A stretch of 64,000 bases of DNA from Bacteroidales bacterium (lineage in GTDB: Bacteria; Bacteroidota; Bacteroidia; Bacteroidales; Paludibacteraceae): assembly GCA_015061185.1 (NCBI GenBank), contig SUWZ01000011.1:3328-67327 (forward strand), written 5' to 3'. Position numbers and translations under genes: made by a program. The notes below the pieces were generated by a model that was not told the origin of the DNA, did not search any database, and was given only the letters and a program-made list of their open reading frames with translations. Positions 1 through 64,000 of this stretch are shown here, piece after piece; positions within the stretch are counted from its first letter, which is position 1, and the number at the start of each line of letters is the position of its first letter.

Positions 1-1211
1 TAGTAAAATCATTTGGCCCTGTTAAGGAACTAGATATTGTATTTAAGTCAATTACAATATTAATTGGCGACCAAGGCACAGGCAAAAGCTGTATTGCCAA
101 ACTTTTTTCAATGTTTAAATGGCTGGAAAAAGAATTGGTTATGCAACGTCAAAAGAGTTCTTATTATGAATCATACAATAAGTTCTCTTCGATGCTGTGC
201 AAATACCACAGATTAGAATCTTTTATCAAAGAAGATACATATATCAAATACGAGGGTGAGAAGTATTCTTTTGAATACGACAATTCAAGATTTCATATTT
301 TTGACAATGGTGGAGACATTCTGTTGTTACCTAAAATAATTTATATCCCGGCAGAAAGGGCTATTTTAAGCGTAGCCGAGAATAAATCACGCCTGCTAAA
401 AGAATTGCCGGCTTCATGCGACACGTTTCAAGACGTATTCAGCGATGCTAAAAAGAATTTCAAGCGTGGATACAACTTGCCTTTCGGTGAGTTGCATTAT
501 GAATATGACTCTCTGAATGACACAAGTAGAATTTCAGGGAAAGGTTACGAAGAGAGTCCGGTAAAATTAACCCATGCATCCAGTGGCATTCAATCGGCAC
601 TTCCTTTATGTCTTGTTTCTGAATATTTAAGTAGAAAGATATTGGAGAAAGAAGAAACAAAACTTTCAAAAGAGGAAAAGAGCAAGATGGAAAAGCAAAT
701 TTCCGAAATTATGGATAATGATGCATATACAGAGAGCGTAAAAGAAATTATGCTCAAAAAGATATCGTCTTTAAATAGGTATGGTTGCTTTGTCAATATT
801 ACAGAAGAGCCGGAGTTGAACCTGTTTCCAAAATCACAAATGGGAGTTATCCAATCGTTAGTTAAAAACAACAATAGCTCACAAGGGAATAAACTGGTTA
901 TTACCACCCACAGTCCGTACACCTTAGCAATACTTAACTTATTAATTATAGCAGCTAAGACATATGACAAAGGTGACGAAGAAACAAAAAAAGAGGTTGA
1001 ATCAATACTCCCTGTCCAATACCATATTGGCAAGGATCATTTGGCTGCATATAGTTTGAATGAAGGAGACGATGAAACTCCATATTGCAAGTCTATTATC
1101 AGCGAAAATACTGGCATGATTGCCAAAAATGATTTAGACTCAATATCAGAGACCATTTCAATGGAGTTTAATAAATTGTACAGACTTTATGCCAAATCAA
1201 ACAAACAATAA
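1..1211 (+). CDS. ABC/AAA_21-type ATPase, 5'-truncated by the window edge
   Basis: The reading frame is open from nt 3, upstream of the listed ATG at 111. Walker A GDQGTGKS is encoded at about nt 66-89. Other motifs: signature-like ASSGIQS, Walker B-like ITEEPELNLFP, H-loop-like VITTHSPY. Confidence 0.75.
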   Translation, partial: VKSFGPVKELDIVFKSITILIGDQGTGKSCIAKLFSMFKWLEKELVMQRQKSSYYESYNKFSSMLCKYHRLESFIKEDTYIKYEGEKYSFEYDNSRFHIFDNGGDILLLPKIIYIPAERAILSVAENKSRLLKELPASCDTFQDVFSDAKKNFKRGYNLPFGELHYEYDSLNDTSRISGKGYEESPVKLTHASSGIQSALPLCLVSEYLSRKILEKEETKLSKEEKSKMEKQISEIMDNDAYTESVKEIMLKKISSLNRYGCFVNITEEPELNLFPKSQMGVIQSLVKNNNSSQGNKLVITTHSPYTLAILNLLIIAAKTYDKGDEETKKEVESILPVQYHIGKDHLAAYSLNEGDDETPYCKSIISENTGMIAKNDLDSISETISMEFNKLYRLYAKSNKQ

Positions 1212-1794
1212 CATACCCATAGAAGTGAAAAGACTTCGGCTGTGTTCTTCGCTTCAAGATTGTGGCGGAACTGTTGAGGCTTGTCTAAAAGAATCTGATG
1301 CGAAGTCTATGTCTATATATGACAATGAGGCTTTAGGCTACACCGACTGGAAGGGTGGCGACTCCGGTTTACCCGACACATTCATTGCAAACAATTCTGA
1401 CAACAAGAAGCTGATTCTATTGCCACTTGACAATAGAATCATATCAGGCCCGAAGGTAAAGCATGGAGGTGTAGCAGACTGTGCAGTCCTAACAATGGAT
1501 AATCTGAGCTTCATTGAGTTCAAAACTAATGTCAGAAGCAACACAGACCGGAACATCAGCGAAAAAACTGAAGATGCCATTAACCAATTGTGGCATACAT
1601 ACAATGAGATAATTTCTCCTAGATGCTCTGCCAAAGGAATAGATATAGCCAAAATGGTCGACATTGAGTTTTGCATCGTATTCAATAAGGAGTTAGATGT
1701 AACATCGGCTTCTGCATCGAGGCTTAACTATCAAATGGAATTTATGAATGACCATCATTTCCCGTTATATTTTGATAACGAAAAGAATTTTTAA
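1189..1794 (+). CDS. Hypothetical protein with a PD-(D/E)xK-like nuclease motif
   Basis: 201-aa ORF overlapping the ATPase stop by 23 nt. The segment GGVADCAVLTMDNLSFIEFKTN fits a D-x(n)-E-x-K restriction-endonuclease-fold core. I recognise no other family. The start codon is uncertain. Confidence 0.5.
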   Translation: MPNQTNNNIPIEVKRLRLCSSLQDCGGTVEACLKESDAKSMSIYDNEALGYTDWKGGDSGLPDTFIANNSDNKKLILLPLDNRIISGPKVKHGGVADCAVLTMDNLSFIEFKTNVRSNTDRNISEKTEDAINQLWHTYNEIISPRCSAKGIDIAKMVDIEFCIVFNKELDVTSASASRLNYQMEFMNDHHFPLYFDNEKNF

Positions 1795-1898
1795 CTTTAT
1801 CTATTTATAATATGGATGCCGATGGTAATTCTATAGATAAAGCTCGATTACTTCAGGGTAGCACAAAGTTTCGTGATCAAGTATTTAATGGCGAATAA

Positions 1899-2064
1899 AC
1901 CGGTTTTTATCCGACAACAAAAAGTTGGTTTATAAGCAAAGACATCGGCATGTACAACACCTGCAGTCACTTTTGCGTCTATTGCTACGCCAACAACAAG
2001 CAAAGAACTTGTGATAAAGAACAGGGCAAAGCTTTCTGATGATAGCGAAAGTATAATTGGGTAG
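1899..2064 (+). pseudogene. Relic of the C-terminus of a DUF1848-like (Cys-rich) protein
   Basis: Translation gives ...DIGMYNTCSHFCVYCYANNKQ..., which resembles the conserved DUF1848 C-terminal C-x3-C-x2-CYAN motif. It has no upstream body, in-frame stops precede it, and there is an apparent frameshift near 2037. Confidence 0.35.
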
Positions 2065-2290
2065 CATTAAACAAGACTGTCATGAACTCATCCAACAAAA
2101 AAAGTTCTTCTTCCAAATTCACTTTTATCATTGGGAAAACAATACATCTGCCGGTAAGGTACACAAATACAGTATAAAAAAGGGAAATACCCAAAATAAC
2201 CAAAGTAAATATAATCATTTAACTCACATATACTATAATGCAAAAGGATCGTTTATTTTGAAACAAATTGTTCAACAATATTACCTAAAA

Positions 2291-2420
2291 AGGTTATAAA
2301 CAACAATTATAACCAAAAATAGTTATAATTTCCCATTATAACCAAAATAGGTTATAAATATAGATTATAACTAAAAAAGGTTATAATCAAACATTATAAA
2401 TAAAAATAGTTAAAAAGTAA
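2291..2420. repeat. Array A: 4 full plus 1 degenerate 29-bp units, each GTTATAA-N7-TTATAAC
   Basis: GTTATAA occurs at 2293, 2322, 2351 and 2380, with a degenerate copy at 2409. TTATAAC occurs at 2307, 2336 and 2365, with a degenerate copy at 2394. The period is exactly 29 bp. Confidence 0.9.
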
Positions 2421-2531
2421 GAGGAGAGTTGTTGTTTTACTACGTTTAGCAAGCAAAATCAATATAAGGTTACGTAAAATAGATTATACATAACTCTCTA
2501 AATAGCAAATACATACAAAGTTAAAAGTTGA

Positions 2532-3227
2532 TTATGAAGCGCAAACCATCAGACCGCAAAGTAAGGCAATTCCAAAACTTAAAAATGTACCGGCAAGAAC
2601 ATATTCCGTTTTTGCAGTATCAGTATCTTTAAATCTTAAGATTGACTTAGCAGCAATAACAAACCCGATAGCTTCAAACTGACCAATAATTACAAAAATC
2701 ATGGTAAGCAATCGTTCCAAATTACCAATTAATCCACCTGCGTTCTTTATGTTACTACATGATTTTGACTCTCCAACATCATATTTTTTGAGTAACAATT
2801 TAATGAAAATATTGGTAGGTTTTATACAAATAAGAGTTGCTATTAGTAAAATAGGGATAGAAAAATTTTCACATTGGTCTATTAGATGTATAGGTAATTC
2901 AATTTGAGTCTCATATACAATAGAGATGAGAAGTAATATGCCTAAATGAAGTAGTTGATCTGCTAAAAAAACACCTAAACTATTGCGAAAATATAGTTTT
3001 ATAGAATCAATTATAAGATGAGTTAGAATTATTAAAATAGCATAAATTCCAAAATCAATAGATGGTATCAATAACCAGGCTATTAATCCCATAATAATAG
3101 AATGCACATAGAGAAACCAACATTTTATTTTTTTTGTCTCTTTTTGTTTGCAAAAGTAGTCGGTTTGTAAGTAGAAATCTCCAATAATATGTGTTAAAAG
3201 CAAACTAGACAGTAAATCGTTATTCAT
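2532..3227 (-). CDS. DUF3307 (SatC-like) multi-pass membrane protein
   Basis: N-terminal HIIGDFYLQT motif typical of DUF3307. Multiple hydrophobic helices. It lies 4 nt downstream of the satD-like gene. Confidence 0.8.
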   Translation of the reverse strand: MNNDLLSSLLLTHIIGDFYLQTDYFCKQKETKKIKCWFLYVHSIIMGLIAWLLIPSIDFGIYAILIILTHLIIDSIKLYFRNSLGVFLADQLLHLGILLLISIVYETQIELPIHLIDQCENFSIPILLIATLICIKPTNIFIKLLLKKYDVGESKSCSNIKNAGGLIGNLERLLTMIFVIIGQFEAIGFVIAAKSILRFKDTDTAKTEYVLAGTFLSFGIALLCGLMVCAS

Positions 3228-3231
3228 TAAA

Positions 3232-3879
3232 TTAAAATTTTATCCTTTCAAAATAGTTTAAAGCCTCTTCAATACAATACCACTGCGCTGAAGTAGTATG
3301 TTTGTTGACCCCAGCTTGTGAAATTTTCATCTCCTTGGCTATTTCACACTCTTTTTTAGATAGTAGTTTGTAAAATATAACTTCACTTTGCCTTTTTGTA
3401 GCATTGTTCATTATAGCATCGGTCAAAATAGCAATTGTATGCAAGGAGGAGCGATAAAAGGTGTTATTAATATTTATTTTTAATGTCCCCTTTTTGGGTG
3501 TTCTCATCTTCTCAACACTCCGCCCGGATAAGTAAATGGCTTCACCATCCATTATATTAGCCACTTTATCTATAATTCTCATTTCGCCGATACCAATTGC
3601 AATCCGAATACCATAGGTTTGAAATTTTTTATTTTCTAATGATCTATTCAATTGGGTAGATTTTATAAATGCTTTAATTATTAAAGCAATACGAAATGAA
3701 TCTACGGCATTAGGGATTGTACACTCAATATAATCTCCTTTTATTTGTCTCCCCCAAAAGCCTGGATATTTCGTCTCCAATAATTGAAACAATTCATCTA
3801 TTTTTCGTTTCAATTCAATTGTTCCCTCTTTTGAAATTGAGGTTGATGATATAATATCAGCTGAAATCGTTGCTTGCAT
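3232..3879 (-). CDS. SatD-family protein: nucleotidyl-cyclase-like N-domain plus C-terminal sigma70-r4/LuxR-like HTH
   Basis: ISADIISST, KGDYIECT and IRIAIGIGEM resemble class III cyclase/GGDEF palm motifs. The C-terminal ECEIAKEMKISQAGVNKH is HTH-like. SatD is typically paired with DUF3307. Confidence 0.75.
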   Translation of the reverse strand: MQATISADIISSTSISKEGTIELKRKIDELFQLLETKYPGFWGRQIKGDYIECTIPNAVDSFRIALIIKAFIKSTQLNRSLENKKFQTYGIRIAIGIGEMRIIDKVANIMDGEAIYLSGRSVEKMRTPKKGTLKININNTFYRSSLHTIAILTDAIMNNATKRQSEVIFYKLLSKKECEIAKEMKISQAGVNKHTTSAQWYCIEEALNYFERIKF

Positions 3880-3899
3880 CGTTTTTATTCTTTCAACTA

Positions 3900-3907
3900 C
3901 AAATATA
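3900..3907 (-). promoter_or_regulatory. Bacteroidota -7 box (TATATTTG) for satD
   Basis: The plus strand reads CAAATATA 21 nt upstream of the satD ATG. Confidence 0.4.
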
Positions 3908-4056
3908 GTATATTTATTCTTTCTTTTTGAAGTTGCGATTGATTTTTTTTTCTTATTTAGTCACAACAAATTCTATTTACAAATTGAGTAACTAAAACCA
4001 CTCTTGAGCAAATATATAAAATAAGTTAGCTCTTTTCGTATTTCTAATAATTACCT

Positions 4057-4190
4057 TAAATGGTTATAATTGCCATTTATAACCATATATAGTTATAATT
4101 ACTTATTATAACCAAAATCAGTTATAATTATATATTATAACCTTAAATAGTTATAATCGCCATTTATAACCTTTTTCAGTTAATAAAAGT
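4057..4190. repeat. Array B: 4 full plus 1 degenerate 29-bp units, same design and orientation as array A
   Basis: GTTATAA occurs at 4063, 4092, 4121 and 4150, with a degenerate copy at 4179. TTATAAC occurs at 4077, 4106, 4135 and 4164. Confidence 0.9.
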
Positions 4191-4284
4191 TTCATAATAA
4201 TGAGTTCTCTAAAAATTATCTCTTGCATATCTTGAGAATTTTTACGAATATTGTAGGTTAAAAAAAATTAATTGAGAGATTGAT

Positions 4285-5574
4285 ATGAAATTATTTTTAA
4301 AAGGGGGAATATTTTGTATTTGTTCCTTATTGGTTAGTTCCTTAGGAGCGCAAACAACCAAAGAGGAAATGATGTTACACATCAACCAAACAGCAAGTAA
4401 CTACCGTGCTTATTCAACCGATTTTAAACCACAATCGAAAGTACCTAAGGGGTATCAGGCTTTCTACGTTAGTCACTACGGAAGACATGGGTCTCGCTAC
4501 CATTATTCGGCTACTGATTTTAAAAATATGTTGGAGATTTTGCAAAAAGCAGATTCTGCCAATGCTTTGACGGAGTTGGGAGTCAGTGTTAAAAATCGCT
4601 TTGCTAGAATCTATGAAGATGGCAAAATGAAGGCTGGAGATCTTACTCAGAAAGGGGTTGAGCAACATAAAGGCATTGCTCGTCGAATGGTGGAAAATTG
4701 TCCTAAAGTATTTAAAGGGGAGGCAAAAATCAGTGCTAAATCTTCCACATCCGTACGCTGTGTGCTGAGCATGAATGCTTTTTGTCAGGAGTTGAAAACT
4801 ATTAATCCGAAGCTTCAAATCACAAACGAAGCAAGTAAGCGTCTGATGTCCTACATCTGCTATGAAGAGAAAGAGGATCAAAACAAAAGAATGAACGATA
4901 CCTTATGGACTAAACCTTTTGGAGAATTGCATTATCGGTTAATTCATCCTTCAAGAATGATGAACGTTTTATTTAAAGACAAAGAGTATTTGGATAAAAA
5001 TATAGACTCTGTTGCCTTTATGCGCAAATTATATGATATTCACTCCAGTATGCAAGGAATGGATAGTTTAAATATCGATTTTAGTGATGTTTGGACAAAA
5101 GAGGAATTATACAACAATTGGCGAGTGCAAAATGCTTGGTGGTACGCCAATAGTGGTCCTTGTCCGCTTACTTTGTCTAAAAATCCATTGTTAGCTCGAA
5201 ACCTACTAAAGAATATTTTGGACGAAGCCAAAAAAGCTGTCGATGGGAAAGGGGATAACGCCACTCTTCGATTTGGACACGACATGGGTATTCTTCCTTT
5301 GGCTTCGCTGATGGGAATGCAAGGTTGTGATGTTAAAACTACTGATCTTGAAAATTTACATACTGTTTGGACTGATTTTAGAATCATTCCAATGGGAGCT
5401 AATATTCAATTGATTTTCTATCGTCATAAAAAGAGTAAAAATGTTTTAGTCAAGGCTCTACTAAACGAAAATGAGGTGACTTTACCTTTGAAAAGTGATA
5501 TTGCACCTTATTATAATTGGGAAGATTTTTACCAATATTATTCAGCTTTACTAAAAGAGATAGCTATAAAGTAA
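4285..5574 (+). CDS. Secreted histidine acid phosphatase (branch 2 histidine phosphatase)
   Basis: Signal peptide. RHGSRY catalytic motif. Downstream GHDMG (HD) motif. Confidence 0.8.
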   Translation: MKLFLKGGIFCICSLLVSSLGAQTTKEEMMLHINQTASNYRAYSTDFKPQSKVPKGYQAFYVSHYGRHGSRYHYSATDFKNMLEILQKADSANALTELGVSVKNRFARIYEDGKMKAGDLTQKGVEQHKGIARRMVENCPKVFKGEAKISAKSSTSVRCVLSMNAFCQELKTINPKLQITNEASKRLMSYICYEEKEDQNKRMNDTLWTKPFGELHYRLIHPSRMMNVLFKDKEYLDKNIDSVAFMRKLYDIHSSMQGMDSLNIDFSDVWTKEELYNNWRVQNAWWYANSGPCPLTLSKNPLLARNLLKNILDEAKKAVDGKGDNATLRFGHDMGILPLASLMGMQGCDVKTTDLENLHTVWTDFRIIPMGANIQLIFYRHKKSKNVLVKALLNENEVTLPLKSDIAPYYNWEDFYQYYSALLKEIAIK

Positions 5575-5641
5575 TTTACCAATTTTATAATTACAATTGA
5601 ATTTCATGATTCATAGAGGGTACTCTTACACTAAAATTTAC

Positions 5642-5649
5642 TACCTTTG
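5642..5649 (+). promoter_or_regulatory. -7 box TACCTTTG upstream of gldF
   Basis: Matches TAnnTTTG 37 nt before the ATG at 5686. Confidence 0.4.
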
Positions 5650-5685
5650 AGGTCGATTTTGAATCAATCTTTACATGTGTGAGTT

Positions 5686-6414
5686 ATGTTTACATTGTTG
5701 AAAAAAGAATTTAATAATTTTTTTGCTTCCCCCATGGGATATATCGTGGTGGGTGTATTTTTAGTGGTGACAGCTCTCTTTTTATGGGTTTTTCCGGGAG
5801 AATACAATATTTTGGATTCCGGCTATGCAAATATAGACGGACTTTTCTATTTTGCACCTTGGCTATATCTCTTCTTAGTGCCGGCTGTTACCATGAGACT
5901 ATTTGCAGAAGAGAAGAAAACCGGCACCATTGAGTTACTAATGACTCGCCCAATTTCTTCTTGGAGTATCGTATTATCTAAATATTTGGCCGGAGTATTA
6001 TTAGTGCTCTGTTCACTTTTCCCTACATTAATCTATTTTGCATCTGTTTGGTGCTTGGGAGATCCTATGGGAAATATCGATACAGGAGGAACTTGGGGTT
6101 CCTATATCGGTTTATTTTTCTTGGCTATTATCTATGTGGCCATCGGCATTTTTGCCTCTTCGTTGACAGATAATCAAATTATCTCTTTTATTGTGGCTGC
6201 TCTTTTGTGTTTCTTCTTTTATGCCGGTTTCGATATTATTTCCGGTATGGCTAATAGCGGAAACACAGAGACTTTTATCTCTTCATTGGGTATCAATGCT
6301 CACTATGAATCAATGAGCAGAGGAGTTATCGATAGTAGAGATATTGTCTACTACTTAGTGGTGGTTGCTATCTTTATTTTCTTAACTCAAACTGTTATTG
6401 ACAGAAAAAAATAA
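5686..6414 (+). CDS. gldF: Gliding-motility ABC transporter permease GldF
   Basis: About 240 aa ABC-2 permease. The conserved stretch PAVTMRLFAEEKKTGTIELLMTRPIS is typical of GldF. Confidence 0.8.
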   Translation: MFTLLKKEFNNFFASPMGYIVVGVFLVVTALFLWVFPGEYNILDSGYANIDGLFYFAPWLYLFLVPAVTMRLFAEEKKTGTIELLMTRPISSWSIVLSKYLAGVLLVLCSLFPTLIYFASVWCLGDPMGNIDTGGTWGSYIGLFFLAIIYVAIGIFASSLTDNQIISFIVAALLCFFFYAGFDIISGMANSGNTETFISSLGINAHYESMSRGVIDSRDIVYYLVVVAIFIFLTQTVIDRKK

Positions 6415-6415
6415 G

Positions 6416-7042
6416 ATGCTATTTTATAACAAAAAATTGATTAATGGTTGTTCACTCGCTATTTGGAAAATTGATGAGTCTGTGGAGCAACTTTTGTCTC
6501 ATTTTTCTACTTATAAAGAGGCTATAACAACACAGATAGCCTCTATGAAAAGTGAAAAACGACAAAAAGAATTTCTTTCTGTCAGAATATTGATTTCTAA
6601 ACTATTAGGAAGTGAGAATAATGTTGTATATAATAATAACGGTCGCCCTTCGCTGTTAAATCGAGAAGAGAAAATAAGTATAAGTCATACACAAGGTTAT
6701 GCCTCTGTTATTATTCATCCCAATCGGACTGTTGGGGTGGATATAGAGCAGTGCAGAGAGAAGATTTTTAGAGTTAAACACAAATTTTTGTCGGCTTATG
6801 AATTGGCTCATGTAGATCTTCAAAATGAACTCAAATACCTAACGTTATTGTGGTCTGCCAAAGAGACTCTTTATAAACTCTCAGAGAATCATTTAGTTGA
6901 ATTTGATGAAGATATGGAGATAGAACCTTTAACACTCTCTTCTTGTGGTCTGCTATACATCACCGATAAAAAAGTTGGAAAAAGATATGAACTTTCGTAT
7001 CAATTTTTTGATGATTTTGTTATTGTTTATGGAGCTGAGTGA
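6416..7042 (+). CDS. 4'-phosphopantetheinyl transferase (Sfp type)
   Basis: GRPSL, ISISHT, GVDIE and WSAKETLYK motifs. The listed start at 6398 is TTG, and the ATG at 6416 lies just after the gldF stop. Confidence 0.8.
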   Translation: MLFYNKKLINGCSLAIWKIDESVEQLLSHFSTYKEAITTQIASMKSEKRQKEFLSVRILISKLLGSENNVVYNNNGRPSLLNREEKISISHTQGYASVIIHPNRTVGVDIEQCREKIFRVKHKFLSAYELAHVDLQNELKYLTLLWSAKETLYKLSENHLVEFDEDMEIEPLTLSSCGLLYITDKKVGKRYELSYQFFDDFVIVYGAE

Positions 7043-7054
7043 AAATATTAGTTT

Positions 7055-8248
7055 ATGAGACATTGCTACCTATTTAATCCTGAAAATGATTTGGCCTTAG
7101 CGAGCAATTCTTCGCATTACCATACTCCTAAAAAGATATTGGAATTTTCTTCCGATCTTTCTTTGTTACCCGTTTGGTACGCTCCTAATAATAGTTTAAT
7201 ACTAACTCGAACTGATGTTGACTCCCAATGGTATCAAGAACTCTTCTCTCAATTGGGGATTCAGCAAAAATGGCTCGCCTTGGAACGTTATTCCTATCAA
7301 TCGAATGACCAGCTTTCTCCATGGGGCTGGAATTCCACTCTTCTTGCGTGGTGGAAAAAGCTGAATCCATCTTTTTCGATTTGTTTGGAGCAAATGAAAA
7401 ATTGGTCCTCAAGGGAAGTTACAATTAATTTGCTTTCCTACCTCAAACAACAAAATCTTCTTGAATCATCGGTATATATTCCACAAAAACTTAACAGCTA
7501 TTCTGATATACTGAGATTTCAAACAGAACATCCATCGTTTATATTGAAATCTCCTTGGTCAGGAAGTGGGAAAGGACTCTTTTGGAGTAATGGATTATGG
7601 AGAGATAAATTAAAAGAATGGAGTAACAATATCTTAACTACTCAAGGTTTTGTAATAGGAGAGTTGGCGTATGAAAAAATGCATGATTTCGCCATGGAGT
7701 TCCATTGTCAAGACGGCAATGTATCTTTTATTGGATACTCTCATTTTTTGACAGATAAATTCGGTCATTACAAATACAATATTATGGCATCTGATAAGGA
7801 GATAGAATCTTTCTTACTACATAAACTTTACCATCCGGAAAGATTGTTGCGAACAAAAGAGAAAATTATTTTGTTTTTGAAAGAAAATTTAGCACAATTT
7901 TACAATGGATATTTGGGAATTGATATGATGTTATATGGCTCAAAATCAACAAATTGTTTTCTTCATCCTTGCGTTGAAATCAATTTAAGAATGAATATGG
8001 GAATTGTTTCACAAATGATTCACAAACGTTATTTTCCGGAAGAAACAAAAGGGATATACAACGTAAAAACATTTTCTTCTCCTAAAGACTTAGTTGATTA
8101 TGACCTCTTTATGCGAAAGAAATTTCCTTTAAAGATCGAGTCAAAGAAAATTATGAATGGCTATTTGGCTCTGACACAGATAGCTCCCAATTCTCGCTCT
8201 CTTGCTTATTTACAAAGTGGAATAGAAGAGGAGGTCTCCCATGTTTGA
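7055..8248 (+). CDS. Hypothetical protein, probable ATP-grasp fold
   Basis: ILKSPWSGSGKGLFW is a Lys plus Gly-rich loop. LGIDMML...VEINLRMNMG is an E-x-N Mg site typical of ATP-grasp enzymes. Confidence 0.55.
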   Translation: MRHCYLFNPENDLALASNSSHYHTPKKILEFSSDLSLLPVWYAPNNSLILTRTDVDSQWYQELFSQLGIQQKWLALERYSYQSNDQLSPWGWNSTLLAWWKKLNPSFSICLEQMKNWSSREVTINLLSYLKQQNLLESSVYIPQKLNSYSDILRFQTEHPSFILKSPWSGSGKGLFWSNGLWRDKLKEWSNNILTTQGFVIGELAYEKMHDFAMEFHCQDGNVSFIGYSHFLTDKFGHYKYNIMASDKEIESFLLHKLYHPERLLRTKEKIILFLKENLAQFYNGYLGIDMMLYGSKSTNCFLHPCVEINLRMNMGIVSQMIHKRYFPEETKGIYNVKTFSSPKDLVDYDLFMRKKFPLKIESKKIMNGYLALTQIAPNSRSLAYLQSGIEEEVSHV

Positions 8249-10178
8249 AAAAATTCATTTTCGAGAAGTTTCTATTGAAGATAGGTGCTTGTGGAATAGT
8301 TATTTGTCTTTGTCTGATATTAGCTTTTGCGATTTTTCTTTTCTCAATATTTGTGCTTGGAAATTTTATTATCAGACCGAGTTAGCAGAATGGAAAGGTT
8401 ACTTGTTAATCAGACACTATTTTGATGACAATTATCACTACTTTTATCCGATAGGAGACGGGAACATAGTTGAAGTTTTAAATGATTTAAAAACTTTTGC
8501 CTTTGAGACTCATCACTCTTTCTTAATGGATTGCTTGACAATTGAACAATTAGAAGAGATAAAAACGATTTCCATACATCCTTTTTCGTTTAGTTTAGAT
8601 AGAAATTTCAGTGATTACCTCTATCGACGAGAAGATTGGATTGCTCTGAAAGGAAAACGTTTACAATCAAAACGAAACCATTTGAAACGTTTCTTGCTTA
8701 ACTATGAGTATGAATACAAACCCTATGAAGATGCTTACTTAAACGATTGCATTTCACTGACCAAACAGTGGATGAAGGAAAATCCAGAGCTGAATTGGAA
8801 CTCCATGAACAATGAACTACAAGTAATACGATTTGCCTTAAACCACCTAAAGCAATTAGATGGATATGGAGGAACCTTATGGGTGGATGGTAGGTTAGTT
8901 GCATTTTCTTTGGGTTCTCCTATCAATAAAGATACTTTTGTTGTACATATCGAAAAGGCAAACACTTCATACGAAGGGATTTATGTTGCCATGGGAAACA
9001 TATTCGCCCAAAATCTTCCTTGCAACTATACCTTCTTAAATCGTGAAGATGACATGGGATTGAAAGGATTACGTCAATCTAAATTATCTTATTCTCCTCA
9101 TAAATTGTTGGCTAAGTTTTCCATTGATTTTTCTGCTGAAAACACAATAGAAGAATCAAAATTAATGTCGCTGTGGGAAGCTGTCTTTCATGACAAACCA
9201 ACTTATATAAACAATTTTTTCTCCTATTTAAGAGGAGAATTAAATTATGTTTTCAAGCAAGATAAGGAGAATAAATTACTCTCTTCCATGTATTTGGTAA
9301 AGTATAAATTTCAACTACTTAAACAATCATTTCCTCTATATTATTTCTACTCAATAGCTACAGATAATTCTGTTCGAAATCAAGGATTGGCCACAGGCAT
9401 GATTTACGAGTCTCTATGGCGAGGATTTATCGAAAAAATTGGAATGGCCTTCTTAGTTCCTGCCAATCAAGAATTGATTAATTTTTACGCAAATTTCGGC
9501 TTTGCACCATGGGTGTATAGTAATGTTACAAATCATTCTTTCAATAAATTAGAGAGGGGAGAATCACGATTCCAATTATCTGAATGTCAGAACAATAAAA
9601 TGATACAAATTTCCTTGATGGAAATAATAAAAAATTCAGAACTTGCAATCTTACCATCAGATACAATACTCGATTTTTGGATTCAAGATACAAGAAATGA
9701 TGGAAAAGTTTTTTATTCCATCATTCAGAATGAAAAGGAGGTTGCTTGGATAATTGTTGAAAATTGTGATTGCGATAAACTCTTGAAAGTTTCAATTTTA
9801 GCTTCTATCACATCAATACCGGTCAACGACTTACTACTCTCTCTTAAAGAATTGTTTCCCAAGGTTTATTCTTTAGAAATACAACAACACTCATTAATAG
9901 GAGAAACTCCGCATTCTCTTTGCAGAATTATCCATCTACCAACGTTCTTAGACAAATATGTAACATTTTATCGTGGAGATTCCTTTGCATTTTATTACCA
10001 TGATGAATTATTGCCATCCAATAGCGGGTATTATGAAATATCAGTATCCGGATGGCAAAAAGTAGAAACACATTGTAACGAGTGCAAAATAGTTAATTCC
10101 TTAACAATAATCCCATTCCTACTTCGAGAAAAAATAGGGCATATAGGCAATTTTACCTACTGTTCAATACTGCAATAA
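8241..10178 (+). CDS. DUF2156 (LPG-synthase-C/FemAB-like) plus GNAT acetyltransferase fusion protein
   Basis: The N-terminal FCDFSFLNICAWKFYY region is typical of DUF2156. The C-terminal half has the RNQGLATG acyl-CoA-binding motif. It overlaps the upstream gene by 8 nt. Confidence 0.7.
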   Translation: MFEKIHFREVSIEDRCLWNSYLSLSDISFCDFSFLNICAWKFYYQTELAEWKGYLLIRHYFDDNYHYFYPIGDGNIVEVLNDLKTFAFETHHSFLMDCLTIEQLEEIKTISIHPFSFSLDRNFSDYLYRREDWIALKGKRLQSKRNHLKRFLLNYEYEYKPYEDAYLNDCISLTKQWMKENPELNWNSMNNELQVIRFALNHLKQLDGYGGTLWVDGRLVAFSLGSPINKDTFVVHIEKANTSYEGIYVAMGNIFAQNLPCNYTFLNREDDMGLKGLRQSKLSYSPHKLLAKFSIDFSAENTIEESKLMSLWEAVFHDKPTYINNFFSYLRGELNYVFKQDKENKLLSSMYLVKYKFQLLKQSFPLYYFYSIATDNSVRNQGLATGMIYESLWRGFIEKIGMAFLVPANQELINFYANFGFAPWVYSNVTNHSFNKLERGESRFQLSECQNNKMIQISLMEIIKNSELAILPSDTILDFWIQDTRNDGKVFYSIIQNEKEVAWIIVENCDCDKLLKVSILASITSIPVNDLLLSLKELFPKVYSLEIQQHSLIGETPHSLCRIIHLPTFLDKYVTFYRGDSFAFYYHDELLPSNSGYYEISVSGWQKVETHCNECKIVNSLTIIPFLLREKIGHIGNFTYCSILQ

Positions 10179-10207
10179 ATGACAATATTCCACTATCAGC
10201 CAGTAGA

Positions 10208-12673
10208 TTACTCTTTAAAATAGACTCGTTTTACACGTTTAGAGATACCTGCCAACACTTCGTAAGGAATTGTTTCTAACAATTGAGCCACATCTTGAAT
10301 GGAGTTTCCCTTTCCAAAAATTATTACATCATCGCCCTCTTTCACTTGCGGAACATCTGTTAAGTCAATCATACAAACATCCATACAGATATTTCCAACA
10401 AATGGTGCAAAGTGGTCATTAACAAGTACTCTTCCGTTGTAATTACCCAACTTTCGATTTAATCCATCCGCATATCCGATAGGAATAGCACCAATAATTG
10501 AATCTCTTTTCAAAACACCTTTTCTACTATAACCAATAGTATCGGAAGCGGACACTTTACGAATTTGCAAAATCTTTGTTTTCAATGTACACACCTCTTC
10601 CAATACATTGTTTGCAGCTGCACTCATACCATAGTGACCAATACCTAAACGAACCATATCAAACTGATATGAATTGAATCGCTCTATTCCGGCAGAATTT
10701 AGAATATGAGCTAAGATTTTATGCCGGAAACTACCTTCTATTTGAGTTCTCATAGACTGAAATTTCTCAATTTGCAACATTGTAAAAGTGTCAAAATCAG
10801 CACTATCTGACCCAACAAGATGAGAAAATAGAGAACGAATTTTCACTGCATTTTGCGATTTTAATCGCCCTATCAAACGTTCAATATCCTTTTCTTCAAA
10901 ACCTAAACGATGCATACCCGTATCCAATTTCAGATGAATGGGATAATCTGTAATACCTTGTTTTTCAGCTTCGTTAATAATCTTTTCTAACAATTGGAAA
11001 CTATACACCTCCGGTTCTAAATTATTTTCAAAAATTTTAGGGAAACTATTTAATTCAGGATTCATGACAACAATAGGAAGATGAATCCCCTCTTTTCTAA
11101 GAATTGCCCCCTCATCTGCAACAGCAACAGCTAAATAGTCACATCCATTATGTTGTAAAGTTTTAGCAACTTCAACATCTCCACTACCATAAGCATTAGC
11201 TTTCACCATGCTCATGATTTTAGTACCCGAATTTAGAAAAGATCGAAAATAGTTGAAGTTTCTAATCAAAGCAGAAAGATTTACTTCCAAAATTGTTTCA
11301 TGAACAATTGTTGCTAATTTATCGGTAATCTCCTCAAATCGGAATTTACGTGCACCTTTCAATAAGATGGCTTCAGAATGAAAATGAGTCGCATCAAAAT
11401 TTTTCAAAAAACTCTCTGTATCAGGGTAGAACTGACTTTGATTGACCTTAAATAAATCTTTATGTTTAAGTAGTTCTGTTCCAATACCAACAAAACGATT
11501 TACTCCCTTCTCATCCAACATCTTCGCTACCATCTCGTAAAGAGAATCATCATTAATCCCACTTTGGAAAATATCAGACAAGATAAGAGTTCTCTTCAAC
11601 TGTTTTGCTGTCGCTTGTTCTCGTAAAAAGTCCAATGCAATGCTTAATGAGTGAACATCCGAATTGTAACTGTCATTGATTAACAGACAATTGTTTTCTC
11701 CCTCTTTAACCTCCATTCGCATAGCAATTGGATCTAACTCCATCATTTTCTCTGCAATAGACTCAGTCGAGTAGCCCAAATAAAGCATTAAAGCCAAGCA
11801 AGGAAAAGAATTTTCTATAGAAACCTTGTGGATAAAGGGAATTGAATAATTATACTCCGTACCCTTATATTGATAAGTAATCGTAGTTTTGTCTGATACT
11901 TTTTTTTCGGAAGTAATTATAACATCCGCCTGAGAAGATCTTCCGTAGGTAAAAAAACGACTATTAGCATTCCATTGCTGAAAACAGATATCAACCAATT
12001 TTTCATCTTTGTTGTACAAAATTACCGGACAATTCTTAAACAACTTAATCTTTTCACTACATTTTTCTTTCAATGAGATAAAGTTTTCTTGATGAGCTTC
12101 ACCCAAATAAGTAAATATACCAATTGATGGATTAATAACCGGAGCAATCTTCTCCATCTCGCCTGGTTGAGAAATACCCGCTTCAAATACGCCCATTTGT
12201 GTATCTGAATCCAATCTCCAAACAGAAAAAGGAACTCCTATTTGAGAATTGTAACTACGTGGAGAACGAGTTATCTTATATTCATTTTGCAACAACTGAT
12301 AAATCCACTCTTTAACAATAGTTTTTCCATTGCTCCCTGTTATTCCAATAACCGGAATATCAAATTTATTACGATGATGTATTGTCAGTCGTTGCAGAGC
12401 TTCTACTGAATTATCAATACAGATGAAATTAGCTTCTGATAGATGAGAAAATCGTTGAAAATCAGTCTCAATTACAAAGTTTCTAACTTGGTTACGATAG
12501 GCCTCTTCAATGTATTCATGTCCATCATTTCTTCCGGTTTTTATAGCAAAAAACAAAGTCTCTTCAGGGAAGGTTATGGCGCGACTATCTGTCTGTAATC
12601 TTGTAATAGTTGAATTAGAATTACCATGCAATTCACCTCCAATTATATGAGCAATTTCGGAAATCGTGTACAT
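10208..12673 (-). CDS. murF: Bifunctional UDP-MurNAc-tripeptide--D-Ala-D-Ala ligase / alanine racemase
   Basis: The N-terminal half has GITGSNGKT (Mur ligase). The C-terminal half has VKANAYGSG (Alr PLP lysine). The 821-aa fusion is typical of Bacteroidota. Confidence 0.9.
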   Translation of the reverse strand: MYTISEIAHIIGGELHGNSNSTITRLQTDSRAITFPEETLFFAIKTGRNDGHEYIEEAYRNQVRNFVIETDFQRFSHLSEANFICIDNSVEALQRLTIHHRNKFDIPVIGITGSNGKTIVKEWIYQLLQNEYKITRSPRSYNSQIGVPFSVWRLDSDTQMGVFEAGISQPGEMEKIAPVINPSIGIFTYLGEAHQENFISLKEKCSEKIKLFKNCPVILYNKDEKLVDICFQQWNANSRFFTYGRSSQADVIITSEKKVSDKTTITYQYKGTEYNYSIPFIHKVSIENSFPCLALMLYLGYSTESIAEKMMELDPIAMRMEVKEGENNCLLINDSYNSDVHSLSIALDFLREQATAKQLKRTLILSDIFQSGINDDSLYEMVAKMLDEKGVNRFVGIGTELLKHKDLFKVNQSQFYPDTESFLKNFDATHFHSEAILLKGARKFRFEEITDKLATIVHETILEVNLSALIRNFNYFRSFLNSGTKIMSMVKANAYGSGDVEVAKTLQHNGCDYLAVAVADEGAILRKEGIHLPIVVMNPELNSFPKIFENNLEPEVYSFQLLEKIINEAEKQGITDYPIHLKLDTGMHRLGFEEKDIERLIGRLKSQNAVKIRSLFSHLVGSDSADFDTFTMLQIEKFQSMRTQIEGSFRHKILAHILNSAGIERFNSYQFDMVRLGIGHYGMSAAANNVLEEVCTLKTKILQIRKVSASDTIGYSRKGVLKRDSIIGAIPIGYADGLNRKLGNYNGRVLVNDHFAPFVGNICMDVCMIDLTDVPQVKEGDDVIIFGKGNSIQDVAQLLETIPYEVLAGISKRVKRVYFKE

Positions 12674-12706
12674 CTCTTTTATCTTTTTCAGTTTAAAACT
12701 TAAGTT

Positions 12707-13432
12707 CTATTGTTCATTCATTTGCTCTTGCAAATGTTTAGCAAAAAGTTTTTCGGTCTCTAATCCGGTCAACTTCTTCAGTTGTTTAAACAAATACCAT
12801 AAAGCAATCATCATAACACACGTAGAAGGTAAAGCTATCACAACATAACTATACATGGTCATATCAGCTAATTCCTGAGCAAAGGCTTCTGTTCCGGTAG
12901 GACTTTTAATCAAAATCTTGGCCAAGACAAAATTCAAAATTGCAGATAATAAAAATGAAGCCGCCAGCATGTAAGTAGTATTTTTTAGCACTTTTTCTAA
13001 CTCTACCTCCTTATTTTTTTCTTTTAATATTCTATTGATCTCTTCCACATCCAATATCTCCTCTTGGTAAAGTAATTTTTTTACAAGTGGAAAAGGTGTC
13101 TTTAGAGAAATTAAAACTGCAACTCCAATCAACAACGGTACAGCTGCTTCCTTGTAAGCCAACCATTCACTTGGAAATTCAAATATACCAATAACCCCTG
13201 TTAGTAAGATACTTACAAATCCAATAATAGAAATAAAATTGGTTTTCTTTTGTTTAAAATAATCATAAAAAAAGAAGGATATTGGGAACAAGAGAGCTAC
13301 CACCAACCCCCATATCGGACCTAATCTATCTTCTGTTGTAAACTTAGAGAGAATTAATACCGGTATAACAATATTAAATACAATACTTATTAATAAATTC
13401 TCATTTTTTTTTGCTTGTTTATTAGTTTCCAT
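12707..13432 (-). CDS. Multi-pass membrane protein (family not confidently recognised)
   Basis: Six or so hydrophobic helices with a charged central linker. No catalytic motif seen. Confidence 0.6.
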   Translation of the reverse strand: METNKQAKKNENLLISIVFNIVIPVLILSKFTTEDRLGPIWGLVVALLFPISFFFYDYFKQKKTNFISIIGFVSILLTGVIGIFEFPSEWLAYKEAAVPLLIGVAVLISLKTPFPLVKKLLYQEEILDVEEINRILKEKNKEVELEKVLKNTTYMLAASFLLSAILNFVLAKILIKSPTGTEAFAQELADMTMYSYVVIALPSTCVMMIALWYLFKQLKKLTGLETEKLFAKHLQEQMNEQ

Positions 13433-13536
13433 ATCTTCTATTTTTATTTAGCAAATTTCTGTAGAAATTTTGGATTATGCAATTAAGAAGCACTTTATTT
13501 TAGGCAATTTATAGTAATTTCTAAAATTTAGATTGT

Positions 13537-13727
13537 GAAGTTGTTTAAATTTTATTTCGAGCATATTTGAGAGAGATTTTTAAGGTTATTTTTATTATTT
13601 TTTTGCCGTTAATAGTGGACTATTATCAAAAAAGAATAATAAAAATAGCTTAAAAAGAATCTCAAAGATGCCGAAAATAAGAGAGTGAAACTCTAAAGTA
13701 TTTTTTCAATAAAATTTAAACAGCTTC
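13537..13727. mobile_element. MITE-like element, full copy, with about 20-bp terminal inverted repeats GAAGYTGTTTAAATTTTATT
   Basis: The left end is gaagttgtttaaattttatt. The right end is aataaaatttaaacagcttc. The interior is shared with 28403-28532. Confidence 0.6.
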
Positions 13728-14044
13728 TGAGTTAGTTTTGAAGATATTTTACACAGACTGATTTTATCAACGTGCATTTGTAATAAACCCACAAACAAAG
13801 CGAAACGTATTTATGTTTTCTATGACAATGGAACAAAATTGGAAAGTGAATTTTAGATAGGAGAGAAAGAATAGATAAAAAGGAATCCTAATCTAATTTA
13901 GGGATATAATCACAACCAATTATAACCATTGAATTACCTACAAAAAATATTCTCCAACTAAAGTAAACTCTACATTTTACTTTCAGGTAGGAAAAAGTAA
14001 CCAAAATTAGAATAGGAGATAGCATAAGCAAAACAAAAAAACAC

Positions 14045-14052
14045 TATCTTTG
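14045..14052 (+). promoter_or_regulatory. -7 box TATCTTTG for aspS
   Basis: TAnnTTTG lies 21 nt upstream of the ATG at 14073. Confidence 0.45.
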
Positions 14053-14072
14053 CAGAAAAGATAGATAAAATT

Positions 14073-15830
14073 ATGTATAGAACAAAATCATGTGGAGAAT
14101 TAAATCTCTCAAATAAAGGAGAAGTAGTAACTCTTGCCGGATGGGTTCAAAAAAACCGCAAATTAGGAGGTATGACCTTCGTTGATGTAAGAGATAGATA
14201 TGGCATAACTCAAATAGTATTTAACGAAGAAATTAACAAGGAGTTATGTGAAAAAGCAAACAAGTTGGGTAGAGAGTGGGTTATTCAAGTAACCGGAGTT
14301 GTTGAAGAAAGAAGCAGCAAGAACAAAAACATACCAACAGGAGAAATAGAAATTATTGCTCAAGAATTAAGAATCTTAAATGAATCTGAAGTTCCTCCAT
14401 TTACAATTGAAGATAATTCAGATGGAGGGGATGATATTCGTATGCAATATAGATACTTAGATATCCGTAGAAATCCTGTTAGAAATAATTTGGAATTGCG
14501 ACATAAAATTGCTTTTGAAGTACGTCGTTTCTTAGATAGCCAAAATTTCTTAGAGGTAGAAACTCCTGTATTGATTAAATCAACTCCGGAAGGAGCCAGA
14601 GACTTTATTGTCCCTTCTAGAATGAATCCGGGAGAATTCTATGCTTTGCCACAATCTCCACAACAATTTAAACAACTATTAATGGTTGCCGGCATAGACA
14701 GATATTTCCAAATAGTAAAGTGTTTTAGAGACGAAGATCTTCGTGCTGATAGACAACCAGAGTTTACTCAAATTGATTGTGAAATGTCTTTTGTTGAACA
14801 AGAGGACGTTTTAAATATTTTTGAAGATATGATTAAACATATTTTCAAATTCGTAAAAGGTATCGAGTTTGAAGGAAATTTCCCACGAATGTCTTGGCAT
14901 GATTGTATGAAATTGTATGGTTCTGATAAGCCTGATATGAGATTTGGAATGACTTTTGTCGAACTCAAAGATTTAACAGAAGGATATAACTTCCCCGTAT
15001 TTGATGCTGCAAATTTTGTTGTTGGAATCTGTGCTGAGGGTTGTGCTTCTTACTCTCGAAAACAAATTGATACATTGACAGACTTTGTAAAACGACCTCA
15101 AATTGGAGCTAAAGGCTTGGTCTATGTAAAATATGAAAATGATGGCTCTTTCAAATCGAGCGTTGATAAATTTTATGACCAAGCAGCTTTGGCAAAATGG
15201 TCAGAACGCTTTAACGCAAAGCCTGGAGATTTGATGTTAATCCTTTGTGGGGACGATGCAGACAAGACAAGAAAACAGATGAATGAACTCCGCTTGGAAA
15301 TGGGAGAACAACTTGGACTAAGAGATAAAAATAAATTTGCCCCTGTTTGGGTAGTCGATTTTCCTTTGTTTGAATGGGTTGAAGAAGAAAAACGATTCTA
15401 TGCAATGCACCATCCATTCACTTCTCCAAAACAAGAAGATATTCAATATTTGGATAGCGATCCGGGACGAGTAAGAGCAAATGCTTACGACCTAGCAATG
15501 AATGGCGTTGAATTAGGAGGTGGCTCTATTCGTATCTTTGACTCTCAATTGCAAAATAAAATGTTTGAACTTCTTGGTTTTACTCAAGAAAAAGCAATGG
15601 ATCAATTTGGATGTATCATCAATGCATTTAAATATGGTGCTCCTCCTCATGGTGGATTAGCCTTTGGATTGGACAGATTGGTATCAATGTTGGCAGGTTT
15701 GGATTCTATCAGAGATTGTATAGCTTTCCCTAAAAACAACTCTGGTAGAGATGTTATGATTGACTCTCCTTCAACTATTGATAAAGAACAATTAAAAGAA
15801 CTTTGCTTGGAGGTTAAACTTGGAGAGTAA
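14073..15830 (+). CDS. aspS: Aspartate--tRNA ligase
   Basis: 585-aa class IIb synthetase with the motifs [25 protein letters not shown] and GGLAFGLDR. Confidence 0.95.
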
Positions 15831-15844
15831 TTAGTCCTAAATAT

Positions 15845-15892
15845 AAAAGAAGGAGTATCCAACAGACAACGTGGTACTCCTTCTTTTTTATT
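15845..15892. terminator. Bidirectional rho-independent terminator
   Basis: Stem aaaagaaggagta / tactccttctttt followed by a T-run, between convergent genes. Confidence 0.7.
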
Positions 15893-15918
15893 CAATAATT
15901 TGTATCTTTATTTCAACT

Positions 15919-16683
15919 TTAATTTGTCTTAAATTTAATAACAGGGAACATCAAAGACATGGTTACATTAAATAACTGATTGTTTGAACGTTGGAAAACA
16001 TCAGCCTTGTTATTACTATATAAATCAGAAAAACCATACATATAACGACCTTCAAGTAGCAAATGCATCTTTCCAAGGATAAAATTAAAACCTAAACCTC
16101 CTGTAATACCATAACCAACAGTCTGATAATCATCCGATAAACGGGGATCATCAGACTTTAAAACCAATGAATATAACTCCTCTTCAACACCACTTTTTTG
16201 CAAATCTCCATAATCTAAAACAACGTTTAGTATTGGTCCTAAATTAACAAAAAAACGAAACTTCCTTTTTCCAAAATAGATATGCGCCAACAAAGGAACT
16301 TCAAGATAAGAAATATCACGTGATAGCATCATGCCATGTACATCCTCTGATATATCATTCTCACTATCATAGATAAACCAAGACCCGGAATCATCAATAA
16401 AACTCTCTTCCCAACCGGCTTTTACATAATTAGTTTCAATTTGTAAACCAAAATGATTTTGAGAAATATAACGACAAACAACACCCATTCGATAATTGGG
16501 AGTGAAAGATTGATTTCCCAACTGATTCATTCGGTTAGGCATATTAGGCAAAAAACTAACTTTAGAAAAATCAGCACCTCCTGTTATTCCTAAATCAACC
16601 TCTTGCTCAAAATCCCTTCTATATTGAGAAAATAGGAGAGTAGGCAATAAAATCCAAAGAAAAGAAAAAAATATTTTTTGCAT
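15919..16683 (-). CDS. Outer-membrane beta-barrel (porin/PorT-like) protein
   Basis: Signal peptide, alternating beta-strand pattern, and a C-terminal aromatic residue region. Confidence 0.65.
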   Translation of the reverse strand: MQKIFFSFLWILLPTLLFSQYRRDFEQEVDLGITGGADFSKVSFLPNMPNRMNQLGNQSFTPNYRMGVVCRYISQNHFGLQIETNYVKAGWEESFIDDSGSWFIYDSENDISEDVHGMMLSRDISYLEVPLLAHIYFGKRKFRFFVNLGPILNVVLDYGDLQKSGVEEELYSLVLKSDDPRLSDDYQTVGYGITGGLGFNFILGKMHLLLEGRYMYGFSDLYSNNKADVFQRSNNQLFNVTMSLMFPVIKFKTN

Positions 16684-16688
16684 AAAAT

Positions 16689-18770
16689 TTACTTCTTTTT
16701 GATTTTGAGTTCCTCTTTTCTCTCTATTGGATACCTCTCCATTGTAACACCATTGACAGCACTTAATCCGGTAACATCATTATGATTGGTCATAAAGACA
16801 CAAGAGTTATAGAATCCACCTGTCTCTGATATTCTCTTAAAATGGAAGTCAGACTGCAAAGTATTACATTTAATTGAATCAATTGAAATCTCAAAATCAT
16901 GTCCGTACTTTGAAATTGCAGTAGAAAAATACATAGCCAAATCATATCCAAACATTCCATATTGTGGCAATGTATTCATCGGCTCTGCATGATAAAAACG
17001 TCTAAAATTCTTCAAGTAACTACGAACATCATCCTCTTGAAAATCAAGATAAAAAGGAGAAGCAAAGTAGGTATTAACCACAAACAAATCCTTACTAATA
17101 CTTTGGTAACTTTGCCACTCAGTAAAACCAAAAATTGCCACTTTTGTCTTCTCTGTAGGCAACATATTAATCATTGGTAGAACCTGACTTAGAGCTACTT
17201 GATTGGTTGTTATTGGTACAATGATATTCTCCTTGCTGGAAACCAAAGCATTACGAAGAGCTGAAACATTACTCAAGACAAGGCTCTTATATGCAATCTT
17301 ATTGGCTATCAACATTTGAGATAATGTATCTGCAAACGTCTTTTTATCATTGTAACTCTCATTGGAGAAGCTTAATAGAACAATATTCTTATCTTTAAAC
17401 TCCTTAATAAACAATTCAGACATCAAAAAATTCAATTGCTCTTCAGGAGTATTAATCTGAAATATATTCGGATTTACCAACGTTTCGTCTGCTTTTGAAG
17501 AAAAAGGGTTAATCAGTTTTACATTATTTTTCATTGCAAACTCACTCAATGGTTTAATCTGAGCTGTATAGGCAGGTCCAATCATAATATCCATATCCGT
17601 CAAATCTGAACTTTCCAACATAGCTCTCATATCCTCTTCACTTTTTCCTGAATCAAACACTGATAAATTGAATGACAATCCGGAACGTTTTAGGCTATCT
17701 ATAGCAATCAAAAATCCTTGGTAAAACTCCAAAATTTTATTGGTGTTACCATCAATCTTGCTCTTATCTGTCACCTTATTAAGTTGGAAAGGTAGAGCAA
17801 TAGCAATGTTTATCTCGGTTTTAGGGGTTGTTGACCGAACAAACAAATCTTGTAAATTCAAAATAGAGTCGTTCTTTAACGAATCCTCTAACATCGTTAA
17901 AGAATCTTGAGGAGAAATCAAAGAATCCGATACCAAATGAGTATTTACAAATACAGGAGGTATAATCACAACCATACCCTCTTTTAAACCATCTTTTACA
18001 GACGGATTCAAACGTATTATTTCCTCTTTTTTGATGGAATATTTCTTTGTAAGACTATATAATGTCTCTCTCTTCTTTACCGTATGATAAGTATAATTAA
18101 TAGCAGGCTTATTACGATCAGAATCTTTCATGGCTGTATTAGCAAAAACAGGAGGAATTATTAGCTTTTTTCCAATCTTTAATCCATCAGCTGCATCCGG
18201 ATTTAACTTTAAAATCTCCTCTTGCAAAATACCATAATGACGACTAATGCTGAATAACGTTTCCCCTTTCTTTACATCATGGACGGTAAAAGTAGGTTTG
18301 TTCTCTTTCTTTATTTTTTTTACCGTATCACTAACAGTCATTGTTTGCACAGAAATCGTTTTTTTCTCCGGGATTTTTACTTCTGTCCCATATTTTAACC
18401 CCTCTTCTTTTAAATTAGGGTTCAATGCATACAAATCATCGTATGTAACATCGTATTTTTTTGATAATGAATACAGAGTCTCTTTTTTATCCACTTTATG
18501 AGTTATATAACTTCTCTCCTTGATAGGTATTAGAATAACTGAATTAAAGGTCAACCCTTTTTCCGTTCCCGGATTTACTGCCTTAATCTCATCTTCAGTA
18601 ACACCAAAACGCTTGGATATCGAATAAAATCCTTCACTTTTTTGAACCGGGTATTCGTAGTAACTCTTACCATTCACTACTTTTATAGGGTAGTCCATCC
18701 CTGAATTAACCGATCCAAGGACAATATTCCCAACAAATAATAATAGACCTAATAAAAAATACTTTTTCAT
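16689..18770 (-). CDS. LysM-repeat protein with a periplasmic-binding-fold C-terminal domain
   Basis: Four LysM repeats are visible, for example GETLFSISRHYGILQEEILKLNP. A long C-terminal type-1 PBP-like region follows. Confidence 0.8.
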   Translation of the reverse strand: MKKYFLLGLLLFVGNIVLGSVNSGMDYPIKVVNGKSYYEYPVQKSEGFYSISKRFGVTEDEIKAVNPGTEKGLTFNSVILIPIKERSYITHKVDKKETLYSLSKKYDVTYDDLYALNPNLKEEGLKYGTEVKIPEKKTISVQTMTVSDTVKKIKKENKPTFTVHDVKKGETLFSISRHYGILQEEILKLNPDAADGLKIGKKLIIPPVFANTAMKDSDRNKPAINYTYHTVKKRETLYSLTKKYSIKKEEIIRLNPSVKDGLKEGMVVIIPPVFVNTHLVSDSLISPQDSLTMLEDSLKNDSILNLQDLFVRSTTPKTEINIAIALPFQLNKVTDKSKIDGNTNKILEFYQGFLIAIDSLKRSGLSFNLSVFDSGKSEEDMRAMLESSDLTDMDIMIGPAYTAQIKPLSEFAMKNNVKLINPFSSKADETLVNPNIFQINTPEEQLNFLMSELFIKEFKDKNIVLLSFSNESYNDKKTFADTLSQMLIANKIAYKSLVLSNVSALRNALVSSKENIIVPITTNQVALSQVLPMINMLPTEKTKVAIFGFTEWQSYQSISKDLFVVNTYFASPFYLDFQEDDVRSYLKNFRRFYHAEPMNTLPQYGMFGYDLAMYFSTAISKYGHDFEISIDSIKCNTLQSDFHFKRISETGGFYNSCVFMTNHNDVTGLSAVNGVTMERYPIERKEELKIKKK

Positions 18771-19123
18771 ATCTTAGATTTCTACTTTATGGTGAAAATG
18801 TTCACTAAATTATTTTCTCCATTTCATCTGCAAATATAATCAAACTAAAATTCAAAATCACACTCTGTTTTATCAAATTTTGAATTAAACTTAAATTATC
18901 TTAAAGAATTTTCTTTTTAATACTCCTTTAAATTGCAATTTAAAGTTTTTTTATCAATATAATATCTCAGCTTTTTAAGCTGAGATAGAACATTTTAGGA
19001 AAATGGTTCCGAAATTACTCTGATTGAAATTTTAGAATCTACCTTAATCACAATAACAAAAAGAGACTATGCCTCTATTTAGAATGACATAGCCTCTTGT
19101 ATAAATTATTCCTATACTTCTAA

Positions 19124-20569
19124 TCAAAAATTGGAATTATTCTTTTTCATACGAATCAAAGATGTTTTTATTTCGTCATTGCGATAAGCATTTTTAAACC
19201 TTTCACAAACCAAAGTTCTAACCTCTTGAATTGAACTTGGAACCGGAGACAGAATACCATTAGATAAATACAATGGCTCCATATTGTTGCCAGTCACAAA
19301 ACTAAAATTATCTGCTTGATTATCATCTCCAACTTCATTGTATGGATCAGCAATCAAAGCTAAATAATATTTACCATCTTTGGCTTTTTGAGGAATTGAG
19401 TAGAAGACCTCAAAAGTTGCATTCTGACCTGGTGCAATACTCTTTTCTTCCAAATTATCAAATAGTAAATACTTCTCTGTTAGATGCTTAGCTTTGAATA
19501 ACAAATAAGTAATAGGGTAGTTGGCAGTAGAAATTGTACTACTACCATTGTTTTCAATAGAAAACTTAAGCATACGTTTCCCATTCTCTACAAAATTATC
19601 AGAAACCACTGTAACCTTCACATCATTTCCGCTTGAAGATTTAGTTGATGCTGCAGAGGTAACAGAGTTAGAAGCTCTCCATACACCAAAACAAAATTGG
19701 TCAAAGAAGAAATCATAATCAACCCAAATCGAACCATTATCACCCCAATCGTCAGCTCCCCAACTATTTCTCAAACGAAAAGCACCTTTACTATCGTCAA
19801 AACCAACAAGAGCCATTGCATGATAAGCATGTTGTCCTTGATAAGTTTTAGTATCATACGAGATTACATCACTACTGTTCCATGCCATAAATCGATCTCC
19901 CAATTTTGCTCCTACTACCAAAGGCCCCATTTTAAGGTAGTTTTTAATATTGTTTTCATTCATACCATGTGAAGAGCCATCTACCGTTAATTCTGAGCTA
20001 TAAGCAACTATACGATATTCTGCCAGTTTGTTGGAAGAAGATCCTTTACCACTAACATAATCACACACCATCTTTGAATTCGTAAAAGGGACATCACTCA
20101 TAGAAGCAACGCCTTTACTTATCATCACTTCAAAAGCCGGTTCAAAATTAGAACCTCCACAATTGGAACTCTTACTATCAGTAGGCATCAAGTGCCATAA
20201 ATCAACAGGACTACATTGATACATAGCACTATTCTTATTGGCAACTTTCCACGTTCCATCAATCATGTTCAACGTTGTCTTAAGATTATAGGCAGTAGCC
20301 CAAGCTACACATGTTCCATAACTTCCCTGATTACCAATAGGAGGACAATATTGCTCCCAATCTACTTTGGTATCTGTAACAACATCTGTTATCTCATCCG
20401 ACGTATTCTGGTCTTCAACCACTTCGTCTTCCATGTTATATCCTAACATGTCAAAAAATTCTAAAGCAACCTCAATGATTGTATTAATCACCTCCTCATC
20501 ACAAGATGAAAAAAAAGGACAAAACGCAACCAACACAAAGAAGATACCTTTCTTTAATTTGTTTACCAT
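19124..20569 (-). CDS. C1 (papain) family cysteine peptidase lipoprotein
   Basis: Lipobox FFSSC. NQGSYGTCVAWA carries the catalytic Cys. HAMALVGFDD and NSWG carry the His and Asn. Confidence 0.85.
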   Translation of the reverse strand: MVNKLKKGIFFVLVAFCPFFSSCDEEVINTIIEVALEFFDMLGYNMEDEVVEDQNTSDEITDVVTDTKVDWEQYCPPIGNQGSYGTCVAWATAYNLKTTLNMIDGTWKVANKNSAMYQCSPVDLWHLMPTDSKSSNCGGSNFEPAFEVMISKGVASMSDVPFTNSKMVCDYVSGKGSSSNKLAEYRIVAYSSELTVDGSSHGMNENNIKNYLKMGPLVVGAKLGDRFMAWNSSDVISYDTKTYQGQHAYHAMALVGFDDSKGAFRLRNSWGADDWGDNGSIWVDYDFFFDQFCFGVWRASNSVTSAASTKSSSGNDVKVTVVSDNFVENGKRMLKFSIENNGSSTISTANYPITYLLFKAKHLTEKYLLFDNLEEKSIAPGQNATFEVFYSIPQKAKDGKYYLALIADPYNEVGDDNQADNFSFVTGNNMEPLYLSNGILSPVPSSIQEVRTLVCERFKNAYRNDEIKTSLIRMKKNNSNF

Positions 20570-20584
20570 ATTATTTTTTTTTTT

Positions 20585-21565
20585 TTAAGGATTTATTTTT
20601 AATGTTTTTGATTCAATAGTTTCAATACTAATCGGTTCATTAACAATAACTTCTTTCAATTCCGGTTCAAAGAAAAACCTACTATCCATAAGTAGTACAA
20701 CATCTTTAAATTGAGAACGATTAAAACGAACTTTTCCATAAAAGTAAGATCGTTCAAATGTTACATCACCATTAAACTCACACTGTAACATATCCACACG
20801 ACCCATATAACGAGAAAAAGCAAAAGAACAATTTCCCCCACACTTAACGTAATTAAAATATAGGTTACCGAGAAGAGAAGCATTGGATAATTGAAGTCCA
20901 CGCTCTGCTTCCAAATTACTCATTTGCATATCATATACACTAATTCCTTGAAAATTTGCCTCTTCAAAAAATTTAGCACCTTTAAAATTTAAATTACCAA
21001 TAAAAGAGGAAGAGATCATTTGAAAAGATTTCTCCGCAGTCAAATTTATAAACTGATTCTGTTGTCCCAATGTGGAAATATGATTAAAAGAGACCTTTTC
21101 TCTAAAAATAGCCTGATTAAAATCTATTCCCCTCTCAAATGTTGCTTCATTAAAGTTAACTGTATCCCTAAAGTCGCAATCAAAAAAGAGTACATTATTC
21201 CCAAAGTGAACCTTTTCATACACATATTGTTTTTGCTTTTCGTTTCCTTGCAAAGACCTATCATGAGCAATTACTTTTCCAAGAAAAACACAACCTTGAA
21301 AATACAAAGTTTGCCGGATATGAGTTGTCAATTGAGTGGGAGAGGATAATTGAGTAAACTCCTCTAAATCAGTAAAATTCAAATCTCCTTTAATGATACT
21401 ATTTATTAAAATTATATCTTCACCCTTAGCAATTTTTCTTAAAATCTTTGAGGCTTCAACCTCTTTTAATTCTCTTACATCATCATTAGATTGAGCAGAA
21501 GAACATGCTAAAAAAGAAAATAAACTCATCATAAAAGGTATAATCGTCCAAATAATTCGCTTCAT
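20585..21565 (-). CDS. Pentapeptide-repeat lipoprotein
   Basis: Long run of A(D/N)LxX-like pentads, for example NFNEATFERGIDFNQAIFREKVSFN. Lipobox LACS. Confidence 0.75.
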   Translation of the reverse strand: MKRIIWTIIPFMMSLFSFLACSSAQSNDDVRELKEVEASKILRKIAKGEDIILINSIIKGDLNFTDLEEFTQLSSPTQLTTHIRQTLYFQGCVFLGKVIAHDRSLQGNEKQKQYVYEKVHFGNNVLFFDCDFRDTVNFNEATFERGIDFNQAIFREKVSFNHISTLGQQNQFINLTAEKSFQMISSSFIGNLNFKGAKFFEEANFQGISVYDMQMSNLEAERGLQLSNASLLGNLYFNYVKCGGNCSFAFSRYMGRVDMLQCEFNGDVTFERSYFYGKVRFNRSQFKDVVLLMDSRFFFEPELKEVIVNEPISIETIESKTLKINP

Positions 21566-21966
21566 CTCTTATAAATATTTGATACACATATAAACAAACT
21601 TTAAGAAGTTGCAATTTTGATTGCTCTTCATGCAGTTTACGGAAATAGATTGAAAAATATTTTACTTACAACAGGAGTACATCCAACCCTTAAACATAAA
21701 GCAAAAACACTTTTCAATCAATTCTCAAAAATCCCCAAAATTTGTCTAAAACAAAAATAGGATAAATTTTATTCATATAAAAATTTTAAAATAAGAAATA
21801 GAGAAATAAAGAAGATTTATCGACCAAATATGACTAAATTTAAGAATCTGTCACAACAACTTATATATTGTTAAAAATTTTTCATCAATTTTTAAAAAGG
21901 GATATAAACAAAATTTGTAATATTGCAGATTGAATTTCTTTCAAAGATACAATTTGAAAATTGTAA

Positions 21967-22042
21967 GAAGCTGTTTAAATTTTATTGAAAAAATATTTTA
22001 GAACCTCTCTCAAATATGCTCGAAATAAAATTCAAACAATTC
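21967..22042. mobile_element. MITE-like element, short internally deleted copy
   Basis: gaagctgtttaaattttattgaaaaa...ctctctcaaatatgctcgaaataaaattcaaacaattc. Both termini of the 13537-13727 element are joined. Confidence 0.6.
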
Positions 22043-22164
22043 TGATATTTTTAGAGAAATTTTATGGCTTATTATATCAATTTCGAGGTAATTGCAAGTT
22101 GGAATAGAGCTATTTTTCGAAATTTAAGAATGAGACTTTTGTAGAATTTTTTAGAGATTTTAGA

Positions 22165-23526
22165 ATGAAAAGAAGAATTTTAGGCTTATTATTTTTATTG
22201 TTTTTTTCGTTTGAAATGTATGCTACTACCTTCAGTGTTCCTGATGAATCCGGAATAGTATATAATTCAAAAGGAGAGTGTATGCTATTTTATGATATGG
22301 ATAAAGCAGCTGTCAGTTTTTCCGATGAAATCGCAGATTTTTCAAATGTAAGATGTTCTAGAATTGTATTTGGAGAGACAAAAATAGATACATTTGTAAT
22401 TGAAAATGATTACATTTCTATATCTTCTGATAAACAGACTGTTACATTGAAATCACCAATTGCGAATAGTGGATATTTATTCGAATATGATGTATATTCG
22501 AATGGAGATAGTCTTAAAAAAACAGCATTCACATGGATAACAAAATTTGAACCCATAGATTCTTTGATATGGACCAAAGATTCTATCTATTGTGAAGAAT
22601 TAGATATAGATTTTTCTCCTGTTTTAACCTATAAAACCAAGTTCGGTGAAACAAAAAAAATCATAAGAAATATGACCATTAGTTATAACACATTAACAGA
22701 TGGAGAAAATGGTCCTTCAGAAAACTCAACCCAAGAACAGATAGAAGAGAGTAACACTATTACCATCTCACCTGTTCCTTACGTAAACACAACTTTTGTG
22801 TTATCAGATTTTACCATTGAATCTCAAAAATATCAAATAACATCAGACACTTTTATTACCCAAGCAGTTGTTGCATTTCCAACAATGACTACAACAGCAA
22901 AATTTTTGCACGAAGGTGATGAAGGAATTGATAGCACGTTAAAATTTTCCACCTCATTTGATGAGGCTATTTCGTTGTCTGGGAATTTTCGCTCTTCAGG
23001 ACCTTTGCTACTCAATCTAATCAGTAATTCAAGTGATTTGGCAAACCATTTTGAATGGGCAGTTACGCACGGAGTTACTGCTGAACAAGGAGATTTTTCC
23101 AATGCTTTTGTACTTTTCGAGAAAGATATAAATAGTTACGAAGTATCTGATCCTGGATTGTATTGTTTTGAACTTACTGTTAGTAATATTCGTAATGATA
23201 GCATTTGTGAAAATAAAAGTTATGCCTGTTTCTCAATTGCAGAATCGCAATTAAATATTCCTAATGCTTTTACTCCTAACGGAGATGGTACAAATGATGA
23301 ATTTCGCGTTGCTTACCGCTCCATTGCATCCTTTAATTGCCATATCTACGATCAATGGGGACGCAAAGTTTATGAGTCAACAGACATCACAAAAGGTTGG
23401 GATGGATATGTAGGAAACAGAATTGGAGATATCGGTACCTACTTTTATTATATTGAGGCTGTGGGTACTGATGGCGTCGAATACAAAAAGAAAGGGTCAG
23501 TTAACTTAATCAGGACGAAGGATTAA
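22165..23526 (+). CDS. Secreted protein with a T9SS type B (gliding-associated) C-terminal sorting domain
   Basis: C-terminal NAFTPNGDGTNDEF...W.G motif. N-terminal signal peptide. Confidence 0.8.
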   Translation: MKRRILGLLFLLFFSFEMYATTFSVPDESGIVYNSKGECMLFYDMDKAAVSFSDEIADFSNVRCSRIVFGETKIDTFVIENDYISISSDKQTVTLKSPIANSGYLFEYDVYSNGDSLKKTAFTWITKFEPIDSLIWTKDSIYCEELDIDFSPVLTYKTKFGETKKIIRNMTISYNTLTDGENGPSENSTQEQIEESNTITISPVPYVNTTFVLSDFTIESQKYQITSDTFITQAVVAFPTMTTTAKFLHEGDEGIDSTLKFSTSFDEAISLSGNFRSSGPLLLNLISNSSDLANHFEWAVTHGVTAEQGDFSNAFVLFEKDINSYEVSDPGLYCFELTVSNIRNDSICENKSYACFSIAESQLNIPNAFTPNGDGTNDEFRVAYRSIASFNCHIYDQWGRKVYESTDITKGWDGYVGNRIGDIGTYFYYIEAVGTDGVEYKKKGSVNLIRTKD

Positions 23527-23554
23527 GCCTAATAACAATATTTATCAATATATA

Positions 23555-23592
23555 AAGCACCTAACACCAAAAAGATTAGGTGCTTTTATTTC
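23555..23592 (+). terminator. Rho-independent terminator
   Basis: Stem aaagcacctaa / ttaggtgcttt followed by T-rich sequence. Confidence 0.7.
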
Positions 23593-23880
23593 TTTAGGCA
23601 AAAGATCAATCTTATTTTAAAGTCAATTTATACATAGATGGTGTGATTAAAATTTTTGTGTAAGCTAAAATCAACCGCAGTAATTCCTAAGTCAAACAAA
23701 GCTAAGAAGATATAAACTCTTAATTCAGAGAGATAAGAAAGAGATAATAGGTCAAATTAACAGAAACGACTATTATCGTTAAATTTAGCCCCTTGTTAGG
23801 AATCTGATTATTTACAGAGCATTATTTAACTCCACATTATTACCGATTACAACACTATTACGAGCTTTACACTATTTAGG

Positions 23881-24215
23881 TAAGTTCTATAAGTTCACCA
23901 TTGTAATAAAATACTCGAAATAATTCAGGTATCTTCTATAAATTACGATTTTTATTATGTGTGTCAAAATTTCCGTTTTCGGATACTTTTGAATTCATTT
24001 TACTTATCTTACAGTATGAACTCAATCACGATGCCCGCATAGCTCTATTCTCTGCGCGTTCCTTTTCTCGCTAAGGCAAAGCTGAAACAAGTTGCACTGT
24101 TTATTTGGCTTAACAAAAAAAGGTGAGAATATAAACAACCAAAGCAAAATGCCATCATCTCGACTAAATTTATAGAAGCTAGCTTCAAAAATTCCGCGAA
24201 ATGTATTTATAACCC
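23881..24215. repeat. Composite copy of the GTTCTATAAAT-type dispersed repeat (family 2)
   Basis: It starts ggtaagttctataag and ends tttatagaagc (inverted). The internal block 24040-24180 is homologous to 25300-25456. The tttcggatacttttgaattcatttt block matches 36080-36104. Confidence 0.5.
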
Positions 24216-25299
24216 CAACCTTTAATGATAAAAGCTAAGAATGATTTATTGATCTTCGTAACAGTGGTATAATCCAATATTTCAACCCCATATTGTTTAA
24301 AATTTAAAATAACAGATTCTCAAGAGGTTATTTTTATCAAAAAAACATGCTATCATATTTATAATCAAATAATTTCATTGAAATTATCTCCTTTTAAAGA
24401 ACATTTCAAATAAACACTTTCTGAAAAACAACCTAAAATGAAGTTATCACAACAATTACAATATTAATAATAGATACAAATGTAAACTATTTAATAAATA
24501 TTACATTTTTAATCCACAGACAGGAGTATATTTGTAATATATACATTTGTAACACAATAAGCATTGATTTCGAGAATTTACTTTTGTATTGTTTTTTTAT
24601 AGAGTATAGAATTGTAATAGGGGAGTAATTACAACTTTTAGAATCTATAAAATACAATCATTTTTTAGATTGTAAAACTCTAAACACTAATTTATTATGA
24701 TAAAATACTTAAAGTAACACATTTAATTATTACATACACATTATATACATTTGTAATAATTGTTATAAATTTTATATGATTGGCGTGCATACAATATTAG
24801 TAATTAGATATTTATATATATTTTTTAAAGTGTTAGTTTAAATAATATACCATAATATGATATTTGATGGTCATCTTCTATATAAGATCTTAAAAAGAGG
24901 AAAAAATCTTTTAAAATATAGAAATGTATTCGTCTATATATCTAAATTTCAACTACTAATAGGTTGAGTTACTAGTAAATTAAAAATAAAGTATAAAGTT
25001 GTTTTTGAGGTGGTATTAGTCTTTATTAAGGATTATATTTATATGAATTGACAACCTGCATTACAGAAGAAAAACAGACTAAATTAAAATCTGTTATAGA
25101 GCACATAGACAGATTTTTTTCCTTATTTAAAGACCTTAAAATCTCTATTTTAACACGTAAAAATAATTCAATTCATAGGGAGATTTATCATGTGACAACT
25201 TCTATAAAGTACGATATTCTATTTACAGCTCATAAATTCAGTATCTGATGCGATTATTTTATTTATCTTGATTATATTCTTTCAGTTAAGATGCTTGCA

Positions 25300-25456
25300 T
25301 CGCTACTTTCTCTTGCGTGTTCCTTTTCCCACGCCATGGCAAAGCAGAAATAAGTTTCACTAAGCTCATTTAGCTTAGCGAAAATGTTCAAGAATATAAT
25401 CAAACTAAGCAAAATGCTTTTCAAAATCATCTCTACCTAATTTATAGAACCTGCGG
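25300..25456. repeat. Second copy of the family-2 internal block
   Basis: ctcttgcgtgttccttttcc...ggcaaagc.gaaa.aagt...caaaatgc...aatttatagaac aligns with 24049-24180. Confidence 0.5.
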
Positions 25457-25680
25457 ATAAAAATAAAACAAATTATTAATGACTATTACATCCCTTATTT
25501 AGTGCTCATATTAATATCTATTTATGCACTAAATTTATTACAGAAGTAATATATTACATTTATAAACAACAAAGATACAACAAAAATGACAACAATTGTA
25601 AAGTAACATTTCTATATTTTGTTTACAATTGTAATATAACATTTTTGTATTAGATTTTACTTTCGTAAAAATATTTTTAT

Positions 25681-25688
25681 TACATTTG
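25681..25688 (+). promoter_or_regulatory. -7 box TACATTTG for the XRE-type regulator
   Basis: TAnnTTTG lies 19 nt upstream of the ATG at 25707. Confidence 0.45.
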
Positions 25689-25706
25689 TAAAAAATTATA
25701 AATAGT

Positions 25707-26285
25707 ATGAATCAAACGAATGACAACTTAAGAAATCGAATTGAGGAGCTTATTAATAGTGAAAAATTAAGTTACACTCAATTTGCTCGTAAGATAGGGA
25801 TACAAGGCACCATTATATCCCACATTATGAATGGAAGAAATAAGCCAAGCTTAGATGTTGTTCAAAAGATATTGACTAATTTCAAGAATGTCAACTATGA
25901 ATGGCTAATTTCAGGAGTTGGTGATATGTATAAAAATGAGGTTAAAAACATTGAAAATAAATACATTAACCATAAAAACAATGATACTCAACTCGATTTC
26001 CCTTCATTATTTGATATCAATTCGGACAATCAGTCGGAATATAACAAGGAAAATGAGTTAAAGAACAATATAGAAAATCAAGAAAAAAATCAATCACCTA
26101 TTGAATCAAAAAAAATAATAACCATAGGAGAAAGCAGTACACCAGCTTTGGAAGTTTCTCCAATTGGTAACAAAACAAAAACAAAGGAGGAAAATCCTAA
26201 TAAGGAAATTCCTCCAAAAAAAATAAAAAAGATTGTTGTATTTTACTCCGATCAAACTTTTGAAGAATTTAAACAAGAGTTGTAG
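25707..26285 (+). CDS. XRE-family helix-turn-helix protein with a low-complexity C-terminal tail
   Basis: LSYTQFARKIGIQGTIISHIMNGRNKPSLDVVQKIL is a classic HTH_XRE. An N/K/E-rich tail follows. Confidence 0.8.
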   Translation: MNQTNDNLRNRIEELINSEKLSYTQFARKIGIQGTIISHIMNGRNKPSLDVVQKILTNFKNVNYEWLISGVGDMYKNEVKNIENKYINHKNNDTQLDFPSLFDINSDNQSEYNKENELKNNIENQEKNQSPIESKKIITIGESSTPALEVSPIGNKTKTKEENPNKEIPPKKIKKIVVFYSDQTFEEFKQEL

Positions 26286-26334
26286 AATCTTAGAACTAAA
26301 ATTTTCAAGATTAAAATTAGATGTGTACTTAATT

Positions 26335-27477
26335 TTAGCTAAACATACTTCTGAATCGAGCAAAAAAGTTCTTTTTAGCTCCTTCAGAAGGTTGCATGTT
26401 AGCAGATTTTTCCAAATCTTCAAAAATCTTATGCTCTTCTTTGGTTAAATTCTCCGGAATATAGACACCAATATTCACTAACAAGTCTCCAGTACCATAA
26501 CTATTTACGCTTGGCAACCCTTTACCTTTAAGACGTAAAACCTTGCCTGGTTGAGTTCCCGGATCGATTTTCACCTTCACTTTAGAATCAACCGTAGGAA
26601 TTTCGATAGTCCCACCATTAACAGCCATTGGAATTGTCAACAATGCATTGTAAATCAAGTCGTTCTCATCTCTAATTAGGTCTGGATGGTTTTCTTCTTC
26701 AATAGCGATATACAAATCGCCGGAAACACCTCCATTACGAGCTGCATTACCCTTTCCTCGCATAGGGATCTGCATTCCATCCATAACACCTGCAGGAATA
26801 TTTACAGAAATAATTTCCTCCTCTTGAATAATTCCTGCGCCATTACAATGAGAACACTTTTTAGAAATTATTTTACCATCTCCATTGCAATTAGGGCAAA
26901 CAGACTGAGTTTGCATTTGTCCAAAAATTGTATTTTGAACACGATTCACCCGACCAGAACCTCCACAAGTAGAACATGTGGTATAATTATTACCCTCTGC
27001 ACCGGTACCGCCACATTCAGAGCACTTTACATACTTCTTAACCTTTAGTTTTTTCTCTGTTCCGTGAGCAATTTCTTTGAGAGTTAACTTTACACGAACT
27101 CTCAAATCAGAACCTCGACGCACCTGTTGACGAGAACTTGAGCCACCACCAAAACCACCAAAGCCACCGAAGCCGCCAAAGATATCTCCAAATTGAGAAA
27201 AAATATCCTCCATAGACATACCTCCACCAAAGCCACCACCGGCAGCACTTCCACCAACTCCGGCATGACCAAACTGATCATAACGCTTACGCTTTTCTGG
27301 ATTACTCAAAACCTCATACGCCTCAGCTGCCTCTTTAAATTTTTCCTCAGCCTCTTTATCTCCTGGATTTTTATCCGGGTGATATTGAATTGCTTTTTTT
27401 CTATAAGCCTTCTTTATTTCATCGTCTGAAGCTCCTTTGGAAACCCCTAAAACTTCATAATAATCTCTTTTTGCCAT
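26335..27477 (-). CDS. dnaJ: Molecular chaperone DnaJ
   Basis: J-domain with HPD, G/F-rich linker, and four CxxCxGxG zinc motifs. Confidence 0.95.
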
Positions 27478-27486
27478 AGCTACTTT

Positions 27487-28062
27487 TTATTGACCTACAA
27501 CTACTTTCGCAAAACGAATGACCTTATCATTCATAACATAACCTTTTTGTGTACAATCAATTACCTTACCTTTTAAATCTTCTGAAGGGGCAGGAATCGT
27601 TGTAATAGCCTCGTGAAAATCTAAATCAAAATCTTTTCCTTCGGTTTCAATTGCTTTCACGCCATTTTGAGCTAAGAAGGAGATAAATTTTTCATAAATC
27701 AAATCAATGCCTTCTTTCATTGATTCTACATCAGACACGTTTTCTAAAGCTTTTTGTGCTCGCTCGAAATCATCTACCAATGGCAAAATATTTAGCAAAA
27801 CACTTTCGCCGGCAGACTTTATCAACTCTGATTTCTCTTTCAATGTACGTTTGCGAAAATTATCAAACTCTGCACGCAAGCGCAAATAATCATCTTGCAG
27901 TTTAGCATACTTTTCCTCTTGTAATGCCAAATTGTCAGCATCCGATGTCGTTTCCTCTGGAGTTGACTCTTGAGTTGCTTCTGATTCCACTGTTTGAGTT
28001 TGCTCTTCAACACACTCATTTACAACCTCTTGAGGATTCTTTTCATCTAAATTTTCTTCCAT
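27487..28062 (-). CDS. grpE: Nucleotide exchange factor GrpE
   Basis: Acidic N-terminus, the RLRAEFDNFRKR motif, and a position immediately upstream of dnaJ. Confidence 0.95.
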   Translation of the reverse strand: MEENLDEKNPQEVVNECVEEQTQTVESEATQESTPEETTSDADNLALQEEKYAKLQDDYLRLRAEFDNFRKRTLKEKSELIKSAGESVLLNILPLVDDFERAQKALENVSDVESMKEGIDLIYEKFISFLAQNGVKAIETEGKDFDLDFHEAITTIPAPSEDLKGKVIDCTQKGYVMNDKVIRFAKVVVGQ

Positions 28063-28402
28063 ATTATCAATTTTATTTATATTTTCATTACTAAAAAAAA
28101 CTATACTTATTTATAATATGCAAATCCTTTGCCAAGTTGCCAAATAGTACAATCTGACACATTATCAGAAAATATGTCAGACATTTTGACAGCACTCTTT
28201 ATAAATAACAAAGTTAGAATCATTTTTGCCAATATTAAAGATTAATTACTTATTGGCGGAATTAGTTGACCCTATTGAGGATAAATATTGCGGATACGAA
28301 ATAGGGCTAATGCGATTCACACCAACAGCAAAAATATAGAACTTTAATACTTGTAATTCTATATTGCTAAAAATCAGCGACATACATTTTATATTATAAT
28401 AA

Positions 28403-28532
28403 GAATCTGTTTTAAATATTTTTGACTTTCACTCTTTATTTCTGCATCTTTGAGATTCTTTTTAACTTATTCAATTTTTAATAATAGTCTTAATTAACGG
28501 CAAAATGCCCGAAATTAATTTTAAACAACATC
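28403..28532. mobile_element. MITE-like element, diverged copy in inverted orientation
   Basis: gcatctttgagattctttttaa and taacggcaaaa blocks match the reverse complement of 13600-13680. The termini are degenerate. Confidence 0.5.
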
Positions 28533-28637
28533 TAAAAATAATCATAAAAATCCCTATAAAAGAAGAAAAACAGAATAGATAAATAGATCATTAAAATAAA
28601 ATTCCAACAACAACTCTGAAATTCAGAAGAAAATTAC

Positions 28638-28645
28638 TAAATTTG
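28638..28645 (+). promoter_or_regulatory. -7 box TAAATTTG for iorA
   Basis: TAnnTTTG lies 27 nt upstream of the ATG at 28672. Confidence 0.45.
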
Positions 28646-28671
28646 CATTTTAGCATAAAAACATCAGAATA

Positions 28672-30258
28672 ATGAAAGAACTATTATTGGCAGATGAAGC
28701 CATAGCACAAGGTGCAATTGACGGAGGATTATCGGGTGTTTATGCATATCCAGGTACACCCTCCACAGAAATAACAGAATATATTCAAGGTTCAAAACAA
28801 GCGAAAGAACGTAAAATTCATAGCCACTGGTCATCAAATGAAAAGACAGCTATGGAAGCAGCATTAGGTATGTCATACGCCGGCAAACGCTCTTTGGTTT
28901 GTATGAAGCACGTAGGAATGAACGTTGCTGCAGATTGTTTTATCAACACAGCAATTACCGGTACCAATGGAGGAATGGTAGTATTGGCTGCAGATGACCC
29001 ATCTATGCACTCTTCTCAAAACGAACAAGATTCTCGTTTTTACGGAAATTTTGCCATGATTCCAATGTTGGAACCATCTAATCAGCAGGAGGCATACGAT
29101 ATGGCTTACAATGGTTTTGAATTATCCGAAAAATTTGGATATCCAATTTTGATGAGAGTAGTTACTCGTTTGGCACACTCTCGTTCAGGAGTAGAAAGAA
29201 AACCGGTAAAAGCTGAAAATTCAATCAGTTTCCCGGAGGATCCGCGCCAATTTGTGCTTCTTCCGGCTATCGCAAAAAGAAGGTACCAAATTCTCCTTGA
29301 CAGCCAAGATAAAATGGTAAAAGCCTCTGAAGAGTCTATATATAATCAATACATTGATGGAGATAACAAGAAAATAGGTGTTATAGCTTGTGGTATAACC
29401 ATCAACTATTTAAACGAAGTTTTCAATCAAAAGTGTGACTATCCGGTTTTGAAAATTTCACAATATCCTTTACCAAAAAAATGGATAGACAAAATGGCTG
29501 CTGAATGTGAGACTATTTTGGTTCTTGAGGATGGTTATCCATTTGTAGAAAATCAATTGAAAGGATTTTTTGATAATAAAACCATCAAAGGTCGCTTAGA
29601 TGGAACACTACCAAGAACAGGAGAATTAGATCCGGATTCTGTAGGAAAAGCATTTGGAAAGATAAACGAAATTACCTATAAGGTACCAGAAATCATAAAA
29701 ATGCGTCCACCTCAAATGTGTCAAGGTTGTGGTCACAGAGACATGTATGAAGCACTAAACGAAGTACTTAGAGAATATGCAGATAGCAAAGTTTTTGGTG
29801 ATATTGGTTGTTATACATTAGGAGCCTTGCCTCCATTCCAAGCAATCAATTCTTGTGTGGATATGGGAGCCTCAATCACCATGGCAAAAGGAGCAGCTGA
29901 TGCAGGATTGTATCCATCTGTCGCTGTAATTGGGGATTCCACCTTTACACACTCCGGTATGACTGGCTTATTGGATGCTATCAATGAAAATTCTAACATT
30001 GTAGTAGTAATTTCTGATAATGAAACAACTGCTATGACAGGCGGTCAGGATTCCCAAGGAACAGGAAAGATTGAGGCTATTTGCCTTGGATTAGGTGTTG
30101 ACCCTAAACACTTAAGAGTATTTGTTCCTTTGAAGAAAAATTATGAAGAAATGAAACAAATTATTCGCGAAGAGGTTGAATATCAAGGTCTTTCAGTATT
30201 AATTCCTCGTCGTGAGTGTATTCAGACAATGAAGAGGAAGCATAAAGCCTCAAAATAG
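28672..30258 (+). CDS. iorA: Indolepyruvate ferredoxin oxidoreductase, alpha (TPP-binding) subunit
   Basis: 528 aa. The N-terminus LLADEAIAQGAIDGGLSGVYAYPGTPSTEI and the GDSTFTHSG TPP motif are typical of IorA. Confidence 0.9.
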   Translation: MKELLLADEAIAQGAIDGGLSGVYAYPGTPSTEITEYIQGSKQAKERKIHSHWSSNEKTAMEAALGMSYAGKRSLVCMKHVGMNVAADCFINTAITGTNGGMVVLAADDPSMHSSQNEQDSRFYGNFAMIPMLEPSNQQEAYDMAYNGFELSEKFGYPILMRVVTRLAHSRSGVERKPVKAENSISFPEDPRQFVLLPAIAKRRYQILLDSQDKMVKASEESIYNQYIDGDNKKIGVIACGITINYLNEVFNQKCDYPVLKISQYPLPKKWIDKMAAECETILVLEDGYPFVENQLKGFFDNKTIKGRLDGTLPRTGELDPDSVGKAFGKINEITYKVPEIIKMRPPQMCQGCGHRDMYEALNEVLREYADSKVFGDIGCYTLGALPPFQAINSCVDMGASITMAKGAADAGLYPSVAVIGDSTFTHSGMTGLLDAINENSNIVVVISDNETTAMTGGQDSQGTGKIEAICLGLGVDPKHLRVFVPLKKNYEEMKQIIREEVEYQGLSVLIPRRECIQTMKRKHKASK

Positions 30259-30464
30259 TTTGAAAAGGGTGTAATATCGTATCAAATAAGCGATTACCCC
30301 AAAAATATGGGATGTCAAGAATTAAGGTAATTTACCTAAAAATTACAATTCAGGTAATCTATTTTGAACAATTTTAGGAATTACCTTAATTCAGACACTT
30401 CAATTAAAATAAGAACCCACTGAAAATGGGGGGGAAAACAATTATCTACCTGAAAAATAATAAA

Positions 30465-31208
30465 ATGAAACCTAAGAAAATCGTATTTATCGATATTGAA
30501 ACAGCACCACAAACACCATCGTACAACCAATTAAACGAAGAGATGGCCGGGTTGTGGAATGAAAAGTATGAACAAATAAAAAAGAGAACTCCGGAAAAAT
30601 TCACAGAAGATAGCAACCCCGTCAATTCTTATTCAAACACCGGGTTATTTGCTGAATTCGGGAAAATAATTTGTATTTCAGTAGGATTTGAATTTCTGCG
30701 AAATCAAGAACGTCATTTTAGAGTGAAATCATTTTATCAAGATGATGAAAGAGAATTATTATTGACATTTCGAGAACTATTGCTAAACATCGAGAAAAAG
30801 GGCTATCAATTATGTGGTCATAACATCAAAGAATTTGATGTACCCTATATAGCCAGACGTATGCTTATTCTGAACATTCCACTTCCTAACATCCTGAATT
30901 TGAGTAAATTCAAACCTTGGGAAACACCTATCATAGACACAATGGATTTATGGAAATTTGGTGATTATAAACATTATACGCCACTTAAATTACTTTGTAC
31001 GATTTTAGATGTAGAATCACCTAAAAATGACATTGATGGAAGCAAAGTTGCCTATGTATATTATGAAGAAAAGGATATAAAAAGGATAGCAACATATTGC
31101 CAAAATGATGTAATTGCCACAGCTCAAATCTACTTCAGAATCAATGGATTACCCCTATTAGAAAAAGACAAAATAGATTATATTGAGTCGGAAGTAGGGA
31201 AGAATTAA
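30465..31208 (+). CDS. DEDD-type 3'-5' exonuclease (RNase H-like fold)
   Basis: IVFIDIETAP (Exo I), GHNIKEFDVPY (Exo II) and YCQNDVIAT (Exo III). An alternative upstream ATG lies at 30426. Confidence 0.7.
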   Translation: MKPKKIVFIDIETAPQTPSYNQLNEEMAGLWNEKYEQIKKRTPEKFTEDSNPVNSYSNTGLFAEFGKIICISVGFEFLRNQERHFRVKSFYQDDERELLLTFRELLLNIEKKGYQLCGHNIKEFDVPYIARRMLILNIPLPNILNLSKFKPWETPIIDTMDLWKFGDYKHYTPLKLLCTILDVESPKNDIDGSKVAYVYYEEKDIKRIATYCQNDVIATAQIYFRINGLPLLEKDKIDYIESEVGKN

Positions 31209-31327
31209 GAAGCTGTTTAAATTTTATTATTGAATTGATTTTGAACTTATTTTCATCTATATTTTTTATATTATATTGATTTCGCTAAATTTGCGTATAA
31301 TAAGAAATAAAAAAAATAATTAGAAAT

Positions 31328-31783
31328 ATGAAATTGGCAGAAGCATTGCAAGAAAGAGCTGATTTGAATAAAAAAATAGCTCAATTACGTTCTCGATTAG
31401 TAATGAACGCCATTCAACAAGAAGGCGAGAAAACAGTGGAGGACCCACAAGAATTAATGAAAGAATTAAATCACTGCATAGATAATTTACAGGCTCTTAT
31501 CTGTAAAATCAACATAACCAATTGCAATACCATTGTAAAAGGAAAAAGTCTGACTGAATGGATTGCCATAAAAGATTGCTTAACGCTTAAAATTCAATCG
31601 TATAGAGAGGTTTTAGATGCAGCCAGCAGAATTGCTCAAAGAGCAACTCGGTCTGAAATCAAAATTCTTAGTGCTATTGACGTAAATAATCATCAAAAAG
31701 AGTTGGATGCGATGTCTAAGGAATTAAGAATCATTGATAACACCATTCAAGAAATTAATTGGACAACAGCATTAATTTCTTAA
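31328..31783 (+). CDS. DIP1984-family (septicolysin-like) protein
   Basis: 151-aa helical protein starting MKLAEALQERADLNKKIAQLRSRL, as in the DIP1984 family. Confidence 0.65.
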   Translation: MKLAEALQERADLNKKIAQLRSRLVMNAIQQEGEKTVEDPQELMKELNHCIDNLQALICKINITNCNTIVKGKSLTEWIAIKDCLTLKIQSYREVLDAASRIAQRATRSEIKILSAIDVNNHQKELDAMSKELRIIDNTIQEINWTTALIS

Positions 31784-32123
31784 TGTTAGCATTATGTTGA
31801 GATGATTTAGGAGAGCTCTTTGCATGAAAATAATTAGGTCAGTATTTCTTTGGGCGAATGTCAACTCTGTGGCTGAGATTGAGTCCACAACATAGGAGCG
31901 TAAAGGGCAACGCATTTTCTTATAAATTATGCCCAGATAACTAATAATTGCACTGTTATCGGTTATTTTTTACTACCACGACATTGACAAAGAGAGAGGG
32001 AGGGTTGCGGGATTTATTATATTTTGTAAATATCTATATTTAACATAATTAATTTGTGCTTTGATATATTCTATTTAACATAATATTAATTATATAACAA
32101 CAGAGGTAAAAATTGTTTAACCT

Positions 32124-32540
32124 CTGAGAATTCAATATTTTCAAATAATTTTATCATTCTACAGAATATACAAAATATATGAACCATTAGATTATTGGAG
32201 CGTTTGTATGGTTTGTATGAATTCTCGAACGCTGAGATTTCAATATTTTTCAGAGAGCCGTAAACTTCTACAGAATATTCAAAATAAATGAACCATTAGA
32301 ATATTGGAGCGTTTGTATGGTTTGTATGAATTCTCGAACACTGAGATTTCAATATTTTTTAGAGAACTGTACATTATACAAAATTATCAAAATATCAGAA
32401 ACACTAAACGACTAAACAAATTTAGAAATTCCGAACGCTGAGATTTCAATATTTTTTAGAGAACTGTACATTATACAAAATTATCAAAATATCAGAAACA
32501 TTAGACGATTAGACAGGTTGTGAGAATTCTGAAAATTCAG
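32124..32540 (+). repeat. Nested tandem repeat, about 4.5 units of 97-109 bp
   Basis: Units start with ctgaga(a/t)ttcaatatttt at 32124, 32232, 32341 and 32438. Units 1 and 2 share one variable half, and units 3 and 4 share another. Confidence 0.85.
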
Positions 32541-32877
32541 GACATTGAAAATTCTACATTTTTAGATATATGAACTTTTCCACTACTCTAAAAAAGAAAA
32601 ATCAAAGCACTCTATTTAACATAATATATATCAACCTTTTCTATTTAACATAATATACACACATCCATCAGCTACTAAATAACATTAGTTAAACAATATT
32701 CTCCCAAGGCAAATTTTAAGAACAATTTAGAGCTACATAACGCAGCAAATTTATATTTTACATCAAATACTCAAACACAGAGAAAAAACATCTAAAATTA
32801 GCCTAAAAAAGGCCAATAAAGCATAATACACCTCCCCTACACTACTTTCAAATAACAAACATATATCCTTTCTAAAT

Positions 32878-32920
32878 AAAAATAGACATTGAGCATACCA
32901 CTTCAATGTCTATTTTTAGT
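32878..32920. terminator. Bidirectional rho-independent terminator downstream of the aminotransferase gene
   Basis: Stem aatagacattga / tcaatgtctatt flanked by A-runs and T-runs. Confidence 0.65.
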
Positions 32921-32942
32921 ATTCGATATCACCAAAGTATTT

Positions 32943-34250
32943 TCATTTTCCGGCTTGCATATCTTGATGGAAAGCTTTCAAACGTTCATCCAAAACATCA
33001 TATTGATTATCTTGAATGAAAGAGGTACAAACTCTCAATCCCTCTTGTAAACTACCTGTTGTATTTAAACAAATAGCACTCACCCCATAAAACAATAGTT
33101 TATACATTAATTCGCCACCGGACAAACCTTTGTATCCAACAGTGAAATAGAAACCATCTCCAATTTTTTGATCTATATCTTTGTCGTAAACAATATGAAA
33201 TCCATTAGCCTCAAAAATCTTTTTCAATCGCACTGCTCTACGTCCATACTCTTGTACTCCTTCCAAGAAATTATATTTGCCATCACTTGCAGCTTTTAAC
33301 ATTGCTGCCAAAGCATATTGAGCCGAATGTGCTGTACCGGAAGATAGAACATAAAGAATACGATTAACAAAAATAGTTCCGAATTCTCCAATTGAATAAC
33401 GATTTAGCAATCCATCAAATTTACGATGAAATAACTTATCTGAAATGGCAGTTACACCAATGCGTTGACCGGCATAACTAAAAGCCTTAGAACCCGAAAT
33501 CAACAAAATATAATTATCTGTATATTTGGCGACTGACGGTTGGAATGGTGCTTCAAAAGGCTTGCTCAAATCTTGTCTGAAGTCCATGGCAAAATAGGCT
33601 AAATCTTCCATCACAATAACATCATAACGAGTAGCCAATTCCCCTATCCCTTTCAACTCTTCATCTGTCAAACAAAACCAAGAAGGGTTGTTAGGATTTG
33701 AATAGATAATATTACAAATATTTCCTTTTTTGAGATAAGACTCCACCTTTTCTATCAGTTTTTCGCCCCTGAATTCAAACATATCAAAAGACTCATACTT
33801 CAATCCTAAAACCAACAATTGAGTTTTCTGAACCGGGAATCCGGGATCTATAAACAAAACTGTATCTTTTTTAGGGTCACACTGTCCGGACACCAAAAAA
33901 GAGGCATAAGTACCTTGCATAGAACCGGAAACAGGCACACAACCTTCCGGAGAAACATCTACATCAATAAAAGCCTTAATGAAGCGGGAAGCCTCTTTCT
34001 TCAAATCTGGGTGACCATCCAACATGGGATATTTCGAAGCGACGCCACTTTTCAAAGCAGCAATCTCAGCCTCTGTTCCAATAGCATCCGGAGGAAGTCC
34101 CGGAACACCCATCTCCATTCTTACATACTTCTCGCCGGTAAGACTCTCCACCTTATTTGCAATCGACACAATCTCTCGAATGGTCGCTTTTTTAAAATCA
34201 GGTAATGCAAATCCATCTATTACCGATTTTACAATATTTTTGTCCAACAT
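32943..34250 (-). CDS. Class I/II PLP-dependent aminotransferase
   Basis: 435 aa. SGSKAFSYAGQRIG carries the PLP lysine. NPNNPS is the typical Asn-Pro motif. Confidence 0.85.
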   Translation of the reverse strand: MLDKNIVKSVIDGFALPDFKKATIREIVSIANKVESLTGEKYVRMEMGVPGLPPDAIGTEAEIAALKSGVASKYPMLDGHPDLKKEASRFIKAFIDVDVSPEGCVPVSGSMQGTYASFLVSGQCDPKKDTVLFIDPGFPVQKTQLLVLGLKYESFDMFEFRGEKLIEKVESYLKKGNICNIIYSNPNNPSWFCLTDEELKGIGELATRYDVIVMEDLAYFAMDFRQDLSKPFEAPFQPSVAKYTDNYILLISGSKAFSYAGQRIGVTAISDKLFHRKFDGLLNRYSIGEFGTIFVNRILYVLSSGTAHSAQYALAAMLKAASDGKYNFLEGVQEYGRRAVRLKKIFEANGFHIVYDKDIDQKIGDGFYFTVGYKGLSGGELMYKLLFYGVSAICLNTTGSLQEGLRVCTSFIQDNQYDVLDERLKAFHQDMQAGK

Positions 34251-34274
34251 ATATATTAAATTTTAGGCAACTCC

Positions 34275-34790
34275 TTAATTATTCAAACATTGTAAAATAA
34301 AACAATCTTTCCAATCCTCCCCTCGCTTCAACCATTTTTCCAATCGCCCCACCTTTTTAAATCCACATTTTTCAAAAAGATCGATACTGATTTGATTCTC
34401 TTCACAGATATGAGCATACAACTGTTTTACACCTAAAAACTTAAAAGCATACTCTTTTATCAAACGAATCGACTCGGTTGCGTAACCCATACGTCTAAAG
34501 TCTTCTTGAAGGAAGACTCCTACCTCTACCCTTTGATTCATAGGGTCAAAATCAAATAAGTCTATGGTTCCGATAGCCTCTTTCAATCGATTATCTTCAA
34601 TAATAAAACGATACTGTTTATCGCTAAATATATCTTTTGCATTAACAATATATTGCTTCAACTCATAGTGAGAAAACGGAACCACCGTACAACCTTCAAA
34701 CCATAAAGAAAACTCATTTTCCCATTGAAATAATAGGGAAACATCTTCCGGTTCTAAGGCTCGCAACGTCAGTTTTGAGGAGGACAACAT
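34275..34790 (-). CDS. GNAT family N-acetyltransferase (RimJ/RimL-like)
   Basis: 171 aa. The motif is FRRMGYATE... (R-x-x-G-x-A). Confidence 0.8.
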   Translation of the reverse strand: MLSSSKLTLRALEPEDVSLLFQWENEFSLWFEGCTVVPFSHYELKQYIVNAKDIFSDKQYRFIIEDNRLKEAIGTIDLFDFDPMNQRVEVGVFLQEDFRRMGYATESIRLIKEYAFKFLGVKQLYAHICEENQISIDLFEKCGFKKVGRLEKWLKRGEDWKDCFILQCLNN

Positions 34791-34792
34791 AA

Positions 34793-35260
34793 CTATCTAA
34801 TTCGATCCAACGATCGTACCAAGGCTTCATCTCGACCAATTGCACGAATCGCCAAATAGGTTAAAACGATATTTATAATCGGGAATACCAAAGGTAATTT
34901 ATAAACAAATTCACCCTCTCCACCTAACTTCTCTTTACATAACCAAGCAAAAAAGAAGTAAAAAATATAAATAGCAACATTCAATAAAATATTGAACATA
35001 TTAAATCTCATTTGAAAAATTCGATTTTTATACAATCCAATACCTATGATATTAACAACCAAAATGATGATAGACAACAATAACATACCCCAAGCATAAG
35101 AGGTTGTTCCATCCGGCATTTCCATACCAATGAGAGTTATATCATTCATTGCCGCCGTTGACTCAATAAAAACACCTCCCATTGGGATAAAATACATCAA
35201 CACAGTCAACAAGAACGTTATCAACAGATAAACAGTCTGAATTCTTTGTAACATAACCAA
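34793..35260 (-). CDS. DUF4293 membrane protein
   Basis: The N-terminus MLQRIQTVYLL and four TM helices are typical of DUF4293. Confidence 0.7.
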   Translation of the reverse strand: MVMLQRIQTVYLLITFLLTVLMYFIPMGGVFIESTAAMNDITLIGMEMPDGTTSYAWGMLLLSIIILVVNIIGIGLYKNRIFQMRFNMFNILLNVAIYIFYFFFAWLCKEKLGGEGEFVYKLPLVFPIINIVLTYLAIRAIGRDEALVRSLDRIR

Positions 35261-35262
35261 AA

Positions 35263-35838
35263 TTATTTATTAACAACGGAACGACCAGCCTCTAACGCCT
35301 TTAAATTTAAAGCAACAATCTCCTCTCCTTTTCTTCCAAAAATAGAACGAATTCCCTCTTCTATCATCTCATACGAAATACCCAAGAAAGGTGTTGCAGC
35401 CCCCAACATAACGATGTTTGCCACACGAGGAGAACCTACCTCTTTAGCAATGCTTTCAACGTCCAAAATGACATGATTCTTTATTTTTTTTACCTCTGCT
35501 AACACATCTTCAACAGCTGGATAATCAGGAATATTTATCAAAGGAACACTATTGGTGACAATCCATCCATCGGCTTTCAAATAAGGCAAATATCTCAACG
35601 ATTCCATTGGCTCCAAAGAGAGAATCATATCTGCACTACCCTTTGCTATCAAGTCTGATGCAATTGGAGAATCAGAAATTCGAAGATTGGATTGCACATC
35701 CCCTCCTCGTTGACTCATTCCGTGCACCTCTGCTTGTTTCATGTATAAATTATTCTTAACAGCTGCCTCTCCAATTACTGCAGCAATGGACAAAATTCCT
35801 TGTCCTCCCACTCCTGATAAAATTATATCTGTATTCAT
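35263..35838 (-). CDS. iorB: Indolepyruvate oxidoreductase, beta subunit
   Basis: 191 aa. GVGGQGILS...EVHGMSQRGG is the gamma-type domain motif of 2-oxoacid:ferredoxin oxidoreductases. Confidence 0.9.
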   Translation of the reverse strand: MNTDIILSGVGGQGILSIAAVIGEAAVKNNLYMKQAEVHGMSQRGGDVQSNLRISDSPIASDLIAKGSADMILSLEPMESLRYLPYLKADGWIVTNSVPLINIPDYPAVEDVLAEVKKIKNHVILDVESIAKEVGSPRVANIVMLGAATPFLGISYEMIEEGIRSIFGRKGEEIVALNLKALEAGRSVVNK

Positions 35839-36201
35839 ATCTTTTTTATTTTTGAAGTCTTTTCAACTTCTTCTTTTTTGTTATTTTCTATTTCTCTATG
35901 AAGGAAATTTCCCCTTGTAAGGATTTCCAAAACTGCAAATTTAGAAAATTTTCGGATTTAATACAATCGTCAGACGATTATTCTGAAACGCCATCATTTC
36001 ATTCTTTTATTTAAGGTGGTTCATTTAAGGCTACTTCTATAAATTCTGATTTTATATTTCTGGCTAATAAATTCTATTTCGGATGATTTTAAATTCATTT
36101 AGGGCAAATTACATAACAAAAGAAGGAACAACAGAACTCTGTGATCAACAGACAAACAACAAGTTACTAAAAGTTACTTTTACAGTCCTATCAAAATGCA
36201 T

Positions 36202-37578
36202 TTATTTCCAAAAATCTTGCATCTTTGAAATAGCATAAATTGGGCAGATAGCAACATTCCGGATTATTCCACTCTCCTTATCGCAATACTCTAACTTTCC
36301 AAAATTCTCTAAAGAACATCTAACTGCATCTGTTATTTTTTTCTCTTGCATAAACATCCACAAACTTTTCATGCCTCCTTGAGTGCCTGCCTTTACCTCT
36401 ATCGGCAATATGCGTTGCCTATGTCCAACTACATAATCCACTTCTGCCTGAGAGTTTTTTGCCTGTCTAACCCAATAAAACAAATCATGCCTGATATTTG
36501 GAGTCTGATAGCGCAAGTATTCAAGACCGACAATCATTTCTGCCACAGCTCCTTTATTTACAAGCTCCGCCGCACCCATTGTCAGTATCTGAGATGTTAT
36601 TTGCGTTATGTCCCCCATCGCCATATTGAGCAATCGCAACATAAGACCGGAGTCCAGTAGCAAATATTTTCTGTACGAATCATCAGCCTCACCGCCAAAA
36701 GGCAGTCCGTTTGCACTTGTATGTGTCACGGGGGTAAGTATTCCCGCCAAAGTCAACATTCCAAGAGCCTTTTTCACCTCTTCTGTCTTATATCCGCTTC
36801 CAACCTGAGAGCAGACAAACTTTTTTGTAGCCTGCACCGCCGCACTTCGCAACGTTTGACGAAGGAGCGTAGGATCAACTCTTTTCCTATATTTAGGAAA
36901 ATCATCTTCATAACTGACTATTATATCGTCTTGCACCTCTTGACATTGCAAAAAATCATGCGTCTCAACCCATTTTGCAACAGCCTCCGGCATTCCTCCC
37001 ACAAGCATATACACACGTAACAGACTCACCAATTTATCATGCAATGGTTCAGAGAGCGGACAAGAGAGCGTAGCTTGGTTTCGCACATCAATAAGCTGAT
37101 GCTCTCCGTTCGCTTTTAAAAACTCATCGAATGTCATCGGATACATAAACATCGAGTGGATACGTCCAACACCAAAAGTTGGCAGTTCATCTAATGCAAA
37201 TTCCAGCAACGACCCTGCTGCTATCACGTGCAGTTCAGGCATATCCTCCTTAAAGAAACGTAAGGACATAATCGCTTCCGGACACTCCTGTATTTCGTCC
37301 AAAAACAACAGAGTTGCTCCAGCCTTTATCGGTTTGCCACACATTGCTGCCATTTGTGGCAGTATTCGCGCAACGTCCAGATTATCTTTAAACAGCAACT
37401 TATATTCCGGTTGCTTTTCAAAGTTTATCTCCACGTAGTGTTCAAACGCATTGCCTAAGTGACGAACTGCTGTCGATTTCCCGACTTGACGCGCCCCTCT
37501 CAACAACACAGGCTTGTGATTATCGCGCGAAGCCCATTCAGATAAATAAGTATCTATTATTCTTTCGTAATACTTCAT
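36202..37578 (-). CDS. AAA+ ATPase with a C-terminal DUF4143 (PD-(D/E)xK-like) domain
   Basis: Walker A GARQVGKST, Walker B LLFLDEIQ, and C-terminal AEVDYVV...LPIEVKAG. Confidence 0.85.
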   Translation of the reverse strand: MKYYERIIDTYLSEWASRDNHKPVLLRGARQVGKSTAVRHLGNAFEHYVEINFEKQPEYKLLFKDNLDVARILPQMAAMCGKPIKAGATLLFLDEIQECPEAIMSLRFFKEDMPELHVIAAGSLLEFALDELPTFGVGRIHSMFMYPMTFDEFLKANGEHQLIDVRNQATLSCPLSEPLHDKLVSLLRVYMLVGGMPEAVAKWVETHDFLQCQEVQDDIIVSYEDDFPKYRKRVDPTLLRQTLRSAAVQATKKFVCSQVGSGYKTEEVKKALGMLTLAGILTPVTHTSANGLPFGGEADDSYRKYLLLDSGLMLRLLNMAMGDITQITSQILTMGAAELVNKGAVAEMIVGLEYLRYQTPNIRHDLFYWVRQAKNSQAEVDYVVGHRQRILPIEVKAGTQGGMKSLWMFMQEKKITDAVRCSLENFGKLEYCDKESGIIRNVAICPIYAISKMQDFWK

Positions 37579-37598
37579 AACTTACTATTATTCAACCA

Positions 37599-37606
37599 CA
37601 AATATA
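37599..37606 (-). promoter_or_regulatory. -7 box TATATTTG for the ATPase at 36202-37578
   Basis: The plus strand reads CAAATATA 21 nt upstream of the ATG at 37578. Confidence 0.45.
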
Positions 37607-37619
37607 CATAATAGATTTT

Positions 37620-37720
37620 ATCCAAACAAATAATTTGCCGATTTTCAGAAAAATCCAAACAAATATTTTGCCAATTTTCGGAAAAATCCAAAGAAATAAA
37701 TTTTGACACTCCCCGAAAAA
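37620..37720. repeat. Three direct repeats with a 33-bp period upstream of the ATPase promoter
   Basis: atccaaacaaataatttgccgattttcagaaaa / atccaaacaaatattttgccaattttcggaaaa / atccaaagaaataaattttgacactccccgaaaaa. Confidence 0.8.
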
Positions 37721-37784
37721 AAATAGTTCGCCGAGCCTATAAAGTCCCGACGAACTGTATATTTGGCAACAGCAGACAGCCCCC

Positions 37785-40700
37785 CTACTGCACCGTTGCA
37801 ATCTTGTTAATCAAATCTTGATAGGTAGCCACCTTGTGATACTTGACATTGGCAGTGGAAATCGTGTTAAACAATTTTTCCGCACAGTCAATCTTTGCCT
37901 TTTCAATGGCTGACAAATCCATAGAAGACATAGAGCCTTTGGTTTCTGCTATAAAAAAGATATGTTTCACATCGTTCTTCTTCATGGCGATAGCCCAATC
38001 GGGTGCGTAGTTGCCTACGGGTGTCGGGATTTGGAAAGTGCGTGGCAACTTGGCATATACCACCACTTCGCTTGCCTCATCAAGGTCGTGGGCAAATTGG
38101 CGTTCTCCCTTGCTGTCGCTGAAGACATAGTCTGTAATGTGTTTCTTCGCTTCGTATGCTCTGTCAAAATCTGTCTTACTCTTTATCGTGAAGATGTCGC
38201 TATCATACTTTCCTTCTGTGATATTATAGTGAATATGTTCCACTATCATCGTTGATTTCTGCTCCTTGATGATGCTTATCACCTTGCGGATAAATTCTTC
38301 GGGATTATTTTTGAAGAGATAGAATTTGCTCTCCTTAATCCCTTGCAGAATCTTCACAACTGTACGACGAGTGAGATTTGTCCCTTTGGCAATGTCGCCC
38401 ACAAGGTCATATTTGACAGTTGAGGTACATACATCAGTCAGGGGTTTTGATTCTGAACGTGTGTTACCAAACTCTGTAACCTGAGTTTCATTTTGCGTTC
38501 CCTCCACCATCACATAACGGAGTTGTGTAACTTCTAATTCTGAATTGATATGCAGTATGGCATTCTTTATCAACTCTTCACTATCATAACTTACCTGATA
38601 GACATACTGATGATTTATCTCGTTCCAAAGTGCCTGAAACTCGGCTTTATTGAAGTTATCGTTCAATCTATTGACTGAGGTTGCAACCTTTTCTTCAACA
38701 AACATGTCGTTCAGTGCATTAGGGTCGAAGATTGAATTTATCAGTTTGAAGACTCCTTCGGAAATATGTTGCAACTTTTGCGGCAATGGAGCAACTGTAC
38801 CATTAGCCACTGCCTCACGATATTCGGGGGTGATATTCTTCTGCTCGTCAATATAACCGTTGTCCTCCAAATAGATAATAATGCGACTTGCTTCGGTTTC
38901 GGTAATAGCATGTGTCTCTTCTCCCATCTTGATTTGCTTGTCAATGAAATAGGTAACGGTTGCTTTAACCGCACGCTCACGCAACACATCACGTGTCTCC
39001 CGCTGCAAGGCTGAGGTAAAGTCGGCATAGCTTTCATTGGCTATCACTGTCAGTTTATTCACTTCATGCACATCCTCGCCCAATAGTTCGGCATCCATAC
39101 GAGTTCCGTGTTTATCCACACAAATACGCAATCCGCGTCCCACCTCCTGACGCTTGGAAGTAGTTGAGTTTGAGTGCCTCAGTGTACAAATTTGAAAAAC
39201 ATTCGGGTTATCCCACCCTTCACGCAAAGCAGAGTGAGAGAATATGAAACGTGTAGGCTCATCGAAACTTAACAAACGCTCCTTGTTCTTCAATATAAGT
39301 TCGTATGCTGAAATATCATCAGAAAGACCGCTCTTCTTCTCTATCTTGCCATCTACCACTCTGTTTGTCTTCTTGTCAATAGAGAAATATCCATTATGAA
39401 CGTCTTTGGGATAAAAACGTCGCAAATAGTCATTGTAGGGGTCTTCAAATATCGTAATTTCGTTATTTACCAATCTTGAATACTCCTCTTCAAATATCTT
39501 CTGGAAGATACCCTTCACTTCGTTACCTTGCTCGTCATAACTCTTGTACTTCGCCACCTCGTCTATAAAGAAAAGCGACAAACATTTGATACCGCGTTTG
39601 AAAAGTTGGCGTTCTTTCTCAAAGTGCGACATGATAGTTTCGCGAATTTGCACTCGCTGCATATTCAGTTCGTTGGTATCGCCTATGACCTCTCTTCTGC
39701 GTATGGTTGTTCCATTTAAGAATGTTACATAACCATTCCTATCAATTTCTGAAACAGTGAACCCTTCGTAGGCTGCCAAGCCGGACTCCTCCTGCAAATT
39801 GTCGCCAACACTGAAGTTTTTTGTCTTGCGAACAATGTTGCCTGATGCTGTTTTGACTTCAATTTCTAAGCGCGCCATAGGCGGCTGATTGTGCGACAAC
39901 ACTATATCGTCCAGATATAAATAACTGCTCGTTCCTCTCAAATTTTTCACCTCGAAGCCTTTCACTTGAATACGCTTCACCAACTTCTGACGGTAGGCAT
40001 CGAGTGCATCCAACGCATAGATCGTGTTGTGCCTGGTCTTGTGTGTAGCAGAATAGTTTAGCACAAACAATGGATTGAATCGCTTGATACCTTTCTGGGT
40101 AGCATCGCCCTCCATCTTCTGCGGCTCGTCCATAATGACAATAGGACGATTGGCTGCAATTACATCTATAGGACGGCGACTGCCAAACTCATCACGCTTG
40201 GAGTAGATTATCTTGCTCTCCTTGCTGCTTCCGCCCTCTTTCATAGAGGAGGCAAAGGCTTGCGTGTTGATAATCAACACATTCAGTCCGGAGTCCGACG
40301 AGTAACTGTCAAGTTGCTGCAAGTTTCCGCTGTTGTAAATGAATCGTCGCGCTTTCTTTCCGTAATGCTCCATAAAGTGTTCTTCGAGCATATCAAAACT
40401 TTTCGCAACCCCTTCTCGAATTGCAATACTTGGCACTACGATAATAAATTTGCTCCAACCATACTGCTTGTTCAGTTCAAACATGGTTTTGATATAAACG
40501 TAGGTTTTACCTGTGCCGGTTTCCATTTCAATGTCCAGATTTACATCACCCAAACCTTTGGAGAGCGAAGAAGAAGGCTCTATGTCGTTTCGGTTTTGTA
40601 TCGAGTTGATGTTTTTAAGCAACGTTTTCTCGTCCAGTTCCAGATTGTGGTTGCAGTAACCTGTGTCGCTGTCAAACATATTCTGATGCAAAACCTTGCC

Positions 40701-40817
40701 TTTGTCCATACGGTACTCCGCCGCCACCTTGTGCGACGGCTGTCCGTTGAAGACCGCCACCGTATTTTCTACAGCATCGGTCTGATATTGCTGAATCTTA
40801 AATTTGAATTTCATCAT
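37785..40817 (-). CDS. res: Type III restriction endonuclease subunit Res
   Basis: Helicase motifs METGTGKT and MDEPQK. C-terminal nuclease motif PDW...AETKG. The listed start at 40823 is TTG, and the first ATG is at 40817. Confidence 0.9.
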   Translation of the reverse strand: MMKFKFKIQQYQTDAVENTVAVFNGQPSHKVAAEYRMDKGKVLHQNMFDSDTGYCNHNLELDEKTLLKNINSIQNRNDIEPSSSLSKGLGDVNLDIEMETGTGKTYVYIKTMFELNKQYGWSKFIIVVPSIAIREGVAKSFDMLEEHFMEHYGKKARRFIYNSGNLQQLDSYSSDSGLNVLIINTQAFASSMKEGGSSKESKIIYSKRDEFGSRRPIDVIAANRPIVIMDEPQKMEGDATQKGIKRFNPLFVLNYSATHKTRHNTIYALDALDAYRQKLVKRIQVKGFEVKNLRGTSSYLYLDDIVLSHNQPPMARLEIEVKTASGNIVRKTKNFSVGDNLQEESGLAAYEGFTVSEIDRNGYVTFLNGTTIRRREVIGDTNELNMQRVQIRETIMSHFEKERQLFKRGIKCLSLFFIDEVAKYKSYDEQGNEVKGIFQKIFEEEYSRLVNNEITIFEDPYNDYLRRFYPKDVHNGYFSIDKKTNRVVDGKIEKKSGLSDDISAYELILKNKERLLSFDEPTRFIFSHSALREGWDNPNVFQICTLRHSNSTTSKRQEVGRGLRICVDKHGTRMDAELLGEDVHEVNKLTVIANESYADFTSALQRETRDVLRERAVKATVTYFIDKQIKMGEETHAITETEASRIIIYLEDNGYIDEQKNITPEYREAVANGTVAPLPQKLQHISEGVFKLINSIFDPNALNDMFVEEKVATSVNRLNDNFNKAEFQALWNEINHQYVYQVSYDSEELIKNAILHINSELEVTQLRYVMVEGTQNETQVTEFGNTRSESKPLTDVCTSTVKYDLVGDIAKGTNLTRRTVVKILQGIKESKFYLFKNNPEEFIRKVISIIKEQKSTMIVEHIHYNITEGKYDSDIFTIKSKTDFDRAYEAKKHITDYVFSDSKGERQFAHDLDEASEVVVYAKLPRTFQIPTPVGNYAPDWAIAMKKNDVKHIFFIAETKGSMSSMDLSAIEKAKIDCAEKLFNTISTANVKYHKVATYQDLINKIATVQ

Positions 40818-40824
40818 ATTCAAT

Positions 40825-41540
40825 TATGAATGATGAATTAGGAGTTAGGAATTAAGTGATTCCCGAGTTGTTTTTGTTATGCTACTTAAAAGCTTTTTTA
40901 ATTCTTCACAATCACTATTTATGGAATATTACTCTCTGCCATAATGATTATTTTTGCAAAGATAGGATAATTCCTAATCCCTCACTCCTAATTCCTAATT
41001 ATTTATGAATGATGAATTAGGAGTTAGGAATTAAGTGATTCCCGAGTTGTTTTTGTTATGCTACTTAAAAGCTTTTTTAATTCTTCACAATCACTATTTA
41101 TGGAATATTACTCTCTGCCATAATGATTATTTTTGCAAAGATAGGATAATTCCTAATCCCTCACTCCTAATTCCTAATTATTTATGAATGATGAATTAGG
41201 AGTTAGGAATTAAGTGATTCCTGAGTTGTTTTTGTTATGCTACTTAATAGCTTTTTTAATTCTTCACAATCACTATTTATGGAATATTACTCTCTGCCAT
41301 AATGATTATTTTTGCGAAGATAGGATAATTCCTAATCCCTCACTCCTAATTCCTAATTATTTATGAATGATGAATTAGGAGTTAGGAATTAAGTGATTCC
41401 CGAGTTGTTTTTGTTATGCTACTTAATAGTTTTTTTAATTCTTCACAATCACTATTTATGGAATATTACTCTCTGCCATAATGATTATTTTTGCGAAGAT
41501 AGGATAATTCCTAATCCCTCACTCCTAATTCCTAATTATT
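40825..41540. repeat. Four tandem 179-bp units, each an internally deleted copy of the four-helix-bundle gene cassette
   Basis: Units begin at 40825, 41004, 41183 and 41362. A fifth unit at 41541 runs into the intact gene. Each unit joins the gene's 3' end, its 5' end and promoter, and the heptamer blocks. Confidence 0.95.
40957..40964 (-). promoter_or_regulatory. -7 box TATCTTTG inside repeat unit 1, pointing toward res
   Basis: Same box as the four-helix-bundle gene promoter. Also intact in unit 2 (41136-41143). Units 3 and 4 read TATCTTCG. Confidence 0.4.
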
Positions 41541-41560
41541 TATGAATGATGAATTAGGAG

Positions 41561-41923
41561 TTAGGAATTAAGTGATTCCTGAGTTGTTTTTGTTATGCTA
41601 CTTAATAGCTTTTTTAATTCTTCACAATCACTATTTATGGAATTATACTCCTTTTCGTTAATGTATTCGGTTGCAAGTAATAAATCCAACCAATACTTAC
41701 TCTCTGCAGCTTCTTTATAAGCAATATACATTTTGGCAAGAAAATCCTTTTTGCTGATTCCGCACAATGCTTCATTTACGTTTGCTCCAATACTTGTTCC
41801 CGAACGAAGAAGTTGTTTAGATAATACAAACTCCCTTTTCTCTTCACTAAGATATTGGTATAACCGAACAATGCGTATAGCAAAATCTCTACTCTTATCC
41901 TTAATAATGTTATTCTCTGCCAT
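41561..41923 (-). CDS. Four-helix-bundle protein (23S rRNA intervening-sequence protein / Avd-like family)
   Basis: 120 aa. FAIRIVRLYQYL...QLLRSGTSIGANVNEA...SKKDF..K..IA.KEA.ES.YWL is the hallmark pattern of this family. Confidence 0.85.
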   Translation of the reverse strand: MAENNIIKDKSRDFAIRIVRLYQYLSEEKREFVLSKQLLRSGTSIGANVNEALCGISKKDFLAKMYIAYKEAAESKYWLDLLLATEYINEKEYNSINSDCEELKKLLSSITKTTQESLNS

Positions 41924-41939
41924 AATGTATCTTTATTTG

Positions 41940-41947
41940 CAAAGATA
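41940..41947 (-). promoter_or_regulatory. -7 box TATCTTTG for the four-helix-bundle gene
   Basis: The plus strand reads CAAAGATA 17 nt upstream of the ATG at 41923. Confidence 0.45.
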
Positions 41948-41981
41948 GCATAATTCCTAATTCCTAACTCCTAATTCCTAA

Positions 41982-43904
41982 TTATATTACTCTACACGTA
42001 GTTTCCGGTGAATAATGCTTAAAAATCTGCTCGAAGTTGTCTATCACATTATCATTGACTGCCGAGGCGTCACGCATGACAAAATAGACCGGCTTCCGCT
42101 TGGCAATCTCCGTAATGGTTTTCTCATCAACATCTTTATCGAAAACAGCCATAAGATAACCATCATCCACATTAAATACCGTAATATCATTCCTAATTCC
42201 TAACTCCTCATTTCTAATTGAAACAGAGAGTTCTATTCCGAGGTCGAGCATCACTTGAAAGAGCAAATCCTCATTGGTGCGGTCTGACTTTACATTTTCA
42301 TTGAAGAGCGAACTCATGCTAAACTCTTGTGGCGTGTAATAAACATCTTCCATATTAGAGGAGTCGAGCTTCAATACTCGGAAACCGATATCCAATTTGG
42401 AATTAGGAGTTGGGAGTGAGGAATTGTTTTCATTCTTCTTTCCTAATTCCTCATTAATTTTCTTTCCTGCACGACGGATACGCTCCTTGCCTATCTCACA
42501 GATATTCTTGTAACCGGCTTTGTAGGCTTCGCTCTTCTCTTCAGTCTTTTCTGGCAACTGCACCATAATGAATTTACGATTACCGCCATCTTCGGCATTT
42601 AGTTTCATTACGGCGTGGGCGGTAGTAGCGGAACCCGAGAAGAAGTCGAGAATGATGTCGTTACAATTAGTATATAAAGCAAGACATCTTTGAATTAAAT
42701 CAACGGGTTTAGGGTATTCAAAATACGATTTACCACCAAATAGTAACTTAAGTGCCTGCGATGCTTGTTGTGAATGACCGACTTCTTCGTGTTTCCAAAT
42801 AGACATAGGTGTAACACCTTGTTTTACCTCAGACAAGAATCGTTTAAGTCTTGGAACATTATCACCATTTGCACCAAACCAAATGCGATTATCGGCAATC
42901 ATTTCTTGGAATCGTTCTTTTGTATATAACCAACATCTACCACTTGGAGGTAGTATAACTCGACCGCTTGGAAGAGTTAGTGGATAAACTTTTGAATTAA
43001 CAACAGGACCAACCGTAGTATTATCACTCTGCCAAGGTCCTCGTTGGTCATTGTCAGGATTTGAGTATCGAGATGTATTTTCTTCTGTTCTCGGCAAACC
43101 ATTGCAAACGGTTATATCTATATTTTTTCCATATGCCAAAATATAGTCGTGACTATACGAAAAATGTTTCTTAAGACTAATTGGAGCAAAAGACCTCTCC
43201 CATACTACTTGTGCCAAAAAATTATGCTCACCAAATATCTCGTCTGTAATGTTTTTTAGATTTTTACCCTCATTATCATCAATTGAAATAAAAATAACCC
43301 CATCCTCTGTAAGCAAATCTCTCGCCACCTTCAAACGAGGATAAATCATATTGAGCCAATTGGTATGGAAACGACCGTTGCTTTCGGTATTTCTTGTATA
43401 TACTTTTTCATCCATAATAATATTACCTTCTTCATCTCTAAAAGAAGAACGATCAGCATCATTAGCCGCATTTTCAGCAAAATCATCATTATACACGAAG
43501 TCGTTTCCCGTATTATAAGGTGGGTCGATGTAAATCATCTTCACCTTGCTCAAATAGGTTTCACGCAATACTTTGAGTACATCAAGGTTGTCTCCCTCTA
43601 TGTAAAGATTTTGTGTATTGTCGAAATCCACACTCTCCTCACGGCAAGGGCGGAGTGTCATAGTTGTAGGAGTGTTAGCCAAGCGGACAGATGCGCGCTT
43701 GTCTGGCCAAGTGAACTGATAACGTTCCTCTCCCTCTGCAATGATTTCGTTGGATAACTCTGCTTGCAGTTTCTCAAAGTCGATAGCCAGTTCCGGCTTA
43801 CCATCCTTGCCCAAACGTTCCGTCACGCAATTAGGAAACAGCCGGGCAATCTTCTGTGTGTTAGAGCCTATCACATCGTGGCTCTGCATTTTCAGCCTCT
43901 CCAT
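41982..43904 (-). CDS. mod: Type III R-M DNA methyltransferase subunit Mod (beta-class N6-adenine)
   Basis: IYIDPPYNTGNDF (motif IV) precedes ILDFFSGSATTAHA (motif I). The conserved C-terminus is FRVLKLDSSN...DLLFQVMLDLG. Confidence 0.9.
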   Translation of the reverse strand: MERLKMQSHDVIGSNTQKIARLFPNCVTERLGKDGKPELAIDFEKLQAELSNEIIAEGEERYQFTWPDKRASVRLANTPTTMTLRPCREESVDFDNTQNLYIEGDNLDVLKVLRETYLSKVKMIYIDPPYNTGNDFVYNDDFAENAANDADRSSFRDEEGNIIMDEKVYTRNTESNGRFHTNWLNMIYPRLKVARDLLTEDGVIFISIDDNEGKNLKNITDEIFGEHNFLAQVVWERSFAPISLKKHFSYSHDYILAYGKNIDITVCNGLPRTEENTSRYSNPDNDQRGPWQSDNTTVGPVVNSKVYPLTLPSGRVILPPSGRCWLYTKERFQEMIADNRIWFGANGDNVPRLKRFLSEVKQGVTPMSIWKHEEVGHSQQASQALKLLFGGKSYFEYPKPVDLIQRCLALYTNCNDIILDFFSGSATTAHAVMKLNAEDGGNRKFIMVQLPEKTEEKSEAYKAGYKNICEIGKERIRRAGKKINEELGKKNENNSSLPTPNSKLDIGFRVLKLDSSNMEDVYYTPQEFSMSSLFNENVKSDRTNEDLLFQVMLDLGIELSVSIRNEELGIRNDITVFNVDDGYLMAVFDKDVDEKTITEIAKRKPVYFVMRDASAVNDNVIDNFEQIFKHYSPETTCRVI

Positions 43905-43989
43905 TATGAATTTGAAAACTTAATTTAGCGAAAATCAAGTCATCGGACTTCTGATAACTTTTATTTGTTAGTTTAAGTTTTACAAAGAC

Positions 43990-44300
43990 ACAAAAAAAGC
44001 GTGAAGCCCCACTGTCGCTCGCTCCACGGTTAGAGGCTCTGGTAAGCCCGAATGTCCGAAACGAGCAACGAGAGCCCACGCTGATGCATATAACAAACTA
44101 CACTCGCCCTATGTTGCCATTGGCATACAAGTACACCAATGGCTCTAAGGCATAGCGAGATATGTATGTAACACACCTACGGGGCATTCACGTTGCTTTG
44201 TTTTTTGACATTCTTTTGAAATTTACCAGATTTCTAACCGTCAAAACCAAAGCGTAGTAAACGCCTTTCAAATATGTCCTTGCCTTATGTATAGTACACA
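43990..44300 (-). ncRNA. Candidate structured RNA or 5' leader upstream of mod
   Basis: GC-rich, stop-ridden in all frames. A 57-nt hairpin lies at 44103-44159 and mutually exclusive helices at 43998-44082. The minus strand ends in a U7 run (43992-43998). A TAAATTTG box lies at 44309-44316 on the minus strand. The boundaries are guesses. Confidence 0.3.
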
Positions 44301-44392
44301 AAGCACTACAAATTTAAGGAAATCTATTTTCCTATACAAAAAATAGACGTTTTTTTAAGGCAAATTTTCAAAGCCCGGTTTGCAAAAGCCTC

Positions 44393-44433
44393 AAAAAAAA
44401 CTTTGCCCACAGATATGATGTTTGTGGGCAAAG
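44393..44433 (-). terminator. Rho-independent terminator (minus strand)
   Basis: 11-bp stem ctttgcccaca / tgtgggcaaag. On the minus strand it is followed by T8 (plus strand A8 at 44393-44400). Confidence 0.7.
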
Positions 44434-44601
44434 CTAAAAAATTATCTCGAAGGGATTTTACTCCCATTCCTGTTCTAAACCTTCTATCAATTCAGCATCT
44501 GGCTTTGCTAAAAAGAGCATGCCTAACATGTTTGCAATATAACAGAACCAAAATACATAATCGTCAAAACCTAAACATAAAATGCAACTTATCATCATCA
44601 A

Positions 44602-44777
44602 GGTGTGTATTTCAGATATTTCAAAACACTAAAAAGATATGTTTTCCAATGTTTCTTATTGTCAATTTGGTGCGTTTTCCGATATTTACAAACTCAGAAA
44701 GGTGCGTTTTCCGATAATTTAAAGTATAATAAAGGTGCGTTTTCCAATATTTACAAACCAAAAAAGGTGCGTTTTCC
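44602..44777. repeat. Downstream array: about 6 GGTGCGTTTTCC-type repeats with a 32-33-bp period
   Basis: Cores at 44669, 44701, 44734 and 44766. Degenerate copies at 44602 and about 44636. Confidence 0.85.
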
Positions 44778-44835
44778 ATAACTAAAAAAGCAGACTTACT
44801 AAAAGCCTGCTCTAACATGCTGCCTCGCATTGACA

Positions 44836-46194
44836 TTAGTCCAAAAATTGCGTTATAACATTAGACTCGTTCTGAAAGAACATTACATAATAGATTGGAA
44901 TATAAGTAATTCCTTTCTTTGTATAAACCTTCTGCTCATTAGATAGCACATAGGCTCTTTTTACGTTGTACTCGTCGTTTGTCAGAAACTTATTCAATGC
45001 ACTGTGGACGGTATAATCCTTTCCGGACTTCACCTCTATCGGGATATTTGACAAATTATCCACATCATCAATCAGATAGTCCACCTCTCCGTTTTTCTTG
45101 TTGTCGTAATAGTACAAATTATATCCGTGCGCCTTCAACTCTTGCGCCACCACTGTTTCATAAACCGAGCCGAGGTTTATGCTTCTTTCATCAGACATTA
45201 TTGCAGATATGTTGTTGCGGTAGAACAAGCCCGACAAAATACCCACATCGTTTAGATAGAGCTTCAGCAAATTCTTTCCGCAGTTTTCGGACAACGGATA
45301 GGTTGGAGTGCTGATAGCCTTCACGTCCAAAGTTACGCCAGCTGAAATTAGATAATCAAACTCGTCCAGATAGTCGTCACTTCTCTTCCAGCCTTTGTCT
45401 TCAATATCCTTCACCACAACTCTCTTCTTCTTATTTTCAAGGTTGGACGGAATCATATCAAAAACACGGCGAATCTTCAATCGCTTATTATGCTGCTCTT
45501 CATACTTTGACGCATCCACAGCGTATAAATTGTGGGTCTCTTTCTGCACCGACCTGAAACGTTCTACATTTCGGCTCTCGACGAAAATCTCCACCGCTCT
45601 CGGCAATCCGCCTACCAGAAGATACTTCTTAAAGAGGTCCATTATTTTGCTGTGCATCGCATCTGGCAGGGCCTGGCTGTTTTCAAAACACTCCCTCATC
45701 TCCCCAACCGCAACTTCACCCACTCCGTTAGCATACAAAAACTCCTCAAAGTCCAAAGGGTACATGTGCACCACCTCCAGACTGCCTATCGGCAAAGACT
45801 GTATTTGCTTTAGTGTCACGCCAAGCAAAGAGCCGCTGGCTATATAGGTAAACCTGCCCTCCTTCATCAAAAACTTCACAAGGGTGAGAAGATGGTCGTA
45901 AGCCTGTATCTCGTCAATAAAGACAAGCGTATTGGACTTATCCTTCAACTTGTTGCCTGCCACAACGCTGAGAGCCATGTAAAAATCTTTTGTGGTCTTG
46001 GCCTCCGCAAAGATTCTGTCGCCCAACTTATCCTCCTCCATATTGATTTCCACATAATTGGAGAACATACGTCGCCCAACCCATCGAATTATATAGGACT
46101 TTCCTATTTGTCGGGCACCATCAACCAACATCATTCTGTCTGAATTTGATGTCAGATACTCCTCTATCCTTTTGGTTATCTTTCTATACAACAT
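44836..46194 (-). CDS. AAA+ ATPase with a C-terminal DUF4143 (PD-(D/E)xK-like) domain, paralogue of 36202-37578
   Basis: Walker A GARQIGKSY, Walker B LVFIDEIQ, and C-terminal GEVDYLI...IPIEVKSG. Confidence 0.85.
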   Translation of the reverse strand: MLYRKITKRIEEYLTSNSDRMMLVDGARQIGKSYIIRWVGRRMFSNYVEINMEEDKLGDRIFAEAKTTKDFYMALSVVAGNKLKDKSNTLVFIDEIQAYDHLLTLVKFLMKEGRFTYIASGSLLGVTLKQIQSLPIGSLEVVHMYPLDFEEFLYANGVGEVAVGEMRECFENSQALPDAMHSKIMDLFKKYLLVGGLPRAVEIFVESRNVERFRSVQKETHNLYAVDASKYEEQHNKRLKIRRVFDMIPSNLENKKKRVVVKDIEDKGWKRSDDYLDEFDYLISAGVTLDVKAISTPTYPLSENCGKNLLKLYLNDVGILSGLFYRNNISAIMSDERSINLGSVYETVVAQELKAHGYNLYYYDNKKNGEVDYLIDDVDNLSNIPIEVKSGKDYTVHSALNKFLTNDEYNVKRAYVLSNEQKVYTKKGITYIPIYYVMFFQNESNVITQFLD

Positions 46195-46216
46195 GTTATT
46201 ACCTGTTTATCAGGTG

Positions 46217-46224
46217 CAAATATA
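46217..46224 (-). promoter_or_regulatory. -7 box TATATTTG for the ATPase at 44836-46194
   Basis: The plus strand reads CAAATATA 23 nt upstream of the ATG at 46194. Confidence 0.45.
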
Positions 46225-46242
46225 ATATATTTTTTTGTAAAA

Positions 46243-46581
46243 GGTGCGTTTTCCCATATTTTTTACTATTAATTTGGTGCATTTTCCTATAATTTTAAAA
46301 CCTTTAAAGGTGCGTTTTCATATATTTTTCACTATTAATTTGGTGCGTTTTCATATAATTTCAAAACCTAAAGGTGCGTTTTCCTATATTTTCAACTATT
46401 AATTTGGTGCATTTTCATATAATTTTAAAACCTTTAAAGGTGCGTTTTCATATATTTTTCACTATTAATTTGGTGCGTTTTCATATAATTTCAAAACCTA
46501 AAAGGTGCGTTTTCCTATATTTTCAACTATTAATTTGGTGCATTTTCCTATAATTTTAAAACCTTTAAAGGTGCGTTTTCC
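46243..46581. repeat. Upstream array: 11 GGTGC(G/A)TTTTC(C/A) repeats with a 31-33-bp period
   Basis: Cores at 46243, 46276, 46309, 46342, 46373, 46406, 46439, 46472, 46504, 46537 and 46570. Two unit types alternate, and there is a higher-order repeat of about 131 bp. Confidence 0.95.
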
Positions 46582-46654
46582 GATTTTACCTCTTACATCT
46601 TGTAACTTCTAACTTAAAATATTTTATTATATTTGCAGATAAAATAAAAATAAA

Positions 46655-47203
46655 ATGGCAAACCAATTGTATCTGCAAGATTTTGAAGATAGATTACAAA
46701 AAGAACTTCTTCAAATATGTACCTCCTACCAATTTTTGGACGGAGTGTTATTGGCATCAGAAGACCTTGATAACCGTTGGAACGAAATTGCACCTGAATA
46801 TATGGTAGATGCAGTTGCCAACATAAAGGAGTATCCAATGGTGTCTGTAGCATGGGCTGCCTACCTCGGAATGGCGATAGCTCATGGTTGGGATAAGAAT
46901 TGGGAGATAGAATATAGGAAATCGTACCCAACCTACTACGGAGAACGGGGATTTGATGATATGGATGAAAATATCCTGCAAAATATTTTGGGGCTAAAAC
47001 TAAATAGTCAGGCAGCCACTGAACGTGAAAATATGGTAAGACGCTGTGCTCAAATTGCAGTTACCACCATCAGAAAAGAGGAGATTGAACCACAAAGCAA
47101 TATGGCATTTCATATTTTTGCAAGAAGTTGTAAAGTCTTATTTCGGATTGGAGCTGCCATTGAATTAAAAAACTTAGGCTACAAATTTGAAAAAATAGGA
47201 TGA
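46655..47203 (+). CDS. Hypothetical protein (no family recognised)
   Basis: 182-aa ORF with an ATG start and a TATATTTG box at 46628-46635. The composition looks coding. Confidence 0.6.
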   Translation: MANQLYLQDFEDRLQKELLQICTSYQFLDGVLLASEDLDNRWNEIAPEYMVDAVANIKEYPMVSVAWAAYLGMAIAHGWDKNWEIEYRKSYPTYYGERGFDDMDENILQNILGLKLNSQAATERENMVRRCAQIAVTTIRKEEIEPQSNMAFHIFARSCKVLFRIGAAIELKNLGYKFEKIG

Positions 47204-47290
47204 TTAGTAAGGTTGGTATATGAATAATCTTCTATAAACAAAATAAGAAACAAGTTGTTATATAGAAAAAAAATACTAACACCTAACGTC

Positions 47291-47758
47291 ATGTTTAAAA
47301 ATATTCTTACCATCTTCATCTCCATTATTATATGTGTTGGTGTAGGACTTGCATCTCAGCAACTACAAACAGAAGCACTAAATAATTGGTATCCTTTTTT
47401 AGCCAAATCTCAAATTACTCCACCCGGCTATGTATTTCCAATAGTATGGGGTATTTTATACATATTAATGGGAGTTTCCATCGGTCTGATTTTGCTTACC
47501 CATGAGATAAAAAAAAGCAGTTGTCTTCTTCTGTTTCTCCTTCAATTGGGATTGAATTTCGCATGGAGTTTTTTCTTTTTCTATTTGGAAAATCCTGCAT
47601 ACGGAACCATTATCATTCTGCTATTAGACGTAGTTGTGTTTGGATACACTTACAAAGCTTATCAAGTAAAAAAAGTCTCTGCCTATTTATTTTACCCCTA
47701 CCTTGCATGGTTATTTTTGGCTACTTATCTAAACTTGTATATTTTTGTCAATAATTAA
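47291..47758 (+). CDS. tspO: TspO/MBR family tryptophan-rich sensory protein
   Basis: NWY..L.KS.ITPPGYVFPIVWGILYILMG plus five TM helices. The listed start at 47255 is TTG, and the first ATG is at 47291. Confidence 0.85.
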   Translation: MFKNILTIFISIIICVGVGLASQQLQTEALNNWYPFLAKSQITPPGYVFPIVWGILYILMGVSIGLILLTHEIKKSSCLLLFLLQLGLNFAWSFFFFYLENPAYGTIIILLLDVVVFGYTYKAYQVKKVSAYLFYPYLAWLFLATYLNLYIFVNN

Positions 47759-48226
47759 CAACTCATTTTGTTGATTTTAGAAATTGCCAATATTTCCATG
47801 CCAAGTATAAAAAAACAAACCAATCCTTACAAAATAAAATTCAAGACTATTTCAATTCAGCAAGCACCAATCTATTTGATAATCTGATATTTACAAACAA
47901 TATAAGCATAAAAACGACTCATTAGACTATCTAATTTTGCAAAAAAAATTATATTGTTTGAAAAAAAAGTATAGGTTCTTTTCACCCTATTAACTCTACT
48001 TTTGCATTGAGTTCATTAGGAAACATTAAATTACTACTTTAAAATTGTCATACAAATTAAACTCTAGATTCCAATATAAATTAATGCCCTAATGAACTCT
48101 TAATGCAAGTTAAAAAGAAGTAAGAATTTAGGCACTCCTATAATTTAGGGATATGGATTTTGCGAGAAAGAGAGTCAGGTAAAAGCGATTCAAAATTTAT
48201 GGTAGATGCCACAACACAAAAGAACC

Positions 48227-50392
48227 ATGAAAAGACTTTTATCAACAATTATTGCCATTGCCGTAATATTTATGACAATGGCGCAAAACAGTGAAGTACC
48301 ATTTGTGTATGATGTAGAAAATACCGGCATCGATTGTCCAGATCCAGTATTACCATCAGCCAACCAGTGTAAATCTGTAAGCAAACTACCCGACCCTTTT
48401 GAGTGGTCTGACGGAAGCGGACGGATTGAAACATTTGCCGATTGGACATGCAGAAGAAATGAAATAAAGCGTGAAATTGAGCACTATGAAATAGGAGAAA
48501 AACCAAAGTTTGACAAGTTAGAAGCCACTTATTCCGGCAACACATTAACCGTAAAAATATATGTAGGAAGCAACTCATTGACCCTAACCAGTAAAATATC
48601 AATTCCATCAGGGAATGGACCTCATCCAGTTGTAATCGGGATGGATGGCAATACCGGAAGCATGGGATCACAATATTTTTCCAAATGCATTCAAATACCT
48701 TTTACACATTCACAAATAGCAGAATACAATAGCGGTTTTGGAGGAAATGGGAAAAGTCGTAACGACCCCTTTTTCAAACTCTACCCGAACGATTTCCATA
48801 AAGGAGATTATTGCGCTTGGTCATGGGGAATCAGTCGTTTAATTGATGGTTTAGAGATAATAAAAGATCAAATTAATGCCGATTTATCCCATATTGCCGT
48901 AACAGGATGTTCATACGCTGGAAAGATGGCACTATATGCAGGAGCATTTGATGAACGCATTGCTCTAACCATAGCCCAAGAATCCGGAGGAGGAGGAGTA
49001 AACTCTTGGCGCGTATCAGAGAAGATTGGTTCTAGTGTTGAAGGAATTTCCAACACCAACTACGATTGGTTCATGTCAAGTTTCAAGACTAACTTTAACG
49101 GACAAACGTCCAAAATACCATACGACCACCATGAATTGATTGCCATGATTGCCCCAAGAGCTTTCTTAGCATTCGGAAACAAAGGTTACGAATGGTTGGG
49201 AGACGAATCGGGCTACATATCTTGCCAAGCAGCATTTGAAGTATGGAAAGCGATGGGTATAGAAGACCGCTTTGGCTATGTATTCGACTCTGGACACGAA
49301 CATTGTCAAGCCTCATCCGCACAAAATAGCGCAGCAGATAAATTCATCAAAAAATTCTTATACGGAGATGATTCGCAAGATACCAACATAAGAAGCAGCA
49401 TCATAAATACAGATTACCAATCATGGAAAGATGCATGGGACGATTACGAGTTGACCATAGAAGTTGCTGATCTCACAGCTAAAATATCTTATCCAAGTAA
49501 AAATAGCGAACACTATTCTGACCTTCCATTAAACATCACCACAACAATTAAAGCAAAGAATGGTATAGAAAATGTTTCGCTCTACTTTGATGGTGAACTA
49601 CTCTCTGACAACCTCTCGGAACCCTACAGTTATGAGATGACCACTCCTGAATTAGGAGAACATACCCTATATGTAGTTGCAAAAGATAAGACAGGAGAAA
49701 CCATTACATCTGATGAGGTTACATTTACTGTCATTGAACGCAAAATATTCCGAATGGAGAAAAATACCATCTTAAAAATAGAAGCTGAAGAGATGCCGGA
49801 GCAAGATGGTCAGTATGTAGGTCCGTACGAAGAAAACTTTGATGGTATAGCCTACTATGCCAACAAAGATATGACAGCAGCACCGGTATTTTTTGCTCCG
49901 GAAGAAGGTACATTCATCATTACCCTTACCGGATGCGCAGATGCATCTACGGCTGCCAATTTATCTCTCTACATTGATGACGAGAAGGTGGCTACCTACA
50001 CATGGAATAGCAATACAACCAAAGAGTTGTCAAAAGAGGTTGAAATATCAGGAGCCAATCCTCATACTCTAAAATTAATGATGGAAACAGACAACGGACA
50101 AAGTGATGCCTTTGTAGATTATCTGACTATTATGGAAAAAGATGCTGATATTAATACAACATTCCTTTCTAGTATAGATAGCGACGAAATTAACTTCTAC
50201 CCCAACCCAGCATCAGAAGAAATTTTCATCACCGAAGGTGTAACTGAAGTTAAATTATTTGATGCAACAGGCAGAATATTGCTAGAAACAAGTGAAAAAC
50301 GGATAAATATTAGTAACTTCGACCCCGGAATATATACAATACAACTAAACTCAAATAATAAATTAATTTTGAAGCATTTGATTATCAGATAA
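48227..50392 (+). CDS. CE15-like glucuronoyl esterase, with a beta-sandwich module and a T9SS type A sorting domain
   Basis: GCSYAGKMAL (compare the CE15 consensus GCSRxG), AQESGGGGVNSWR, SGHEHCQ, and C-terminal NFYPNPASEEIFI. An alternative ATG lies at 48206. Confidence 0.8.
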   Translation: MKRLLSTIIAIAVIFMTMAQNSEVPFVYDVENTGIDCPDPVLPSANQCKSVSKLPDPFEWSDGSGRIETFADWTCRRNEIKREIEHYEIGEKPKFDKLEATYSGNTLTVKIYVGSNSLTLTSKISIPSGNGPHPVVIGMDGNTGSMGSQYFSKCIQIPFTHSQIAEYNSGFGGNGKSRNDPFFKLYPNDFHKGDYCAWSWGISRLIDGLEIIKDQINADLSHIAVTGCSYAGKMALYAGAFDERIALTIAQESGGGGVNSWRVSEKIGSSVEGISNTNYDWFMSSFKTNFNGQTSKIPYDHHELIAMIAPRAFLAFGNKGYEWLGDESGYISCQAAFEVWKAMGIEDRFGYVFDSGHEHCQASSAQNSAADKFIKKFLYGDDSQDTNIRSSIINTDYQSWKDAWDDYELTIEVADLTAKISYPSKNSEHYSDLPLNITTTIKAKNGIENVSLYFDGELLSDNLSEPYSYEMTTPELGEHTLYVVAKDKTGETITSDEVTFTVIERKIFRMEKNTILKIEAEEMPEQDGQYVGPYEENFDGIAYYANKDMTAAPVFFAPEEGTFIITLTGCADASTAANLSLYIDDEKVATYTWNSNTTKELSKEVEISGANPHTLKLMMETDNGQSDAFVDYLTIMEKDADINTTFLSSIDSDEINFYPNPASEEIFITEGVTEVKLFDATGRILLETSEKRINISNFDPGIYTIQLNSNNKLILKHLIIR

Positions 50393-50420
50393 CTAAGGTG
50401 TTTTTTAAAAGTCTTCACAG

Positions 50421-50458
50421 TCACGATTTCAGTAACCACTGAAATCGTGATTTTTTTT
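50421..50458 (+). terminator. Rho-independent terminator
   Basis: 13-bp stem tcacgatttcagt / actgaaatcgtga followed by T8. Confidence 0.75.
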
Positions 50459-50678
50459 GAAATATGACGATAAGCCAAATTTCATAATTCCAAAACATAT
50501 ATCAAACCACCATCCATGGATAAAAGAGTGAAACTCAAAATAAATTTATAATAAAATTTAAACGGCTTCTACATTTTGTAATTTCCATGTTTTGAAATTC
50601 GTTTCAAAAGATACTCAAAAAAAAGATTTTGTAACTACAGAAAAAAGGCGTAAATTCGCACAAAAGAAAAAAGAAAAA

Positions 50679-51866
50679 ATGGTAACAGCAAAACTATACC
50701 TAAAACCCAAGAAAGAAGAGTCGTTGAAACGATTTCATCCATGGGTATTTTCGGGAGCTATTCAAAAAATTTCCGGCACTCCGGCAGAAGGCGATTTAAT
50801 AGAAATATTCGATTGCAACGGAAACTACTGTGCAATAGGTCACTATCAAATTGGTTCTATTGCAGTAAGAATTTTATCTTTCGAAGAAAAAGAAATCAAC
50901 ACCTCATTTTGGAAAGAAAAGATTTCTAATGCATATCAACTACGATTATCACTAGGGCTACTCAGAGAAGACAACAACTCATTCCGATTGATTCACGGAG
51001 AAGGCGATGGGTTACCCGGACTGATTGTTGACATCTACGGAGAGACAGCTGTGATGCAAGCTCATTCTGTGGGAATGCACACCATCCGGATGGAAATTGC
51101 AGAGGCTATTATTAATGTTTTTCATGGGAAAATAAAAAACGTATTCTACAAATCCGAATCGACTCTTCCATACAAAGCCAATATTGCAGTGGAAGATGGA
51201 TATTTGATTGGAGAGTGTAGTGGCGATTGTATTGCCAAAGAGAATGGACTCCTTTTTCATGTGGATTGGTTAAAGGGACAAAAGACAGGATTTTTTATCG
51301 ACCAAAGAGAAAATCGTACCCTTTTAGAGAAATATTCCAAAAATCGAAATGTCCTCAATATGTTTTGTTACACAGGGGGGTTCTCTTTCTACGCAATGCG
51401 GGGTGAAGCTCTTCGCGTTGACTCTGTAGATAGCTCTTCCAAAGCCATAGAGTTGACCAACAGAAACGTTGAATTAAATTTTCCTAATGACACAAGACAC
51501 AAAGCATACGCAACGGATGCTTTCAAGTTTTTGGACGATATAAAAAAAGACGAATATGATTTAATTATTCTCGACCCACCAGCATTCGCAAAACATAGAG
51601 ATGTATTAAGAAACGCTCTACAAGGTTATAAAAAGCTAAACGCCAAGGCTTTTGAAAAAATAAAAAAAGGAGGAATCGTATTTACCTTCTCTTGTTCTCA
51701 AGCTGTCAATAAAGAGCAATTTAGACTGGCCGTTTTCAGTGCTGCTGCAATGAGTGGAAGAAATGTTCGCATACTACATCAGTTGGAACAGCCGGCAGAC
51801 CACCCTATCAATATTTATCATCCAGAAGGGGAATACCTAAAAGGATTGGTTCTATATGTCGAATAA
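50679..51866 (+). CDS. rlmI: Class I SAM-dependent 23S rRNA m5C methyltransferase (RlmI-like, PUA domain)
   Basis: KRFHPWVFSGAI, LIHGEGDGLPGLIVDIYG and ILDPPAFAK motifs. The listed start at 50592 is TTG, and an ATG at 50679 gives about 395 aa. Confidence 0.8.
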   Translation: MVTAKLYLKPKKEESLKRFHPWVFSGAIQKISGTPAEGDLIEIFDCNGNYCAIGHYQIGSIAVRILSFEEKEINTSFWKEKISNAYQLRLSLGLLREDNNSFRLIHGEGDGLPGLIVDIYGETAVMQAHSVGMHTIRMEIAEAIINVFHGKIKNVFYKSESTLPYKANIAVEDGYLIGECSGDCIAKENGLLFHVDWLKGQKTGFFIDQRENRTLLEKYSKNRNVLNMFCYTGGFSFYAMRGEALRVDSVDSSSKAIELTNRNVELNFPNDTRHKAYATDAFKFLDDIKKDEYDLIILDPPAFAKHRDVLRNALQGYKKLNAKAFEKIKKGGIVFTFSCSQAVNKEQFRLAVFSAAAMSGRNVRILHQLEQPADHPINIYHPEGEYLKGLVLYVE

Positions 51867-51881
51867 ATAAAAATATAAAAT

Positions 51882-53126
51882 ATGTACACTACTCTATTTT
51901 GGATAATTATTTTGATTATTACTTGCGACTACCTTTTGGGAGTTTATTTAGACTATCTGAACAAAAAACAATCTTCAAAAGGGATTCCTGAAGAATTAAA
52001 TGGATTATACGACTCCGAAAAAGTTGAGCAACAGAAACAGTACTTTGCAGCCAACTACCATTTCAATCAAGTATCTAACCTATTTTCGTTCATTGTGCTG
52101 TTGCTGATGTTCTTCCTATTTGGATTTGCATTTTTTGACAACTTGGTAAGATCATTTTCGGATAATACAATTGTTGTAGCCCTACTTTTTTTTGGACTAT
52201 TATACATTGCCAATGATCTTATTACCATTCCTTTTTCCGCCTATCATACCTTCAAGATTGAGGAGAAGTTTGGATTCAATAAAATGACTCCCGTTCTCTT
52301 CTTTACAGACATTCTAAAGGAGTGGATTATGACAGCTCTATTGGGAGGTGTAATCATCTCTCTGCTGATGTTGATTTACCAATACACAGGAGGTTATTTT
52401 TGGATTATCGGTTGGGCATTCATGTCGTTATTATCGATTTTCATGATGATGTTCTACTCCAATTTAATTGTACCTTTGTTCAATAAACAAACCCCTTTGG
52501 AAGAGGGTGAACTACGCAATAAAATTGAGGATTTCTGTCAGAAAGTTGGATTTGAATTAGACAATTTGTTCGTGATAGATGGTTCCAAAAGAACAACAAA
52601 AGCCAATGCCTACTTCAGTGGCTTAGGCAGAAAGAAAAGAATTGTCCTCTACGACACCCTGATAGAGAAGTTAACCCCTGAAGAGATTGTAGCCGTTTTG
52701 GCGCATGAGATTGGTCACTACAAACACAAACACACCCTTATGATGTTGATTCTATCGATCATCAATACCGGTGTAATGTTTTATTTGCTTTCGATTGCAT
52801 TGGGAACACCTGAAAATGGCAATTTATACATTGCAGAGGCATTAGGTAGCACTCATCCCTCTTTTCAGTTTGGAGTAATTGTTTTCGGAATACTTTACAC
52901 TCCTATTTCTACCTTCTTGGGAATCTTCATTAATTATATTTCTCGAAAAAATGAGTACCAAGCAGATGATTTTGCCAAAAACAATGGATTAGGAACTCCT
53001 TTAGGAGAGGCCTTGAAGAAGTTGTCAACCTCTTCCCTTTCCAACTTAAATCCACATCCTAAGTATGTTTTCTTTCACTATTCACACCCAACGTTGTTGC
53101 AAAGGTTGGAGAATTTGAAGAAATAA
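51882..53126 (+). CDS. M48 family (Ste24/HtpX-like) integral membrane metallopeptidase
   Basis: HEIGHYKH zinc motif and multiple TM helices. Confidence 0.85.
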   Translation: MYTTLFWIIILIITCDYLLGVYLDYLNKKQSSKGIPEELNGLYDSEKVEQQKQYFAANYHFNQVSNLFSFIVLLLMFFLFGFAFFDNLVRSFSDNTIVVALLFFGLLYIANDLITIPFSAYHTFKIEEKFGFNKMTPVLFFTDILKEWIMTALLGGVIISLLMLIYQYTGGYFWIIGWAFMSLLSIFMMMFYSNLIVPLFNKQTPLEEGELRNKIEDFCQKVGFELDNLFVIDGSKRTTKANAYFSGLGRKKRIVLYDTLIEKLTPEEIVAVLAHEIGHYKHKHTLMMLILSIINTGVMFYLLSIALGTPENGNLYIAEALGSTHPSFQFGVIVFGILYTPISTFLGIFINYISRKNEYQADDFAKNNGLGTPLGEALKKLSTSSLSNLNPHPKYVFFHYSHPTLLQRLENLKK

Positions 53127-53261
53127 AAGAAGATGATGTTGGTTGATTATTGTTAAAACAAAATTAAACACTTTCAGAAAACATTTCAACCGACTTATTC
53201 ATAAGTTTAATTGAAAAATCATCCATATTAATGATTTACGATGATAGCTTACAATAAATGT

Positions 53262-53305
53262 AAATAAGGCTGCCTCTACCCAATAGAAGCAGCCTTATTT
53301 TATAG
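53262..53305. terminator. Bidirectional terminator hairpin
   Basis: Stem aaataaggctgc / gcagccttattt between convergent genes. Confidence 0.6.
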
Positions 53306-53375
53306 AGGCATTATTATATAGAAATTGCCTTAAATCAACACTACAAAACAACCAATATAAGAAGGCAAATTTATT

Positions 53376-56180
53376 CTATTTCTCACCATTCATTACCACC
53401 TTCAACACATTTCCTTGCTCGTATAAACTAGCTAAAAGAAGACGTAAATCCTCTTGCGAGATGGTATCTAATGTAGATAGATAATTCTTCTCTAAATTCC
53501 AACCATCCTTGTAGTAAGAAACCAAAGAATTCAAATGCCAATTGTTCTCTTTTTTACTCTCAATAAACTTGTTGCGTAAATTCTCCTTGACCTTCTTAAA
53601 ATCAGAATCAGAAGGACCGTTTTTAATAAAGTTATCAATTCCCTCAAAAATCAACGGCATTAATTTTGCTTGAAACTCCGGATCGGTATCAAATCTCATT
53701 TGCAAAGAGGCATATTCAAGAGGAATCCTTGACAAGGAACCGGAAACAGAAACACCATAGGTGCCACCCTCCATCTCTCTCAACGATTCAAAATAGCGGA
53801 TATCCAAAATATCTGCCACCAATTGTAACATTAATTTGTTTCTTAAGTTATACTTCATGTCACCTGAAATCAAGATAAAATTAGAGGATTTTGGCACCTC
53901 CATTTTTTGCGAGAAAATTGAATTTACCTCTCCTTTCGGACGACGTATTTGCAAATCTTTCCACTCTTCAAGAGCTCTTCTCTTTTGCACAGGAATACCT
54001 CCTAAATAGGTCTCAACAATAGGTTTTATCGTTTTCTCATCGATATTTCCTACAATAAATAGAGTAAAATCCTTAGGGTCTTCAAAACGATCATCAAACA
54101 CCTCTAACGATGTTTTTTGCGACACCATAGCCAAACGATCCAATGAGAACGGCATTGTTCTCGGATGCTTGTTGTTAGCTAAAATCTGAACAGAATCTTG
54201 GAACACCTTTGCCGGATCTTTTGAGGCATTCAACAATGATGTATGATACTGGTTCATCAACGACTGGAAACTCTCATCATCACTTCTTGTACCCTTGAAT
54301 AAGAGATAAATCAACTGCGCTAAAGTCTCAAAATCTTTCACTGAAGAATTACCGGAAAAAGATTCTTCATAAACCCCTATAGAAGGAACTAAACGTACAT
54401 ATTTTCCGGCCAACACCTTATTCAAATCCATCAAATTGTAGTCGCCATACCCATTATTCACCGCCACAGGAACAGACAAATTGGCTGATGCATATTTGCT
54501 AGAGTCTGAAACCAAAGAGATCCCCCCTTTGCTATACCCATAAACCAATATTTCATCATCTTTCAATTGAGTTGGTTTTAAAACAATCTTCATACCATTA
54601 CTCAATGTCCACTCCGTAACGCCTTCAAAATCAGCAACACTCTTGGTTGATTTTACGCTTCCGGCTTTAGGTGTTTTTTTCAGTAGATTGTCAGATAAAA
54701 CATTCTCTGTATAGGGTTTTAACTCCATCACTTTCACGCTATCTATGATTTCCAACGTGCGTTGTTCTGATGGAAATTTAACACTCTCCTTTTCAGGACC
54801 TGTCATCATTACGGTAATATCCTTTGGCGTTATAAACAATGCTGCATAACTATTTATGTCAGCCAAGGCAATTTGAGGCAAAATCATCTTTACAAAATCA
54901 TACTCCCATTCAATGCCGGGAATAGGTTCAAAATCCAAGAAATTACGCACGTATTCATTGACATACGAATTATTTTTTGTTTTGGTACGCTCGTTATATG
55001 CCTTTTCATAATTACTCAACATATCCGCTTTTGCACGCTCAAACTCACTTAACGTGAAACCATACCTGCCCATACGCTCTGCCTCTTGTAACAATATTTT
55101 CAAGGTTTGCTCCTCATTTCCCTCTTTGGCAACAGCCAATAATGTGAAGGCATCACACGTTTTAATCAATTCACCAAAACCTGTGTATGCACCTGCATAA
55201 GGAGCATCCGCCTTCATCGCTATCTCATCCAAACGATCGCTCAACATTTTAACAATCAACGATTGAGTTACGGTATATACATACCCCAACTGACTCGCTT
55301 TTATTTCATCATTCATTGGCGCATGACGATAATCAATTTGAATACGAGAATTTTTCGCTTCTGCATCTTTCAAAATACAAATAATCGGCTTTTCGTTTTT
55401 CATTAAGTAGAACAACGGACGAGGAGTTGGATTTTCTCGCTTGGGAATATCCTTCCAATACTCTTTCACCTTTTGTTCCACTTGATCTACATTTACATCG
55501 CCAACAACAATAATCGCTTGTAAATCTGGTCGATACCACTTATGGTAAAAATCTTTTAAAGTTTGATATTTAAAATTGGCAATCACCGCTGTATCCCCGA
55601 TTACATCACGCTCTGCATAACGAGAATTGGCAAACAAGATTGGTAAAGAAGCCTTCCACAAGCGGCGATTGGAGTTAAAACGTGTTCTCCACTCCTCTCG
55701 AATTACCCCTCTTTCTTTATCAATCTCTTCCTCCTCTAAAGAGATAAAACCAGACCAATCATGCAAAATCAACAGAGCCGAATCTACGATAGAAGGACGA
55801 AAAGTAGGAACCGATTTCAAATTATAAACTGTTTCGTCTAACGAGGTGTATGCATTGATATTGTTACCAAACTGCACTCCGACACTTTCCAAATAGTCGA
55901 TAATTTTTTTGTCAGGGAAATTTTTGGTACCATTGAAAGCCATGTGTTCCAAAAAGTGGGCCAACCCATTCTGACTATCCTCCTCAAGAATTGCCCCCAC
56001 GTTTTGAACAATATAAAAATCAGCTCTCTCGGGAACTACATCATTATGCCTGATGTAATAAGTCAACCCATTATCCAAGACCCCGTACCGAATAGCCGGA
56101 TCCATCTTTATTTCACTATTTTGCGAAAACAATGAAAACGTTGCACCTAATACAGCAACAATCAAAAATAATTTTTTCAT
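53376..56180 (-). CDS. M16 (pitrilysin/insulinase) family zinc peptidase, double-length
   Basis: Signal peptide and the inverted zinc motif HFLEHMAFNGT. Confidence 0.85.
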   Translation of the reverse strand: MKKLFLIVAVLGATFSLFSQNSEIKMDPAIRYGVLDNGLTYYIRHNDVVPERADFYIVQNVGAILEEDSQNGLAHFLEHMAFNGTKNFPDKKIIDYLESVGVQFGNNINAYTSLDETVYNLKSVPTFRPSIVDSALLILHDWSGFISLEEEEIDKERGVIREEWRTRFNSNRRLWKASLPILFANSRYAERDVIGDTAVIANFKYQTLKDFYHKWYRPDLQAIIVVGDVNVDQVEQKVKEYWKDIPKRENPTPRPLFYLMKNEKPIICILKDAEAKNSRIQIDYRHAPMNDEIKASQLGYVYTVTQSLIVKMLSDRLDEIAMKADAPYAGAYTGFGELIKTCDAFTLLAVAKEGNEEQTLKILLQEAERMGRYGFTLSEFERAKADMLSNYEKAYNERTKTKNNSYVNEYVRNFLDFEPIPGIEWEYDFVKMILPQIALADINSYAALFITPKDITVMMTGPEKESVKFPSEQRTLEIIDSVKVMELKPYTENVLSDNLLKKTPKAGSVKSTKSVADFEGVTEWTLSNGMKIVLKPTQLKDDEILVYGYSKGGISLVSDSSKYASANLSVPVAVNNGYGDYNLMDLNKVLAGKYVRLVPSIGVYEESFSGNSSVKDFETLAQLIYLLFKGTRSDDESFQSLMNQYHTSLLNASKDPAKVFQDSVQILANNKHPRTMPFSLDRLAMVSQKTSLEVFDDRFEDPKDFTLFIVGNIDEKTIKPIVETYLGGIPVQKRRALEEWKDLQIRRPKGEVNSIFSQKMEVPKSSNFILISGDMKYNLRNKLMLQLVADILDIRYFESLREMEGGTYGVSVSGSLSRIPLEYASLQMRFDTDPEFQAKLMPLIFEGIDNFIKNGPSDSDFKKVKENLRNKFIESKKENNWHLNSLVSYYKDGWNLEKNYLSTLDTISQEDLRLLLASLYEQGNVLKVVMNGEK

Positions 56181-56321
56181 ACAATATTAAATTCAAAAAT
56201 ATGAACAAAGATAAGAAATTAAACAAAGATATAACTTATACTTTTGATTAATAACAAACTTATAGGTAAATTTGTGTGAAGAATCCAGCGCACCCAATCT
56301 CATCTATAGGCCACTTCCCTC

Positions 56322-57221
56322 TTATTCCCACTTTAAAAAGGTAGTGTAACCAAATATAGTAGGTGTATCATCGTGACAACCAAAATAGAAAACAGTCTTT
56401 TCTGAATAACTCTCCACATACCCTTCGGCATTCATTGTATAGGTATATTCGGTGTTGGAATGAGCTGGAATACTTGTATAACTTAAACTCTCTCTGGTCA
56501 ATAATGAATTTGTTTTTACCCCAAATAATTCCGGGTGAATATATGACAATGAACTTACAACAGCAAATATTGGAAGGTACCCATTAAAAGTTTCCTCACT
56601 ATAGGTATAATTTGTGAAATACCTATCAAAATAATCTTCAAAAGACTCTTCTTGAATTTTATCGTCCCTCCACTTGTAATTATAGGTTGAAGAATCTTTC
56701 GTACCATATTTTTTATGTTGCTTTACAAGATGGTTCATAGAGTCGTAGGCGAAGGAAAATTCTTGGATGTAGTTTTCTCCATTATTTTTGTATTTGCTAT
56801 TCAAATTACTAATTAAATTATTTTCCAATTGAAAAGTAATTAGCTTATCATTACCATCCTTCTCCATAATTTCACACACAATAGAATTTTCTTTCCAACT
56901 ATATATTTCGGTAGAGGTTGTTACACCTTTTGAATTTATTATTTCACAAAGAATAAGCCTACCCATATTGTCATAACTAAACTTGTAAGTTGATGAAGAA
57001 GGCTTAAAGTTTGGATCATCTGTCAAATTATTTTTGGCAATTTTCATTTCTGTCAACCTTTTTTCACGAGGAAGAGTATCCTCAACACTTTCATCGATAA
57101 CCGATTCCGGTTCATTACTATCATTGAGGATTTCTGTCTCCTCTTCGTCTTCGCAAGCTGTGAAATTTACGCCTAAAAATAGAGCTGCAAATACTAACAA
57201 AAAAAATCTAAATGTTTTCAT
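56322..57221 (-). CDS. Hypothetical lipoprotein
   Basis: Lipobox NFTAC followed by an acidic linker. No enzymatic motif recognised. Confidence 0.6.
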   Translation of the reverse strand: MKTFRFFLLVFAALFLGVNFTACEDEEETEILNDSNEPESVIDESVEDTLPREKRLTEMKIAKNNLTDDPNFKPSSSTYKFSYDNMGRLILCEIINSKGVTTSTEIYSWKENSIVCEIMEKDGNDKLITFQLENNLISNLNSKYKNNGENYIQEFSFAYDSMNHLVKQHKKYGTKDSSTYNYKWRDDKIQEESFEDYFDRYFTNYTYSEETFNGYLPIFAVVSSLSYIHPELFGVKTNSLLTRESLSYTSIPAHSNTEYTYTMNAEGYVESYSEKTVFYFGCHDDTPTIFGYTTFLKWE

Positions 57222-57527
57222 TCTAAATCAAGTTTTGCTCTCACGATTTTATTATGAGAATGGTTAATAAAGTGGTTAAAAATTCTGAGATATAAATTCA
57301 GTCTTTGGAAATTTATGAATTCAGTACCGAACGGTTCATAACCCGATTTATACTTTTTCAATTTTGAAGGTGAATTTATAGAACTCACATAAAAAATAAA
57401 AATAACTTATCCCCTATCTCACTTAGGTTAAAATGTATGAACCAAAGTTAAACAAATAATTTGCAATTTTCCAAAAAGATTGAAAAAAAAATTCGCAAAC
57501 GATATTTTCAATCGAATCAAAAATTTG

Positions 57528-57535
57528 TATATTTG
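57528..57535 (+). promoter_or_regulatory. -7 box TATATTTG for ilvC
   Basis: TAnnTTTG lies 40 nt upstream of the ATG at 57575. Confidence 0.45.
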
Positions 57536-57574
57536 CGCAAATTTTAAGAATACTAACTTAAACTTAATATAAAA

Positions 57575-58618
57575 ATGGCAGAAATGAATTTTGGCGGAGT
57601 AATTGAAAATGTTGTTACCCGCGAAGAATTTCCATTAGAGAAAGCTCGTGAAGTTTTGAAAAATGAAACCATCGCAGTGATTGGTTATGGAGTGCAAGGA
57701 CCTGGTCAATCAATGAACCTTCGTGATAATGGATTCAATGTGATTGTTGGTCAACGTCCCGGAAAAACCTACGACAAAGCCGTTGCCGATGGATGGATTC
57801 CGGGAGAGACGTTGTTTGGTATTGAAGAGGCTTGTGAAAAAGCAACTATCATTCAACTTTTGCTTTCTGATGCAGCGCAAATTGAGTGCTGGCCAATGAT
57901 AAAAAAATATTTGACACCAGGAAAAACACTATATTTTTCTCACGGTTTTGCAATTACTTGGAATGATCGTACAGGAATTATTCCTCCTAAAGATATAGAT
58001 GTTATCTTGGTTGCTCCTAAAGGCTCCGGAACGTCACTTCGCAGAATGTTCGTTCAAGGTAGAGGTTTGAACTCTTCTTATGCTATCTATCAAGATGCAA
58101 GCGGTCATGCATTTGAGAAAGTTATCTCTTTGGGTATCGGAGTAGGTTCTGGTTACTTATTTGAAACAACATTTGAAAAAGAGGCAACTTCCGACTTGAC
58201 TGGGGAACGCGGTTCTTTGATGGGTGCTATTCAAGGTCTATTGTTGGCTCAATATGAGGTATTGCGTGAAAATGGTCACTCACCTTCTGAAGCTTTCAAT
58301 GAAACAGTTGAAGAGTTGACTCAATCTCTTGGACCTCTATTTGGAGAAAACGGAATGGATTGGATGTATGCTAATTGTTCTACAACAGCACAAAGAGGTG
58401 CTTTGGATTGGATGGGTCCTTTCCATGATGCAATCAAACCGGTTATGGAAAAGCTTTACAACTCTGTTAAAACTGGTAATGAAGCTCAAATCTCCATCGA
58501 CTCTAACTCTAAACCGGATTACCGTGTAAACTTAGAAAAAGAATTAACTGCCCTTCGTGAAAGCGAAATGTGGAGAGCCGGTGCAGTTGTTCGTAAGTTA
58601 CGTCCGGAGAATAACTAA
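57575..58618 (+). CDS. ilvC: Ketol-acid reductoisomerase (class I)
   Basis: GYGVQGPGQSMNLRDNG Rossmann motif. 347 aa. Confidence 0.95.
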   Translation: MAEMNFGGVIENVVTREEFPLEKAREVLKNETIAVIGYGVQGPGQSMNLRDNGFNVIVGQRPGKTYDKAVADGWIPGETLFGIEEACEKATIIQLLLSDAAQIECWPMIKKYLTPGKTLYFSHGFAITWNDRTGIIPPKDIDVILVAPKGSGTSLRRMFVQGRGLNSSYAIYQDASGHAFEKVISLGIGVGSGYLFETTFEKEATSDLTGERGSLMGAIQGLLLAQYEVLRENGHSPSEAFNETVEELTQSLGPLFGENGMDWMYANCSTTAQRGALDWMGPFHDAIKPVMEKLYNSVKTGNEAQISIDSNSKPDYRVNLEKELTALRESEMWRAGAVVRKLRPENN

Positions 58619-58644
58619 TACAATTATTAGAAACACATTATCAT

Positions 58645-58682
58645 AGAGAGGGCAACTTGAATCGAGTTGCCCCTCTTTTTTG
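58645..58682 (+). terminator. Rho-independent terminator
   Basis: Stem agagagggcaact / agttgcccctct followed by T6. Confidence 0.75.
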
Positions 58683-58944
58683 CAAAATCAATTTGGCAAG
58701 ATAAAACAGACAACTATATTCATTCACAACTAGCAATATAACATAGCAAAAAGAGTCGCCAAGTCTGACGACTCTTTCATCTACCCAATGAAAAACTTCT
58801 CTCTTCAAATTAACAATTACTTACTGAAATAACACAATATTTTTATCATTATCTCAATAGTGAGATTCTCTTGCAATATTCCTTTTTCATTTTCAATTTG
58901 AGGAAGTTATTTATCCATTCAAATCACCCATCAATCAGTCTTCA

Positions 58945-59643
58945 TCATAGCAGCTGTGAAGCCCTTAACTCGGCTTCATAACGCTTATACTCGTCGTCAG
59001 AAAGATTACAAACATTTGCTCGCTCTATCAATTCTAATAGATCTAAATCAGCCTTTTCATAAACATTCGGACTGATTTTAGACTTATTACATCCTAAATT
59101 TTTTATCACTTCTAACCAACAATCTTTAGGCGATAGGAGATCTATCTTTGTGATATCAAAGTTTTCTAAAAAGATAAAATACTTTCGCATTCCGCTTTCA
59201 AAAGGGACTTTTTTTATTCTATCAAACTCTTGGGTCACTACGATAGGCCTTCTTTCATCCTCAAAACATTTATCAAGCAAGAATACACCAACTTTATGAG
59301 TAATGTCTATTCTCCTACTTGCCAAGCACTGTACCCGACTTAAAGCTTGTTCCGCCAACAACAAAAAATAAAATTTCGATTGTACTTTGAAAGATAAACG
59401 TAAACAATTTTGGAGTTCAACAATTATTTTATCTCCAGAATCAGTTGTACATAAAAGATCAAAAATAACACCACAACCATCTAAACTTTCTGAGAATACC
59501 TCAATATTCTCAAAAGAAAGAGACTTAATCTCTCCATAGTCTTCACTTAAAAGACTATTCAAAAACGAGCGCATTTGCGACTCTCTACCCATAAGGTAAT
59601 TAAAACCCCAATCAATTTTCAAATCTACATAGCGATTTTTCAT
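58945..59643 (-). CDS. Rpn/YhgA-like PD-(D/E)xK recombination-promoting nuclease / putative transposase family protein
   Basis: N-terminal YVDLKIDWGFNYLMG and the core IFDLLCTTDSGDKIIVELQN. The listed start at 59709 is TTG, and the ATG is at 59643. Confidence 0.7.
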   Translation of the reverse strand: MKNRYVDLKIDWGFNYLMGRESQMRSFLNSLLSEDYGEIKSLSFENIEVFSESLDGCGVIFDLLCTTDSGDKIIVELQNCLRLSFKVQSKFYFLLLAEQALSRVQCLASRRIDITHKVGVFLLDKCFEDERRPIVVTQEFDRIKKVPFESGMRKYFIFLENFDITKIDLLSPKDCWLEVIKNLGCNKSKISPNVYEKADLDLLELIERANVCNLSDDEYKRYEAELRASQLL

Positions 59644-60268
59644 AAAACAAAACAGTAAATAAATTAATAATACATAAGGAAATTCAATTAAAACAAAAGA
59701 TAAGTACAAACAATTCTTAACCTATTTTACAAACTTTGTAGCTAAAGAAAATCCTTATAAAACACTCTGCAAAGATAGTAAAAACAAAATAAATAAAAGA
59801 CATTTAAGAAATTGTTTTAATTTATTTCGACTCTATTTGAGAAAATTGTTAAAGGAGGGGTTCTATAAATCCATTTCACGGAATTTTTGAATTTATTTCC
59901 AATAAATAGTGTAAATAAGGGATTCTAACCCTTAAAATTAGTTAAACAAGTAATAAATTTTAGAAAATATGTTGCATAACATAAAAATACAACATATATT
60001 TGCACTGTGTTTTTCATGGTATTAGATTTAAGGTTAGAGAGATGGGATGTCGTGATGACATCCTTCTTTAGTTTTATGAGGTTCACACAAACAAAATGGC
60101 AACATTACGAATCGTGGTAAGTTCAATAAATTCACCGTTTTAATTAAGAAAAAAAAATCGTGAAGTAAAAAAACTCTAAATTCGCGAAATGAACTTATAA
60201 AAACCCACCAAGAGTAAAAAATTACCAAAAATAGAAACAAAACATTTTACCATACAAGTCAAAAACAC

Positions 60269-60276
60269 TATCTTTG
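60269..60276 (+). promoter_or_regulatory. -7 box TATCTTTG for mtaB (near-leaderless)
   Basis: The box ends 5 nt before the ATG at 60282. Confidence 0.45.
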
Positions 60277-60281
60277 CGGAT

Positions 60282-61589
60282 ATGACAGACAAAGAATTAT
60301 TTAAAGAAAAAAAGGTTGCATTTCATACCTTGGGATGCAAACTAAATTTTGCAGAAAGTTCAACAATTGGGAAAGAACTCCTCAATCAAGGTTTTCAAGT
60401 AGCTCAATCCGGTGAAAAGGCAGATTTATGCATTATCAACACATGTTCTGTCACCGAAACTGCCGATAAAAAAGATAGGCAAGCCATCAAACAGATGATT
60501 AACAAACATCCTAATGCTTTTGTGGTTGTAATAGGTTGTTATGCTCAATTAAAACCGGAAGAAATTGCGCAGATAGAGGGAGTAGATTTAATTTTGGGGA
60601 CACAAAATAAGTTTGATCTTCCCGAACTACTGTCTAAAATGGAAAAGAAAAGAGAAACACAGATTCTCCACACTTCTCGAAAAGATATCAACCGCTTCTT
60701 TCCCTCTTGTACACGAGGAGATAGAACTCGCTATTGGTTAAAAGTTCAAGATGGATGCGATAATTTTTGCTCCTACTGCACTGTTCCTATAGCACGAGGA
60801 AAAAGTAGAAATGGGTCTGTTGAATCCACAGTAAAACAAGCTCAAGAAGCAGCTTTAGAAGGAGCAAAAGAGATTGTTATATCAGGAGTAAACATTGGAG
60901 ATTTTGGAAAAACAACAGGAGAAACACTTTTGCAACTAATTCAAGCCCTCGAGTCTGTAGAAGGAATAGAGAGATATCGCATCTCATCTATCGAACCCGA
61001 TTTGTTGAGCGAAGAGATTATTCATCATATAGCGCAATCTCATAAATTTGTTCCCCACTTTCATATTCCGCTACAATCCGGTTGCGACAAAGTGTTATCA
61101 TTGATGAAAAGGCATTACGACACAAACTTGTTCCGAAACAAAATCGAATTAATCAATCGTGAAATGCCTAATGCTTTCATTGGGGTTGATGTAATAGTCG
61201 GAACCAATGGAGAAACCGAAGAAGATTTTGCAGAAACTGTGCAATTCATCGATAGTTTAGCCATAGCTCAATTACACGTATTCAGCTACTCAGAACGCGC
61301 CAACACTCAAGCTTTGAAAATCATCGGAAAAGTTCCATATAAAGAGAAAAAAAGAAGAAGCGAAATTTTGCTTTCTCTATCCGAAGAAAAAAGATTAAAA
61401 TTCTATCAATCCCAAATAGGCAAAAACTTATCTATTCTTTGGGAGGAGTCAAAAAAAGGCGATAAAATGCATGGTTTTTCGGAAAATTACATTGTTGTCG
61501 AGATACCCAACAACCCAAACTTGGTGAACCAAATCACCCAAGTTACACCAACTCAATTTAACGCAGACAAAAGTGCACTGATAGTGTAA
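60282..61589 (+). CDS. mtaB: Radical-SAM methylthiotransferase, MtaB-like
   Basis: N-terminal FHTLGCKLNFAES, the radical SAM cluster CDNFCSYCTVP, and a length of 435 aa. Confidence 0.8.
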   Translation: MTDKELFKEKKVAFHTLGCKLNFAESSTIGKELLNQGFQVAQSGEKADLCIINTCSVTETADKKDRQAIKQMINKHPNAFVVVIGCYAQLKPEEIAQIEGVDLILGTQNKFDLPELLSKMEKKRETQILHTSRKDINRFFPSCTRGDRTRYWLKVQDGCDNFCSYCTVPIARGKSRNGSVESTVKQAQEAALEGAKEIVISGVNIGDFGKTTGETLLQLIQALESVEGIERYRISSIEPDLLSEEIIHHIAQSHKFVPHFHIPLQSGCDKVLSLMKRHYDTNLFRNKIELINREMPNAFIGVDVIVGTNGETEEDFAETVQFIDSLAIAQLHVFSYSERANTQALKIIGKVPYKEKKRRSEILLSLSEEKRLKFYQSQIGKNLSILWEESKKGDKMHGFSENYIVVEIPNNPNLVNQITQVTPTQFNADKSALIV

Positions 61590-61671
61590 GAAAAATCCTT
61601 ACCCAATCATTTCCCAAAAATTGGCAGACATAGAATGCTCTTCAAATCATTTCAACGTAAGTCTATAGAAC

Positions 61672-63606
61672 TCACCTGTGACTTTTTATGCTCTGATTGA
61701 GCGTATTTATCAGCAATAATAGAAATCCCAGAACAAACATGGCAAGAGCAATTTCCCCTAAAATAATAATCTGAAAAAAACAGTATAAGAGTCCGGAGAC
61801 CAAAATCATAGCAAGAATAGGGATAAGATAGGCAAAGAAATTTCCCCACTTAATTCGTTTCTTCACCTGCTTAGAAAACAAAATCAAATCTGCCAAAAGA
61901 CTCATTTTGGAAACACCCAACACTAAGTCCGAAAGTGTCGATGAAATTTGAGAAGAATCAGAAAAAGCAACACTCACATCCGCTTGAGCCAATGCCAATA
62001 AATCTCCAAGCGAGACACCCATAACAAGTACTCGTTTCCCTTGCGATTGCAAATTTTTCACCAATTCCAATTTGTCCTCAGCATCCGCATTGGAAATATA
62101 CGAAATAATCGACAATCGTTCGGCCATTTTTTTTGTATGACTCTCAGATTCTGCAGACATCAAATACAACTCTATACCATGCGAACGAAGCAAACTCATC
62201 CACTCCTCTTTCTCTCCTAACCGACTCTCTGGAAGATAAAAAATTGCAGAAACTCTATTATTGACTATCCAATAAACTTCCAAATCTGTCTTACCCATAG
62301 ATCTGGGAAGAGAGATGCTATGAGAAAGCAAAAACTTCCGAGTACCCAAAAGATAGGTTTCATCATTAAAAGATACGATTTCACCGCAATCAGAAGAATA
62401 CTCCGACTTATATTTCACCTCTGAAGGTTGTACATCTTCGCCCAAAGAATCCTGTAAAATTTGAGAAAAAAATTGTTTCTTCTCTTGACAAATAGAGGCA
62501 ATCAGAGATAAAAACATAGATTGTTTTTCTTCCGTTTCATTCCACGCTACTCGCATACAACTCATACTCCCCCTATCCCAACATTTTTTATCCAAAACAA
62601 TTGCATCAATTTTAGCGATATTAGGGATGGCAAATACATTTTTCACACTAAATCCAATACGCTTCAAAAGGTAAGAGGCATAAAAAAGTATAGCCGGAGT
62701 AGATAGTTTCAAGAAAATAGGACAAGCAACAATAAGAACAGAAACTAAAAAATAGAGATCTAAGAATATGGAGGTAGAGAGATTAAAAAATATCCAAAAC
62801 ACAAGCAATATCAACCAAAAAGAGACAACAACACCAACATAAACCGGAGAAATATGCTCAAAGTCGTCTTCATAAACTTTCTTTCTGGCTAAGATATCTT
62901 TTACCTTTTCCACCAAACTCACATACTTAGAGCGAGAGCCCATCATACGCACTTCAAACACAATAGCACCTCCCTTATTGGTTGTACCTGCAAAGATAGC
63001 ATCCCCTTTCTGCTTTGTGACGAATAATGACCTTCCGGAAAGTAAAGATTCATCGACAAAAGAGGTTCCTACAATTATTTCTCCATCAAATGGAACGACC
63101 TCCCCGGAATAAACTTTTATGCGATCACCAGAAACCACATTTTGTGCTTCCACTTCAACAATCACACCATTATCCAATACAACATGAACATTCCGAGGTA
63201 AAACATCCGGCAATTCCAAATCAAACTCTTTTCGATGCAATATAACAACCCAAAAGCAACCTAATAAATAGAATGTTACAAGCCAACTAATAAAAATGAA
63301 ACAAGCTAATTCAGTCTTTTCAGACATAAAAGAAAGCATGAGAAAAAAAGTTCCAATCCAAGTAAAAAAAATAGATATAACAACTGCACCACCCACATTG
63401 GCAATTTTTTTAACAACACCTATTTTAAAAGCATGATATAGTGATTTTGAAAATAACGCAATTTGAAAAGTTACCCCCACGAATAATAGGACTGAAAGAT
63501 TATTTAAACCATGAGAAAAACCATACAACCAAGATAAAAAAAGTGAAATGACCATGGAGCCATAAAAACGAAGACGCGGAAGTTTTAGTAAATCTCTTTT
63601 TTTCAT
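61672..63606 (-). CDS. P1B-type ATPase homologue with degenerate catalytic motifs
   Basis: The actuator-like segment is GDRIKVYSGEVVPFDGEIIVGTSFVDESLLSGRS. The protein has ACP in place of CPC, DKKCW in place of DKTGT, and GVSLGD in place of GDGxND. Confidence 0.75.
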   Translation of the reverse strand: MKKRDLLKLPRLRFYGSMVISLFLSWLYGFSHGLNNLSVLLFVGVTFQIALFSKSLYHAFKIGVVKKIANVGGAVVISIFFTWIGTFFLMLSFMSEKTELACFIFISWLVTFYLLGCFWVVILHRKEFDLELPDVLPRNVHVVLDNGVIVEVEAQNVVSGDRIKVYSGEVVPFDGEIIVGTSFVDESLLSGRSLFVTKQKGDAIFAGTTNKGGAIVFEVRMMGSRSKYVSLVEKVKDILARKKVYEDDFEHISPVYVGVVVSFWLILLVFWIFFNLSTSIFLDLYFLVSVLIVACPIFLKLSTPAILFYASYLLKRIGFSVKNVFAIPNIAKIDAIVLDKKCWDRGSMSCMRVAWNETEEKQSMFLSLIASICQEKKQFFSQILQDSLGEDVQPSEVKYKSEYSSDCGEIVSFNDETYLLGTRKFLLSHSISLPRSMGKTDLEVYWIVNNRVSAIFYLPESRLGEKEEWMSLLRSHGIELYLMSAESESHTKKMAERLSIISYISNADAEDKLELVKNLQSQGKRVLVMGVSLGDLLALAQADVSVAFSDSSQISSTLSDLVLGVSKMSLLADLILFSKQVKKRIKWGNFFAYLIPILAMILVSGLLYCFFQIIILGEIALAMFVLGFLLLLINTLNQSIKSHR

Positions 63607-64000
63607 AGTTATGAAATTTATTTGGGGTAAGTTCTATCAATTTGAGCAAGAAGATTTATAGATACTACCTAAAAACTACTAATTGCAAATTAGTATAGGT
63701 GAGTTCTATAAACAATGCTAAAACAACCAATATTAACTCAATGTTCAAGTAGTCAAAAAAAAGATAATTGAAGAAAACTTTAAAAGTTAAAAGTAAAGTT
63801 TTTTACTCTTACCCAATTTGAACATAATGGCAATTTACCCAAAAAACAGATTAAAACATCAAAGCAAAGAAAAAAACATTCAAATAAATATCGATAATCA
63901 ACCAACATAATTAATATATATCAAACATATATACAATATTGCACTATTAACAGAATAAAAATTAATTATCAGAACACGGCTCTTTCATTTAAAAATCACA

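Follow-up and report, generated by a model that had tools for sequence, protein, structure and literature searches.

The locus described here lies in a window of 64 kb, by which we mean the whole stretch of DNA analyzed; all coordinates refer to it. It consists of a two-gene operon on the minus strand, bracketed by two arrays of short palindromes, A and B. The first gene (3232..3879, minus strand) encodes a SatD-like regulator of 215 amino acids, made of a palm domain and a C-terminal HTH, and the second (2532..3227, minus strand), which starts 4 nt past the SatD-like stop codon, encodes a polytopic DUF3307 membrane protein of 231 amino acids (Pfam PF11750, 7.6e-22). An earlier, sequence-only reading had proposed a two-gene operon with a C-terminal HTH in its first product, and this was borne out, the HTH being of the sigma-70-r4/LuxR type. 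Given the minus-strand orientation of the operon, array B precedes the SatD-like gene, at 184 bp from its ATG (3879), and array A follows DUF3307.

Within both arrays, units of the form GTTATAA-N7-TTATAAC recur at a step of exactly 29 bp. They start at 2293, 2322, 2351 and 2380 in array A, the last with one mismatch (TTATAAA), and at 4063, 4092, 4121 and 4150 in array B; the A-to-B distance is 1770 bp and the polarity is identical. Each array also has a degenerate terminal half-unit (GTTAAAA at 2409, GTTAATA at 4179), so that the four palindromes per array, their step, their shared polarity and their degenerate ends were all located as first read. TRF independently reported a period of 29, with copy numbers of 4.8 and 4.2. 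When up to one mismatch is allowed, the 64 kb holds eight matches to the motif, four in each array and none elsewhere, against a shuffle expectation of 0.03, and eight matches were reached in 0 of 100 shuffles. Since the half-sites switch orientation at 14/15-bp steps, a TTATAAC-N8-GTTATAA register is as palindromic as the N7 one: it is perfect at 2307, 2336 and 2365 in array A and at 4077, 4106 and 4135 in array B, with outer units carrying two mismatches at 2278, 2394, 4048 and 4164. Judging from homologous loci, the dimer site is more likely to be in the N8 register (7+8+7+7 = 29). Array B, the candidate operator array 5' of the SatD-like gene, thus spans 4048..4185, with four perfect N7 units (4063-4170) or three perfect and two degenerate outer N8 units, and its paralog 3' of DUF3307, array A, spans 2278..2415, with four N7 units (2293-2400), of which three are perfect and one is near-perfect. 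The two arrays align unit by unit, including the degenerate unit and ~15 nt of flank, and the twin layout is, as we read this alignment, the product of a segmental duplication. A CRISPR array, in which repeats of 23-47 bp alternate with unique spacers of comparable length and are accompanied by cas genes or a leader, was considered and rejected: the whole period is 29 bp, the variable parts measure 7-8 bp, and there are no cas genes nearby. Tandem arrays other than A and B are also present in the window.

In an AF2 model of the SatD-like protein (pLDDT 83), residues 1 to ~140 form a palm domain like those of GGDEF proteins and class III cyclases; the top Foldseek hits are PleD, DosC, Ma1120, Rv1264 and sGC, with a probability of 1.0 and a target-normalised TM of 0.45-0.6. 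Residues D8, D49 and R120 are invariant in family alignments (motifs SADIxSST, KGDY and SGR), and we read them as the likely equivalents of the metal-binding Asp pair and transition-state Arg of cyclases. The recognition helix, SQAGVNKHTTSA (residues ~187-198), lies in an HTH of the sigma-70 region 4 / LuxR-GerE type. The window protein's own HTH matches are weak (GerE, E 0.036; TIGR02985, E 0.011), and 13 of 20 members of its branch match Sigma70_r4_2 or GerE (best E 4e-6). PF16264 (SatD) has no match in the window protein at E<=10 and matches 5 of the 20 branch members (best E 2.1e-5), while profile-profile comparison with classical SatD by hhalign gave a probability of 99.85% (E 5.9e-31, 206 columns). 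The satD label of the sequence-only reading consequently stands as a distant relationship and not as a Pfam assignment; by the profile comparison, the protein is a SatD homologue of a divergent Bacteroidales branch, outside the curated PF16264 model.

Other identities of this protein were set aside. Close relatives are annotated by NCBI as sigma factors, of which only a region-4-like segment matches; a bona fide sigma factor was rejected because region 2 has no match and the N-terminal 140 residues form a cyclase-like palm domain. The DUF2652 cyclase-like family (PMC4886424) is a different, single-domain family, and no Pfam match to DUF2652 was obtained. A PDB sequence search returned marginal LuxR HTH matches only, and PADLOC matched neither cassette protein. 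SatD is associated with acid tolerance in S. mutans, and in S. pyogenes satD is reported to be Tn-seq-essential yet accessory (PMC11323703). In the literature searched, no DNA target, operator or fold of SatD is described, and no earlier description of the present operators was found in that on SatD, DUF3307, the motif or cyclase-HTH arrays.

The AF2 model of the DUF3307 protein was unusable (pLDDT 46). DUF3307 is the constant partner gene of SatD: it comes immediately after the SatD gene at 78 of 80 loci, and in all the classical loci fetched; over the 80 loci the pair is constant and the flanking genes vary. A profile search placed SatD/DUF3307 in 1304 clusters at 50% identity, from bacteria and archaea. 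Designating the window's locus WIN and the related loci compared with it by L-numbers, neighbors include ffh/SRP54 at L084, L088 and L111, and defence or toxin-antitoxin genes such as PDC-M29 in the window, AbiE in L001, and PIN-antitoxin pairs in L090 and L092. Co-regulation with the phosphatase gene, which had been suggested from its position, finds no support in synteny, that neighbor being found in this lineage only.

The arrays follow the gene pair across the family. In 72 of 79 related genome loci, the best autocorrelation upstream of the SatD gene was at a lag of 29 bp, and a strict detector found 54 chains of phased palindromes in the 31 kb that precede SatD genes versus a single 29-bp-phased chain in 578 kb of other sequence from these loci. 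Operator scores peak at 0, -29 and -58 only, and the sites stand at fixed distances from the ATG, for example at -137/-108/-79. A metagenome scan for two exact units returned nine loci, seven of which have SatD and/or DUF3307 beside the array, these proteins being only 23-40% identical to those of the window. At the eighth (L083), ORFs with SatD and DUF3307 motifs were missed by tblastn, and at the ninth (L087) the sequence stops 75 bp beyond the array. Classical SatD loci of Ca. Brocadia, Methanoperedens, ANME-2 and four others carry at least two palindromic units at 29 bp, either before satD, within the satD-DUF3307 spacer, or in both places. The second array of classical loci is the one between satD and DUF3307, and the DUF3307 start codon and the right arm CTTATAATG overlap in most of them. 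The predicted association with satD homologues in other genomes is thus found across ~100 loci, archaea included; as far as these comparisons reach, the two-gene module is accompanied by 29-bp arrays in gut Bacteroidales, in anammox bacteria and in methane-oxidising archaea alike.

The bracketing of the cassette by two arrays has a far narrower distribution. It was seen in 6/6 close Paludibacteraceae genomes (WIN, L001 and L106-L109) and in 0/78 others, as the 78 other Bacteroidota loci have one array each, upstream. The distance between the two clusters is 1.77 kb in the six genomes. The layout noted in the sequence-only reading therefore holds for this lineage and is not general. Within the lineage, array B is orthologous to arrays of L001 and L106-L109, with conserved half-sites and diverging spacers. 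Between WIN and L001, which have a 4-fold divergence of 0.19-0.26, half-sites changed at 6 of 112 positions (5%) and spacers at 29 of 104 (28%; p=5.7e-6, both arrays). Each array is significant separately in this test; in array A, the figures are 2/56 for half-sites and 15/52 for spacers (p=3.5e-4). Such a pattern argues strongly for purifying selection on the half-sites only.

The half-sites also change in step with the protein. Base 7 of the half-site covaries with residue 193 of the recognition helix in two clades that are 27% identical. Lys at 193 occurs with C at base 7 in 6/6 loci of the window's clade (on both arms in four loci, with A/C arms in two) and in 7/7 classical loci. Gln, Ser or Asn is found with G or A, G being present in 40 of the 42 Q loci; six classical Q/S loci have TTATAAG-type sites, and further helix variants track TTATAGA, TTATCGG and TTATGTG. 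Arg at 193 follows no simple rule, with G in three loci and C in L085. These counts are not phylogenetically independent and amount to about 4-8 independent switches.

To place the arrays relative to transcription signals, Bacteroidetes -33 TTTG and -7 TAnnTTTG elements were read by eye and with a regular expression. A sigma-70-type scan was uninformative for a Bacteroidetes genome; its promoter-like sites were outnumbered by those in shuffled sequence, and it gave no terminators. A -7 box designated P2 (TATATTTG; 3900..3907, minus strand) lies 20 nt before the SatD-like ATG, in a block 100% conserved with L001, and is likely to be the operon promoter, orthologous to the canonical promoter of related loci. 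Array B is displaced by ~110 bp from this conserved promoter. A second -7-like box of the same sequence, P1 (TATATTTG; 4009..4016, minus strand), stands 42.5 nt from the center of the promoter-proximal degenerate operator of array B, and may be an array-linked promoter with a leader of ~125 nt; its function is uncertain, as the box is degenerate in L001 (TATATTTC).

Beyond array A lies a further promoter-like box, TCCTTTTG(CATT) (2241..2248, minus strand), 40.5 nt from the center of the last operator and resembling canonical SatD promoters (TACCTTTGCATT). It is kept in 6/6 lineage genomes, with a 2-nt insertion in L107/L109 (TCTATTTTG), and the sequence downstream of it is not conserved among the six. 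A 77-aa ORF there (2218->1985), preceded by this box at canonical spacing, was rejected as a conserved SatD-regulated gene, since it is frameshifted in L001, lacks an ATG in L107/L109 and forms a singleton cluster. Nor did blastx and tblastx reveal, beyond array A, any similarity that would indicate the remains of a second SatD/DUF3307 copy. Across the lineage genomes, array A has no conserved gene downstream.

Taken as a whole, these data are best explained if the SatD-family regulator encoded between arrays A and B uses both as its cognate operators, a reading that we hold to be probable because of the family-wide association, the helix-base covariation and the selection confined to half-sites. 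The same three observations bear out, on comparative grounds, the earlier suggestion of operators for a dimeric HTH protein. Association, phasing, covariation, selection and the protein fold are observed; physical binding, the sign of regulation, the geometry of the oligomer and the role of array A are what we infer from them. The binding unit would be a 22-bp palindrome repeated every 29 bp, here TTATAAC-N8-GTTATAA or, equally, GTTATAA-N7-TTATAAC, to which SatD dimers would bind through their C-terminal sigma-70-r4/LuxR-type HTH. The outer TTAT would be recognized family-wide, where it is conserved, and the inner three bases in a lineage-specific manner, with residue 193 (Lys here) specifying base 7 (C, or G on the other strand). 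The 29-bp step represents 2.76 helical turns, and four units 11.0 turns, which suggests a higher-order cooperative nucleoprotein complex rather than independent sites.

The role of these operators is probably autorepression together with control of DUF3307. Family-wide, the array abuts or overlaps the satD-DUF3307 promoter, with a second array over the DUF3307 start in classical loci, and SatD would most likely repress its own operon, holding the DUF3307 membrane protein low, while the cyclase-like palm domain would provide a sensing or enzymatic input. In the present lineage, an array and its adjacent promoter-like segment appear to have been duplicated, leaving copy B ~110 bp upstream of the ancestral promoter and copy A after the operon. 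As both arrays are still under selection, array A is probably an auxiliary operator, whose means of action could be a loop formed with B, a roadblock or insulator effect, or titration of the repressor.

For the sign of regulation there is an alternative: SatD could be an activator of class I/II-like type, the array recruiting RNA polymerase to a weak promoter in a positive autoregulatory loop. In 42 loci the -33 TTTG abuts the right arm of the proximal operator, with the palindrome center 35.5-39.5 nt from the -7 box, and in most Bacteroidales three operators, centered roughly at -48, -77 and -106, lie wholly upstream of the core promoter, a position compatible with activation and repression alike. 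The sigma-70 region 4 / LuxR-type HTH class is moreover rich in activators, and no strong operator covers the -7 box; a weak fourth operator over it was considered as a repression mechanism and set aside as marginal (score 5.5 versus a background of 4.4, of 14). However, the position of operator relative to promoter varies across the family: the proximal operator is 16.5 nt from the -7 box in Flavobacteriia-type loci, is merged with it in Dysgonomonadaceae-type loci, and in classical loci operators lie over the DUF3307 start codon, inside the operon. We favor repression because operators overlap the -33/-7 elements in some lineages and the DUF3307 start in classical loci. The essential-yet-accessory status of satD in S. 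pyogenes also fits repression better, as in our view it is the pattern expected where a repressor controls a harmful partner. We consider activation the less probable reading.

A different proposal, also raised in the sequence-only reading, is that the arrays are the recombination ends of a mobile or excisable cassette, which would be created and removed by direct-repeat recombination or by Campbell-type integration of a circular array-satD-DUF3307 element into a resident array, any protein binding being incidental. The arrays are indeed direct repeats and segmental duplicates that flank exactly two genes, and the genomic context of the cassette is variable. The flank past ~1924 is polymorphic in the lineage, with either PDC-M29 genes or an intact DUF1848 gene. 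The module is present on 13 IMG/VR contigs. Moreover, local direct repeats flank 7 of 68 loci, such as L012 (81 bp), L025 (66 bp) and L020 (56 bp), compared to 1 of 254 geometry-matched controls (p=1e-4). These flanking repeats of other loci (~10%) nevertheless share no common sequence, and at the 78 other loci the single array is inside the cassette, beside the promoter. No integrase, transposase or recombinase is found in or adjoining the cassette, and the filled state is seen in 6/6 lineage genomes. Copies A and B are ~77% identical, with spacers 46% different, and orthologous arrays are closer than paralogous ones, which speaks against recent exchange between A and B. Finally, conservation restricted to half-sites is the pattern that protein recognition leaves, and a crossover site does not. 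We therefore consider it unlikely that the arrays function as cassette ends, the lack of a recombinase, the half-site conservation and the internal position of the array elsewhere all opposing it; a recombinational origin of the array duplication itself is possible, in view of the local direct repeats that flank the cassette in other loci.

It is very improbable that the arrays act as RNA, that is, as transcribed runs of hairpins serving as a leader, an sRNA or a processing signal. Each unit can form a stem of 7-8 bp with a loop of 7-8 nt, array A falls within the operon's 3' region, and array B would be transcribed if the start lay upstream of an unused P1. But in canonical loci the array is upstream of the -33/-7 elements and thus not transcribed, the stems are AT-only and weak, and the covariation partner is a protein residue. 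Among 245 mismatched arm pairs, 33 are G-U-compatible in the sense and 17 in the antisense orientation, and 195 are non-pairing, so that there is no wobble signature. No Rfam match at E<=1 and no terminator-like site was found, and known RNA families and tRNAs are absent from 1500-4500 and 1-8000. Least credible of all is that the motif is a generic repeat (REP/BIME-like, MITE, CRISPR-like mini-array or iterons) or a host nucleoid protein target unlinked to SatD: it is AT-rich, palindromic and tandem, as are other arrays in the window tandem, but it occupies two sites only in the 64 kb, at least seven of the nine matches of the unbiased metagenome scan adjoin SatD/DUF3307, the 7-8-bp spacers are far below CRISPR length, no cas or rep genes are present, and, from lineage to lineage, the site sequence shifts together with the SatD recognition helix.

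The proposed operator system has parallels among known ones. In phage lambda, OL/OR operator triplets bracket cI-rexA-rexB, and dimer cooperativity and looping tighten CI autoregulation. As in lambda, two clusters of tandem palindromic operators, separated by ~2 kb (2.4 kb in the phage and 1.77 kb in the window), flank an operon for an HTH regulator and a membrane protein (RexB in lambda, DUF3307 here). Unlike lambda, where 17-bp operators recur at ~23-24-bp steps and govern divergent lytic promoters, the step here is 29 bp and array A controls no recognizable gene; a cyclase-like domain stands in place of the oligomerisation domain of CI, the twin layout belongs to one lineage and is no family trait, and looping, known in lambda, is hypothetical here. 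Lambda CI with its OL/OR operators was reportedly the subject of work by Dodd et al. in 2001 and 2004. The S. mutans sat operon provides homologous proteins in the same two-gene pairing, SatD/SatE (PF16264, PF11750/DUF3307), and the ffh/SRP54 neighbor of L084, L088 and L111 is a further shared feature, but the window protein, a member of a divergent branch in Bacteroidales, scores below the threshold of Pfam's SatD model.

Cooperative superhelical complexes and autorepression are known from ParR-parC (R1/pSK41), omega heptads and type II toxin-antitoxin arrays, which likewise have identical short sites at a fixed spacing of non-integral turns, beside or over the promoter of their own operon. 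Those arrays are bound by ribbon-helix-helix dimers, on direct repeats of 7-20 bp, and are linked to ParA/ParM or toxins, whereas here an HTH is predicted to bind 22-bp palindromes, no partition gene is present, and DUF3307 toxicity is a hypothesis. Lastly, the module resembles Pycsar PycC-PycTM and CBASS with TM effectors in having a cyclase/GGDEF-like palm protein beside a polytopic membrane protein, and in adjoining defence or toxin-antitoxin genes in several genomes. It differs from them in its absence from PADLOC matches, in a DUF3307 protein without a recognizable nucleotide-binding domain, and in a putative cyclase fused to an HTH and provided with dedicated operator arrays.

These results propose a molecular role for SatD, one half of a widespread pair, SatD/DUF3307, of unknown function: SatD appears to act as a regulator that binds DNA sequence-specifically and takes its input through a cyclase-like domain. 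New elements are the operator, a specificity rule of one residue for one base, and the invariant 29-bp architecture, and the lineage-specific variants would constitute natural orthogonal repressor-operator pairs for Bacteroides genetics. That a non-integral phasing has been kept across domains of life is an unusual constraint, and points to a defined higher-order nucleoprotein complex. A more speculative idea, to which we attach a low probability, is that the array is a DNA scaffold that pairs SatD palm domains across units, and thereby couples its occupancy to the synthesis or sensing of a nucleotide signal governing DUF3307. If so, the conserved 29-bp phasing would be a geometric requirement of SatD assembly, and SatD-DUF3307 would be an ancient, self-contained addiction- or defence-like module common to bacteria and archaea, composed of a DNA-tethered cyclase-repressor and a harmful membrane effector.

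A re-scan of the window recovered the GTTATAA-N7-TTATAAC palindromes described by the sequence-only reading, with their common polarity, exact 29-bp steps and degenerate terminal half-units in both arrays. Units start at 2293, 2322, 2351 and 2380 in array A, the last ending in TTATAAA, and at 4063, 4092, 4121 and 4150 in array B. TRF called period-29 arrays at both places, and all eight motif matches with at most one mismatch in the 64-kb window lie within them (0.03 expected). Half-site orientation flips every 14 or 15 bp, so that each array reads equally well as TTATAAC-N8-GTTATAA palindromes, three of them perfect and two with two mismatches each. The arrays align unit by unit, including the degenerate unit (GGTAATTATTAG / GGTAATATTGTTG) and short flanks, and differ at 1 of 56 half-site positions versus 24 of 52 spacer positions, which marks them as segmental duplicates in which the half-sites alone were kept. 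Between them lie, on the minus strand, a SatD-like ORF (3879 to 3232, 215 aa) and, 4 nt further on, a gene for a DUF3307 membrane protein (3227 to 2532, 231 aa; Pfam 7.6e-22). Because of this orientation, array B precedes the operon, with 184 bp between it and the SatD-like ATG, and array A follows it.

The SatD-like protein itself has no above-threshold Pfam match, but its profile aligns with that of classical SatD proteins over 206 columns at 99.85% probability, which makes it a divergent SatD. In an AF2 model built with 23 homologues (pLDDT 83), the N-terminal 140 or so residues form a palm domain that, among PDB structures, most resembles GGDEF domains (PleD, DosC) and class III adenylyl/guanylyl cyclases. 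The C-terminal HTH predicted earlier for the operon's first product is supported by the helical C-terminal part of the model and by Sigma70_r4_2/GerE matches in 13 of 20 relatives (SatD in 5 of 20). Residues D8, D49 and R120, within the motifs SADIxSST, KGDY and SGR, are invariant; by our reading, they would be the counterparts of the metal-binding aspartates and transition-state arginine of class III cyclases. Close relatives are labeled 'RNA polymerase subunit sigma-70' at NCBI, a label that is untenable because region 2 is missing.

Arrays beside satD homologues, which the sequence-only reading had proposed seeking in other genomes, proved widespread. Among 80 genome loci with SatD relatives at 39-96% identity, DUF3307 directly follows the SatD gene in 78, no other neighbor being conserved, and the strongest autocorrelation upstream of the SatD gene is at a 29-bp lag in 72 of 79. 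The repeat unit is always a palindrome, TTATnnn-N8-nnnATAA, plus 7 bp (7+8+7+7 = 29), and its inner bases vary by lineage (TTATAAG, TTATAGA, ATATAGG, TTATCGG, TTATTAG, TTATGTG, TTATCTA, ATATACC, TTATAAC). Arrays usually comprise three units, positioned -137, -108 and -79 relative to the ATG; counted from the proximal site, the operator score peaks at 0, -29 and -58 and nowhere else. Copy number varies between 2 and about 12, with 11.7 in one locus (L032, 3607-3942); about six units occur in an ANME-2 locus (L092, 2256-2460) and about seven in a metagenome contig (L082, 738-933), and the outer units of these three often have one good arm left. The proximal palindrome has a -33 TTTG adjoining its right arm, and the distance from its center to the -7 box (TAnnTTTG) downstream is 35.5-39.5 nt in 42 loci and 16.5 nt in Flavobacteriia-type loci; in Dysgonomonadaceae-type loci, the proximal palindrome is merged with the -7 box. 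Thirteen IMG/VR contigs classed as viral carry a SatD-like gene (56-60% identity), seven of them with phased palindromes upstream by a strict detector.

In the 31 kb that precede SatD genes, the same detector found 54 phased chains; the remaining 578 kb of the loci yielded one, and this was the downstream array in L001, a yak-caecum MAG of the Paludibacteraceae. Distribution and anatomy thus speak against a generic repeat, CRISPR and iterons. RNA hairpins are likewise unlikely, since the arrays lie upstream of the promoter, have no wobble signature (33 of 245 arm-pair mismatches are G-U-compatible) and gave no Rfam match.

Searching metagenomes for two exact consecutive units yielded nine contigs; one of them (L086) is identical to the window, and another (L085) is from its branch. 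In seven, SatD and/or DUF3307 adjoins the array, the proteins being 23-40% identical to those of the window; an eighth (L083) has ORFs with SatD and DUF3307 motifs missed by tblastn, and L087 ends 75 bp beyond its array. The classical SatD motif AVITGD...FRGDSFQ is present in proteins of L081 to L084, L088 and L089. The array is upstream of satD in L084, L085 and L088, and between satD and DUF3307 in L081, L082, L083 and L089. At classical loci from Ca. Brocadia (L090), Methanoperedens (L091) and ANME-2 (L092), and at four others (L110-L113), SatD is always paired with DUF3307, and 2-6 palindromes at 29-bp steps, mostly TTATAAG/CTTATAA (TTATAAC in L113), are located before satD and/or within the short spacer that separates the two genes. 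Two arrays per module are common, at differing positions. In L090 (3150-3290), L091, L092 and L110-L112, a two-unit array fills the spacer, and its right arm CTTATAATG overlaps the DUF3307 start codon. The gene ffh/SRP54 neighbors the module in L084, L088 and L111, as it does in the S. mutans sat operon. The presence of phased arrays in Bacteroidota, Brocadia and archaeal loci makes 29-bp phasing a family hallmark across two domains of life.

Half-sites covary with the predicted recognition helix (residues ~187-198, SQAGVNKHTTSA, in the window protein), which varies mainly at position 193. In counts that are phylogenetically non-independent and represent an estimated 4-8 independent switches, K193 in the window's clade goes with C at base 7 in 6 of 6 loci (TTATAAC, ATATACC, TTATAGC; C in both arms in four, arms A/C in two), Q193 with G in 40 of 42, and N or S with G or A, while in the classical clade, 27% identical, xKR helices accompany TTATAAC (7 loci) and xQR or xSR helices TTATAAG-type sites (6 loci). 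Also in the window's clade, an NNAST helix pairs with TTATAGA and a QST..INQHS helix with TTATCGG; arginine at 193 pairs inconsistently. The recurrence of one Lys-C rule (G on the opposite strand) in clades so deeply separated speaks for direct readout by SatD.

The nearest relatives outside the window's lineage (72% identity) have TTATAAG sites and S or N at position 193, which indicates that this lineage switched specificity and rebuilt its operators; the array duplication was probably part of this rewiring. Between the window and L001, which diverge by 0.19-0.26 at 4-fold sites of flanking genes, half-sites of both arrays changed at 6 of 112 positions versus 29 of 104 for spacers (p=5.7e-6), and those of array A alone at 2 of 56 versus 15 of 52 (p=3.5e-4). 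Four further contigs of the lineage (L106-L109) encode an identical protein and keep both arrays, with changes only in spacers. Array A thus looks like a maintained, predicted binding site rather than a decaying relic. A conserved promoter box, P2 (TATATTTG, 3907 to 3900, minus), lies 20 nt before the ATG in a block identical in L001 and similar to canonical promoters. No operator occupies the canonical array position near P2 in the window; array B is about 110 bp further upstream, and its own -7-like box, P1 (4016 to 4009, minus), is degenerate in L001. Beyond array A, at a distance similar to that from array B to P1, a box resembling canonical SatD promoters (TCCTTTTGCATT, 2248 to 2241, minus) is followed by non-conserved sequence. 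A 77-aa ORF with an N-terminal hydrophobic helix (1985-2218, minus) starts 22 nt past this box; it is frameshifted in L001, lacks its ATG in L107 and L109 and is a singleton in the protein collection, and is probably not a gene.

The sequence-only reading had also proposed that the arrays are ends of a mobile cassette. As a function, this is not supported: there is no recombinase, the array elsewhere is single and internal to the cassette, and conservation is confined to half-sites. The arrangement may still have originated by recombination: unexpectedly, direct repeats of local, non-conserved sequence flank the cassette in 7 of 68 loci versus 1 of 254 geometry-matched controls (p=1e-4). They include repeats of 81 bp (L012, 3668 and 5603, a partial copy of an ECF sigma gene), 66 bp (L025, 3654 and 5542), 56 bp (L020, 3780 and 5670), 24 bp (L027, 3781 and 5358), 21 bp (L022, 3766 and 5391) and 17 bp (L039, 3843 and 5409). 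In the lineage to which the window belongs, it is the operator array that forms the flanking repeat, an arrangement that would result if a circular cassette had entered a resident array by Campbell-type integration.

Divergence between the window and L001 is mosaic over 1924-3300. Two tracts are nearly identical, 1924-2270 (about 98% identity) and DUF3307 (1 difference in 78 four-fold sites, 0.013); array A with its spacer, which lies between them, is about 25% diverged, and the SatD gene and other neighbors are at 0.19-0.26. This pattern could reflect two recombination tracts or rapid evolution of the array region. Homology with L001 stops at about 1924. ORFs 111-1211 and 1189-1794 (plus) match A/B of PDC-M29, a candidate defense system in PADLOC (6e-93, 7e-6), present in the window, L106 and L108; L001, L107 and L109 have an intact DUF1848 gene in its place, which indicates an insertion polymorphism directly beside array A. 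Further on, L001 has AbiEii/AbiEi-like ORFs. The window holds a second twin-array pair (44619-44777 and 46240-46630), of 32-33-bp repeats with GGTGCGTTTTC, about 4 copies on one side and about 10 on the other, around a 452-aa ORF (44836-46194, minus) whose sequence alone suggests an AAA ATPase of the AAA_14/DUF4143 type. A 179-bp tandem repeat (40824-41650; 4.6 copies, 98% identity) with internal 7-bp TAATTCC/TTAGGAA runs lies just downstream of a 640-aa ORF (41982-43904, minus) whose sequence alone suggests a DNA methyltransferase. Other tandem repeats are at 37620-37721 and 32156-32394 (a 33-bp unit x3 and a 109-bp unit x2.2).

From the association of arrays with SatD genes, the invariant phasing, the covariation, the purifying selection on half-sites and the domain make-up of the protein, we infer that SatD dimers bind the palindromes cooperatively. 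Since 29 bp is 2.76 helical turns and four units make 11.0, successive dimers would spiral round the helix in a fixed geometry, perhaps set by contacts between palm domains, which dimerize in cyclases and GGDEF proteins. Regulation is probably negative: in some lineages operators cover part of the core promoter, and at classical loci they cover the DUF3307 start codon. A repressor of a harmful partner would also be expected to behave as satD does in S. pyogenes, where it is Tn-seq-essential yet missing from 29% of genomes (PMC11323703). In the Bacteroidales geometry, SatD could still act as an activator. Array A may loop to array B, as first proposed from the sequence, by analogy with the lambda OL-OR loops that surround cI-rexA-rexB; alternatively, it may stop readthrough or serve to titrate the repressor.

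In full-text literature searches, no account turned up of a DNA target, operator array, fold or 29-bp periodicity for SatD, and the functional statements on SatD were limited to acid tolerance and Tn-seq essentiality (the latter in PMC11323703). Operator arrays of autoregulating HTH proteins are already known. What is new is a regulator family that combines a cyclase-like palm with an HTH, a 29-bp phasing strictly conserved in bacteria and archaea, a simple specificity code, and a lineage-specific duplication that brackets the module.

Follow-up and report, generated by a model that had tools for sequence, protein, structure and literature searches.

The closest known relative of the gene cassette analysed here is the S23p-encoding intervening sequence (IVS) of 23S rRNA. 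The Coxiella IVS harbours an ORF for S23p, is closed by a terminal stem of 28 bp that RNase III cuts, and carries two to three tandem heptamers whose number depends on the strain; the S23p protein of Xanthomonas is cited in the same paper as a homopentameric toroid (PMC4990558). In the 64-kb stretch of DNA studied here (the window), a gene of this family is placed between mod and res of a type III restriction-modification system. As in the 23S rRNA IVS of Leptospira and Coxiella burnetii (PMC4990558), the element encodes a protein of the same family and is bounded by terminal inverted repeats forming a long stem, which for the cassette is seen in predicted folds of the whole element, where the 3′ arm pairs with the 5′ arm (z = -6.9), and of a single repeat unit (z = -4.6). 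The likeness to the Coxiella IVS extends to tandem heptamers that adjoin the ORF inside the stem in a number varying by strain, and the cassette looks like a selfish element, as the IVS, whose mobility is unknown, is considered to be (PMC4990558). The two differ in location, however: the IVS lies in helix 25 or 45 of 23S rRNA and the cassette between two protein-coding genes, with no rRNA detected by Rfam in the 64-kb window. The IVS is also bounded by a unique 28-bp repeat rather than by arms of about five AAT-KNNN heptamers, its ORF is decaying in Coxiella but well conserved in the cassette, and tandem stub copies lie behind the cassette.

Avd of diversity-generating retroelements, a pentamer, belongs to the same four-helix-bundle fold family (PF05635 / cd16375); no reverse transcriptase domain is present among the neighbours within ∼6 kb, and no template/variable repeat pair was found. 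MITEs and REPIN/RAYT systems are similar in that the stub keeps both termini of a gene-bearing parent, and in that gene-less arm pairs elsewhere share the heptamer of the local cassette, but the window locus has neither a transposase nor a target-site duplication. Type III mod phasevarions undergo phase variation through a simple-sequence repeat, a 1-7-nt tract inside the reading frame. They share with our locus a variable-copy repeat at a type III restriction-modification system, although the repeat in the window is a 179-bp intergenic unit and the heptamer patches in mod are short, in frame and situated at C-terminal linkers. TAACTGA intergenic heptamers form direct-repeat arrays in Beggiatoaceae, Cyanobacteria and some Bacteroidetes (PMC4679880), with the same period of 7 and a position at gene junctions near start codons, and a solo array at one gyrB-gyrA junction (L092) is similar; these arrays are, however, direct, solo and without a link to any gene family, whereas the cassette arrays are inverted pairs around one gene. 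Literature searches with the family name plus heptamers, and with literal repeat strings, did not find the shared architecture described, although their coverage was incomplete and prior notice is possible.

Table 1. Features of the mod-res locus, with positions in the window (TRF, Tandem Repeats Finder).
Feature	Position	Strand	Details
res, type III helicase-nuclease	37785-40817	minus	ResIII + RE_endonuc
Four tandem 179-bp units	40824-41539	minus	TRF and unit alignment
Units 1-4	40824-41002; 41003-41181; 41182-41360; 41361-41539		
Junction quasi-palindrome (3′ arm, spacer, 5′ arm of next unit)	40975-41033		Inverted-repeat search; 59 nt, 78% complementarity
Repeats of the quasi-palindrome	41154-41212; 41333-41391; 41512-41570		
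3′ arm, intact cassette	41551-41571	minus	TTAATTCCTAACTCCTAATTC on sense strand; three cores
Four-helix-bundle gene, intact, 120 aa	41561-41923	minus	S23p / 23S_rRNA_IVP / Avd-like family
Bacteroidetes -7-like box TATCTTTG	41940-41947	minus	Between 5′ arm and start codon; motif match alone
5′ arm, intact cassette	41951-41983	minus	AATTAGGAATTAGGAGTTAGGAATTAGGAATT on sense strand; TRF period 7, 4.7 copies
mod, type III restriction-modification system	41982-43904	minus	N6_N4_Mtase, PF01555, E 2.4e-37
TAA stop of mod	41982-41984	minus	2-nt overlap with first heptamer of cassette 5′ arm; read from sequence
Second heptamer patch in mod	42188-42212	minus	In-frame translation NEELGIRN
Heptamer patch in mod	42394-42451	minus	In-frame translation NEELGKKNENNSSLPTPN; 5′-type array then 3′-type array

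The product of the intact gene belongs to PF05635 (102 bits, cut-off 33.8; E 2.7e-29) and TIGR02436 (109.9 bits, cut-off 24; E 7e-32), and matches PDB 2RLD with an E-value of 2.9e-38. The order of a Mod with an N6_N4_Mtase domain and then a Res helicase-nuclease with ResIII and RE_endonuc domains is that of a type III restriction-modification operon; Mod homologues are 72-98% identical, and res matches NF012027 with an E-value of 8e-119, under the curated cut-off of that model. The genes around the cassette comprise mod, res, AAA_14/DUF4143, TspO and POR. Heptamers also occur as in-frame patches within mod, one of which (42394-42451) falls in a linker ∼10 aa longer than in most Mod homologues. 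An Rfam scan of the region returned nothing at threshold, with sub-threshold microRNA-hairpin look-alikes only.

The 5′ arm of the intact cassette reads AATTAGG AATTAGG AGTTAGG AATTAGG AATT, giving 33 nt with five cores, and the final codons and stop of the gene (AAT TCC TAA) sit within the 3′ arm. In the lineage of the window the 3′ arm has three cores only, an observation that counts against a five-core picture. Matches to an arm-type 18-mer (≤3 mismatches) number 21 in the window against 0.28 expected by chance, and all fall in 40836-42425. The -7-like box, of the form TAnnTTTG, is found in the window and in L099 and is missing from the orthologous cassettes of L001 and L100, so it is not conserved; the motif occurs approximately once per kb in the window. 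Since this box lies downstream of the 5′ arm, a transcript started at the cassette's own promoter would not include the arm, and the outer stem would form only in read-through from mod.

Next to res lies an array that the earlier note had described as four 179-bp units of exact period, each an internally deleted copy of the cassette with both termini retained. Tandem Repeats Finder bears out the period of 179 bp (4.6 copies, 98% matches and zero indels over 40824-41650, the final 0.6 copy being the 3′ end of the intact gene), and alignment of unit and cassette confirms the internal deletion between two retained ends, with ∼88% identity over the 5′ 68 nt and 98% over the 3′ 110 nt. Every unit possesses both arms (the 5′ arm being AATTAGGAATTAGGAGTGAGGGATTAGGAATT), a -7-like box and ATGGCAGAGAGTAATATTCCATAA, a stub ORF of seven codons that encodes MAESNIP and then stops. 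The final ∼110 nt of the cassette are likewise kept, the gene being represented by its closing ∼70 nt; after these come the 3′ arm and a spacer of 11-13 nt, ATCATTCATAA(AT). Units 1 and 2 are identical; 2-3 SNPs set units 3 and 4 apart from that pair. The box reads TATCTTTG in the first two units and TATCTTCG in the other two; both the mini-ORF and this difference in the box had been noticed before. Junction hairpins predominate in the predicted fold of the whole insert, which is closed off by the outer arms. At the res-proximal end, TTCATCAT of the last unit is complementary to ATGATGAA in the start region of res, an 8-bp inverted repeat that the note had reported and that is present, with its coordinates off by one (they are 40810-40817 and 40830-40837). 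Shorter forms of this hairpin are found in L099, L100 and L001.

Each repeat unit also contains 11 nt of res-proximal host flank (ATCATTCATAA) and ATAA from the region of the mod stop. Because of this host flank the units are ascribed to local tandem duplication and not to MITE-like transposition, and the duplicated segment would have been larger than the element itself. The window holds no further unit copies beyond the array, and in the metagenome collection the deletion junction of the units was found in one other contig only, at the same locus. The likening of the units to MITEs with an autonomous parent consequently holds for their structure, an internally deleted copy with both termini, but fails for dispersed, transposed non-autonomous copies: the units are tandem, hold host flank and are known with their junction at this locus only.

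We surveyed the arms at 80 homologous loci from many phyla, the best matches to the window protein (54-85% identity), a set that represents the subfamily close to this protein rather than the whole of PF05635. Period-7 arrays are present upstream at 65, downstream at 62 and on both sides at 54 of the 80 loci, with a median arm of 32 nt on each side. Together with the arms in the window, this supports the earlier note's view of the gene as a discrete cassette that ends in inverted heptamers, and the outcome is strongly positive for the termini that the note had suggested looking for around homologues elsewhere. Arm length peaks at 31-33 nt, and the mode is five AAT cores in phase (38 of 70 5′ arms, 42 of 70 3′ arms); in each heptamer a constant AAT(T/G) core is accompanied by three variable bases. 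As many as 30 different heptamers occur among the 54 two-armed loci, and at 85% of loci the heptamers of the two arms are reverse complements of each other (≤1 mismatch), compared to 17.6% with shuffled partners (maximum 36.5% over 2000 permutations). Heptamers are identical in 0.5% of cases at 40-50% protein identity and in 33% at 80-90% (92% within 1 mismatch); on sequence comparison, the arms are inherited together with the gene. Arrays occur at 2.37 per kb near the gene and at 0.145 per kb elsewhere, both arms are found at 9 of the 16 loci on viral contigs, and in Firmicutes loci a ribosome-binding site lies within a few nt after each arm. Arrays were also considered as a property of the mod-res junction, and this was rejected, with zeta toxin, RhuM and 219-aa cargo loci at that junction being free of arrays. 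The arrays thus appear to accompany the gene, not the site.

Both neighbours are co-oriented with the gene at 52 loci and anti-oriented at 3 (p = 1.5e-12). The first heptamer and the stop codon of the upstream gene overlap, with a median offset of -2 nt (exactly -2 at 11 of 56 loci, p = 1e-7), and the downstream start codon follows the 3′ arm at a median distance of 15 nt. Judging by these positions, cassettes are usually co-directional within operons and begin at the stop codon of the upstream gene. A link to defence systems was rejected, as the neighbours of the 80 loci represent 105-120 Pfam families, including purH-purD, gyrB-gyrA and efflux pumps.

Copy number, some differences in which may reflect assembly collapse (notably L096 with one copy and L095 with three), varies between assemblies. 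Units number zero in L099, L100 and L001, one in L081 and L082, two in L091, at least three in L083 and four in the window, so that the variability foreseen in the earlier note extends from 0 to 4 across assemblies of the same and related loci. L081 contains a chimeric unit, with a SNP combination not found in the window, as would be expected from unequal crossover. At the gyrB-gyrA junction of related Acutalibacteraceae, gene-free, single, truncated and triple-tandem states are found, the gene-free junction (L092) holding the solo heptamer array. A truly naive empty site at mod-res was not found among the loci compared.

The explanation we prefer, and regard as probable though well short of certain, is that an S23p-type cassette with inverted arms lies after the mod stop, that the stub units derive from tandem duplication, and that the arm stem allows the insert to be tolerated in the operon. 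The cassette would have inserted co-directionally, exactly behind the mod stop codon and before res, and the segment from the mod stop to 11 nt beyond the 3′ arm would have been duplicated in tandem. One duplicate would then have lost ∼270 nt of its interior, producing a stub that was presumably amplified, with continuing gain and loss as the repeated arms and gene ends slip or recombine unequally with one another. In RNA co-transcribed from mod through res, the outermost arms may pair, enclosing the whole 1.16-kb insert, and each unit junction is predicted to fold into a separate ∼21-bp hairpin. By analogy, the arm stem resembles the RNase III-excised terminal stem of the S23p-carrying 23S rRNA IVS, and could let the insert occupy the operon without wrecking it, either through processing or by keeping the upstream stop near the downstream start, or both. 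The five-core arm may in addition serve as a putative binding site for the homopentameric protein. We infer this RNA-stem mechanism, as we do the way the cassette moves and any action of its units as promoters.

A possible but doubtful alternative is that the arms act at the DNA level as terminal repeats of a mobile element, which the four-helix-bundle protein or a host recombinase would recognise in order to excise the element and insert it at stop codons, with RNA pairing incidental and the stubs by-products. Mismatches between the arms are divided between 50 of G:U type and 51 of A:C type, and without a wobble bias the complementarity of the arms gives no support to sense-strand RNA pairing over a DNA-level process; covariation is accordingly not taken here as a sign of RNA structure. 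Orthologous junctions with and without the gene, the descent of the arms with the gene, the precise stop-codon placement, protein identities of 60-70% between phyla and the copies on viral contigs point in the same direction, as do gene-less arm pairs that lie near cassettes and share their heptamer (L004, L031, L040, L060 and L075); the interiors of these pairs were checked for gene remnants and hold none, only unrelated sequence. However, no catalytic motif is known for the 120-aa four-helix bundle, target-site duplications are not seen, the terminal sequence varies across the family, unlike transposon ends, and the 52:3 bias in operon orientation is not expected of DNA transposition alone. 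Moreover, the window units contain host flank and therefore did not move as arm-bounded elements. An assembly artefact, or ordinary slippage without any connection to the gene, is highly improbable as the source of the 179-bp array: although units 1 and 2 are identical and tandem repeats are often mis-assembled, L083, an independent metagenome contig, has the same variant order and thereby shares the ordered SNP pattern, L091 contains two units that can be told apart and reads across them from mod to res, and arms adjoin most sampled relatives. The artefact that the earlier note had itself raised against its claims is not upheld, the same units being found on these independent contigs.

The four units could instead, in line with the tuning of res that the earlier note had proposed, constitute a promoter or RNA-hairpin array of variable copy number that sets the expression of res versus mod, a selected device resembling phase variation. 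A TAnnTT(T/C)G box is directed toward res in every unit, 0 to 4 units are found among related assemblies, and the end of the last unit complements the res start codon region in a small hairpin that recurs in relatives. Nevertheless, we consider such a device distinctly unlikely, given that the orthologous cassettes of L001 and L100 are missing the box, that its motif turns up about once per kb across the window, and that whole or partial tandem copies are also seen at the housekeeping gyrB-gyrA junction, which makes amplification look like a general property of the cassette and not an adaptation of the restriction system. The TRAP ring binds spaced triplets, and by analogy the arms could mainly be protein-binding arrays, in which a pentameric ring sits on five AAT cores of 7-nt spacing, one per subunit, in RNA or single-stranded DNA, and regulates translation of its own gene or a neighbour or protects the transcript. 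Such binding is compatible with the explanation we prefer and would account for five cores as the clear mode, the sharp length peak at 31-33 nt, the constant core with its variable spacer and the ribosome-binding site close after each arm in Firmicutes loci; the family is homopentameric, with five chains in 2RLD. The most frequent difference between arms, an uncompensated T/G change at core position 4, likewise suggests that pairing is not the sole constraint on the arms. The agreement between five cores and five subunits amounts to numerology for now, however, binding alone leaves the complementarity of the variable bases of the two arms unexplained, and the 3′ arm of the window lineage, with its three cores, does not fit; a mainly protein-binding role therefore seems rather unlikely.

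Extending our preferred reading of a cassette tolerated within its operon, we tentatively suggest that arm-flanked S23p/IVP genes may be a phylum-spanning, undescribed class of operon-junction elements, for which the odds seem to us clearly unfavourable. Such elements would be inserted at stop codons in the same direction as the operon. Their five-AAT-core arms would be matched to the pentamer binding them and would evolve in a concerted, complementary manner, and the 23S rRNA IVS would be the special case noticed first. Cassette repeats cause short-read assemblies to break or collapse where operon genes meet, the essential gyrB-gyrA junction included, and can alter the spacing between restriction-system genes. 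Thousands of genes bear no annotation beyond ‘four helix bundle protein’ or ‘23S rRNA-intervening sequence protein’, and have gone without an assigned function since the IVS was described. The constant architecture, with its ∼32-nt inverted five-core arms, placement at the upstream stop, co-orientation with the operon and local gain, loss and tandem amplification, offers a testable handle on this family, through binding of the pentamer to the array, RNase III cleavage of the arm stem in mRNA, and the spread of the cassette.

All relevant genes of the locus lie on the minus strand, in the order mod, four-helix-bundle gene, four tandem 179-bp units and res, and both the cassette with heptamer termini and the stub units described in an earlier note were confirmed in the window sequence, with small corrections only. 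Tandem Repeats Finder (TRF) gives a period of 179 bp over 40824–41650 (4.6 copies, 98% matches, zero indels), the fractional final copy corresponding to the intact gene's 3′ end. Relative to the cassette, each unit lacks ~270 nt of interior, which leaves a stub reading frame, MAESNIP-stop; its 3′ 110 nt are 98% and its 5′ 68 nt ~88% identical to the intact cassette. Heptamer words are confined to 40833–42451 of the 64-kb window, with 21 matches compared to 0.28 expected by chance. The AATTAGG-type arrays inside the mod reading frame fall in variable linkers that flank a conserved C-terminal module; at the first of these sites the majority of Mod homologues are shorter by ~10 aa.

Coordinates of features in the window and, where an L number is given, at comparison loci
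Feature	Position	Strand	Details
mod	41982–43904	minus	N6_N4_Mtase
Four-helix-bundle gene	41561–41923	minus	120 aa; PF05635 E 2.7e-29; TIGR02436 E 7e-32
Tandem 179-bp units, n = 4	40824–41539	minus	
res	37785–40817	minus	ResIII + RE_endonuc
5′ arm, intact cassette	41951–41983		sense-strand reading AATTAGG AATTAGG AGTTAGG AATTAGG AATT; precedes gene
3′ arm, intact cassette	41551–41571		sense-strand reading TTAATTCCTAACTCCTAATTC; gene ends within
Heptamer array inside mod	42188–42212		in-frame NEELGIRN
Heptamer array inside mod	42394–42451		in-frame NEELGKKNENNSSLPTPN
Hairpin at res start	40810–40837; L099 1290–1330; L001 4370–4400		3′ arm flank end (TTCATC..) pairs res start region (..GATGAA)
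mod–res junction cargo	L084 6891–7789; L085 6903–7765; L086 6885–7901; L088 6405–7191		69-aa protein + zeta toxin, RhuM, 219-aa protein
Gene-less inverted arm pairs	L031 1267–1390, 2681–2791; L004 470–610; L060 4632–4712, 6306–6404; L006 4841–4956; L075 203–389; L040 2689–2873		heptamer of the local cassette
Amplified arm series, long arrays	L017 557–1008; L049 1626–1849; L074 2848–3790; L009 2575–2796		
Solo TTAGAYR arrays	L092 4981–5030; L094 4803–4852		
GGAAAACGCACC repeats	44669–44777		~five times, ~32-nt spacing (TRF period 32, 3.4 copies)
AAA_14/DUF4143 ATPase genes	36202–37578; 44836–46194		paralogous, same orientation
FopS small RNA (Bacteroidetes)	60007–60073		Rfam match, 70.6 bits, above gathering score

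Heptamer termini at homologous genes elsewhere, a point raised in the earlier note, are present on both sides in 54 of 80 loci (upstream in 65, downstream in 62) whose encoded proteins are 54–85% identical to that of the window, and which span Bacteroidota, several Firmicutes families, Proteobacteria, Ignavibacteria, Planctomycetes, Spirochaetes, Cyanobacteria, Chloroflexi, Verrucomicrobia and others. Arms have a median length of 32 nt on each side (histogram peak 31–33 nt) and most often five in-phase AAT cores; the repeat consensus is A-A-T-(T/G)-N-N-N, with 30 distinct heptamers across the 54 both-arm loci. In 85% of loci the 5′ and 3′ heptamers are reverse complements of each other (≤1 mismatch), compared with 17.6% for randomly re-paired arms (maximum 36.5% over 2000 permutations), and array density beside the gene is ~16 times that elsewhere in the same loci. 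Heptamers are shared more often between loci with more similar proteins, and the arms therefore descend with the gene. On viral contigs 9 of 16 relatives have both arms, some with quite different heptamers (e.g. TAACCTA).

The gene-less inverted arm pairs enclose 17–121 nt unrelated to the gene, often holding a small GC-rich hairpin of their own. Elsewhere 3′-type arms recur in the same orientation every 70–130 nt, or very long arrays reach 222 nt, so that arm-containing segments have several modes of amplification. Many of the closest four-helix-bundle homologues are known only from 0.5–2 kb contigs, consistent with repeat-bounded cassettes breaking short-read assemblies.

Neighbouring genes are both co-oriented with the four-helix-bundle gene at 52 loci, compared to anti-oriented at 3 (p = 1.5e-12). 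The stop codon of the upstream gene overlaps the first heptamer (median offset −2 nt; exactly −2 nt in 11 of 56 loci, and likewise in the window), a median of 15 nt separates the 3′ arm from the downstream start codon, and the four-helix-bundle ORF terminates within the 3′ arm in about half of loci. A defence-specific element is rejected because the neighbours are very diverse, purH–purD, gyrB–gyrA, efflux pumps and restriction systems among them. Among close Mod homologues (72–89% identical) the other mod–res cargo is a zeta-toxin pair, RhuM or a 219-aa protein, and no period-7 arrays were found in these inserts; the arrays are a property of the four-helix-bundle gene, not of the site. At L084, a locus with other cargo, mod ends in ACGTGTAGAGTAATATAA exactly as in the window, and the two sequences diverge directly after TAA. 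Different strains carry unrelated cargo between mod and res of homologous type III systems, and the junction resembles an insertion hotspot.

In related Acutalibacteraceae (L045 and L092–L098) the space between gyrB and gyrA holds no four-helix-bundle gene (L092–L094), a single gene (L045, L098), a stub of gene 3′ end and short 3′ arm followed by one gene (L096), a gene interrupted by a stop codon (L097), or three genes in tandem, repeating every 375 bp (L095). Variable bases differ between these lineages in both arms jointly (AATKCGG / AATTCCG in L097; AATKCGT / AATTACG in L045 and L098). The gene-free junction is a solo direct array of ~six TTAGAYR heptamers, running from the gyrB stop codon to just before the gyrA ribosome-binding site, which may represent a footprint, serve as a target or be an element in its own right.

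Variable unit number, as the earlier note anticipated, is supported by related assemblies containing zero (L099, L100 and L001, where 30 nt separate the gene from the start of res), one (L081, L082), two (L091, a contig covering mod through res) or at least three units (L083, with the window's variant order, its contig ending where an identical unit would follow), alongside the four of the window. The single unit of L081 has a combination of SNP states absent from every window unit, a chimera as unequal crossover would be expected to produce; assembly collapse may account for some of the one-copy states obtained from short reads, especially L096 relative to L095. The inter-unit spacer ATCATTCATAA corresponds to the opening 11 nt of the conserved stretch between 3′ arm and res in relatives without units, and ATAA of the mod stop region opens every unit. 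Because the units include this spacer flank and ATAA, the repeat is a tandem duplication of a segment exceeding the arm-bounded element; an internal deletion and then amplification followed the duplication. The proposed analogy to MITEs thus holds for unit anatomy but not for origin, as the units contain host flank and their deletion junction was found only at this locus in a scan of a metagenome collection.

The −7-like boxes read TATCTTTG in units 1–2 and TATCTTCG in units 3–4, and a putative role of the units in tuning res expression had been suggested. However, the L001 and L100 orthologues of the cassette lack the box, its motif occurs about once per kb in the window, and comparable amplification is seen at the housekeeping junction gyrB–gyrA. 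The 8-bp complement of the res start is real. A TTCATC/GATGAA hairpin of 5–8 bp recurs in orthologous loci and might mask the start codon of res.

In structure prediction the arm stem closes the intact cassette (z = −6.9) and likewise a single unit (z = −4.6), while the whole 1.19-kb insert is predicted to form a hairpin at each junction, one unit's 3′ arm with the next unit's 5′ arm, and to be closed by the outermost arms. Intervening sequences of 23S rRNA with a gene of the same family are likewise enclosed by a stem, cut by RNase III, which in Coxiella includes 2–3 tandem heptamers of strain-variable number (PMC4990558). Given these predictions and this precedent, the operon transcript is most likely where the arms act, by pairing there, which would also be in keeping with the strong co-orientation and stop-to-start codon packing. 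A DNA-level role remains a serious alternative, since G:U pairs are not in excess among arm mismatches (50 vs 51), arms differ most commonly by an uncompensated T/G at core position 4, and the 5′ arm in the window contains a −7-like box, so only mod read-through would carry both outer arms. As serious is the candidate reading of the arm as a five-site binding array for a homopentameric protein: 2RLD, the nearest solved structure to the window protein, has five chains, and a homopentamer has been reported for a family protein, as cited in PMC4990558.

Elsewhere in the window, the paralogous AAA_14/DUF4143 genes bracket the restriction-modification locus, an arrangement also present in L081 and L085, and the GGAAAACGCACC repeats lie just downstream of one such gene, upstream of the restriction locus; the FopS small RNA match at 60007 assigns the window to Bacteroidetes.

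The gene family, rRNA intervening sequences and Coxiella heptamers are already known, and genes of the family occur inside cas operons (PMC3936711). In our incomplete coverage of the literature we found no publication on the shared arm architecture, stop-codon placement or tandem stubs. Judged from the sequences of one subfamily, there is a moderate chance that arm-bounded cassettes constitute a distinct class of element.

Follow-up and report, generated by a model that had tools for sequence, protein, structure and literature searches.

Two genes for DUF4143 ATPases lie in a 64,000-nucleotide stretch of Bacteroidales DNA (the window), and each is accompanied by direct repeats with a period of about 33 bp. 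Judged by comparison with related loci, the 33-bp repeats of the window are an expanded copy of a three-repeat promoter signature that PDC-S01 genes carry across bacterial phyla.

Two ATPase–nuclease paralogues in the window

The two ATPase genes occupy the following positions.

36202–37578, minus strand: ATPase-1, AAA_14 and DUF4143 paralogue of 458 aa, matching PDC-S01
44836–46194, minus strand: ATPase-2, AAA_14 and DUF4143 protein of 452 aa, matching the PADLOC candidate PDC-S01

ATPase-1 and ATPase-2 share 28–29% sequence identity. A Pfam scan of the window proteins detected AAA_14 (E = 3.6e-23) and DUF4143 (E = 2.6e-23), and PADLOC HMMs match both proteins (PDLC04792, E = 2e-177, for ATPase-2; PDLC04786, E = 3e-139). 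The order of an AAA_14 domain followed by a DUF4143 domain of the PD-(D/E)xK clan, together with the PDC-S01 HMM match, assigns the proteins to PDC-S01/COG1373, a family with roughly 10,000 archaeal calls. PDC-S01 is reported to join an ATPase to a PD-(D/E)xK domain and to rank, as a still-unvalidated candidate, fourth among the most common defences across prokaryotes (PMC12988326). In rumen genomes, it is reportedly the most frequent single defence locus (PMC12988326, PMC13356809). Literature searches on the protein family and the repeats returned no cis-element, DNA specificity or regulation for PDC-S01 and no description of repeats at DUF4143 genes, in agreement with an earlier note on this DNA, which knew of no such system in the family. 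NCBIfam provided no names for the proteins tested.

The Walker A, Walker B and D372/E387/K389 nuclease motifs of ATPase-2 are intact, and the Walker A/B and D-ExK residues are invariant in the family comparison. In the AlphaFold2 model of full-length ATPase-2 (pLDDT 80.6, pTM 0.84), an AAA+ module is followed by a lid, a helix-helix-β-hairpin segment and a PD-(D/E)xK nuclease domain. The helix-helix-β-hairpin segment (approximately residues 240–315; moderately confident in the full-length model, with pLDDT 44–84, and poorly modelled alone, with pLDDT 51) is a probable winged helix by its modelled fold; the Pfam scan of the ATPase proteins called no HTH domain. The best PDB fold matches of the ATPase-2 model are ORC1 and archaeal Orc1/Cdc6 bound to origin DNA, with E-values of about 2e-6 and TM values of 0.23–0.31 that are barely better than those of Clp, RuvB and NLR AAA+ proteins. 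PDB sequence and profile searches with the ATPase gave no matches. The analogy to Orc1/Cdc6 drawn in the earlier note is apt at the level of the protein fold, but it does not extend to membership at the sequence level in these searches.

Upstream repeat arrays of ATPase-2 and ATPase-1

The upstream region of each gene contains a −7 promoter box and an array of repeats.

46217–46224, minus strand: −7 promoter box of ATPase-2, Bacteroidota type, TATATTTG
46243–46581, minus strand: upstream array of ATPase-2, 11 direct copies of GGAAAAYGCACC (coding-strand reading) with a period of 33 bp
37599–37606, minus strand: −7 box of ATPase-1, TATATTTG
37620–37699, minus strand: putative operator array of ATPase-1, three copies of TTATTTSTTTGGAT at 37620, 37653 and 37686 with a spacing of exactly 33 bp

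A scan with GGTGCRTTTTCM (≤1 mismatch) found 15 matches in the 64-kb window, all on the plus strand, versus 1.34 expected, and none of 100 shuffles reached 15 matches. All 15 copies flank ATPase-2, and the rest of the window is devoid of the motif. The upstream copies start at 46243, 46276, 46309, 46342, 46373, 46406, 46439, 46472, 46504, 46537 and 46570. The −7 box of ATPase-2 follows the proximal repeat after 18 nt and precedes the ATG by 30 nt. Tandem Repeats Finder described the upstream array with periods of 33 (9.6 copies, 72% matches), 66 (5.2 copies, 89%) and 130 (2.6 copies, 96%). Given the periods of 66 and 130, the alternating sub-types and the super-repeat of approximately 130 bp are real. 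The 11 copies, two alternating sub-types and 131-bp super-repeat that the earlier note had read from the letters are thereby reproduced.

The array of ATPase-1 also conforms to the earlier description of three repeats with a 33-bp period upstream of the promoter. A gap of 14 nt separates its proximal copy from the −7 box, and TTATTTSTTTGGAT occurs nowhere else in the 64-kb window. The repeat motif of ATPase-1 differs from that of ATPase-2. A shared ATCGG(A/C)AAA core had been proposed for both repeat sets. The string is literally present in the window, but it constitutes low-information spacer in the ATPase-1 orthologues, whose conserved core is TTATTTGTTTGGA, and it does not represent a meaningful common core.

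Downstream array of ATPase-2

The region past the stop codon of ATPase-2 contains a second array, a hairpin and a gene remnant.

44787–44813, minus strand: intrinsic-terminator-like hairpin, 11 pairs followed by a T-run, between the ATPase-2 stop codon and the downstream repeats
44602–44777, minus strand: downstream array, four exact and two degenerate copies of the upstream-array motif in the same orientation with a spacing of 32–34 bp
44458–44584, minus strand: 3′ remnant of a membrane-protein gene (153 aa), identified by comparison of the related locus L001 with the window sequence

The exact copies were located by the GGTGCRTTTTCM scan at 44669, 44701, 44734 and 44766. The degenerate copies are found at 44602–44613 (GGTGTGTATTTC) and 44636–47 (GATATGTTTTCC), so that the count of about six in the earlier note holds. 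The same note had placed these copies in the 3′ UTR of ATPase-2. Since the hairpin at 44787–44813, whose columns are invariant across L001–L004, precedes the downstream repeats, the repeats are most likely outside the 3′ UTR.

Relatives carry the downstream array immediately before the promoter of the 153-aa membrane-protein gene. In the window, a 446-bp deletion at 44584 removed the promoter and the 5′ part of this gene; the missing segment corresponds to positions 4614–5059 of L001. The strong terminator at 44393–44433 belongs to the truncated membrane-protein gene. The downstream six-copy array is best read as a second operator set that would front the neighbouring membrane-protein gene.

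Family-wide geometry and promoter linkage

As the earlier note had proposed, related loci were surveyed for phased repeats, using 80 orthologues of ATPase-2 (subfamily 2) and 81 loci of ATPase-1 (subfamily 1, window included). The modal pattern in both subfamilies is three direct repeats with a spacing of exactly 33 bp. Adjacent spacings of exactly 33 bp were observed 182 times in subfamily 2 and 178 times in subfamily 1, and 57 of the 81 subfamily 1 loci contain exactly three copies. A three-repeat locus is also present in the cultured strain Phocaeicola salanitronis DSM 18170.

The position of the repeats is fixed relative to the core promoter. The gap between the proximal motif and the TAnnTTTG box is 17–19 nt in 65 of the 80 subfamily 2 loci and 14–15 nt in 72 of the 81 subfamily 1 loci, and the box-to-ATG distance is 27–31 nt in 75 of the 80 subfamily 2 loci. 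This position is kept across orthologues while the flanks diverge, as in an operator array, and the sequences further upstream of the arrays are unrelated between loci. The proximal site of both subfamilies lies at approximately −33 to −45, which is compatible with activation too.

The motifs are largely restricted to the upstream regions. In 507 kb from 80 genomes, 263 copies of the subfamily 2 motif (≤1 mismatch) are in the 700 nt that precede the gene; the other copies are just downstream (20), intragenic (4), elsewhere on the same strand (5) or on the opposite strand (9). For the subfamily 1 motif, 400 kb contained 244 upstream copies and 21 copies at other places. Overall, more than 90% of the motif copies in 0.9 Mb of related loci are upstream of an ATPase gene, and the two motifs are mutually exclusive between the subfamilies. 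In a motif-free test, 92% and 96% of upstream regions were most self-similar at a lag of 31–35 bp, compared with 6–12% of controls. The same lag was obtained for 69% of distant relatives and for 19 of 25 further protein clusters. Orthologous loci lacking phased repeats, which the earlier note had named as evidence against a link, are not the general case; approximately one-quarter of the distant clades are without clear 33-bp phasing.

Core positions of the repeats carry approximately 2 bits of information and spacer positions approximately 0–0.3 bits, with spacer length preserved. Selection appears to act on the core and the spacing of the repeats. A conserved neighbouring gene that could encode a regulator or partner was sought and none was found, the largest neighbour cluster covering 7 of 80 loci. 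A search for further paralogues inside the fetched flanks found only two.

Copy number varies among syntenic orthologous loci, with 4 copies in L003, 8 in L001, 9–10 in L002 and 17–18 in L004, as counted in short-read metagenome-assembled genomes, where mis-assembly is possible. Arrays have grown to 11–18 copies in a few lineages only. The 11-copy upstream array of the window is best read as a recent lineage-specific tandem expansion of the canonical three-copy operator.

Clade-specific motifs across phyla

Distant relatives from Bacillota, Pseudomonadota and Chlamydiota (24–65% identity) also display 32–33-bp phasing, with clade-specific motifs. The same architecture with different motifs was observed in Holdemanella, Agathobacter, Vescimonas, Vibrio, Acinetobacter and Criblamydia. 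When a diverse profile was used for a protein search, all sequences retrieved were of the Holdemanella type, which added little diversity. Motif similarity tracks the protein tree, with a GAAAAnGY-type motif in one clade and a TTATTTnTnnGGAT-type motif in another. This co-divergence of motif and protein may in part represent co-inheritance of the gene with its promoter.

The location of the copies relative to the promoter elements varies. In L161–171, the motif contains the −35 hexamer, and another copy is located between the −10 element and the ribosome-binding site. In L173 and L176, one copy overlaps the −7 box. Bacillota-type loci have one copy in the 5′ leader.

Within the subfamilies, the motif variants of subfamily 1 are monophyletic. 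In subfamily 2, the motif ends in CC or GT at its 3′ side; these alleles are dispersed across the protein tree, and one promoter can contain both. Fine-scale covariation of specificity is therefore absent from subfamily 2. Residues that discriminate the CC and GT alleles do not cluster anywhere in subfamily 2, and these motif ends provide no evidence for specificity switching. The covariation between repeat and paralogue that the earlier note had suggested checking thus exists at the level of subfamilies and clades, but not within subfamily 2.

Function of the repeat arrays

The repeats are probably phased operator arrays at the promoters of DUF4143 ATPase–nuclease genes, and the ATPase itself would be the most likely binder and its own regulator. 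Of the roles offered in the earlier note, autoregulatory or loading sites for the ATPase are strongly favoured by the family-wide phased repeats, their locked position at the promoter, motifs that follow the protein clades and the lack of a partner gene. In the canonical unit observed family-wide, three direct repeats are placed 32–33 bp apart, about three helical turns, each with ∼20–24 conserved bases, and the proximal copy abuts or overlaps the core promoter. Each repeat would be bound by one protomer or dimer through the predicted winged helix. The AAA+ modules would render binding cooperative, and the oligomer would control its own transcription. This self-regulation is more likely repressive, because copies overlap the −35 element, the −10/−7 box or the 5′ leader in several clades. 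Additional copies would act by titration or by stronger repression. Together with its promoter and operator, the gene would make up a self-contained cassette with dose control, suited to any genomic context.

The three-repeat 33-bp architecture provides a first concrete handle on the PDC-S01 family. It predicts that the PDC-S01 ATPase–nucleases are sequence-specific DNA binders with self-contained autoregulation, and the motifs supply the likely recognition sequence for each clade. Annotators gain a DNA signature for the promoters of the family, and the repeat arrays offer an explanation for the frequent assembly breaks beside DUF4143 genes.

It is rather unlikely that the arrays are instead docking or sequestration sites, at which the nuclease–ATPase is held inactive as a DNA-bound oligomer or titrated, with array length setting the stored dose. 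The incA iterons and datA titrate their initiators in this manner. Arrays of 11–18 copies far exceed the need of an operator, and their number shifts quickly among near-identical loci. A second array on the far side of ATPase-2, the ORC/Cdc6-like fold and the intact nuclease motif also point toward docking. However, the family as a whole has only three copies, whose distance from the core promoter is fixed, as in a regulatory site, the expansions are confined to a few lineages, and the downstream array fronts another promoter in relatives. A more specific version, for which the chance is small, would make the repeats a cis-acting DNA ‘antidote’ or docking platform that stores a phased, inactive oligomer until infection frees or re-targets the nuclease. 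If so, array length (3–18 copies, flanking the gene on one side or both) would be a fast-evolving dial for the stored dose, and the locus would represent a DNA-repeat analogue of iteron ‘handcuffing’ or of Type III toxin–antitoxin RNA repeats in an abundant candidate defence family.

Another transcription factor encoded elsewhere might use the repeats as operators, with the ATPase not binding them, but this arrangement is improbable. The DNA-binding domain of the ATPase is a prediction, and the missing fine covariation between allele and protein in subfamily 2 fits a separate factor. On the other side, each protein clade has its own motif, yet the three-copy 33-bp geometry is the same over four phyla, no gene is conserved beside the cassette, and the cassette is found in unrelated contexts. 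Clade-specific motifs with a single geometry would require an unlinked, co-transferred factor for each clade with identical site geometry.

The remaining alternatives compete poorly with self-binding by the ATPase. Origin iterons of an integrated element, with the ORC/Cdc6-like ATPase as initiator, were also proposed in the earlier note and are very unlikely. The fold matches to ORC1 and to archaeal Orc1/Cdc6 on origin DNA, and the repeats on both sides of the gene, which recall P1 incC-repA-incA and F incB-repE-incC, are consistent with such a role. However, a homologue is present on only 60 of 72,556 plasmids, and the paralogues are solitary, chromosomal and in unrelated contexts, with two within 10 kb here. 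The array is locked to the −7 box of a chromosomal gene promoter at about 14–18 nt, and its 33-bp period contrasts with the ∼22 bp that iterons typically have. The protein contains a conserved nuclease domain and belongs to no Rep family by Pfam, and the other AAA+ proteins have E-values almost as good as those of ORC/Cdc6.

A processed repeat RNA of the Type III toxin–antitoxin or CRISPR-like kind, the third role in the earlier note, is scarcely credible. Tandem ∼33-nt units beside a nuclease-domain protein superficially resemble ToxI/ToxN, and Bacillota-type loci have a copy placed in the 5′ leader. The Bacteroidales copies are nevertheless all upstream of the conserved −7 box, folding is no better than in shuffles for either strand (z +1.94 and +0.68), and no Rfam match was obtained. 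Repeats placed upstream of the promoter and an AAA+/PD-(D/E)xK protein outside the ToxN, AbiQ and Cas families differ from a ToxIN-like system. The ‘spacers’ also recur, within the 66-bp and 130-bp super-repeats; a CRISPR array was rejected on these inter-core segments (89–96% identical) and because no Cas protein was detected among the window ORFs scanned with Pfam. The sole Rfam hit in the window is a FopS sRNA (60007–60073). A link to the ATPases was rejected, since the adjacent ORF encodes a radical-SAM/UPF0004 protein.

Generic dispersed REP/MITE elements or neutral slippage products unrelated to the ATPase, which would account for the unstable copy number, can be dismissed, as the motif is absent elsewhere in the 64-kb window and almost confined to the region upstream of the gene in 0.9 Mb of related loci, and the core and exact spacing are kept while spacers drift; the generic REP family that the earlier note had envisaged as a counter-explanation was not encountered there.

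Comparison with known systems

Among the closest known arrangements is that of the iterons of P1 (incC-repA-incA) and F (incB-repE-incC), in which repeats for the own product overlap the promoter and cause autorepression, copies in a second array past the gene serve to titrate the protein, and repeat copy number matters. The loci described here likewise have direct repeats at the promoter of the own gene and, at ATPase-2, a second array on the far side of the gene. Unlike the P1 and F proteins, the product is an AAA+–nuclease rather than a Rep-family initiator, the period is 33 bp versus about 22 bp, and the loci reside on chromosomes in several paralogues, seldom on plasmids, with no sign of an origin.

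Archaeal Orc1/Cdc6 with its ORB repeats and DnaA with its DnaA boxes share an AAA+ module, a lid, a DNA-binding domain (predicted in the ATPase) and repeated sites beside the gene. DnaA autoregulates through DnaA boxes in its own promoter, and site clusters (datA) titrate DnaA. In contrast to Orc1/Cdc6, to which the similarity is at the fold level without a detectable sequence relationship, the ATPase has an additional C-terminal PD-(D/E)xK nuclease domain, and its repeats are direct and tied to the promoter instead of flanking an unwinding element in inverted orientation.

MalT- and SARP-type ATPase regulators form nucleotide-dependent oligomers on direct repeats that abut the −35 region. These regulators act solely as activators of other operons, carry DNA-binding domains of the LuxR or OmpR type, use shorter periods and lack a nuclease. 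The ATPase resembles them in its predicted DNA-binding domain and in the phased direct repeats at the promoter, but its evident target is only its own gene, plus one neighbour in one lineage. BrxR and CapW, of the WYL type, are encoded by separate repressor genes of defence systems and bind inverted repeats. As with BrxR/CapW, the proposed operators at the promoter would control a potentially toxic defence gene; unlike in those systems, no separate regulator gene is conserved, and regulator and effector are apparently combined in one polypeptide.

Repeat arrays in the window

Direct-repeat arrays accompany both DUF4143 ATPase genes, ATPase-2 (44836-46194, - strand; 452 aa) and its paralogue ATPase-1 (36202-37578, - strand; 458 aa).

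Repeat arrays at the two ATPase genes
46243-46581: ATPase-2 upstream array, 11 copies of the GGTGCRTTTTCM-type motif
ATPase-2 stop codon to 44602: downstream array, four exact and two degenerate copies spaced 32-34 bp apart
37620, 37653 and 37686: ATPase-1 array, exactly three copies of TTATTTSTTTGGAT, a motif unlike that of ATPase-2, 33 bp apart

With up to one mismatch, GGTGCRTTTTCM matches the 64-kb window 15 times, always on the + strand, against an expectation of 1.34, and no shuffle reached 15. Eleven matches fall within 46243-46581, where the earlier note, a reading of the sequence alone, had located the array. Tandem Repeats Finder detects periods of 33 bp (72% matches), 66 bp (89%) and 130 bp (96%) in the upstream array, which indicate two alternating sub-types and a super-repeat of ∼130 bp, in agreement with the alternation and 131-bp super-repeat first described. 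The three ATPase-1 repeats of 33-bp period were also recovered, and TTATTTSTTTGGAT occurs nowhere else in the 64-kb window.

The window contains a second case of a locus flanked by its own arrays. Arrays at 2274-2412 and 4053-4173, with four to five units of 29-bp period and the palindromic pair TTATAACC-N7-GGTTATAA, flank a two-gene operon (3232-3879 and 2532-3227, - strand) on its upstream and downstream sides; the operon encodes a 215-aa protein and a DUF3307 protein. The 215-aa protein has no significant family match and a weak GerE/LuxR HTH match (E = 0.036). A 109-bp tandem repeat (32156-32394; 2.2 copies, 89% identity) lies between annotated ORFs. A FopS-family Bacteroidetes sRNA (60007-60073, + strand; Rfam RF04319, 70.6 bits) was rejected as a link to the ATPases; its adjoining downstream gene is an unrelated radical-SAM/UPF0004 gene.

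Domain structure of the ATPase-nuclease

ATPase-1 and ATPase-2 share 28-29% identity. Both consist of AAA_14 and DUF4143 and match the PADLOC phage-defence candidate PDC-S01 (E = 2e-177 for ATPase-2 and 3e-139 for ATPase-1). DUF4143 is assigned to the PD-(D/E)xK superfamily by Pfam (PMC3424549), and both paralogues retain the Walker A (GARQxGK[ST]), Walker B (DEIQ) and D...ExK nuclease (D372, E387, K389) motifs.

Domains in the AlphaFold2 model (pLDDT 80.6, pTM 0.84)
Residues ∼1-160: AAA+ core
Residues ∼160-235: helical lid
Residues ∼240-315: helix, insertion, helix and β-hairpin, winged-helix-like (pLDDT 44-84)
Residues ∼317-440: nuclease domain

In the PDB fold comparison, human ORC1 and the archaeal Orc1/Cdc6 heterodimer on origin DNA score best (E = 2e-6 to 5e-6), closely followed by Clp, RuvB, NLR, MuB and other AAA+/STAND proteins; PDB sequence searches with the ATPase gave no matches. 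The winged-helix-like segment is a plausible predicted DNA-binding domain, although its model in isolation was too poor for use.

Conservation of the repeat geometry

A scan guided by the protein, with one genome for each species, yielded 80 loci of ATPase-2 orthologues (74-98% identity) from Paludibacteraceae, Bacteroidaceae, Prevotellaceae, Muribaculaceae, Rikenellaceae, Odoribacteraceae and other families. In nearly all of them, (ata)GGAAAACGCA(CC/GT) is repeated in direct orientation just 5' of the gene, and the DNA farther upstream is unrelated between loci. The copy number is exactly three in 42 loci and two or four in 29, and adjacent copies are exactly 33 bp apart in 182 cases. In 65 of the 80 loci, the proximal motif ends 17-19 nt from the Bacteroidota -7 box (TAnnTTTG), and the box lies 27-31 nt from the ATG in 75. 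A metagenome scan for ATPase-1 relatives (65-100% identity) gave a similar arrangement: 57 of 81 loci counted carry exactly three copies, 178 adjacent spacings are exactly 33 bp and, in 72 loci, 14-15 nt separate the box from the proximal copy. The phased repeats that the earlier note proposed to survey are thus modally three, 33 bp apart, in both subfamilies.

The two motifs are mutually exclusive, each restricted to its own subfamily. The ATPase-2 motif occurs 263 times upstream of the gene versus 38 times anywhere else (507 kb), and the ATPase-1 motif 244 versus 21 times (400 kb). A generic REP or MITE family is excluded by this near confinement to gene-upstream DNA in 0.9 Mb of related loci, and by the placement of all 15 window copies beside ATPase-2. 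In a motif-free test of the best self-similarity lag within 175 nt upstream, the lag was 31-35 bp in 92% and 96% of loci of the two subfamilies versus 8-12% of coding and flank controls. Information profiles define ∼20-24 conserved bases per 33-bp unit (TTTTATAGGAAAACGCAssTTTTT and aaTTATTTsTTTGGATwwTttC), separated in both subfamilies by spacers of fixed length and almost no information, which points to selection on the core and on the phasing.

Many of the metagenome contigs (among L001-L160, for example L003, L026, L037, L047 and L059) end 100-500 bp from the ATPase gene, and may reflect assembly breaks at repeat arrays or multi-copy paralogues.

Two scans of viral and proviral contigs, guided by profiles, together with six plasmid loci, supplied distant relatives at 24-65% identity. 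Their genes are preceded by two to five direct repeats spaced 32-33 bp apart, with a motif that differs by clade.

Clade motifs of distant relatives
TTGAAAAGTCA
GGAAAAGTGT
GAAAAAGTGCAAAAAT
GAAAAATGTGTTAA: Holdemanella biformis
AAAAATGCGATTTTGTGGTAAA: Agathobacter rectalis
TTTATGCGCATAAAAA: Vibrio, Acinetobacter
ATTTATCC: Criblamydia
TTATTTCTCGGATTT
CTATTCTATTACA
CTTGTATTTCTAAAGCA
TTCATTCATTTTATGTGT

The best lag was 31-35 bp in 69% of the distant loci versus 6% of controls. Among 25 protein clusters defined at ≥70% identity, 19 showed a best lag in this range. In a tree of clade representatives, motif similarity tracks protein relatedness: GAAAAnGY-type cores occur in the ATPase-2 clade and its neighbours, and TTATTTnTnnGGAT in ATPase-1 and its sister. 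Variants of the ATPase-1 motif form monophyletic blocks. No conserved gene accompanies the cassette: 7 of the 80 ATPase-2 loci share the largest neighbour cluster, which contains at least one further DUF4143 paralogue, namely the ATPase-1 orthologue of the syntenic locus L002.

Proposed autoregulation

The repeats form a gene-linked cis-element, fixed relative to the promoter, whose phase, about three helical turns, is strictly conserved from unit to unit. The cassette, a solitary gene with its repeats, is found in unrelated contexts, and its motif shifts with the protein clade. From these features together, we infer most simply that the ATPase recognizes its own repeats. It would assemble on them cooperatively, with one protomer or dimer per 33-bp unit, and the oligomer would control its own promoter; the number of bases conserved in each unit (∼24) hints at a bipartite contact. 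The comparative evidence thus favors the first role in the earlier note, autoregulatory or loading sites. Through such a loop, a potentially toxic nuclease-ATPase would be able to adjust its own dose at any site where the cassette inserts.

Repression is the more likely sign of regulation, because motif copies cover the -35 element, the -7 box or the leader in several clades. At Bacillota-type loci, the -35 hexamer (TTGAAA, 17 nt, TATAAT) lies within the motif and an additional copy sits between the -10 element and the ribosome-binding site; in two Bacteroidota clades, one copy overlaps the -7 box. In the ATPase-1 and ATPase-2 subfamilies, the proximal copy sits over the -33 region, a placement from which activation would be possible too.

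Recognition of the repeats by an unlinked host regulator is unlikely, since it would take a separate factor in every clade, across four phyla, all with the same site geometry. Origin iterons, another proposal of the earlier note, are highly improbable given the fixed promoter geometry, the solitary, chromosomal and multi-paralogue nature of the ATPase genes, and their rarity on plasmids (60 of 72,556 with a homologue). A processed repeat RNA, also proposed, is hardly credible for an array that in Bacteroidales lies upstream of the promoter, folds no better than shuffles and has no Rfam match.

Expansion and the downstream array

The window and L001-L004 are syntenic Paludibacteraceae-type loci with 4, 8, 9-10, 11 (window) and 17-18 upstream copies, numbers that short-read assembly could distort. 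The 11 copies of the window therefore represent one state of a fast-changing expansion of the canonical triplet. Independent expansions to 5-8 copies, subject to the same assembly distortion, occur in other lineages of both subfamilies.

The downstream array is present in the window, L001, L002 and L004 (the L003 contig stops after the second copy) and absent from the wider family. It had been placed in the 3' UTR but most likely lies outside it, because a conserved terminator hairpin precedes the array:
44787-44813: terminator hairpin

In L001, L002 and L004, the array is followed by a TAAATTTG box and a gene for a 153-aa predicted membrane protein without a Pfam match. The downstream array is thus best read as a second operator set that would tie the neighboring gene to the same regulator; it may alternatively act by titration or looping. 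Compared with L001 4614-5186, the window has a 446-bp deletion (L001 segment 4614-5059) that truncates the membrane-protein gene (remnant 44458-44584), leaving its last ∼40 codons and the terminator at 44393-44433.

A 6.5-kb Type III restriction-modification block (37843-44381; res, 179-bp repeats, IVP gene and mod) is absent from L002 (5259-5440), where the two ATPase cassettes are direct neighbors, which marks the region as a variable defence island. The 179-bp tandem repeat (40824-41650; 4.6 copies, 98% identity) starts precisely where the Type III res ORF (37785-40823) has its 5' end, and it also overlaps the 23S_rRNA_IVP-family gene (41561-41923) at that gene's 3' end. A ∼190-bp element (13537-13728) that looks like a small mobile (MITE-like) repeat recurs twice near the L004 ATPase locus (882-1075 and 4749-4883).

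Relation to known systems

The searchable literature describes PDC-S01 only as an abundant, unvalidated ATPase and PD-(D/E)xK candidate (PMC12988326, PMC13356809). It contained no mention of DUF4143-linked repeats, the motif strings or the 33-bp repeats, in line with the earlier note, which knew of no such system for this family. The practical value is high, as this is a major uncharacterized family of defence candidates. The cultured type strain Phocaeicola salanitronis DSM 18170 (L288, CP002530.1 3230423-3234826) offers a convenient experimental model: its ATPase-1-type gene, inside a glycosyltransferase cluster, has the canonical triplet of TTATTTCCTTGGA repeats, 33 bp apart, together with a TATATTTG box (locus positions 1400-1500). 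The element itself is of a familiar kind, a phased operator or iteron-like array that probably serves autoregulation. What seems not to have been described before is its attachment to DUF4143 ATPases, its rigid geometry of three repeats at 33 bp in several phyla, and the fusion of a regulator with a nuclease effector in a single protein.
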